From Podarcis cretensis (lineage: Eukaryota): a DNA stretch of 64,000 nucleotides. A model generated the notes under the pieces. That model was not told the origin of the DNA, ran no database searches, and was given only the letters and a program-made list of their open reading frames with translations. The stretch covers positions 49,724,001-49,788,000 of the forward strand of contig OX638156.1 in NCBI GenBank assembly GCA_951804945.1, in the 5' to 3' direction. Position numbers and translations under genes: made by a program. Shown one piece after another: positions 1 through 64,000 of the stretch (within the stretch, counting starts at the first letter, position 1; every line of letters begins with the position of its first letter).

Positions 1-249
1 CTGTGTCCACACTTGCACTGTGTTATTTTCCCAGTGCTCCTGGTGTGTGCATTCCAGAGTGCCCCCCCATCCCACAGCTGTCATTTCTTTCCATGCTCAC
101 TGCCATGAATATTGGGTCTTCCCAGTGCTGAAAAGAGCAAAGCTTTTGACACAGTGTTTGGCTCTGATGTGCTATGTGGTGGGGAATAGTTCAGAGTATA
201 TATTACTACACTGGATAAATATAAAATAGGGACGCCTAACATTCACAGG

Positions 250-425
250 AGCATAGGAAACTGCCTTGTACCATTGGCCCATCCAGCTCAGTATTGCCTG
301 CACTGACAGGCAGCAGCCCTGCAGGGTTTTAGAGAGAGAGTCTCACCAAGCTCTGCCTGGAGATGTAGAACCTCAGACTTTCTGCGTGCAAAGCAGATTG
401 CTCTACCATTGAGCTTAGGTCCATC
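250..425 (-). mobile_element. tRNA-derived squamate SINE copy (Squam2-like; family name tentative)
   Basis: tRNA-like head (AGCTCAATGGTAGAGCA...) on minus strand; body shared with copies at 3017, 10973, 37697, 45483 and 50744. Confidence 0.7.
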
Positions 426-864
426 CTTCCGAACTAGCATATCAATGGAATCTCAAAAAGGAATCTATGCAGAGATTTCATTAATATGCACATTATTTTA
501 ACTGCAACAGTTTCACTGACCAATTCATGCCAAGCTGGATTATTAAATGAACCAATCAATTCCAAAGGGCAAAACAGGGAGGGGCTGTGGGTGCTGTGCT
601 GAGCACCTCCTTGCCCCCTCCAGGCCAGTGCCGCTCCCCACGGTGAGAGGAGTCACATTGTCCACTCCCACCACCCAAGTGGTGTTTATGGGCTGGGGAG
701 CATCCCTGTTGCCCTCCAAGGAGTTGGGAGAGATAAGCAAGAGGGGCTTTGTGAAGCTTGAGCACTCTGTTTTTAATAGCTCTTTTGGTCTAGTCCTGCT
801 TTTACTTATGCGTGTGTTGTTCCTATTTCTTTTCTTCCTTTCCTTTCAAAGAGGAGGGATGTAC

Positions 865-993
865 CTTGAGAAAGCTGAGGGTGTTGTGGTAGAATTCCGG
901 GGATGTCTGGCGAAGGATGCGGCTGAGAGCTCCCTGGACAACTGTGCAGGGGCCCAGGATCCTCTGGCTCAGCCTCAGGAGGCCATCTCTGAT
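865..993 (-). CDS. TAT: TAT coding exon 8 ([10 protein letters not shown]...LSFLK)
   Basis: 129 nt, CAG/GTAC. Confidence 0.95.
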
Positions 994-3940
994 CTGAAAG
1001 ATGCACAGGGGAGAGAGAGAGCTCAGTAGGGAGGGGCACTACCTGATCCCCAAGTTGATCTAAGAGAGTGAAATCGCCCAACCTGTTCCGCAGTCACACC
1101 AAGAGCCCTCTTGTGGCTCAGTGTGCCCCCAAACCAAAGGCAGAGCTGGGAAGGTGGGAAAGAGAGTCTGCATCCTACCATGGGTACAATGGAGGGAACC
1201 TGTGCAGAACTCGCACCAGTGTAGAGGGCACAGGAAGTGGGGGAGGGATCTCCTGGCCCTCTCAAGAAGCAGCTGCTACTCAAACCAACTTGTTCCTGTT
1301 CAGAGTCCATTTGCAGTAGGGGGCATCTTGGGCAGTCTTTCACTGACCAGACCCAGGAGGCAGGGGACACTGCCTCCTTGACATCCTAGCACAGACAGTG
1401 GGCCTTGGGGCACAAAGGCTACATGAATCAGGCTCAGAGCGTGGCTGTGAAGTGGTGAGGGTCATGAACTCTTTTCCTCCATCACACCAGCTCCTGGACC
1501 GGGTGCAGAAAGTCAGGGCAGCACCGAGTTCTGCTAACTTACCTCCTTCCCAAAGATCTCCCTGCGATCATGTATGAGAATCCAGCCCATTCTCCAGCCA
1601 GGCACCAGCCACCGCTTGGCGAGGCCTCCACATGAGAGGATAGGCACGTTGGTGCTGAGCTTTGCAAGGGACTCGTATTTGCAGTCTTCAAACACCTGGG
1701 GGGGGGGAGTGCAGAAGGAGGAATACCAGAGTAAGTAGTGATGGAAACACCTAATGGGTGTGTGAAGCAGGTAAGGGGGATGCTAGTGCAGCTGGCTGTG
1801 ATTGGGGAGAAGACCAAGCCACCTCAGGCAGACCCACCACACTCCCTGCTTTCCCAGCCATGTGTCAGAAGGTGGGAGGGGGCTTCTCCTGGGAAGAAGG
1901 GTTCCAGCTGCTGTGCTTGGCCTTCCGAGGGACCAGGGGCGCTTCTGCCTCACTCACCATGTCAGCATAGATCTCATCGGCCAAGATGGGGACACACTGC
2001 CTGGAGGCAACTAAGAGAGACAGACAGAAAGAAATCTAGTCAGCCCCCGACTCTGTTTGCTTCTTTCTTCCCCAGAGCAAGGCCTGGGATAGAAACACAC
2101 ACACACGGTGGGGGATCCTCACCTGCCAGGATCTTCTGGAGGTGGCTTTTGCTGAAAACGGAGCCACAGGGGTTAGATGGGTTGTTCACAATCAAGCAAG
2201 CTGTCTTGTCATCCACCAGCGACTCCATTTGCTTCAGGTCAATTTCCCACGATTTCTCTGGCTGCAGGGAGAAGAAAAGGGAGGAAGAGGTGAGGAATGG
2301 CCCCACCTCAGGGCCTCAGCCTGGTACCCATGGACCAGGCTTCCTGCTGGGGTCAGGGTGGGCCGGAGGTCCTGGGCAGGTGAAAAGGGATGGCGGTTGG
2401 AGCAACTGTCAACTGGTCAGGATACTGACCTCCCTTTTCTCTTCCAAGAGCCCTGCAAAACCTCCCAGCCTGGGTTTGGGCCCAGTCCAAAGAAGGGGAG
2501 ATGGAGAACAGGTCCCCAGGCCTTGAACCCGGGTCAACAGGCAGCCCTTCTTTACAGCTGAGCTCTGTGGAGAGGCAGGCAGAGCCCTGCAAGGGAGCTC
2601 CTGCATGTCTTCCTGCTTGTGCCATGCCTTTCTGCAGGCAGTGGGGAGGGTATGCTGCGCCACCTCCTGCCCCAGCTTACCAAGAGGTCGTAGAATTTGA
2701 CCTCGATGCCCAGGGACTGAGCCAGGGTTTTGTAGAGGGAGAAACCAGGCCGTGGCACCAGGATGTTCTGCCCAGGGTTGGCCAACACAGCCAGGGCCAG
2801 CTCAATGGCCTGACTGCAGCCGCTTGTCAGGATCACGTCCTGCAAAGGAAGAGGGAGCAGAGCAGGTAGCCGTGAGCCTGGCGGGTAGCAACTACCAGGA
2901 AAGACTAGCCCAGAAGAAGCACAGAAGGGGAGGGAGGTGGGAGGGAAAGGTTTCTTCACTGGCTCTTTCTGGGAATTCCTGGCCAGGAGCCTGGAATGAA
3001 GTGGGGGTCCCTGCTGGCATACAGAAGGTCCCAGGTTAAATCCCCAATGGCATCAACTTAGTCTGGGAGAGACTCCCTGCCTGAAACCCATGAGAGATGA
3101 TGTTGCCAGTCAGTGTGGACAATACCAAGCTAGGTGGACCAGTTGTCTGACTCAGTATAAAGCAGCTTCCTGGCTTCCTAATAAAGATTCCAGGCCCAGG
3201 ATCCTTTCTGAGCAAGCTCCAGTTCCAGTACAGTGAGTTGCGGAGGTCCTGGCCAGGGTTTGCAAAAGCTAATTTTCGCAACATCCCCATCAAGCATCGA
3301 GGTCAGATGGCAATGCATGCAGCAGTCAGGGTCAGTTACCTGGGCTTCCAAGGGGGCTTCTGGACAGGTGTAGTAGCCTGCGACCACCTCCCGGCAAGAC
3401 AAGTAACCTGTGCAGAGGATTCCCAGAAGAGTTGGCATGTTAGACTTTTACAGCAAAAGCAAAATAGGGGCTGCATACACTGAAAGCATCTCCCAGGACT
3501 TACCTACTGAGGGGGCATAGCCATTATACTGCCCAGAATCCAGGGCCTCCTTCATCGCTTGGATGACCTCATCATCTGTTGGGAGGTTCCCAAACACAGT
3601 TGGGTCCCCTGTGGGGAAACATGAGGGGAATCCATGTCAGTTGAGGGTGGGGCATTGGCAGGAGCCCCCACCTCATGGTCCCTCCATAGCCCACCTGCTT
3701 ACCTATGGACAGAGAGATCAGGGGCTTCTGGTGGTTGGGCTCTACCTTCATGCTGTCCACAATGGCTCGGATGGGGTTGAAGGTCCTCTTGGACATTTCG
3801 GAAGCCCTGACGGCCCAGTGGGCCTTGCGGTTTTTCCCCTTGCCCAGAGAAGGGCCCTTCCCGCCATTGAGGCTGACGTGGACATCAAGGATGGAGGGCG
3901 GGGACGTCTTGCCATTCACGTGGATCAGGTAGGATTCCAT
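865..3940 (-). CDS. TAT: Tyrosine aminotransferase, first 8 coding exons (348 codons); 3' exons lie left of the window
   Basis: Exons 3703-3940, 3504-3608, 3340-3407, 2681-2839, 2123-2261, 1958-2010, 1543-1695, 865-993; all GT-AG and phase-compatible. Motifs [40 protein letters not shown] and the PLP-lysine motif GGLAKRW. Confidence 0.98.
1543..1695 (-). CDS. TAT: TAT coding exon 7 (VFEDCKY...GGLAKRW...IFGKE)
   Basis: 153 nt, CAG/GTAAG, contains PLP-binding Lys. Confidence 0.96.
1958..2010 (-). CDS. TAT: TAT coding exon 6 ([18 protein letters not shown])
   Basis: 53 nt, TAG/GTGAG. Confidence 0.95.
2123..2261 (-). CDS. TAT: TAT coding exon 5 (PEKSWEI...QKILA)
   Basis: 139 nt, CAG/GTGAG. Confidence 0.96.
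2681..2839 (-). CDS. TAT: TAT coding exon 4 (DVILTSG...FYDLL)
   Basis: 159 nt, CAG/GTAAG. Confidence 0.96.
3017..3181 (+). mobile_element. tRNA-derived SINE copy, 5'-truncated
   Basis: CAGAAGGTCCCAGGTTAAATCCC B-box region followed by the family body ending GCAGCTTCCT. Confidence 0.75.
3340..3407 (-). CDS. TAT: TAT coding exon 3 (GYLSCRE...PLEAQ)
   Basis: 68 nt, CAG/GTAAC. Confidence 0.95.
3504..3608 (-). CDS. TAT: TAT coding exon 2 ([12 protein letters not shown]...YAPSV)
   Basis: 105 nt, CAG/GTAAG. Confidence 0.95.
3703..3940 (-). CDS. TAT: TAT coding exon 1 (MESYLIH...ISLSI)
   Basis: ATG at 3940 just after acceptor CAG|AG; donor GTAAG. Confidence 0.95.
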
Positions 3941-4051
3941 CTCTGGAAAGGAAGTGTAAAGAGCAGGTGGGCCGGCATCCCTGATTACACAATCCTCTCT
4001 TCAAGGCTGCTGTCTGCTCAAGGCCACTGCCATGGCAGAATTGGGTGGAGA

Positions 4052-4184
4052 CATGGGCGCAGCCAAGGGGCGACGGTGGGGGGACCTGCCCCCCCCCCCA
4101 GATCAAGTAAAACAATAGAAATACTTAACTGACCAATCATGTCAATTCTGCCCCTCCCCAACAAAAATCCTGGCTACACCCATG
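4052..4184. mobile_element. Short MITE (hAT-like)
   Basis: Inverted ends CATGGGCGCAGCCA / TGGCTACACCCATG; imperfect 8-bp flanks GGTGGAGA / GGTGGAAG. Confidence 0.55.
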
Positions 4185-4687
4185 GGTGGAAGCACCAGTC
4201 CTGAGCAGGCAGCTCTTAGTTCAGGAGGAGCCAAGTCAGCTGCCACATCCCCCTAGCAGGACCCTGATCAAGCCTCACAGCAGGGAAGCCGGTAAAAGGG
4301 GGTGGAGATGTGCGAGGAGTGGGGCAAGAACTGCAGTTGGGCCAGAGGCCAACTTGGATGAGGGAAATGTGTTTTCCCTCTGTGCCCTTCTTCCCACAGT
4401 GGTAGGGACAGTATGTACTTGGCATATGAATGACAAGACACCACTGTGTGTGTGTGTGTGTTGGGCAGGCTTTGACCGAGTTCTCTTTCAAAACATACTT
4501 ATCTAGTTGTGCCTAAGTGCTGGAGGTGGGAGGACACCCCCATTCTTCACTTTGGAGTTCATCTCCAGTATAAACTCACTGGGTGACCTCAGGGAAGCCA
4601 TTCTCTCCTGACCTACCTTTCAGGGTTGCTGCTAGGATGAATGCGAGAGTATTGTTGAAGCACTGTTAGAACTCAAAAAGGGGTGTA

Positions 4688-4913
4688 CAGTGGTACCTCG
4701 GGTTACATATGCTTCAGGTTACAGACTCCGCTAACCCAGGAATAGTGCTTCAGGTTAAGAACTTTGCTTCAAGATAAGAACAGAAATCAGGCTCCAGCGG
4801 CGTGGCGGCAGCAGGAGGCCCCATTAGCTAAAGTAGTGCTTCAGGTTAAGAACAGTTTTAGGTTAAGAACGGACCTCCGGAACGAATTAAGTACTTAACT
4901 TGAGGTACCACTG
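4688..4913. mobile_element. Tc1/mariner (Tigger-like) MITE
   Basis: TIRs CAGTGGTACCTC / GAGGTACCACTG, TA target-site duplication, internal GCTTCAGGTTA repeats. Confidence 0.85.
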
Positions 4914-5963
4914 TATAAATGAATTTTGGTCTACTATGAAAAATATTGTAAAGTGTTTTAGGCTGCTGGTCTTTAAGCCATGATTACGGTATTTTTTTAA
5001 AAGTCAAATTGATTAATTATAGAAACGGATTTAAGAACAAAAGGGAATAATTTGTCAGGAATTTCAAATGCCATTTGAGAAGCCCAAACAGTGTCACCAG
5101 AACCTGAGTATCACCACCAAGGGATCTTATGGGCAAAATCCAAGTCAGCCACTGTTGTTGTAAAACACTGAGGGAAAACCCAGCAAACATTGGACCAGGA
5201 GAGAAAGAAGGGAAGGGGCCCTGCAATTGCCTTGGGAGGATTATGACTTGCATTGCCCCCTTCCCTCCCTCTGTCCCCCTGTCTCGCTCCAAAGAATCTG
5301 GCACAGCTGGAGAGAGCTGAGAAGGCAAAGCTGGTGGGATGTGGCAAAGGAAGCAGCAAGGTGAGTGAGAGGCAGCTCGTGGCTCCCTGGGCAAGAAGGG
5401 CACATGAGAGCCAGGGGCACAACTAAGAAGTCTGTGCCAGCTGCAAAAGCCCAAGGAACCTCTTCACACTGGCTGAAAAGTCATTTCCTCTCTGTACTCC
5501 CAGAATAAGACAATAATCATAATATGGCAGTAAATTTGTTTGCAGGTGTGGTGCCACCTGCCTCCCAAGATAAAACCAGCCTGCACCCTCCGCCCCGAGC
5601 CACCTCAAGTCCTGGCTCCTCTTGGAACAAACTACACAGACGTCAAAACCACTCTCCACAGACACCATAATTCCTCGGTTCCTTGTTCCAGAGCCTCTGC
5701 TGGCCCAAGAGGCCAGGCCAGCCCCTTTGCAATTGTCCACCTCCAGGTTCTCTGTTGTGTCTGCTCAGGTCACTCCTGGTCTCCGGAGGGTGTACATGCT
5801 GGGTCAGGGGTGTCCCAGGAAAAGCACCCGAGTTCTGCCTCAGCCACTTTGTTGCAGCCCTTCATGCGGTGCTTGTTCCCCGCAGAGGACTCCATCCCAG
5901 GGACCGTGGACACCAGCTCAGACCCCGTCAGGCTTACAAGTGGCACCTCAAAGAGCCTCTTAC

Positions 5964-6300
5964 CTATGTGGCAGCAGCTGCAGCTTTGTGTGGTGGCAAA
6001 GGTGGGCGAACAAGGCACCTCTGATGAACCTGGCAGGCCGCTCTGCCTGCTCTGGAGCTGCTGAATGGGGAGATCAGAGCCTTCCCTGGGCCCTTTTATG
6101 TGGGATAGGCGGGCAGGAGCACAACAGGGCCCCACTGCAGATTCCCAGCCAAGAACTGGGTGTCAGCTTGGAGTCCTTTAATGATTGGCTGATAGGGAGG
6201 GCTGCACTCCCCCCCCCTCCCATCAGGACACACAGACACACCAACTCAGGAATAGTCTAGCTCCAAACATCTGGAGCAAACACTGCCTGAATGTTAACCC
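5964..6300 (-). promoter_or_regulatory. TAT: Candidate TAT promoter and non-coding exon 1
   Basis: On minus strand: donor AG|GTAAGA at 5963, Inr-like CCCCATTC near 6066, TATA-like CATAAAA at 6094-6100, GC box 6108-6113, CCAAT 6185-6189, FOXA-like site near 6275-6283. Confidence 0.55.
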
Positions 6301-9300
6301 TTCGACTGCCATCCACACCCCCACAGCTCACTGATCCCGTTTGTGAAGTGCGAGCACAAAATTGGGGTAGAGCCCTCCCAGTCTGGCCTTGGCAGGTCAG
6401 GTGAGTATGCCACCCCTCCAGTACCAGGGGCAGCCAGATTGCAACCCTCATTGCTGGAGAATATTGGGCCTGCAGAGGCTGGGTGCCCACAGTGGAGAGG
6501 GGTGTGTTAATTTCCTCAGTGCCTCAGTGGTCCAAGGCTTAGCCTGGCAGTCTTGGCCTGATGCAATCAGCTGCATTCATCCCATCATCTCCAGCTCCAC
6601 GTTGCAAAGCACTAATGAGTCCCAAATGTTCCCCCCCACCCACATCCACGCACGCAAGCAAGCGAAGAGGAGGTGTCCCGATAGCAACAACAGTCCTACC
6701 GCCCTCCTCCAACCACAGGCAGCCGGCCCCACCACACCCCCAGCAGCTGAAGATCAAAGGGTACCTGCCTGGCGAGGACCCCATTAATCTCCAGCAAAGA
6801 GGCAGATCTCATTGCTGGAGGAGTGGTGGAGAGCTAACTTAAGCAGCTAATGGATGTGTATCTACCTCGGGCCTAGAGGGAGAGAAAGAAATTGGTAGCT
6901 TCTGAACAGCCTGGCTCAGAAGGCACCCATGAGCAAACAATGCCCACCAGTCAGTATAGCTGGTCAAGGTATAGTCACTGGCATTGCAAGGCACCCATAA
7001 TTACAGGCTTTGCCTTCTCTAGCTGGCACCAATAGTGTTTCTGTGCCAAGGAGCCCCCCTCCCAGCTTTGCAAGTGGCACAAGGTCTCTTCCACAGCCAC
7101 AACAACACTGAGGACAGAGAACAGGATGACTGGCAGTGCCAGGTCAACACCTGTCCCTCAAGGCCAATTCTTGGGCCCCATCAGGCTCACCCTCAAGCGT
7201 CAGGCTCTGTGACTCCTTTCCCCATTGCCTGCCCTGAAGCGTTGCAGGTGCCAAGATCTGCCCAGTTCTGCAGGCTGTAGCTGCAGCAGAGTGAGGCTGG
7301 CCTTGAGACATTTCTCCCCCACCATAATGTGCCTGGCAAGGCACCCTCCCTCCCTCCCTCCCAGTTGATGCAAGCAATGACTCTGCATGTCACCTTGCAA
7401 GGTTCAGTCGACAGGAGCCCTTTGGTTCAACTTTGCATCAACTGATAGCCTGAGTTACGTAAGGCTGGCAGTCTGCAGGCGGGAGGGAGGACTGCTAAAC
7501 ATTTGGGACCTCACAGGTGCTGCCCAAGAAGCCTCCAGAAAGTGCTCCCCTCAGAAAGGCTGGGCGACAGGCATGCTATGGGGGCAACACCACCTGAAAC
7601 CTCGTTTGTGGGGAGGAATCCCTGGACAGAGCACAGAGAATGGTGAGGGATCTATTTAGCACCGTGGGAGAAAGATTCCCCGCAATGCACACAGAATGCA
7701 TCAGCAGCTCTTCCAGTAACCCATCCCAGATGCTCCCCTTTCCTTCGGCCCCAGAAGTGCAAAGCCAGCAGCAGACTCTCTGGCACCTTCCTACCCAGGC
7801 TCTATCCTCCATCCAGTCTCCTCCATCCTCGGAGTTTTTTTTTATGCACAGCACAGCCGGCAGCATCCACAAACTCTCCCCTTCCCCTTCTGCCAACCAG
7901 GAAGGCACCTACAGCTTGGCAGGGGCCCTGGTGATGCTGCTGCAGGAAGCAGAAGTTGGGCAAGTGGGTGTGGCTCGTGCTGCCTCTCTGCTCTTGAAGG
8001 GGCAAATGGGCTGCAGTCTAAGGGGTTCTTTGCAAGGCCTACCTTGGGGAATTCCCCCCTCCCCATCAGGCTTTCAGCCACCACAGCATCCTCTGGCTGT
8101 TTCGTTCACTTTCTGGGGGTTTGCCTCCATCACCTCCTTCCTCCCCAAACATGAGGACTGGCTCTAGGGAGGTTCCTGCTTGCAGACCCAACAGCAGCCT
8201 CTCCAGCCTTTTGTTTATCAAGATGCCACTTCATAGACTAGGGCGGGGGGTGGTGGTCCCCCATTCCTCTCTCCCCTTTGCAGTGCTTGGGTTTCACTCT
8301 CTTTTAGCTGGATTTAACTCCCTCCTCTACCTGCCGTCAAGCTGCACCAGTAAGAGACCTTATTTCTATCCAGCACCAAAGATCTGCACAGGGCCCCCCA
8401 TGGAGGACAATGAACTCCGTGCCTTGATGGGTGGGGAAGGTTACCATGACTTGTGTTATGAGACTCTCCGCAGCAAGCCGTTGTGCAATGGGAAGGGAGG
8501 GGAAAGGAAGGCAGCAGGAACCACTTTCTCCCATTTGTGGAGAGCTTTCACCCCCCTCCCGCCCCCCCTCCTTTGAAGCCAAGTCAATATTGGCTAATTT
8601 CATCACCAATGTTTGGTTAGTGACTTCACATTCTCATCCTCTTGCATGGCCTGTTGTGTAGCGGCCTCTGCCCTCTTCACCTCCATGGCCTTGGAGCAGC
8701 CAGGTGCCAAGCAAACAACAGGAAGGCTCTCGGATGACTTCAAGGGGCGTCTTTTCACATATGTCACCCACTTTTTCAGGTGTCATTCTTACGCAATTGC
8801 CAGGAACAGGGCAGGCACCAACCACCTCAGGTTCCCAGCCACTCCTCCGGCTCCACATAGCATAGCAAAAACAATTGTATTCCACATAGTCAGGGATAAA
8901 ATTGCACAGCCGGTTGCTTGGGTGCAGCTAAACACATTCCTTGAATTTGGCACACTGTGTGTATAATTTTGAAAACACAAATTTCCCATGTCACAACAGA
9001 GATTTCAGATTGAGGGATGTGTATTTTCCTCAGAAACTCACAGGCTGTTGGCAGGGAGCGGGGAGGGTGGTGCTCCACTGAACTTCGTTCTGGACTCTTC
9101 CTTTCTGCTGTGGTCCCTGTGACTCTTGCTTGGATTCCTTCTCCCCAGTTTACATAACTGCAACTCTGCTCTGCTCCATATAACAGTCCATAGTGAGTTT
9201 CCACTGGCTGGAAATTGTTTCTAATGTGGATGGTGTATCTGGATCCTCATTAAAACCATCTGCATTTCAGAGGCTTGTTCCCCACATAGCCAAAATATTT

Positions 9301-9574
9301 CCCTAAGAACTTTATGCAAAAATCAGGACAACTACTGGGTGTCATTACCATGGTTAAAGGACCGCTTCTGAAAGTTTTGCCCATCAATTCCTTGACTGAC
9401 CTATCTCCCAAAACTTTGAAGGCAGAGAACCACCAGCACCCACGAAACTGGAATACAGATCCTCTGTCAGAATGGACCACCCTCATATTAGATTGTCCAT
9501 ATTTCCTTTCTTCTTTTTTCAAGTTTAGGAATGGCTAGTTGGTGGAAATTTCCTCTCACGGTATGCAATTGCAG

Positions 9575-9825
9575 GAAGAAGAAGAAGAGTTTGGATTTGA
9601 TATCCCGCTTTATCACTACCCAAAGGAGTCTCAAAACGGCTAACGTTCTCCTTTCCCTTCCTCCCCCACAACAAACACTCTATGAGGTGAGAGGGGCTGA
9701 GAGACTTCAAAGAAGTGTGACTTACCCCAAGATCACCCAGCAGCTGCACGTGGAGCAGCGGAGCTACAAACCCAGTTCACCAGATTACGAGTCTACCGCT
9801 CTTTACCACTACACCACACTGGCTC
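9575..9825 (-). mobile_element. CORE-type tRNA-derived SINE (Squam3-like)
   Basis: Head GAGCCAGTGTGGTGTAGTGG on minus strand, CORE-like segment GTGACTTACCCCAAGATCACCCAGC, (CTT)n tail. Confidence 0.75.
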
Positions 9826-10239
9826 ATGCTGTTGATTGCAGAACAGCCAAGTGTCATTGCAGCTCTTCAAGGCTACTAATCAGAAACTTCCTTCTTGCAG
9901 GATCTTCTCTCATGCTTCCCATTTAGGACATTTGGATCATTAGTGATTAATTTTCTCTTAATTACCATTTGGTATCGCTTCAGCTCCATATAGGTACCAA
10001 AGGCTGATCCAGTTGCCATTTTATTTATTTTAATACATTTACACATTAACTTTACAAAAACTAGCAAACAATAAAATATTTTAAAAGGAGCATTTAGTTT
10101 AAACCAGTCACCACTAAATACAGTAAAGCAGCAGCAACTACATTACTAACTCACATAGAAAGTCAATAAAAGGCCAAACAAAACAAGAAATGTTTTCAAG
10201 AGCCACTTAATGGTAATGACTGAAGAGGCCCCCTGTATG

Positions 10240-10635
10240 ACGGCATCATATGTTGAACTGACAACATCATAGTAGGTAAACATCAGCAAGAATGCCTGAA
10301 GCCAATTCCAGACAGGTATTGGGAGAGGAACCTGAAACAGAATGGAAAGTGCAGATTTGTCATGTCAGAAATTAAATCCTGAGGACATAGGTTAACCAAA
10401 GATGGCCTAATACCTGATGCAACTAAAATCAAAGCCAGCATTGGAATGCCTGGTCCAAAGAATAAGGTTGATGTACAAAGATTTCTAGGAATGGCCAGGA
10501 TCTAGCAAAGTTTATTCCAGACATGACAACAGCAATCACAACAGCACAGAAAGAGTTATTGGCTTATGACGCTGCATTTCACTGGATGCCAAACTGCAAA
10601 GGAACATTCAGGCAGTTCAAGGGGCTGCTAGAAAA
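10240..10635 (+). mobile_element. Degenerate Ty3/Gypsy pol (RT-connection) fragment
   Basis: Manual translation: TDNIIVG...ERNLKQNGKCRF...*GHRLTKDGLIPDATKIKASIGMPGPKNKVDVQRFLGM / LAKFIPD...KELLAYDAAFHWMPNCKGTFRQFK; in-frame stop and frameshift. Confidence 0.75.
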
Positions 10636-11110
10636 AGCAAAGTGCCATGATTTGAAAGAACCAGCAACAGGGATCCTTCTGTATTGCTGCAGCTGAAAGC
10701 CTTGTCTTTTGTACCTGCTCCCCTTCCCAAGCACCGGCAACCATCTTACAGGACTGCAGTCAAACATTTGGGTATTAGAAGAAGCATCCGCTGCTATTTC
10801 AGCACCAAAAATGGTAAGTCTGGGGGAGCAAACAAATACAAAACAAAAAAAAAGGAATACCTAATGCTAGAGCAGTATAAACACCAGCAAAAATCACAGA
10901 AAGGAGAACAAAATGAAACAAGTGTTCTAAGCAAGTACCCAATGCAAGAGAAATATTTTCACTTGTCATTGGAACATGGGAAGCTGCCTGAGAGTCAGAC
11001 CATTGGTCTATCTAGCTCAATACTGCCTGCAGCTACTGGCAGCAATGGCTCACCAAGTTTCAGGAAGGGAGGTTCTCTCCTACCCCTACCTGGTGATGCT
11101 GTAAGGCAGG

Positions 11111-11517
11111 TGTCAGGGAACTGACATCAGAGCGAAAAGCGGAGGCAGGGCTCCAGAGCGATGCCGGAGAGGGAACCAGTCGGGGGGGGAAGGAATTCAG
11201 TGTGACACCAATAGAGAGGAGATGGAGGAATCGGTGTCAGGGCTCCAAGACCCTTCAACCGAAACCAGCGGAGAGAGCGCTGGCACGCCCTTGCCATCCC
11301 CTTACTTGCGCAGACGTGTTCCGCGCAGGGAACATAGGCGGAGACTTGGGGTCAAGCAGCTTTTATGCTGGAAGAGATTCAAGAAACGCCCACTGGCAGA
11401 TTCTGCAAGTGACTAACAGGTCACGGAGGGCGAGCTCTAACCCTGAACATGTTTGAGCAAACCACCTAATCGAAGTGGAGGCAGTTTACGCACGAGTAAC
11501 CACACAATACCATTACA
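11111..11517. mobile_element. Solo LTR
   Basis: Starts TGT, ends ACA, flanked by 5-bp duplication GCAGG (11106-11110 and 11518-11522); CpG-rich. Confidence 0.8.
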
Positions 11518-11528
11518 GCAGGTTTCCT

Positions 11529-12155
11529 TTTTTTTTAATAAAGTTTTTTATTTATATAACAAGAAAAAAGAAAAAAACCACAAATACCAAATTACACACA
11601 AATTACAAAAATAACCATAGACACATAATTTTCTTAGCAAACAATAAAACATCTATTGGTCTTAACACTAAAGACCCAACCTCCCGTCTATTCCATATTT
11701 CAAATTCATATTACTTATTGCCAATACACACCTTTATCATAATTAAACTTATTCTCAATAAATCTAATTTCTTATATCTACCTTGCAACTATTACTGAAG
11801 TTCCTCAAATGCTGCAACAGAATTTAAACTACTATATTTATTTTTCAGATTTTCTTTGAAAACCTCCCATTTTGAAACAAATTCCTGTTTTGATTTATTC
11901 TTTATTTTTTCTGATAAACCATCTAATTTGGCATATTCTGTCAGCTTTTGGATCCAATCTTGTATAGAGGGGATTTCATTACTTTTCCATTTTGCTACAA
12001 TCAAAATTCTTGCTGCCGTCATTGCATATAAAAAGATACCCTTCCTCTTTTGTGGAATATCCAAATCTGTTATTCCCAGGAGGTAGGCATCTGGTTTTTT
12101 ATTGAAAGAGATCTTTAGCATTTTTTGCAGTTCTGCATGTACACTCTCCTGAGTC
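11529..12155 (-). mobile_element. 5'-truncated L1-clade LINE (ORF2 C-terminus, 3' UTR, poly(A))
   Basis: ORF 11792-12121 (KKPDAYLLGI...TAARILIVAKWK) is similar to the ORF2 end at 27016-28188; T-tract at 11528-11536; 22-bp TSD with 2 mismatches. Confidence 0.85.
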
Positions 12156-12167
12156 GATGCTGCAAGG

Positions 12168-12303
12168 CAGGCTTCCTCAACCTCGGCCCTCCAGATGTTT
12201 TTGGCCTACAACTCCCATGATCCCTAGCTAGCAGGACCAGTGGTCAGAGATGATGCGAATTATATTCTCAAAACATCTGGAGGGCCAAGGTTGAGGAAGC
12301 CTG
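12168..12303. mobile_element. hAT-type MITE
   Basis: TIRs CAGGCTTCCTCAACCT / AGGTTGAGGAAGCCTG; 8-bp flanks CTGYAAGG / CTATAAGG. Confidence 0.85.
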
Positions 12304-12568
12304 CTATAAGGGATTGAACCTGGGACATTCTACATGCAAAGCAGATGAAAGAAGTTGGGTTGATGTTGGTGGTAGCTGAATTCCCAGGAAGTGTGTTCCT
12401 GAACTTGATAGCCACTACCAAGCAGGTCTTCCTCACATGACCTTCCATCACCTTGAATGAATTTTAGTTAGTTATGACCATTAGCTTCAGTGGGTCTGCT
12501 CAGAGTGGAACTAGCATCAAATACCAACCATTATTTTTGTGCCTTCCTTACTTGCCCTGCAACCTTAT

Positions 12569-12618
12569 AATACCAATACCAATACCAATACCAATACAAA
12601 TAAATAAATAAATAAATA
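12569..12618. repeat. Compound microsatellite (AATACC)n-(AAAT)n
   Basis: Seen directly. Confidence 0.9.
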
Positions 12619-15600
12619 CATTAAAAAGATGGGAAAATATGATAGAAGCTGATGGACTCAAAGGAAGCTGATGTTGTTACAATAACATTGTGCCAATTGC
12701 CTATCTCAAAATCAAAACTTGTGGAATTTCAGAAAGTTCTGCAGATTCTAGGAAGTGTTGTTATGTGCAACCCAATCTCCAAGCGGTAAAGTTTCAGGGG
12801 TCCCAACACATACCATGGGTTTGGTTTCTTTGGAATGAAGGCTGCTGTGTGAAAGCTTGTGGTGTCTTTGGGATACACAATTTATTTATTTGTATGTATG
12901 TATGTGCAGGCAGAGCATAAGGCAGAAGGACTCTAAGCATAAACACTCCCAACAGCTCTTATTCCCCCATTAGGTTTATAGTGTCTGTAGAGATAAATTA
13001 AGTCTCTCTCTCTCCACCCCAGTTCCATGGTAAGATTGGCAGGCTTACTGCCCCTTTCATGGACATGCACCTTACTGACCTCACCTCACAGTAGGGCAGG
13101 TCATGGAAATCTAAGAAGATGCCCTTTAAACAGGCTGACTGCTTGCTACTGAAAGAGTCAGCCAAATTCACATGAAAGGACACTAAAGTGAAAGGAACCA
13201 TGACTAGTTAGGAGAACATTCTGCTATAAACATGTTTGCTGATGTTTTAATGATTTTGCTCAGCCTACAGGAAATAATGTTAAAGCAAAACATCCCATTC
13301 ACGGTGGCTGAAAATGCTGCTTGTTACAACCAGCGAGAACTAATGTATCTTAAGAACCCACAGAATGAACAAAAGTATATCCAGAGGTTGTGTAATCAAA
13401 CACTGAAGTCAAGCAGTTTCAGATAAAATACTAGACACCCCCATTCCCATGCACAATGCACTAATGACATTTTGTGACAATCTTGGCAGAGATGCGAAGG
13501 GGCTTATTTGAATGCAAGAGAATATTTTATTTCATAAAGAGTTATGGAAGATGTAATGATAGGAAATGGGAATGCGTCTGTTAAGTGGCAGCCTGGAGGA
13601 ATGAACATGGGGAGCACCAGCTGAGAATGGAGACCAAGGGCAGCCAACACTTCCCAGAGAGTTCAGTCTGAGCAGGAGTTGCACAAATCATGTTTGTTTT
13701 ATGCTTCAGTATCATTCAAGTTTGGAACAGCAAATCTTGCAGGGAGCTTCCCACAATGACATTGCTACAAATACGTCCTAACATCCTTTCCACGTGGCAC
13801 TGCTGCCCAGTCTCCTCCCACTTCCTAAAATCAGATGCAAGGATGCCATCTATGTGGCACACAAGTTCCTTCTGGCTTTGTCTTTTCAGATCCAGATAAC
13901 CGCAAAATACCCTGGGCTTTGGTTATACCGGTTTCCACCTTCCCTCTTACAGTTTCATGGAAAATCCCAGCAGCAATCCCTAGCAAGGCCCAGAGGGAGG
14001 GACAACACAGCTTTGTTTGTCCAGAGCATGTGACTCATAACTTTGGCTCCAGGCTGCCCTGAGGGTCCAACTACAGTAACTGTTTCTTGTTCAAAGCCAT
14101 AGGCCACCACAATTCAATACAAAAATGGTAATATAGAATACATGTGAAAATGCAGGTTTCTTAACATACAGTATTGCATAAAAACACCTCGCGCTTAATT
14201 TAAGTACAACTTCTCTCAGAAGCAAAGGGGACATGTACCCTCCATATAAACTAGTGCCTATACACTACAAACATAACAGAGCAAAAGTACATCCCATTCA
14301 CACACAGCCCCCGCCTTTCTTTCTGGCTCTTAATTTTCTAGCAGTCAGAGTACATTTTGCAACCAAGATGGTAATCAATACACCAATGCCAGCTAGCAAT
14401 GTACACATCTGTAGGGGTGATGGTGTTCCAACAGGATACCGGTAATTATTTTATCACAGAATCTGTGCTCTTAAATGAAGGAGTTTTTTTGTTTTCTACA
14501 CGTTGCCAGGCTGGGTGCCCCAATCCAAAACATGACCATGGTGTCAGGGTAGAGCAGCTTTATCTGTCTGCTCCCTGCTATGGTTCCAATTTGGATTTGG
14601 GCCTTGGAAGTTCCCCTACCCAAACACAGGCATGCAGACTGCTGGCTTGAGCATGTGTGTATGCAAATACACCATCTTAATCAAGTCTATACAGGGGACA
14701 AAACGGTTAAAGCCCCATATTCCCCACCCACCCACAAGTCCAGGTGGGGCTGGCTGAGGGCAGAGTGAGGTTGGTAGGGTTGCACTCCATTCACCCTAAT
14801 GGAGCAGCCTCCACCATTCCACTTGGACCTTCTCATTGTGCAAAGCAGAAGTTCTGCCTCTAGAAATGCTGCTTAAAGTACTTCGGTCCCACAAGTCTCC
14901 AAGAGATACCTAGATGGACAAAATGCCCCTGAGCAGAAATGCAAGGAGCATTTCTTAAGATGCTGAATCAGTGACCACAAATTGCTATGGAGGAGGCCTC
15001 CTTAAAATGCCAGTACCCAAATGCAAAAGAACCCCTCTTCCTCCTTCATCAAAATAATTCAATGAAGGATTCAGAGCTAAGGGAAAAGTGTATCAGAACC
15101 AAATCTCGCCAGCTTCACCTGAAGTGATACCATCTGACTAGAAAAATGCAGTGGGGGGGGGGGAAGCAGAAGCACTGACTGGCCACTAGGTTAGCATTTC
15201 CCCAAAGCCCTCAGAACCCAGATACCAATGGCCAACTCACACACACCTGAGCCCATGCTTGCCTCACCCTCACCATGAAGGCATCATGGAACTTCAGGCC
15301 ACGGAGAGGAGGCAGGCCTTTGGCATGACAACCACTTGAAATATAAAGAAGACAGTAAGTGAAAGGTTCCTCCCATCAAGCCATAGTGGCACAATGCTCT
15401 CTGCTCTTGCCTACCCTTGAGATACAAGGTGCCTTCAGCCAAGATAATGGTACCTGGGGATGAGAATCTCTCGGGAGAGCCTCTGGTTGAAATTCCAGCT
15501 GGAAAGCAGAGGAGGAAGGTGGTGAAGGTGGCAGCCAGGTGGAGGAGAGAACACAGAAAAGGTCTCCTCCTTGGAAGGGCTTCCGTTGCTTTCTAGGGTT

Positions 15601-16629
15601 TGTCCCAGCTGCATTTGGTGAGAACCCCTGGGATACAAAGACTGTTAACTTTTTTCTGAAATCAGCTTCTGAAATCATGGGACACAGTTATATTGCCCAG
15701 ATTAGTGGGTTATGTTTGTGTAAGAGAAGACAGAGAGAAAGTAAATCCCTTCCCCTTGTTACTTTTGGGTAGAGCAAATGAGTAATTGTTCCACGCTCAA
15801 AATAATGAAGGTACCAAAAGTAATTGCATTTTTTGCAGACAGACAGCTTAAACAGGATCATAAAATGAAGTCATGGAGGAGAAGAAGTCTAGCAACTGCA
15901 AATACCCATGAGCACTGAATTAAGCCTCCATGTCCAGAGGCCAAATCTGAGCTGCTGTGGGTGGGCAACATCCTGATCCTGCTTGTGGGACTCTCAGTGG
16001 TGTCTGACTGGTCATTGTTGGAAACAAGATGCTGGGCTAGAGGGGCTCACCTTGGCCTGATCCATCTTCTGGGCTTCTCTGGTGTCAAGATGGATTCCAG
16101 TTCCTATCAGCCTTCTCTGGCCAGCATGCCTGATGGTGACAGGGATTTTGTGGTGGGCTGTAGATTCCTCATCCCTGCCTCCTGCATTTAGCTGAACAGG
16201 TGAATGAATGAATGAATGAATACCGTCAGAACAGAGGATCATCTAGTCTCTGCTTTAGCTGGCAGCAGCCACGCCCTTCCCATGGGCTTAGACTCTTTTT
16301 ATTGTCCTGCTCAACTGGATGTGCAGAGGGTGAGCCATGGATGGACAAGCACTGAGTGGCAGTGGTTCTATTCCTTCCTGTCCTGTGGTTTCTGTGCAGT
16401 CCCACAAGAATGAGGAAGTTCTGCACCCCCTGATGCTCAGAATCAACACAAAGCCAGTGAGGGAGACCATCCAAGGCTGCAAAGGGCAGTGCCACCACCA
16501 GGGTGCTGAGAAGGATCTCCGATTCTCTCCTTTCCCTCTAATCCTGGATTGTTACCAGAGGCAGGTATGGCCAAGAGTGCCAAGAGACTGCTGCTTAGTG
16601 GGGCAGTGCTTGGTTGGGGAAATGGGCAA

Positions 16630-17600
16630 GCAGCCGAGTCGGGCGGGGGAGGGAGGGGCGCACCTATGGCGGAGAAGCCCTGGCGCCCTTGGACATCTTT
16701 TCCCGCTACATCCTTAAAAAAGCCATCTTGTGTTGGGACCAGGAAGGGACCGAACATCGGGCCTGGACGGGCAGCAACAGCGGTTTGTCCAGGGACTGCC
16801 TTGGGCCTTTCCAGACCCGCCCTGACTTCCTCGACGGCTGCTGGAGAAGCGCTCCTCGGCAAGCGCCGGCAGCGACGAGCCCCCTCTGTCGGGCGGCGGC
16901 TCCTAGGCGACATGGACACCTGCCTCCCACCTACACCAGCCCCGGCCAATCTCCGCCCAGGAGGCGGCGCCGCCGCGCTCACCTGCGACGCCCCACCCAG
17001 ACCTCCCTGCGCGCCACCAGGCTACGAGCCATGGCGGACGCCGGGAAGAGACCCGGGAAGCCGCGGGACTGGCGTCACGACCGGCCGGCGGTGGTGGCGG
17101 TAGGAGAGCAGCCGTGGCCGTGGCGACAGCAGCAGCAGCACCAGCAGCAGCAGCACCGCCCCCCTCCCTCCCGAGGCACCACACTGGCCTCTTTGGACGC
17201 CCCTGCCGAGGCCCGAGGCGGAGGCGGCCTTCTGGACAAACCGCTATGTCGCGCCCTGTGCACGGCCAGAGGTGAGGGCCCGGGCCGGGTTAGATGTCCC
17301 TACTGGCCCGCAAAGGGGTGGGTCAGGGCGGTACGATGTCGACGACACGCCCCCTTCCCCTCGTGGATGAGGAGCCCGGGCTGCGATGAGGGGGGGGGGG
17401 GGTTGCGTTTGTACCTTCTCCTCCTCCCCTGCTGCTGGTGAGCTCGATGTGGGCGAGGCCACTGACAGCTTCCCTGATGGGGCGGGCAAAAAGGCTGTTG
17501 CCTCGCGGGGACGGGGTGCTTGCCAGCCAGACGCTGCCACCCCCCCCCCTTCGCAGGCTGCCCAAAAGTAGCGAGGGGCAGGCCTGTGGCCCCACAGCTT
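16630..17600. promoter_or_regulatory. CpG island, MARVELD3 promoter and exon 1
   Basis: High GC and CpG density; CCAAT and GC box at about 16945-16958 upstream of the ATG. Confidence 0.8.
17031..17271 (+). CDS. MARVELD3: MARVELD3 coding exon 1
   Basis: 241 nt, donor G|GTGAG; includes a (CAG)n Gln/His run. Confidence 0.8.
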
Positions 17601-19073
17601 GCTGGCAAGGGGGGCAATGAGTGAGTGCTGCTCAGCCGTCAAGGCAGATGGGCAGGTTCCCCCCCCCCCGCCTTGCCTGGCAGGGCCCACTCCAGCTGCT
17701 TGGCTTGCACTGCTGCCCGCTCACGTCCTTAATACGCCTAAGGCCTTTCCCCACCTGGACTGAACCACTTTGCTCTTTCACAATCCTCAGGCCTCTGTGG
17801 TCAACACAAGCTCCCTCCAGGGAGTAAGGTGGCACCCACGAGGCTGCCAGGTCACCCCAGTTTCCTCCCAGCCTAAAACAGGGGTGAATAAACTTTTTCA
17901 GCCCAAGGGCCATATTCCATTCTAGTCAACTTTACAGGGGCCATATGGCCAGTGTGGGTGGGGCAACAAATGTTAATTTATTCACACATCCCTCTCTCCC
18001 TGTGTCTCCACCAGGGGAGCAAGATAAATTATCAGAATTCAAGGGGGGAGGTGAGGCTTGCATGGGGCATGGCCTGGGGAAGTCCCAAAAGCCATGTAGA
18101 GAAACCCAGGAAACCATATTTGATGCCTGGGGTTCCCTATCCCTGGCCTAAAAGTAAGGGTGAAACATGAGGGGAGCTCCGAGGTCACTAACCTCACGTA
18201 TGAAAAGTCTTTCAATGTGGCATTGGGGCAGAAGATGCCCTGGCAGAAACATGGAAGGAAGGATAGTCGCTGCCTGCTCAGATACGCTCCCTTAACCCCA
18301 GCAAGATTTGGGATCCAATCCACCCACAAAGCTGACCTCTATGAGTGGGCCTGGAGGGGCCAAGTTCCTTCCCCGTTTCTCCATCTTCCACACAGGCTGA
18401 GCCCCACAGCGTTAGAGAAATGGCACTAACAACACCCCTCTGCCCTTGCTTCTTCTTAGCCTGCTGCCAACAGCTCCAGCTCCTCCTCTGCATGCTGATT
18501 GTTATCTGCAGCTCAGTCTCCTACAATTCGACAGGTGGCTACACTGGTCTTTTCAGTCTGGGGAGCATTTACTACTACCAATACGGCGGGGCCTACAGTG
18601 GCCTCAGTGGAGCTGACGGGGAGAAGGCACAGCAGTTGGATGCTCAGTTCCACCAACTCAAGGTGCCACCGGCCCAGGTGGCCATGGCGGTTGGAGGGGC
18701 GCTGATGGCCTTTGCCTGCTTCCAGATTGTGGCTAGTCTCTTCCGAGTGCCCTGGCATTGCCCAGCCTGGCTGATAGCGGAGGCCATTCTGGATGTGGCC
18801 ATTGCAATTGGTCTTGTGCCAGCTTTGTACTTCTACTACCATCGCCTTCACGAGATCTATGCCTCCTCTCTGTGCAAAGAGCGAGAGAACCTCTACCAGA
18901 GCAAAGGCTACAGGGGCTTTGGCTGCAGTTTGCATGGAGCAGAGATCGCTGTGGGCTTCTTTGCTGGGGCGGCCATTGTGGCCTTCGCTGTTGCTGTTGT
19001 GTTGGCTGTCCGTGGCTTCAAGATTGTCCGGACCCTCCAAGCAAAACCATCATCACACAGCTATGAGCCCTAA
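17031..19073 (+). CDS. MARVELD3: MARVEL domain-containing protein 3 (tight junction), 284 aa, exons 17031-17271 and 18460-19073
   Basis: GCCATGG start; exon 1 ends [15 protein letters not shown] (like human GLLECHKCKYLCTGR); phase-1 GT-AG junction; exon 2 has [40 protein letters not shown]; AATAAA at 19697. Confidence 0.95.
17879..18145. mobile_element. hAT-type MITE in the MARVELD3 intron
   Basis: CAGGG...CCCTG ends with a perfect 8-bp TSD GCCTAAAA (17871-17878 and 18146-18153). Confidence 0.8.
18460..19073 (+). CDS. MARVELD3: MARVELD3 terminal exon (MARVEL domain, four hydrophobic segments)
   Basis: Acceptor TTCTTCTTAG; stop TAA. Confidence 0.96.
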
Positions 19074-20877
19074 CTTGGCCTCTGCTGCCTGAGTTGAAGG
19101 GAGAGCAGGATGGAGCAGCTTATTAAGCCAAGCTAAGCAGTGCCTTTGAACCATGTACAGTGGTGGCAGTGATCACTTTCTGTCTAAACCCTACCTTCAC
19201 AGTTTTGTAAACATTCTCCAAGCTCCTATTTCTTTCCCATCATACATACCGATGCAAAGTCTAGCAAGACTACTCCCTGCTCCTCTTTAATATAGAACGT
19301 CACCTGTAATGGCAAGAAGACCAACTTGGTCCCATCACCAACCAGCACTTGCTTTCTTCCCTCTGCATTCCTTTTTCCTTTCTGATCATGCCCTTAGAGT
19401 GAGACCGTTGACCAGAGACTTTCAATATATGCCTTGGGGCAAAGTGCCATCTTGTTGGTACCCCCAGAAAAAACTCCAGTCCTCTTATAGAAAGCAAAAT
19501 CTGTGTCTTTTTCCACCCACCCCTTCTTACAATGCCAGAGAAAACGTTTTTCATTCCTTCTTCCATTCACCTCATTGAGCTGCTTCCTTCATGAGGAAGT
19601 TACACATTTGCCTTGATGGCAAATGCATCTATTAGATGTTCTGTGCAGTCTTGTTTCAAATTGTTTTCATTATGGAATATAGTACTTTTGTACAATAATA
19701 AATCCACTACCTTGGTAATTCACTTTAAATGCATATGTCAAAAGACACTAGAGATCTTGGAGTTCCTTGCTTTGGGTTTGCTGCATTTGACCGCCTCAAT
19801 GTAGAGAAGCATCTCCCCCCCCCCCTCTCTCACACACACACACACACAAAACACCTGCCAGTAATGTGCAGTGATGAGGCAGAAGAGGAAACTCATCCTC
19901 CAAGCAAAAGCCAGCTCACTTCCAAGGGGTGCATTTAACTGCATTTCCAGCAATACACACAGAAGAACTGCAACATCTTGGAACACCTACATTCCCTGAG
20001 GTCCTATTTAACTGAGCATTTAGTACTCTCTTCCTTGAAATTCTAGAGCTTTTTTGGCACATTACACCAACATTCTCTCAACAGCTCATAGAAGGCTGTC
20101 TCCCAAAGCCTGGCAGTTACTGTGGTCCCCAAAGGACAATTTTGCATATCCAAAAACATTTGTCCAATAAAACTTTTTCTGTAGCTTAGTCCTACGCCCA
20201 CCCCTCAGAAAGGAAGGCGAGATTTGAGAAACCTTTGAAGGAAGAGCTGGGAAACAGGGGCCCTCCACATGTAGTTCGCCCATCAGCCCCAGGCAACATG
20301 CTAAATGGTCAAGGATGATGATTCTAGTACAGCAACATCTGGAAGGCCATTGCTTTAATGTGACATTTTTTTGAGCAACACCCAACCCAGTAGGACTGCT
20401 ACCCTCTGCTATGCCTACTTTAAGGGCCAGAAAGCACAATTATTGTAGGAATTGTGTTATTCAACCTATTTATACCCTGCCTCCTGCAGGCATAGAGGTA
20501 TCCTATACTCAACGTGCAACTCCTCAAGTTAGACTGGGGTTTAGGTACCAGCCTGTGTTAACAAAAGCGCAACATAGTTAAGTTATTCCACACAGGCTCT
20601 CCCTTCACAATAAGTCTGGACCTTCCACCGTGGGAAATGGAGGGAGAGGAAGATGGGCCACTGTGTAAAAAGATCCTTCAGTTGAGGGGTGGGGATGCTC
20701 AACTCCCAGCTCCCATCATCAACACCTAGATGGCCACAGGTTCAATTGCCTCAGACAGCATAGCCCATGATAAAAGCAGCTGTAGAGTTCACAGGTGGGT
20801 CATATCTCATTTCCAGCACAGTCATCAGAGCTCCTGGCTGCCTCTTACAAGGGAAGGAGATGGTGGAGTGATTAAAG

Positions 20878-21376
20878 CAGTGGTTTTCAACCAGTGTGCT
20901 GTGGCACCCTGGGGTGCCTTGAATGATGGCAAGGGGTGCCGTGGGCAACACTGGCCTTTGTGCCTCTTTCCTTCCCTCCCTCCTCTGATGCCCTCTTGCG
21001 TCTCTGCCTCCCAAAGCCTTGCACAGCTGTTTGTTGCAGCAGCTCCCCAGATGAATGCTGCCTCTGGGGCTAGCTAGGGGGTGCTTCCCAGGCCCTTGTG
21101 GGGCAGGGTGAGGCAGCACTTCTTTTTGGGGCGGAGGGGGACAGCTCAGAGACCAGGGGTGGTAGCTGCAGCTGCCCAGAGGACTCCCAAGGAGAGGGGG
21201 GAGGAGAGGAAGCTGAGGGAGCGCTCCATAAGGGAGGGTGTTCAAAAAAAGGGTGAGAGGCTGCCAGCTCTGCAGGCAAGGGGTGACATAATTGGGCTTC
21301 TGAGCCCCACAAGGGTGCCACAGAAAGAACGTAGTTGGTCAAAGGAGCCGTAGACCCACAAAGGTTGAAAACCTAT
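20878..21376. mobile_element. hAT/Charlie-like non-autonomous DNA transposon
   Basis: Ends CAGTGGTTTTCAACC / GGTTGAAACCTATG; flanks GATTAAAG / GGTTAAAG (7 of 8). Confidence 0.7.
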
Positions 21377-21829
21377 GGGTTAAAGGGTTGGACTAGAATC
21401 TGGGCTGAAATCTCCACTACAACCATGACTTAACTTTGGACAGTCACTCCAAAGTCTTATCCTTTCCTTCAGAGTTGCTCTGAGGACATTGGGGGGGAGG
21501 GGTGACACCCTTCAGTACTACTTTGAGCTCCTTGCAGGGAAAGGTGACCTTACTTCAACTCTGTGTCCCCTGAAGGGATACTTGTTTGTTCAAGACGAAA
21601 GGACTTGCCAACCCCCAACTCCCAGCTGTCTGACCTGCCATCATTAGTTGTGTGGGGGGGTAAGGGGTAAGGGAGGGGACAGAAGCCATCATCTTACAGG
21701 CTCAGATTGCAACAGGAAAAGAGTCCTCGGTGCTGCCATCTGCGTCTTGCCATACTACCAACTCTGCTCATCCTATGAGGAAGAGGAAGCTCAAACCAAA
21801 TACATTTCTTAGTCTTCGGGGATCCCCAA

Positions 21830-22262
21830 GGCTCTTTTTGCTGTGGTGGTGAAGAGCAGACTTCTTCGGAATCTTGTTTGGACTCCACAAGCTCCACCTC
21901 CAGCAATCCAGCTGGTGAGCTTTGCATAATAATTGTCGGCTGGAGAATCACAAGAATCCCATTCCCCACTGCCCTGATTTCATCCTGTCCTCTGTGAGAG
22001 CACAAAGCCCCATTCCCCACTGCCTCAATTTCATCCTGTCCTTCATTGAGCAGCACGGCCAGCTGGACACACATCAAGTCTCACTGGGGGGTAGATGAGA
22101 GAGGCAGCTGACCACAGCCCCAGTCAACAGGACCTCAGCAGCGAATCATTTGCTAGGATAGTGTATGTCTAGAGGACTTCCTGTGGCTCTTGAAGTGCTT
22201 CTGCCTGGCTCCCCCTCTCCCATCACGCAACCCAACAGCGGGTGCAGACACACCACCTGTTT
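21830..22262 (-). pseudogene. Possible highly decayed remnant of the PHLPP2 terminal exon
   Basis: Syntenic position and strand; acceptor-like CTTACAG; short colinear peptide matches to recalled PHLPP2 (CTR/LGC; QDEIEAVGNGALCSH; KDRMKL; LLEV...PPQQKEP). Weak. Confidence 0.3.
21958..22042. repeat. Imperfect direct repeat, 34-bp unit at 51-bp spacing
   Basis: 21958-21991 versus 22009-22042, 31 of 34 identical. Confidence 0.9.
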
Positions 22263-23507
22263 CTGTAAGGCAAACAGGCTGGCAATGAGCTTTAGGAACT
22301 TTAGCCAATCATAGATGGGAACTCTAAAGTGTTTCCCCCTTCTTTGCTGCTCCTGGAATCCTACACATGCCCCCCTAACCCACTGACCTCTGCCCTGAAA
22401 ACATCTCTCTTAGGGAGTTGTCATACTTTGGAATCTTGGCCTTCAAAAACAGGAATGTCCTCTGCTCAACATCTATGCAAGGAGCTGCAAAACCAGCTAC
22501 TAAAAGCAGGAAAGGTCTCATTAAACCGCATGGTCTTTATTTTCAGTGCCAATATTACAGATACAACACAAACGTCCCAGGAGGAGAACGAATTCAAATG
22601 GAATCCAGGACTCTGACAGACTCAGGAAATGAAAAGGGCTGAGGGGGGAAAGCAGCTTTGCAGTGGAGTCTTGAGATGAGTCTTTCTGCAGGCAAATGGT
22701 GCCCCCCCTTTCCATCTTTAAGCAACACACATTTCCTTTCTACCCACCTACCACAGCTGACAGCCAAGGATCAGACAAGAGGAGTTCCAAGATTTGGGGT
22801 GGGGGCACGCTGAAGAGCGACTTGCTGGAGGGAGCAGCCAGTCTCGTCCATCATGATGCTTTCTGAGAGGGAGGCACTGGCCAAAGAGAGCTTGACGTTG
22901 CTGCCTCCACCACTGAATCCTCCAAAGCAGAGCTTCTGTCCAGAACAGCAGGTCCACCTATCCATCCCCTTCTCAGACTCAAGCCACTGCCCTCGGGGTG
23001 TGCAGTCAAGCGTAGAAAAGGCCCCCCACGTCAGGGAACTCCAAGGAGAAAGGGTCACCAGCATCCTTGGAATACATTTCCAACATGAAATCTGGATGAA
23101 AAGTGCCTGAAGGTGGTAACCCGGCTAGCAAGGAGCCAAAACAAAACTCGCTTCACTCACTCACTCGCCCACGCCCACCGGAGGAGAGAAGATGGCAGGC
23201 GGGGAGAAACAGTCGCACGTGCCACAGTGTACCTCCCCTCCCCCCTCTTCCAAAACAAGGGGAACGTGGCTTCTGTGGCAAGTGTGGCTCAGCAGCCAGG
23301 AGAGGAGAGAAGAGAGAGCGAGCCAGCAAGTGTCTTAAGAGATATGCTTCATCAAGGTGAGCAAGGCCAGTCCTCCTGCTCTGCAGCAGCCGCTGCTCTC
23401 GTCAGCTCCCCTGGCCATGGTGCAAGTGGGGGGATTTCTGGAGTCACAGCGCTCTGCCCAGCGTTCCTTCGGCCAACCAGGTGGGGTGAGGAGGGTGGGG
23501 CCAGAGC

Positions 23508-41993
<18,486 letters not shown>

Positions 41994-42917
41994 TTAAGTC
42001 TTTCAAACAGTACCCCATGAGAAACTGTAGATGCTGGTAGGGTCTCCTAGCTGGCATTGGTTATACTGACAGAACTCTCTATGGTTCAATCCACGGTGTT
42101 TATCCCAATTCAGCCATCTCTGCCACAGCTGGGACTCCAGAATACTTCAGCCTCAAAAAGTCTGTCTTCCCTGCCAAGTGGCTTAAGATATCTGTAGTAA
42201 GGAAAGAGATATGGCTCTGTTGCCAAGGTATGTAATGATGTATTTACTGCAGCTGTCTCCACTACTGCATGGCGGAATGGGTGGCAGACCAAGGCTGGTG
42301 ATGAACTGACTGCATGTGCTCTTTACAACACACACAGCTCACCTCTCATGGCAAACACAAGAAACTGTTTCTTTCTCCCTGTGGCTGGTCCCTAATCACC
42401 AGGAATTTCTGCCTAAATTTGCATACCAGCACAGATAGGAGCCTCCTCCCTCCTTCTGCCATCCCCAAATAAGGCAAAAGTCCTAGATTAATCAGCAACC
42501 CTGCACAACCTTCCTGAGCCTTGGATTAAGCCCTGCTTGTGAAAACAAACCTGAGATTGAAGCAAACCAAATTATGCAGCCATAGAAGCATCTGAATCTG
42601 CCCGCACCAAGGTGAAGGCTTATTTACAGGATCTAGCAAACCACAGGAACACCTCTGGCTTAAACCCAAATACTCTACTTCACTCTGGATTTGCTTTTCA
42701 ACTAAAGGAAACTCCCATTATATTTCAAAGCAGCCTTTGGCCCCAATGCATGGGTCACTCTCTGCTACCCTGGTCTGTTCATCTGCCAAACAAACTGAAA
42801 TAAATTATCCACAAGTCAGGAGGAAAAAGTATTATTTTCAAGGCCCAGCATACACTACTGCATAATACTAATATGTACATTACTTTTACGAATGAGAATG
42901 GTCATTCTGATATTGTA

Positions 42918-43153
42918 CAGTTGTACCTTGGTTCTCAAATGCTCTGTGACTCAAACGTTTTGGCTCCCGAATGCCGCAAATACAGAAGTGTTCCAATTTA
43001 CAAACTTTTTTGGAAGCCAAACATCCAATGAGGCTTGCGCGGCTTCCAATTGAGTGCAGGAAGCTCCTGCAGCCAATCAGAAGCCGTGCCTCAGTTTTTG
43101 AAAGTCAAATGGACTTCCGGAATGGATTCTGTTCAAGAACCAAGGTACGACTG
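42918..43153. mobile_element. Tc1/mariner (Tigger-like) MITE
   Basis: TIRs CAGTTGTACCTTGGTTCT / AGAACCAAGGTACGACTG; TA TSD. Confidence 0.85.
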
Positions 43154-45482
43154 TATTGTTCTTTGGAATTTAAAATGCATGTGTCTGTAAATACATCTCA
43201 TACACAGTAAATTATATCCAAGTTTACTGTTACCATGATGTAATAATACTTACAGAGTGGACACATTTTTAGACCAGTCAAACACGCAAACCTTAGTTTC
43301 AATTAGCACAGCTAAACATGAGCAAGAAAGTGTCATTAACATTGTGAAGACAATTTTCATGCCGATGTGACATCTTACTCCTGAGTACCTGATGGAGACA
43401 ATCAGGGTTTCATTCAAGTCCTTTTCGTGCAGACAGCTCTGCCCCTTTCAGGCTCTTTATTATGGCTGTTTCTCAGGCCTTTTCAAAGCAAGGACAGCAG
43501 AGCCTGAGTGGGACAGTTCCAGAAGGGTGGGACATCCCCTCCCCCACTTTCCCAGTACAGCCTTAAGCAGACTACTTCCAGTATACTCCCAGCCCAGTGG
43601 GTGACTAAAAACTGAGCCCAGCACTCAATGGACACCAGCACTGCTGCTGCTTCTCACATGTGACCGAACCCAGAGCTGATTCCAAATGCACTTGCAGGCC
43701 CAACAGGTAGCCACTGAGCCCAAACGATGAAACTCAGGAAAAGTCTATGCTATTATTTAAAACCATGCGAAGATGCTAGGTAGCCCAACTCAAGGCCTCT
43801 TTTAAAGGTGCTTCATCAGTACAAGTCACATTACAGTGGGCTGTGGCTCTCTTTTAGTTGAGCATTCAAACTGTGACTACACCAATCCATTCAGAGATTA
43901 CACTTGTTAAGGGTTGTGCAATAAATAACGGTCAGAAATTCTAAACTACGCAGCTCTAGACTGAGCACTCAGCATCTGTAGATGCCTACATTTTTGACTG
44001 ATGCATTTCATAAAAACTACAAAATGTGGTTAGATGTTCAACAAGCTACAGAAACCACTGCAAGTTCTCTCTTATTGCTTGTGAAATCCACTTGTGCCAG
44101 CCCATTGGTTTCCCAAGCTGATTTTGTAAGGGCCTCCTCACATCCACCTTCAAAAGAAGGTGGCTGTCAAGTAGGAGAAACAAAAGAAGGACACATGCCT
44201 TTCAGGTCATGCTGCTGCTGCTAGCTACAGAGCTGGAAGGGGACCTCACAAATCATCCTAGTACAACCTCTTGCAGATGGATGGAGGACACCTATTACTA
44301 CACACACCAGCCCCAGAAGGTTTTAAAACAGAAGCTGGATGGCCACCATCTTCCAAGGTATTCTGAACTGCATCTCTTTGGTAGGCTAAACAGTCCTACC
44401 TGTCAAGAAGACTGTGGGTGAAAGACATGGTCTCTGATGAACCTTTCACTTATGAAGACAGCCCTGTATCAGGAAGTTTTTTATGCTTGACATCTTATGT
44501 TTTTATATGCGCTGAAAACCCAACCGGATGGGTGGGGCATTATTATTATTATTTGAAAACTTCAGCATTAATTTTTTTCCTTTAACATTGATTTCCCGCT
44601 TTTCCATCCCAAAACAGAATGTTCAAACCACTGAACCACCATCATAAATCCTAATACCAATAAAACAGCACAACTCACTCTAATGCAGCAGCAATATAAA
44701 AATCCAAGGCGTACACAGAGGAAAAACATCTGAAGAATGCATGGCTCAAGCCATACTGTTCTGACCTGTTGCCTGAAGAGAAAAAGGAGGCCATCGGCTG
44801 AGCCCATGGAGAAGAGTCTCATAACCAAGGAGCCTCCACCATCACCAAGAAAGCCTAACCGCCTATGTCCACATGCCATAGGTGGGGCCCAGAGCAGGGC
44901 TTCCCTTCAGCAGCATCTGCAGCAAGCAGGCAGTCACCTACAAAGGAGCTGATTTCATGGAGTTCCAAACTATCCAGGCAGGGACTGACTATAGGTCAAG
45001 TTTTCTTGAACTCTAATACAGTAATATGCTCTTAAGCCCTTTCTTGGGATCAAATGGCTGTTTTCATTCCTGCTAGCAGAAATAGTTCCCCTATCCCGGT
45101 CCTGTATACTGGGTGATTTTACATTTATCCAACCAACCTCATTCTGTTAACTATATTTCTGGACTTTGCTTCCAAATCAACATCCAAAAACAATTCCCCT
45201 TCTTCAAAAGCCTCCCTTTCTGCTACTGAGAACAAACATGCTTCCCAAGACACTCCTCTAGCACTGCCCCCCACAACACAATATGAAGTCGACAAGAAGT
45301 CTGCAGCCTCCCTTCAGAGATGGTCCATGTGCTGGCTGAAAGCAGAGGACTCTGTTCAGGCAGAGAGATCTCATCAGAGCTCTCTATAGCCACCAGTCTC
45401 CAAACTGGAGGCTTCTCATTAAGGGAATATTTACAGTTATATATTCTTTCATTCCACAATTTACATTTGCCACCAACATAGG

Positions 45483-45668
45483 GACATAGTAAGTTGCCTT
45501 CTGTTGTGTCAGACCACTGGTCCATCAAGCTCAGAACGGTCCACACTGACTAGCAGTTGTTCTCCAGGCTTTCAGGTAGGGGGTCTCTCCCAGCCCTACC
45601 TGGAGATTGACCCTGGCACCTTCTACTTGCAAAGCTGGTGCTCCACTACTGAGCCGAATTCCTTCCCC
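45483..45668 (-). mobile_element. tRNA-derived SINE copy
   Basis: Same family as 250-425. Confidence 0.75.
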
Positions 45669-47117
45669 ATGCCATTATTCCTTCATGAATGTTATTAGAT
45701 GATTTATGTCCCTCCACAGAGTATCCAATGTGGTTTATGGAAAATAAACCACAGCACAAACTGCAGGTGTTGCAGGATAATGGAGACTGACTAGACTTTC
45801 AGGTCTGATCTTCTGGCGACAGAGAAGCAGAATTATTTCCCTTTTCCCAAGTGCTAACCAGGGTAGACCCATACCTGCTAGAGAGTCTTGTTCCATCTCA
45901 TGCCTTCCAACCCACTTACTGCCAAATCTGTGTGGATTCCTTAGGAAAGGAAGTTGTTGCCATAATTACACAGGAGGATCCTGGTGGATCAGAGCAAGCA
46001 CACGACCCACAGTGAGCCAGCTCCTTCCATGTTTCATGAGCCAGCTTGAGTTTCCATCCAAAGCTCTGCTAAATGAACAAACCCACTCCCAGTTAAGAAG
46101 GAGGCTCTCAGGCTGCTTCTAGGATCCAGAAGTACTCATGATCCAACTTCTACTAAGACGCTTTGGAAGAGATTCTTAGTTAATCACAACCTTCCAGAGT
46201 AGCCAACATACCACAAGTGCCTTTATTAAGTCGATGGCATTTTAAAAATAATCTCTGGTAAACAGATGTTTAGTAAGAAATGCTCTGATAGCTATCTGTC
46301 TAATGTGGCATTCACTCACCAGGATGGAATTTCTGGTTGCCTATGACTACCAGGTGAGTTGTTACATGCAAGGCTGTCCTAAAGCTCATCTTGCAATACT
46401 AAAGTTGACCCCACCTCTCTTCAGGTACTCCAAGGTATGAGTCACAAGATAAACCAAATATAAGAACTCTTTCAAAGTAGCAACACTCTTAACGGAACTT
46501 TCACAATGAGGGTGGGCCCTGATACATAGCAGGATGAAGCAGCGCACTTCAGGCAACATAATGGGAGTGGCCAAAGCTAGAGGGAGGCTGTACTGTTGTT
46601 TGAATGGTACAGGGTTAGCCCTACAGAACAGAAATTTGAGATCTACCTCAGGCAGCAAGAGGTCTCAAGACAGCACTGTTCAGATTACAAACAGTTTCTG
46701 ACTGCAGGTCCCAAAAAAACTCTCAGAAGATGCCCAACCTGAGGAAACAATAAAAAACAGGTCTTTGGTTCAAAAACACTTGCAACTACTCCTAAAATCC
46801 AACTATGCCATAAGATGGTCAACATGCAAGCCAACACACAAAGTAAAGTTTATTAACTATGTTTGGGAGGAGAGACACAGAACGCAATTCACCACCTCAA
46901 TGCAGGTACACCCTGAATTAACAGCCAGACATTGTTAACAAAAACAGTGACAGTGCAACCATACTGCTGGAAAGAAAGTGTACTACCAATACAAAAACAT
47001 TCAGAATAAGCTCACAGCAGTGTTAGAAACTATGATATGTAAGTTAGGTGCCAAAGGGTTCCTTAAACCAAGGTTACAGTCACCAAAACGGAATATCTAG
47101 TTGCCATTTGAAGGTAA

Positions 47118-47475
47118 AAGGTAAAGGTAAAGGTACCCCTGCCCGTACGGGCCAGTCTTGACAGACTCTGGGGTTGTGCGCCCATCTCACTTAAGAGGCC
47201 AGGGGCCAGCGCTGTCCGGAGACACTTCCGGGTCACGTGGCCAGCGTGACATCGCTGCTCTGGCGAGCCAGAGCCGCACACGGAAACGCCGTTTACCTTC
47301 CCGCTGGTAAGCGGTCCCTATTTATCTACTTGCACCCGGAGGTGCTTTCGAACTGCTAGGTTGGCAGGCGCTGGGACCGAGCAGCGGGAGCGCACCCCGC
47401 CGCAGGGATTCGAACCGCCGACCTTTCGATCGGCAAGTCCTAGGCGCTGAGGCGTCCCACAGCGCCACCTGCGTC
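47118..47475 (-). mobile_element. Sauria SINE (Squam1-type), young full-length copy
   Basis: (ACCTTT)n tail, B-box GGTTCGAATCCC, CpG-rich; 11-bp TSD TTTGAAGGTAA (47107-47117 and 47476-47486). Confidence 0.9.
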
Positions 47476-48959
47476 TTTGAAGGTAAGATGGCTCTAAAGT
47501 CTTATTTTTCAAATGGCAGACTAATTGTGATTATCAATGAAACACCTGGCTAGTTCAGATGACTACCTTGAACTAGGTTAAGAACTTTGAGAACTTAAAG
47601 AAGAAAAGTCACTTGATGCAGGGACAGTCCACATACATATTGGCCTATTCCTACGTCTTTTTCTGAATGGTGACACTGACCATTCAGAACATAGGAATGT
47701 TCTTCACAACTGTGACAAGGTCAGTGGGGTGGGGTAAGTGAAGACAAACTACAATAATTAACTAACGTTGCTCCTGCTCAGGCTGCACAGAAAAAGCATT
47801 TTGGTTCCAGAAATTCATTCTGATTGTGCAGATAAAATATAACTCATAGAATTCTACAGGATGTGGTATTAATGTGTGAAAACAGCCAAGAGCCAATGAT
47901 TCCCAGGCATACATCTCCAGATGGTGGGTATGCCAGGCGCCATCCTAGCATCAGGGCATCTTCACTTGGTTGCGAGTGGTCAACAGTCAGGTGCAAAATG
48001 CACCTGGCTAATTTTGGACACTTGCCCATAGCCAACAGAAATTCAACAAAAGTTAAGACCACTGTATTCAGACAAAAGACAAGCAGACTCTAGCTGCAAT
48101 ACTATCTAAAAGCAAATCTTCCATCTCATGATTTATCTTTGAACTACACCAAAGTTAGTCAATGTAACAATTCTGCCCAATCGTCACAATTTCTTTCAAG
48201 AGAAACAGGATTTTCACCGTACACTAGTTAGACATTTTATAAAAAAGAGGCCCTCTGCCAGACAGGTCCTGTTAATCATTAGTTATAAGGTAGCACCATC
48301 ATTCCACATGATGCTTAGCAGAGAATCACATCAATATGAGCTTACAGTTTCTAAATTTTAAATGGCAGATGAAGGAGAAATGTGAGCAAATACTCCATGT
48401 TGCAACAATGAAGGTGAAACCAAAGGCATTAAACAACAGGCTTCAAAGTGAAAATGTGTTTTGAGGAAGTGTTTGAAGAGGAGAAGAGAAAGAGATATAG
48501 GGTGTCACAAAGGGTTTCTTGCAAGGAGTTCCAGTCTAGGGGACAGAAAACTGGGCAATCAAGCTGCAGCAACTAAGGATATGGGTAAGAATATCCATAT
48601 TAAAATAAAGTTAAGTTTCAGAAGGTCTGCAGATGTTGAGTAACCCTCTTCCAAATGTTACTCATCTACAAGAATATTGCTAGATAACTCCTTCACAATC
48701 ATTAACCTCAGTAGGAAAGCAGCTTATCTCATTTGTAAGACCCTTAGGAATTCTTACAATCAAATGGAATAAAACTTTTGTTAAATAATAATTTTAAAAA
48801 ATTTCCCTCTCAACAGGAGGGCAAGAAAAGGAACTGCAATGGCTTCTTCAGGTCAAGTTGACAGGTGAGCCAGCTGGCTGGACTGCCCTCTCGCTTCCCA
48901 GCACCCACTCCTGGTCTTGGCCTTCCCTTTCCCCAGCGCTCACTGAACAGACATTCTTT

Positions 48960-50500
48960 GCAAAGCGTCGGAATCCACATCCAACAGCCTTGAGCCTTTG
49001 CCTAGTGTCGACCCTGCCTTAATCGGGCGTGACTCTCACGTCTCTTTCCCCGACGAGGTGTTCCTAAGCCCCTTGTTCACAAAGCCTGTCAAGGGGCGAG
49101 TCGAGTCTCTTTCTTCATGCCTCGGATAGGAGCCGATCCGATCGTCGGAAGCCCGGGCGAGCTATACGGGGTGAACTCCGGCGCGGCGCGGGGAGAAGAC
49201 TCTCCTCGTCTATAACAGAAGAGGCCACAGGCACTTCCGCCGACAGCAGAGACAGAACTGGCCGGGCGAGGAGAAAAACGCCTCGAATAGCGGGAGGGAA
49301 GTCATGGGCTAAGGAGCACCGCCTAGGCTGGTCTTTGCTCGAGACGCGGCGGCGCGGAGAAGGGAAGCGGACGAAGGAACAGCCACCTCTTGCCCGGGAG
49401 GGCGAAGAGCCGCTCCGGCAGGAGCAGCAGCCCCGCCAGGCCTCACGAGCCAGCTGGCAAGTCAGACGGCAGCAACCCTCGCGGAACACGGTAGCGCGCT
49501 CCCTTCTTGCGCTAGGAACCGGCGCTTCTCCCCTTAGCCAGCCGACCCACCCACCGACCGGAAAGCGGCCGGGCCCTCGGCGGCCAAGGCTCAGTCAGTC
49601 CCGGGAGGCGGGGCGGGAAGCGGCGGCGGCTGGGCCTTGCCCCGGGCAGCGGCGGCGGGCCCACGATCTTACCGCCGAAGTAGAAGCAGCAGCAGCAACA
49701 CCTACCCTGCCTGGCAGCGCCCCTCCTCTCTCCCCGCGCGGCACTCACCGGGCCGGATCCCTACGGCGAAGGCGGCGGCGGCAGTAGCTAGAGCCTGGCA
49801 TCCAAAATGGCGGCGGCGCGGCCTCAGCACCGATACCGCAGGCGGAGGAATCTGGAGACCGGGACTCACTGACTGCCCTCTCTCAGAGCACGGCGCGGCG
49901 ATAGCCTGCTGCATCCATTAACGTTGCTGCGTCCTCCGTCGCCGCCGGCCGGCGCGTTTCGTGGCCAAACAGAATGCTCGGCGCTTGGAACCGCGGTAAC
50001 TGGCCCCAGAACTCGTTTCCTCCGCGGAAGTATCTGTAGCGGTGTCACACGATTAGCGGTGAGACTGCGCCGTGGCAGGTAGTGATGACGTCAGACGCCT
50101 GCCTAGTCACCGCTGCGGCTGTGCTCACGACATGCGTCCGGCCGGGTCGTATTAGCGAAGTTTAAAGTTCCGTTCTGGATATGGAACTTGCCCACAGCCC
50201 AAGAAGCGAAGCGCCTGCCCGTCCTTCGAGGAAAAAACCAGCTGTCAGGGCGACTGAAGCGTCTTCGCCAATTGCGAATTGCCGGGGGCCAGTAGCGGGG
50301 CCAAGTCCGTACAGAGCACGTGCTTTCCTAGCAAGCTCAATCTTAAGCAAGTTTACTCGGAAATATATCCCAGTGCTTTGGACATACACAGGACTGCAGG
50401 CTTTGCACGGAGCTCCAGTGTCCCGTTTCTGAGGTCGCAGAGAGACGAAGAAGCTTGCTGGCAAGCGCCTTGTTTGAAGGTGGAGAGCCTCCCGGCTCAA
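48960..50500 (-). promoter_or_regulatory. AP1G1: CpG island: AP1G1 promoter and non-coding exon 1
   Basis: Donor GTGAGT at 49748; YY1 motif CAAAATGGCGGC at about 49803-49814; perfect CRE TGACGTCA at 50086-50093. Confidence 0.8.
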
Positions 50501-50743
50501 CCTCCTCTGATTTGCGTGGAACAGTTTTCGCTAATGTGGCCGATACATCCATTTCAGCTCTGGCCTCTCTTAAGGCTCTACAGTTCCGCGGCTAGTATTA
50601 AGGTTTGGGGACTAGAAAGCCTCGCCACGGAATATATTGGTCACTTCAATCGTTATCTCTGATAGTCAACGTCGGCGGCTTTTTGCACTGCTTCCGCCTT
50701 CCATTAGGGCATCTGGCTAATCGCTGGGAAACAGATGGGGATA

Positions 50744-50915
50744 CTGTAGGAAGCTGTCTTAAATTGAGTCAGTCTCTTGGTCCACTTATCTCAGTATTGC
50801 TTACACTGGTGGTCAACAGCTTTTCACAGTTTTAGGCAGGATTCCTCACTCTGACCTACCTGAAATTCCCTCCAGGATTTTAAGTCTGGTCCTGTCTGCA
50901 CGCAAAAGCACATGC
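50744..50915 (-). mobile_element. Degenerate tRNA-derived SINE copy
   Basis: TAGGAAGCTG...GAGTCAG...CTCAGTATTG family body. Confidence 0.6.
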
Positions 50916-51699
50916 AGCCCTTCCCTTCTTCCCTCCTCCACTTAGTTTGATCTAACGGACAAGCAGAGCTCTTCCTAGGATCTCGCCAGACAGCGGCTTT
51001 TTTTTTTTTTTTTACTTGCAAATCGATGGGCGACAGAACCCCCACTGAGAGCATTCCTCTCTTTCTCACAGACACAAAGGAAAAATAATTAATCAACTCA
51101 ACATCGAGTGACAGCTCTATCCCATCCCATCTACATAGCACCAGCAAGCTGTTCCTGTCCTGGCCAGTATAAGGCCAAGGCCACTTTTATGCTTGAAGGT
51201 TGGAAAGTGCTTCGAGAATTGTTGCCCTTGTAAAAGGAACTCGTGTCGTGCAGAGTCTGTGACTGAAGCGGCCTGGCTCTTTGCGGTTTTGGAAACACTT
51301 ACTGGCTGCCTACCCACACAGAGACCGGTTCCTTGCCAGGATAGCGTGAGGCTCCTATTAAAGGTCTCTCCTCTCTGCTTCCCCTTTCTTGATTTGCTTA
51401 GCGTGATTTTGACTGTGGCCATAATTTACGCATCTTCCCGGTTTAAGGCCTGGAATAGCCAGCCGAGAAGCAGCGCCAGCTTACTCGTTCCTTTCCAATC
51501 CCAGTTTAATACCAGCAAGCCCCGTGGGGGCGCTTCGGTTTTCCTGCCGCAAAGGCACGAGGCTGGCGGCTTCATCATCTTAATAAAGACGCACACCACA
51601 CAGTGGAGAGACCGCTTCAAGTGCACAAGAATCGCTTATTATTTCTCAAGCCAGACCTCAGCAGTCCTTACAACAACCCTACAGGTAGACCAGTTATGG

Positions 51700-52187
51700 C
51701 TCGACGGAGTAGAGCTCGGGGGGATGCCGGGGCGCGACGTCACGTGCAGAGGGGAAGGGCAGGTGCGTTTGTCGCTATAGCGATGCCGCCGCCGCTTCCT
51801 CGGCTGTCGTTATGACAACCGGAGGCGGCGATCACGTCATCACTGTGCGCTGTGCGCGCGCCGTCCTAACGTCATGAGCCTCGGCAGTTCCGGCGCGCCG
51901 TGCAAGGCGGCGGCGGCGGCGGAGAAGAAAGAGGGCGGGGTCAGGCCCGGGGTGGCTGCGGAGTCGGCGGGCAGAGGGATGGCACTCAGCCGTGGAGGCG
52001 GCGGCGGTGGCGGCGGGTGAGCGACAGGAGTGTCCGGGGCTCCCTTCCCCCCGCCGGGCGGAAGCCGCCCGCCTGCCCCCCCCCAGCTGACCCCTGTGCT
52101 CTTCTCTGTGTCTTTGCAGGTGATCCCCCCTTGAGGAGGAGGAGGCGACAGCAGCAGCCCACCTTGCAGCTTCCCGAAGCGAGCGCC
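51700..52187 (+). promoter_or_regulatory. ATXN1L: ATXN1L CpG-island promoter and 5' UTR with a 103-nt intron (52017-52119)
   Basis: CRE/E-box GACGTCACGTG, two X-box-like palindromes, donor GG|GTGAGC, branch-like GCTGAC, pyrimidine tract and TTTGCAG acceptor. Confidence 0.7.
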
Positions 52188-54173
52188 ATGAGAGCGGCTC
52201 AGGAGCGGGGCCAGGAATTCCTCCCCCCCAAGAAGCGCGACCTGCCGGTGGCAGCCAACGACGAAGAGCCGGGGCGGGCGGCTGAGTCGGGTCTGGTGGG
52301 CGGTGGCGGCGGCGAGACCTCTGTGGAATGGTCCCGGGGCTCAGCAACAGGCAGGCAGAGCCAGGCACCTTCACGTTACACGGAGGCTGGTGGCAGCTCC
52401 GACACAGTGACCAGTCTTACCGTGGACCAGTACGGCTTATTGTACAAAGTGGCGATGCCCCCGGCCACCTTCTCACCTGTGGTGAATGTCAGCCCGCTGC
52501 CTCCAGCCTTCAGTATGACCTCGCAGCTGATCCCGCACCCTGGTATCCCCTACTCGCCTATCCATTACACTCAACTTCCTCCTGCTCCCTTGCAGTTTGT
52601 GGGATCACACTACTCTGTACCCTATGCCGCCGCTGTGCCTCCTGGCTTCCTGCCCAGCCACCTTCTGTCCTCTTCAGCCAGCCTTGCTGCCTCTCATATC
52701 CCACACTTTGTGCCCTATGCACCTCTCCTGGCTGAAGACTCTGCTTCTTCTCCACAGGCAGCCCACAGCTTTGGCAAGACCAGTGCCTCAGTTTTGCCTT
52801 CAGGCTCTCTGCAGCCCCATGTTGGAGGTCAGCCACTGGATGTTACACAGGGCCGAATTCCAGTCTATTATCAGATGTCACGTCTGCCAGCAGGCTATTC
52901 ATCATTTGAAGCTTCTGTTGCTGGCCCAAACACTGAGCAGTCTCTGCAGGAGAATCAGCTAGATCCTAAAGTCACAGCAAACGGGGTGCAAAGGTCTGCC
53001 GTGGGGGTGAAGGAAAGTGAGGCTGTAGGACAGTGGCCAAGGACAACGGTAGAGTGCAGCACTGAAGGTACCTTCTTGACAAGCAGTCAGATTTTGAGAA
53101 CAGAGATCTCTGTGCCATCTCAGCGGAGCACCCCAGATACAGACCTGGAGGTGCAGAGGGTGGTTGGAGTGCTTGCTTCCCAGGACTACCCTGTTTGTTC
53201 TGCTCAGCAGAAGGATGGCTTGAGCCCTCTAAACCTTTCCCATCGTAATCCTCCTGAGCAGAAGGCAGAGTCAATGAGGAACCCAGTGGAACTTGTGGTG
53301 GCTGCTACTGCTGAGAAAAGCCACTTTCGGGGACTGTCGGCAAAGTCCCCTGAAGAGCAGCTCCGCCATCGGCAAATACTGAAAGGCATTACAATGGCCA
53401 ATGGTCGGCCAGTCTCAGGGTCCCTCCATCCTGGGGCTCAGGATGGCCTGGGAGGTGCAAGTCCTGAGGGAAGAGCCCATGAGGGACTACCTGACACGGA
53501 ATGTGCCCATTCCCAGAGCCACTTACCCTCCCACTTCATGAAAGGAGCCATCATCCAGCTGGCCACAGGAGAGCTAAAGAGGGTGGAGGACCTGCAGACC
53601 CAGGACTTTGTGCGCAGTGCAGAGGTGAGTGGTGGCCTCAAGATTGACTCCAGCACTGTGGTGGACATCCAAGAGAGTCCCTGGCAGGGCTTCGTCACAC
53701 TGCATTTTGTGGTGGGGGAGCAGCAGAGCAAAGTGAGCATCGATGTGCCCCCTGAGCACCCTTTCTTTGTGTATGGACAGGGCTGGTCCTCATGCAGTCC
53801 AGAGAGGACGAATCGGCTCTTCTCACTCTCCTGCCACAGGCTGCAGGTGGGAGATGTTTGCATCTCCATCAGTTTACAGAGTCTGAATGGGAGGCTTGTG
53901 CCCCAGGCAAGCCCCCAGAGTGCTACCCGAGAGAGACCAGGGCGGGGTGGGGAGAATCTCCAGGAGCTGCAGAAAAACCCATTGGAGAAGGGTGGAGTGG
54001 CAGTGGGCTCCCCCCAGGAATCCACCCACCACGATCCTGTTTCTCTGCATGGTTGGGCAGGCCCCAGCTTCCAAAGGTCTGGGGAGGAGCCCCGGCCACC
54101 ACTCCTCCGCCCTTCATTCATTCCCCAGGAGGTCAAGTTGTCCATCGAGGGCCGTTCAAATGCAGGGAAGTGA
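52188..54173 (+). CDS. ATXN1L: Ataxin-1-like (BOAT1), 661 aa, single coding exon
   Basis: GCCATG; MRAAQERGQEFLPPKKRDLP; STPDTDLEVQRVVG; AXH domain SHFMKGAIIQLATGELKRVEDLQTQDF...LQVGDVCISIS; C-terminus RPSFIPQEVKLSIEGRSNAGK. Confidence 0.98.
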   Translation: MRAAQERGQEFLPPKKRDLPVAANDEEPGRAAESGLVGGGGGETSVEWSRGSATGRQSQAPSRYTEAGGSSDTVTSLTVDQYGLLYKVAMPPATFSPVVNVSPLPPAFSMTSQLIPHPGIPYSPIHYTQLPPAPLQFVGSHYSVPYAAAVPPGFLPSHLLSSSASLAASHIPHFVPYAPLLAEDSASSPQAAHSFGKTSASVLPSGSLQPHVGGQPLDVTQGRIPVYYQMSRLPAGYSSFEASVAGPNTEQSLQENQLDPKVTANGVQRSAVGVKESEAVGQWPRTTVECSTEGTFLTSSQILRTEISVPSQRSTPDTDLEVQRVVGVLASQDYPVCSAQQKDGLSPLNLSHRNPPEQKAESMRNPVELVVAATAEKSHFRGLSAKSPEEQLRHRQILKGITMANGRPVSGSLHPGAQDGLGGASPEGRAHEGLPDTECAHSQSHLPSHFMKGAIIQLATGELKRVEDLQTQDFVRSAEVSGGLKIDSSTVVDIQESPWQGFVTLHFVVGEQQSKVSIDVPPEHPFFVYGQGWSSCSPERTNRLFSLSCHRLQVGDVCISISLQSLNGRLVPQASPQSATRERPGRGGENLQELQKNPLEKGGVAVGSPQESTHHDPVSLHGWAGPSFQRSGEEPRPPLLRPSFIPQEVKLSIEGRSNAGK

Positions 54174-56825
54174 AGCCCCAGTGGTGGGCGAACTTGTGTG
54201 CCACGCTTAACTGGGTTCCTTCCAGTTTGGCCACTGCTCAGATGCTCGGCCCTTCCCCCAGTTGTGTGCCTAGAATCATTCCACTGACAGAGGCTCCTTC
54301 TCTCCACCCCCTGTAGGGGAGGTCTGAGCCTGGGTAGGGTAGATTGGGGTCAGCCAAGGGGAGACTCTGAAGGAAGCAGTGACTGCGCTGCTTCTGTGAG
54401 GAGAGGAGCAAGGGCTCAACATCCCCCACCACCTCACTCAAGCACTTTATTGGACACTTGCTCACACATAGCAGGAGGGTGCTTTTACCAGGGCAAGGGA
54501 GCAGTGAGGGAGTTTGCCAGGTTTCTTCTGCTCGGGTCCCAAGTTAAGGATTTTTGTCTGGGCCTCCCAGCAGCCCCTCTCCAGGCACCGAGTCAAGGGA
54601 GCCTGGATTTCTCCTCAGGGAGGTAGTATTTGTATGCAATTTCCTCACATGTGTTAGATTGAAAGGAAATGGTTAATAGTCTGTTAAATTGCAAACCTGG
54701 CAGTGTGCTGCCTCACAGCTCTGCAGCCAGGTAGAACTCGAATCCCATAGGTGAGAATGGTGTAGGTGTACGTGTGAGAGGATGTTCTAGCTCTGGCTTC
54801 TTCAGCTATCTCCATCCTGCTGTTAAGTCCCCACCTCCATCTTCTAGAAAGGCTGCATCCACTTCTGTTGCAGATGCCTTAGATGTTCACAGCTAAGCCA
54901 GGTCTGAATGGCCTGGGCTGACTAAGGCTTGTCACAGAGGTGGATGCCTCAAGTTACAGCCAGCTCCTTTGAAAAGTGCAAGGCAGTTTGTATATAAGAG
55001 CATGCTAGTGCACATACAGACACTCCTGCTTTTCCTTGGGGTGATTAAAGCATTTCCTATTGAGAGTTTGGAGAGGGGACATTCTGGCCACTGTAACCAG
55101 CTTGAATGGCCCCCACTACATGTGTAAGATTTCTTTGGATATTAGAAAAATGTATTCAGGTTCTTCTGATAAAGATGAAAATTGCTCTTCTGTGTGCACT
55201 GGTGACTCAAACAGAATGAAAGAAGATAAAATGTGCAAGTAGTTAACAGTTTTTGAGCTGAGAAAGCTGTAGAACTGCTTGGGTTCAAGACGCTGGCTGA
55301 GTACCCTCTCCTGCACTGGTGCCCTCAACTCAGCAGGGGTGAGCTCTAGGGCTCTGAATCATAGCCGTGACTCTGCATCAGTGCCATCCAAGTCCCACTC
55401 CAGAATAGCAGCCAGGAAGCTCCTCCCACTGCTCCAAATGGGCAGTCTTGGCTTGTTTCCCTTGGATGTTTTGTCTACAGTTGTTGCTTTTAGGCCATTG
55501 CCTACAGGCATTCCTGGCTCACAACGGGAACTGCTTTCCTGTCTGACCAGCCACCTCATCCACTCCAAGCCCTCTCTATATGAAAGGTGGAAGACTTTGC
55601 TGTTCTCCTCTGGAAGGCCCGGCACTTTGCACTATTCCGAGCCAGGTTTCCCTGCAAACCACCCTCTGCCTTCCTTACTTGCTCTTGGGCTCCCCTGGAT
55701 TGTGTGCTTACTAGACCAACACTCATTTCCATGTAAATGCTGGCCTAGGTTTCTCCTTTGTCCTTCAGCTCCCCTGCCACCAGGGAGGAGATGTCTGCTT
55801 CATGCCATTAGGGCAGAGTGCCCTTTTACTCCCAGGGCTTCATGGGAGCTGGATCACTTGCACAGCATCACAGCAGAAGAGCCTGATTGGCCACCTCTTT
55901 CATTGGCACCAACTCTGGCCCTCCATGGCTATTGAGGGTCAGTTCCCCTCAGTTCATCTGGACCGCCCAACACTACTGCCACCGCTGCCACCCTGGTCCA
56001 GTGCTGTTTCAGGATAGCTTGCTGCACAGCCCTTAGAGTTAGGAATAGAGCTGCAAAATATGGAAGTGTCATTGGGCACTACTCCATCTGGGGCCGCTGG
56101 AGGGTTGGGAGAACCAGCTTCCTAGAGCAATAAGCTATTTCTCTCTTGTGACACTACAGCATGACCCCTTTCCAAGCCCTAGTAAATATTTGGGAAGGGC
56201 TCCCTAATATGCAATACTGTGGGACTGGCAGCTGCACAGCTGTGTCCATTTGGCCATTCCATGGGGTAGGAAGGGGGCTGCTAAAAGAGACATGTTTCAG
56301 TGTGGGGTGCCAAACTAGGGGGTGATGAACTGGGGTCCTGCTCTTCAGAAGGGCACCAACCAGATACCCTTTCCAGCTAAAAGGTTTCCCGTCCCTTCTT
56401 GCCGGCTGTTTCTGTAGCCCTTGCCTGCAAGAGCAAACATCCGCTTATATTAAGTCCCACCTCTGCCCAGAAACACTGAGCGATGGCCTGACCCAGTGGC
56501 TTGTTGTAGAAAAAGTTCCTTTGCTATATTCTCAAGATGCACTGAGGAAGAAAGCAAACATAGTCAGCCTGCCACCCTTCAATCCCTTGCATAGCACCTT
56601 AGTTGGGGTGGGTCACCTTCCTGTATGCAGCTGGCAAGGGGCAAGTGTGTAGCAGCCCTGCAACCAACACCAGTCATCTTCACTCCGAAACCCACTGCAT
56701 CGTATCTCTAAAGCCTTAGGACTAGCCGAGTGCCCAGCCCCTTTTCTCCTACCTGATCTTTAATGAAGCATTACCAATCTAAGGAGGATAATCTATTTTG
56801 TTGTGCTTTTTTTGTACCTGTTTTA

Positions 56826-56831
56826 AATAAA
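56826..56831 (+). terminator. Candidate ATXN1L polyadenylation signal
   Basis: AATAAA in an AU/UGUA-rich segment about 2.65 kb after the stop. Confidence 0.5.
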
Positions 56832-58001
56832 TCAATTTGTACTGTATATTTGTATTTTGGGTGAGATCCTTTTTCCTGTTTTACCATTTAAAGTCTCTGT
56901 ACACACAGATTGTATTTTTATTGTTAATGCTCTTATGAATACTGCATTTAACTTGTTGACTTATGTAAACAGTATATATACATATATCTATATCTATATA
57001 TATATATCTATATAATTATAAGCCAATAGCTTTTCCTTTGATGTGTCTGTGTCTTACTTGTCTCCTGGAGAAAATTTTGGCAGAAACCCCAAAGCTCATA
57101 AAGGAAACTTCCTTAAATTCATATGATGGTCACTAAAGCCCCAATTAGCAATCTTCACACTGGCACAATTAGCTCTGTTCTGTTGTGTAAAAAATTTAAC
57201 AGGCTGCACATAGGTTTTATGATTTAAGATTAATAGGACAGAACAGACCTGGCTAACAAGACAGAGATAACTTCTCCTCGCTTGTGCAGCAAAGTCTCTC
57301 CCTTTTACCTAGTTTGGAAGTTGGGCAAGAGACAACACAGGCTGCTGACCAAGAAAAGAAATATACCCCTCATTAGGGCCTTCCTCTAGCCTTTGTTTAG
57401 AAGTCTGCCTTTCACTGGTGCTCCCAGGGAGAAACTGCCTCCTTCCACCACCATCTCTCTAAGCACAAAGGCAAGAAGAGCAGCAGCACTCAAATCTAGC
57501 TGCTTTCTCCCTCCCCAACATGTATCCCCCCAGAATGTAAAATTCTTCCACAAACCTCCCATTTGGTGCTGCTGTACCTAAGTCTAGCAGCCACTATGAT
57601 TAGGCCTAATACACCCGTGGGTAACTTGTGAGGCTCCAAGCCGTATTATACACCTCCCTCTTCAGGACTCCACCTTCTTTGCTAGTCCCCACTTAAGAGC
57701 TCCAGCGTGATGTAGTAAGGGGCAGGCTACAGAACTGCAAAATTCCAGCTGGATCTTGCCCAGCAAGGAAGCAAGCTGGGCAAGGCAGAAGCAGCAGCAG
57801 CCTTTCAAGCTGCTGCAGTGAATTGGCCAAGCCCACGAGGCACAGACTGAGGACATGTACAATTAATTTATTTCTGATCACAACCAGTGCGCCTGCCCCT
57901 TCCTCCCTCCCTCAGACCACTGTCACACTCCAGTTCCATGCTTCACTGGCGGAGCAAGTGGGGCCTCAGCAGACAAGAGCAGGTCCTCCTTTTTATCCTC
58001 C

Positions 58002-58671
58002 TCAGTGCAGGGCACTGGGACTCGGCTCCTCAAAGGCCATTTTACCAAGCAGCTGCCCCTCAAGCTCTAGCCCACCCACTGGCAGTGGGAAGAAGTTCAT
58101 CTCGGCTGCCAATGCAGCCATGGCCGAGGGGTCCTGGCCAAACTGTGCCCGCAGCATCATGTCCATTTTCTCCAGCCGCCGCTTTAGCCTCTTGGCTTCA
58201 CGCTCCCGGATGAGCCGAGCTTGCCGCTTCTCAGGGGTCTCGTTGGCCCGCTTGAGGCGCATTGCTTCACGGTCCCGCTGCAGGCGGCGCGCACGCTGCT
58301 CGTCCGTCTCCTGCATGCGCTGCAGCCGCTTGGCCTCTCGATCCCTCATGCGCCTCACCTCCCGCTCCTCCGGCGTCTCGTTGTCTCGACGGCTCTTCTT
58401 AGCTGTGCGCTCTCGCTCCAGGCGCTGCAGCCGCACCTCCAGGGGCTCGTTCTGCCTTCGCAAGGCCCACTTGCGAACCCCTGGAGCTTGAGCTTCCAGA
58501 AGCTTGCGATAGGCCACGCAGCTGTTGCACACCAGGAGGATGCCAGCAGGATACACTGTGGGGCTGACAGCAGCAGCAGCACCACCACCTGCTTTTTCCT
58601 CGGCACCAGAAGAAGCCTCAGGGAGGGGAATGGGCAGGGCATCTCCACACAGCACCTCTGACACCTTCTCA
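58002..58671 (-). CDS. ZNF821: ZNF821 last exon (STPR domain)
   Basis: 670 nt to TGA. Confidence 0.96.
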
Positions 58672-61593
58672 CTGTGAAAGTCAAAGAGTAGAAATGACGG
58701 GTGGTCGGCACAGATCGTAAGAAGCCATTGTGTAGGCTTGCAAGCCACTGCCTTAGCTGTAACCCTCCCCATCCCTCTGGCCATGCTTACAAGCCACCCC
58801 ACCCACATGGCCTGCATAACGCTTCTGGCTGGGGTCACCTATTCCAGCTGCCTCCAGAAATTGCCAGGTATAACCTCCATTGCTTCCATTGAACAGGGCC
58901 CCTCCAGGACTTCCAAAATGCGGCCTGGGCCACGTTGTCCCAGTCCCACCGTCAGAGATGCCCACTTCTCACCTGTTGAAAGTAGCATGGCTGGTGAAGC
59001 GAGCCCCACACACCGCACAGTTGGACAGTTGGTCCTCGGAGTGGATGAGGAGGTGCCTGCCCAAGGAGCCCGGGGAGCTGAGTGCTCGGCCACAGACGGG
59101 ACACAGGTAGCTCTTGGCACTGACCACAGCTGCCGTATGCTGCAAACGAGGCCGGGCTGTGAGGCAAGGGCTCCGCCGCCCTGTCCCCCTCTCAGCTGTC
59201 CCTATGAGGGCAGGCAGCCAAGGCCATGCCACGGAAGAGCTCCCTCTTCTGTTAGGGAAAGAAGGAGAGAGACCCGCAAGGCCTTCCCTGGGATGTGGTG
59301 CAAACCCACCAGGGGGGATGATTCAAATTGCATCCAATGCCAACAGCCCCTGCCCCCATCCCCACCCTTTCCCAGTCCAGGATTACTAATTTCAGCCTGG
59401 AAGGAAAGGGGGAGCCAGGGCAGGGATGGTTTAGCCTTGCGTGATGGTCTCATCAAAGCCCCCTCTAAGTACCTGATAGACATGAGTGACAAGCTGCTCC
59501 CTGCTTCCACACTCTAGCTGGCAGAGGGGACAACGGGAGAGTCCCATCAGGGTATCTGGGCTGGCATTTAAACCCATCTGCAAGCAAGGAAAGGCAGGCT
59601 AAGGAAAGAGCAGAGAACAAGACCCATGCCTGGTATTCTGCCACACGCATACACATACCCCTCCCCCCAACTGATGCTGCACCAGACCCTTTAAAACCAT
59701 GTTGACAGATTCTCTACAATGTAAGATTAGCCCTGCGCAATCAGATTGAGGGTCTACCTAGCTGTGTGTTGTCTTTTTAACACACAGCAGCCAACCAAAT
59801 GCCTCTTCTGGGAAGCCCAGAATGAGATGACAACAGCTCTATCACTCCCCTTGCCCCCATTACCATTAGGGAACTCTAATGCTAAAAAGCCTAGACCCAA
59901 TCACTTGAGCCTGCTGCAGTGATCACATGGGCACATCAAAGGACCAGGCCCAGGAATCCCAGAGTTGGCTATACAGTCCTCTTTCTCCATGCTAAGGCCA
60001 TCCAAGAGTCTGCTATTGCTATTCTCCCTTCCACCGAGTAACCACAGCAGCGTTGCACTTTTGCTTTACTATGTGTTGACTATGGCCAATGTGATGCACT
60101 TGCCTCATGGCCTCGAGCGACCTGCTTGCTGCAGCCCAGCTGCTCAGTAAGTTCCAGTTCCTTTTTCACTGTCGCTGATGCTCCGTCCTCCTCAGAAGCA
60201 TGGGAGGAGACCTCATCTTGTGTTGTCTCATCCCCCTCGCTATCACCTGGAATACAGAACAGCTTTAGGCCTCTGCCACAGACCAGCTGACAGGATTCCA
60301 AAGCAGCATGCAGGTGTTTGGTCTCTCCCAGGTGTCCCAGAGCTGCCCTCCTGTACCAGATGGGGAAACTCACTGTTGCTGCTGCTGCTACTGCTGCTGC
60401 TGGAGTCCTTTTCTTGTGGCGGAGGTGGCAGCTGCTGCATGAGTGGTGACTGGGCTCCAAGCAGCCCAGGGAAGTCTCTTCGCATCATGGCCTGACGTGT
60501 GTGCTCTTCTAACCCAGCAAAGACTTGCTCCCCTGGGGAGGAAGAAGCCGCATTAGCCCATTGCCCTTCCCAAGCCCAATCATTCCTTGCCCCCTCCTCA
60601 GATGCCCAGTGATGGTCTCCCCTACCTGAAGATGGCCCAGAATGGGACTAATGCCTGGGCTCCATTCCCCAAAACAGCTTTCCCCAAACCCTTCCTGCAA
60701 AGCAACGGTGGCCTGACCAATCCGTCCCTTCGCATCCTTTCCAACATGACCTGGAAATACAAATGTCTTCAGCAGAATTAAGCACACAGGGAGGGCTCCT
60801 GCGTGCCCTGGCTCCGCCCTAGAATTTGCATGTGCTCCCCCACCCCCGGGGCCCATATTTTGGAAGAGCTTGTCCTGCCATACAGGTTCTCCTCCAGGGG
60901 TAAAGCTGTTACATGTGTGTAAAAGATGCTTTAGTGTAGGCAATAGCAAACCTACTTATCTACTTTTGCAAACCAAATTTGTGGTGGGAGACGTCTTCTG
61001 TGGATTTTGTGGTCCAGGTTTAGTTATTTGCTTTAGTTCCTCCTTGATACGTTTTCTCTTAAGTTGTGCAAAGTGGGCAGTGCTTGCCTGAAATTGCCAG
61101 ACTCTTTCCTGGGCCTTTGCTATTTCAATTCTGATCCTAAAGCTATCATGGTGCCTGGAAGTCCCCTGTTCCTCATTGTGCAAGGGAGACTAGCCAGCCA
61201 TTCCCAACTAGTGCTGAAAAGCTGTTCATTTGCAGAAGAAACATCAGTGGGTAAGGTGGCCCAATGAGAGACAGAATGCCACTAGAATGGCGGAGAGGGG
61301 TTCTGAGCCCCCAGAGTACCTAAGGAGCCCTTAGGCTCCAATACGTGGTACGTGGACATGTCTCAGCTCAGCCAACAAATCCTCGATGTTGGGCAGGGAG
61401 TCCCCACCAGGGCTATGGGAGAAGAATGCAGCAAATAGTGGAGGGGAGGGCTGTCCCCCCCCCCCATCATTTTGCAGATGAGGATGCCTCGCTTGAGCGG
61501 GGGAAGGGGGTGAAGGTGGAAGTGACAACAGCCCCCCTCCCCTTATTACTCACAGTGGACTTTATTGGGGGTGGTCTGTTTCCGACGGGACAT
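58002..61593 (-). CDS. ZNF821: Zinc finger protein 821 (C2H2 fingers plus STPR repeats), 427 aa
   Basis: Exons 61554-61593, 60374-60532, 60104-60246, 59473-59577, 58973-59139, 58002-58671; MSRRKQTTPNKVH start, CPVCGRALSSPGSLGRHLLIH, ETPEEREVRRMRDRE repeats; AATAAA at 57867-57872. Confidence 0.97.
58973..59139 (-). CDS. ZNF821: ZNF821 exon (HTAAVV...HATFN)
   Basis: 167 nt. Confidence 0.96.
59473..59577 (-). CDS. ZNF821: ZNF821 exon (MGLNAS...CPLCQLECGSREQLVTHVYQ)
   Basis: 105 nt. Confidence 0.94.
60104..60246 (-). CDS. ZNF821: ZNF821 exon (SDSEGDETTQDEVSSH...RGHE)
   Basis: 143 nt, GC donor GAG|GCAAGT. Confidence 0.88.
60374..60532 (-). CDS. ZNF821: ZNF821 exon (WEQVFAGLEE...poly-Ser)
   Basis: 159 nt. 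Confidence 0.92.
61554..61593 (-). CDS. ZNF821: ZNF821 first coding exon
   Basis: 40 coding nt, donor GTGAGT. Confidence 0.92.
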
Positions 61594-63360
61594 GGTTCCC
61601 CCCCCCCGGGGGGGCGCACCTGCGGAAAGAAGAGCCCTGTCACCATGCGGGGGATGACCAGGGTAGGCGAGCGGGGGGCGTTTAGAGATCAGCCCCCACC
61701 CCGCGCTCGAAAGGAGGCTGCTGCCGCCTCGGCCCTTACCTGACTCCGTCGCCCGGCCTGGGCTCGCCCAGCAGCGCTGCAGGAGGACAAAGGGCCGCCC
61801 AGGCTGGCAGACAGACAGACAGAGGAAGATGGCGGCACGGCGGGAGCGCCCGGCTCGTGCACGGCGGGACCGACGGACAGACAGGCGGACGGGGGCGCGC
61901 TGCGCTGGAGCCCTTCCCTCCCCTCCGAGCGGAGCGCGCCTCTTGCCTGGCAGCAGGGGCGCCGATCCCGAGGCCGGCGCAGGCGCTCAGCCGGGAGGGG
62001 GTCCCGCAGCCATCAGGCCGGCGCCTCCGGGGGCTTCACGCACCCAGACCAGCCAGCAGGGCCAGAGTTGTGTCCTTCGGCGCTCTCCACGGGCCCGGCT
62101 ACCGAGGAGGAGGAGCAGGAGCAGGAGCAACTGCTGCTGCTGCAACCCTCCTCCCTTGCCCCGAGTCGCCTGCTTCCACGGGGCCGCTTCTCCTCTTGTC
62201 GGAGCGGCGGCGCCGCGGTGCTAGTGGCGGGGCTGCCGCCGTCCCCGCCTCTTTTCAAGCCACGAGCAGGGGGACCCGATTGACGCCCCCGCCATGCCCT
62301 GCAAGGCGCCCGGCCATTCACGCGAGCGCCCCTACAGCGGGAGGGCTCCAGTCTGCCGAGCGACGCCCCCGGGGATGGGAAGCAGCTCGGAGGGAGGGGG
62401 GCAGTGGGCGGGGCCGCCGCCTCTTCCTCCTCCTTCTCCGACGTCGTACCCGACGAGGTCGGAACTCTCCAGCCGCGGTTGAGGGCTATGGAGGGACCTC
62501 AATGAAGGTAACGCTCGCTTTAGGAAGTACGACTTTTATTGAGGTCCCTCTTTCTCCGGCGAGAGATCCCTCCGCCCGTAAAGTAGTTCCGCACAAACAC
62601 AAAGCGCCCCGTGCGTCGCTGCACTGTATCTTGGAGAAGCCGCGTCGCAGACAGAGGGCCGGACGCTGCTAAGAACTACGACTATTGCTTTTGCTACTGT
62701 CGCTGTCGCGCACCTCCTCCTCCTGAAAAGCAGAGAAGAGACGTATCCCTCCGCCTGCCCAGCTGAGGCTGGACCCGTGACGCCGCCAACGCCACCTTCG
62801 CTGCCTGCCGGGACAGACGGAAACAAAAAGACTCCCCCCCGCCCCCGGGTAAGGCCGCCCCAGCTGACCGCCCTCGCTCGGCTCTGCGTTTTCCGGGGAG
62901 CGGGGCCGTTGCCCTCCTTGGACGACTCGAGGTCCTGCTTCCCGCCGCCCTCACAAGCCTCCCCCGCCTTCCCGGTCGCCTTTCGCCCGAGGAACGGGCC
63001 GAGGCAGGGAAGGGCCCCGGGAAAGGCGAGAGAGGCCCGGAGGGTCCGCCGCCTGAAGCTGCCTTCGGCCAGCCGGTGGCGGGAGGTACGGGCGAAGAAG
63101 CGGCGCTTCCTGGTCCGTGGCTGGCGGGCTTGGCCTCTGCCCAGCCTGACCGCTCGCCTTCCCTTCCGGCTCTTGCTCCTGCCGCTGGCCGGGAATGGCT
63201 CCTCCTTGGGGCCTGTAGCACATCGAAACTGGCAGTCTGGGCCACGGGTCGGGCGGCGCTGGTGTTTCGCCTTTGAGGTCTCTGAACCCGGAGCGGGCAG
63301 CTGCCTGTGTCTAGCCGAAAGCGAAGCCGTTGCCGGAAGAAGAGTTGGGAATTGCCTTCG
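61580..63360. promoter_or_regulatory. CpG island: ZNF821 promoter, probably shared with the next gene (IST1 by synteny)
   Basis: Very high CpG density; minus-strand donor at 61739; YY1 motif AAGATGGCGGC near 61826; plus-strand donor-like CGG|GTAAGG at about 62849. Confidence 0.7.
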
Positions 63361-64000
63361 TGCCTCTGTAGTTCAACTACCTGCAAACTCCTCCACCCTC
63401 TTGGAGCAAATCCTCCACCAGCTCCCACATAGGTGGGAGCTGAGCTCTCTACCGCTTCCAGTGCTGAAAAGCGGGGCAGGTTTGTCCTCCAGGGATTGAA
63501 ACTGGTTAAAGAGATCCAAGGTTGTGAGCTGCCCCTTGTGCTGTATATGGTTGGGCCTGGCTGATCAAATCATGTACAAAAGGGGGGGAAACCAGAAATC
63601 TGTTGCTTGCACAGATGAAAGTGCTCTACACATACATACAGACAAAAAACACACACACAAAGCATTTCTTAAGTGGATAAATAGGTTTTAGCATACTGTA
63701 CTATTACACACACTTGAGTCTGTATGGACTCTGTTTAAAAATGGCTGGCATTTGTAGTCTATTCAAACATTTATTCTTGCTGTATACAAAAATTCACATT
63801 AAAATTTCTTATATTTGCTTGTTTGCTTTATTATATATTTGCAGCGGAGATAAAACATTACAGCTCGCAACCTTTCCACATTCAAACCAATCCAGATCCT
63901 GAGATCTGAGACCATTCACTGTCTGCCTCTCCAAAAGATGTTCAGCAGGTAGCAACAAGAGAACAGATCTCCCCCCCCCCTCCAATTGTGAAATGCTCCA

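Follow-up and report, generated by a model that had tools for sequence, protein, structure and literature searches.

The window analysed here, a stretch of 64,000 nt, carries TAT (-), MARVELD3 (+), AP1G1 (-), ATXN1L (+), and ZNF821 (-) in this order, as recognised by Pfam and tBLASTn. The single coding exon of ATXN1L (52188..54173, +, 661 aa, with an AXH domain by Pfam) is 98% identical to a Podarcis raffonei cluster, 80% to Rhineura, and 75% to Pogona, and its identity to birds, turtles, crocodilians, and mammals is 53-60%; the 98% identity to Podarcis indicates that the window is lacertid, hence from Squamata. An ORF at 2555..3052 (-) contains an exon of an aminotransferase class I/II (PF00155, E 1e-08) that we take, from its position, to belong to TAT, and a LINE-like ORF fragment (11792-12205, -) lies between TAT and MARVELD3. 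The predicted first coding exon of MARVELD3 (17031..17271, +) runs from an ATG to a GT donor and keeps the reading frame into the next exon; the last coding exon (18460..19073, +), with its acceptor and stop codon, encodes the MARVEL domain (PF01284, E 1.1e-06, under the gathering cut-off). With these two predicted coding exons, spanning 17031-19073 (+), the product would have 284 aa, of which about 80 form the N-terminus; human MARVELD3 has about 400 aa. A second short element with terminal inverted repeats (TIRs) and a perfect 8-bp target duplication is located in the MARVELD3 intron (17879-18145).

The coding exons of AP1G1 extend from start to stop over 23508..41930 (-), where tBLASTn with the turtle protein gave 19 pieces at E<=2e-5; the last exon and the stop codon were located as well. 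SNORD71 (31979..32064, -; RF00576, 65.6 bits), the sole Rfam match in the window, lies inside an AP1G1 intron. Another intron of this gene (26336-29296, +) contains a CR1-like fragment harbouring a 5'-truncated L1-like LINE (about 26433-28645) with a reverse transcriptase domain (PF00078), an A-rich tail, and a target duplication of 13 bp (at 26420 and 28646); both family labels are our presumption. An ORF at 58002..58838 (-) includes the last exon of ZNF821 with STPR repeats (PF21107, E 1.4e-05). A GC-rich island at 61500-63300 (0.61-0.67) coincides with the start of ZNF821 and is probably common to IST1, of which no coding exon was noticed by eye before position 64000.

According to a human gene list, the order of the 16q22 block is TAT, MARVELD3, PHLPP2, SNORA70D, AP1G1, SNORD71, ATXN1L, ZNF821, IST1 (PMC5784682), and a table from a cattle GWAS likewise groups TAT, AP1G1, MARVELD3, and PHLPP2 (PMC8446201). 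The five neighbours in the window are collinear with the human block, as the earlier note had claimed, and SNORD71 has kept its place inside AP1G1. The lizard block differs in being compact and in lacking PHLPP2 as well as, by Rfam, SNORA70D. The flanking orthologues of PHLPP2 are thus present in ancestral order, as expected of a gene lost within conserved synteny.

The empty PHLPP2 slot (19720..22515) is composed of about 2.3 kb that is unique within the window and one miniature DNA transposon (MITE), with no coding trace. On its left lies the predicted poly(A) signal of MARVELD3 (AATAAA, 19697..19702, +; a second candidate is at 20166), and on its right that of AP1G1 (AATAAA, 22536..22541, -, with a T/G-rich stretch downstream). 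An AATAAA scan places these two facing signals, both of them sequence predictions, 2,839 bp apart, in agreement with the roughly 2.8 kb given by the earlier note. The stop codons of MARVELD3 (19071-19073) and AP1G1 (23508-23510) are separated by about 4.4 kb with the UTRs counted in. As the PHLPP2 coding sequence of a turtle comprises 4,008 nt, the space between the predicted signals is insufficient for a 4-kb coding sequence. A 51-nt tandem duplication (21958..22042), with two 34-nt copies that are 91% alike, is also found in the slot.

The transposon already noticed there occupies 20878..21377. It is a 500-bp non-autonomous element with 15-nt TIRs, flanked by the octamers 20870-20877 and 21378-21385, which are identical at 7/8 bp (chance about 4e-4). 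It thus shows the short TIRs and the 8-bp target duplication by which hAT elements are known, and on these two features we presume it to be of the hAT type; no second copy was found within the window. The retained target duplication suggests a later insertion into the slot. Since flanks matching at 7/8 positions are what a single insertion would leave, rather than a join of two element copies, the MITE was ruled out as the cause of a deletion or of a mis-join.

The same flanks bear on whether PHLPP2 is in fact present in the genome and was skipped by the assembly through a mis-join or a collapse, which we regard as the least credible account of the slot. The MITE is the sole sizeable repeat there, the gap sequence has no repeat copies elsewhere in the window, and the whole window contains no N. 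In sequencing data, four runs of one organism (three samples) share 0.91-0.96 of the words of 18400-24600, i.e., at least 80% of the words of the gap itself; all four come from a single study, and the run sharing the most words may be the assembly's own sample. Three other organisms share 0.62-0.68 of these words, corresponding to at least 16-29% of those of the gap, which exceeds what the flanks alone could supply. Shared words cannot probe a single junction. A further point against an assembly error is the published loss, which covers the whole clade (PMC12002173). No RNA runs were listed among the data sets sharing words of 18400-24600.

No LRR, PP2C, PH, or RA domain was found by Pfam at E<=1 in six frames of 19074-22535, which bears out the remark in the earlier note that no LRR or PP2C exons are visible; the sole Pfam row for this interval is DUF5769 (E 0.086), under its cut-off. 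tBLASTn was performed with 119 PHLPP2 proteins, namely the full-length sequences among the best 120 of 682 PHLPP matches described below, the fused Chelonia model being omitted. It gave no credible match in the gap (best E 0.52 on the minus and 0.76 on the plus strand), and AP1G1, serving as the positive control, yielded its 19 pieces. Eight rows were obtained window-wide at E<0.01 with filters off; seven, all outside the gap, were rejected as chance matches in GC-rich or low-complexity sequence that disappear under SEG, and one as a retroelement piece within a single penguin gene model. One reading frame of the gap had no match in the PDB. The coding sequence of PHLPP2 is therefore absent from the slot, the second feature of a gene lost within conserved synteny.

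A decayed last exon of PHLPP2 might persist as a unitary pseudogene at about 21600-22500 (-), a location and strand that agree with PHLPP2, and a few short stretches there, judged by eye, looked like the C-terminal tail of the protein. This candidate was rejected and its survival appears improbable to us, as neither tBLASTn nor nhmmer (0 matches at E<10) nor a frameshift-tolerant nucleotide profile gave any signal, the two latter built from 30 of the 119 PHLPP2 proteins. The profile scored 16.6-21.6 bits for 21590-22536, less than the average over 36 control tiles (22.6-24.5). Over the whole gap its best score was 27.1-27.4 bits, located within the GC-rich MITE and matched or exceeded by 2-6 of the 36 tiles, the gap's own tile among them.

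The sensitivity of the profile was estimated with 15 simulations per setting, in which the planted sequence belonged to the profile, so that the detection limits are optimistic. Recovery of the 285-aa tail in full succeeded in 15, 15, 14, 2, and 0 of the 15 trials, and that of 50-aa pieces in 14, 4, 3, 0, and 0, at 0.3, 0.5, 0.7, 0.9, and 1.2 substitutions per site, respectively. The whole last exon thus remains detectable up to about 0.7 substitutions per site, and 50-codon pieces up to about 0.3. The recovery of the whole exon in 14/15 trials at 0.7 makes recent decay in place unlikely. Beyond about 0.9 substitutions per site a fossil would go unnoticed; an ancient remnant of PHLPP2 could therefore escape detection at the slot, and such a sub-threshold fossil is compatible with gene loss.

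Unitary pseudogenes, exemplified by GULO in primates, resemble the present case in that a single-copy gene is lost at a conserved locus. They retain recognisable broken exons at the orthologous site, whereas none was detected at the lizard slot within the limits given above.

The third feature of a gene lost within conserved synteny, its presence in the slot of an outgroup, is indicated by the human gene list (PMC5784682) and by a turtle. A search with an AP1G1 exon among proteins of 1100-3500 aa gave two matches among 89 candidates. One is a Chelonia mydas gene model (P0151) in which AP1G1 runs on into PH and LRR sequence, with stretches 93-98% identical to residues 87-115 and 157-318 of turtle PHLPP2. 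A fused model of this kind implies that in a turtle PHLPP2 would be the next gene after AP1G1 and share its strand, and it supports a presumed ancestral PHLPP2 slot in reptiles. No fused AP1G1-PHLPP2 model appeared among the best 150 of 290 matches in a search of representatives. Other oddities among the gene models are an AP1G1 of Protopterus annectens with a long insert (P0152) and a PHLPP2 of Spheniscus demersus with a retroelement-like piece (P0184).

The PHLPP part of the Chelonia model, used as a query, gave 682 matches, of which the best 120 come from turtles, a crocodile, birds, mammals, axolotl, and sturgeon; there are no squamates among them, and the same protein database names 19 squamate ATXN1L clusters. 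The matches are ranked by likeness to the turtle query, mostly at >=86% identity, and a diverged squamate copy could rank below the best 120. With 562 of the 682 outside this set and a ranking that favours the query's kin, the squamate absence is weak evidence. Scans for PHLPP2 motifs returned three bacterial loci, dismissed as chance, and another scan returned none. None of 380 metagenome stretches was confirmed to contain MARVELD3.

The loss of PHLPP2 from squamates is already known. In a PNAS paper of 2025, Husremovic et al. (PMC12002173) reported at least four losses of the gene, one of them in Squamata, two in turtles, and one in caecilians; the missing orthologues were verified by tBLASTn against genomes. 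They relied on proteomes and tBLASTn, whereas the present window gives a view of the locus: an empty slot, intact neighbours, and no detected fossil. A text search for "synten" and "synteny" found no mention of synteny in the PNAS main text or its supplement, and a literature search covering few subscription journals gave no paper describing the PHLPP2 locus in reptiles. Of the papers listed by that search, only PMC12002173 bears on the loss of PHLPP2.

The earlier note had suggested that PHLPP2 was deleted or relocated in this lineage. Its absence from the slot stands, and the tBLASTn-backed published loss in Squamata favours loss over relocation, but the event is neither peculiar to this lineage nor, given that publication, a new finding. 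A single window is compatible with an intact copy elsewhere in the lacertid genome, brought there by translocation or as a retrocopy. We nonetheless hold this to be very improbable in view of the published profile, in which Squamata are without PHLPP2 (PMC12002173), the lack of squamates among the best 120 of the 682 PHLPP matches, and the kept order of the neighbours, in which Pfam and tBLASTn reveal no sign of a rearrangement breakpoint.

We therefore consider it very likely that this lacertid has no PHLPP2 between MARVELD3 and AP1G1, most plausibly through an old deletion in place, probably on the squamate stem, that spared the neighbouring genes and left them tail to tail. PHLPP2 may have been a scaffold without catalytic activity, for which PHLPP1 served as a backup, a condition that would have relaxed selection on it. 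One or several interstitial deletions would then have taken out the gene before or near the squamate crown, neutral decay would have wiped the remaining sequence, and the hAT-type element would have entered the slot afterwards. The age of crown Squamata has been put at about 193 Mya (PMC4016551). A more far-reaching proposal takes the 2.8-kb interval for the mark of a single clean deletion, more than 190 million years old and common to all squamates, and holds that this same slot was emptied independently in turtles (twice) and in caecilians; we offer it tentatively and lean against it. Were it true, PHLPP2 would have been excised again and again, and four natural knockouts would be available for uncovering its non-catalytic role.

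The description of the lizard as a natural knockout of a proposed AKT/PKC regulator, also put forward in the earlier note, depends on a role that is contested. In the account of Husremovic et al. (PMC12002173), PHLPP2 is termed a pseudophosphatase whose phosphatase activity was not detected, AKT and PKC are retained in the lineages that lost it, and single and double knockout mice are cited as viable. What the window adds is support from synteny and the lack of any detectable fossil, together with a starting point for dating the loss relative to tuatara. The view of the locus independently confirms the loss that was used in 2025 to argue that PHLPP2 is not needed as an AKT/PKC phosphatase (PMC12002173), and a whole vertebrate order living without PHLPP2 fits the viability of the knockout mice.
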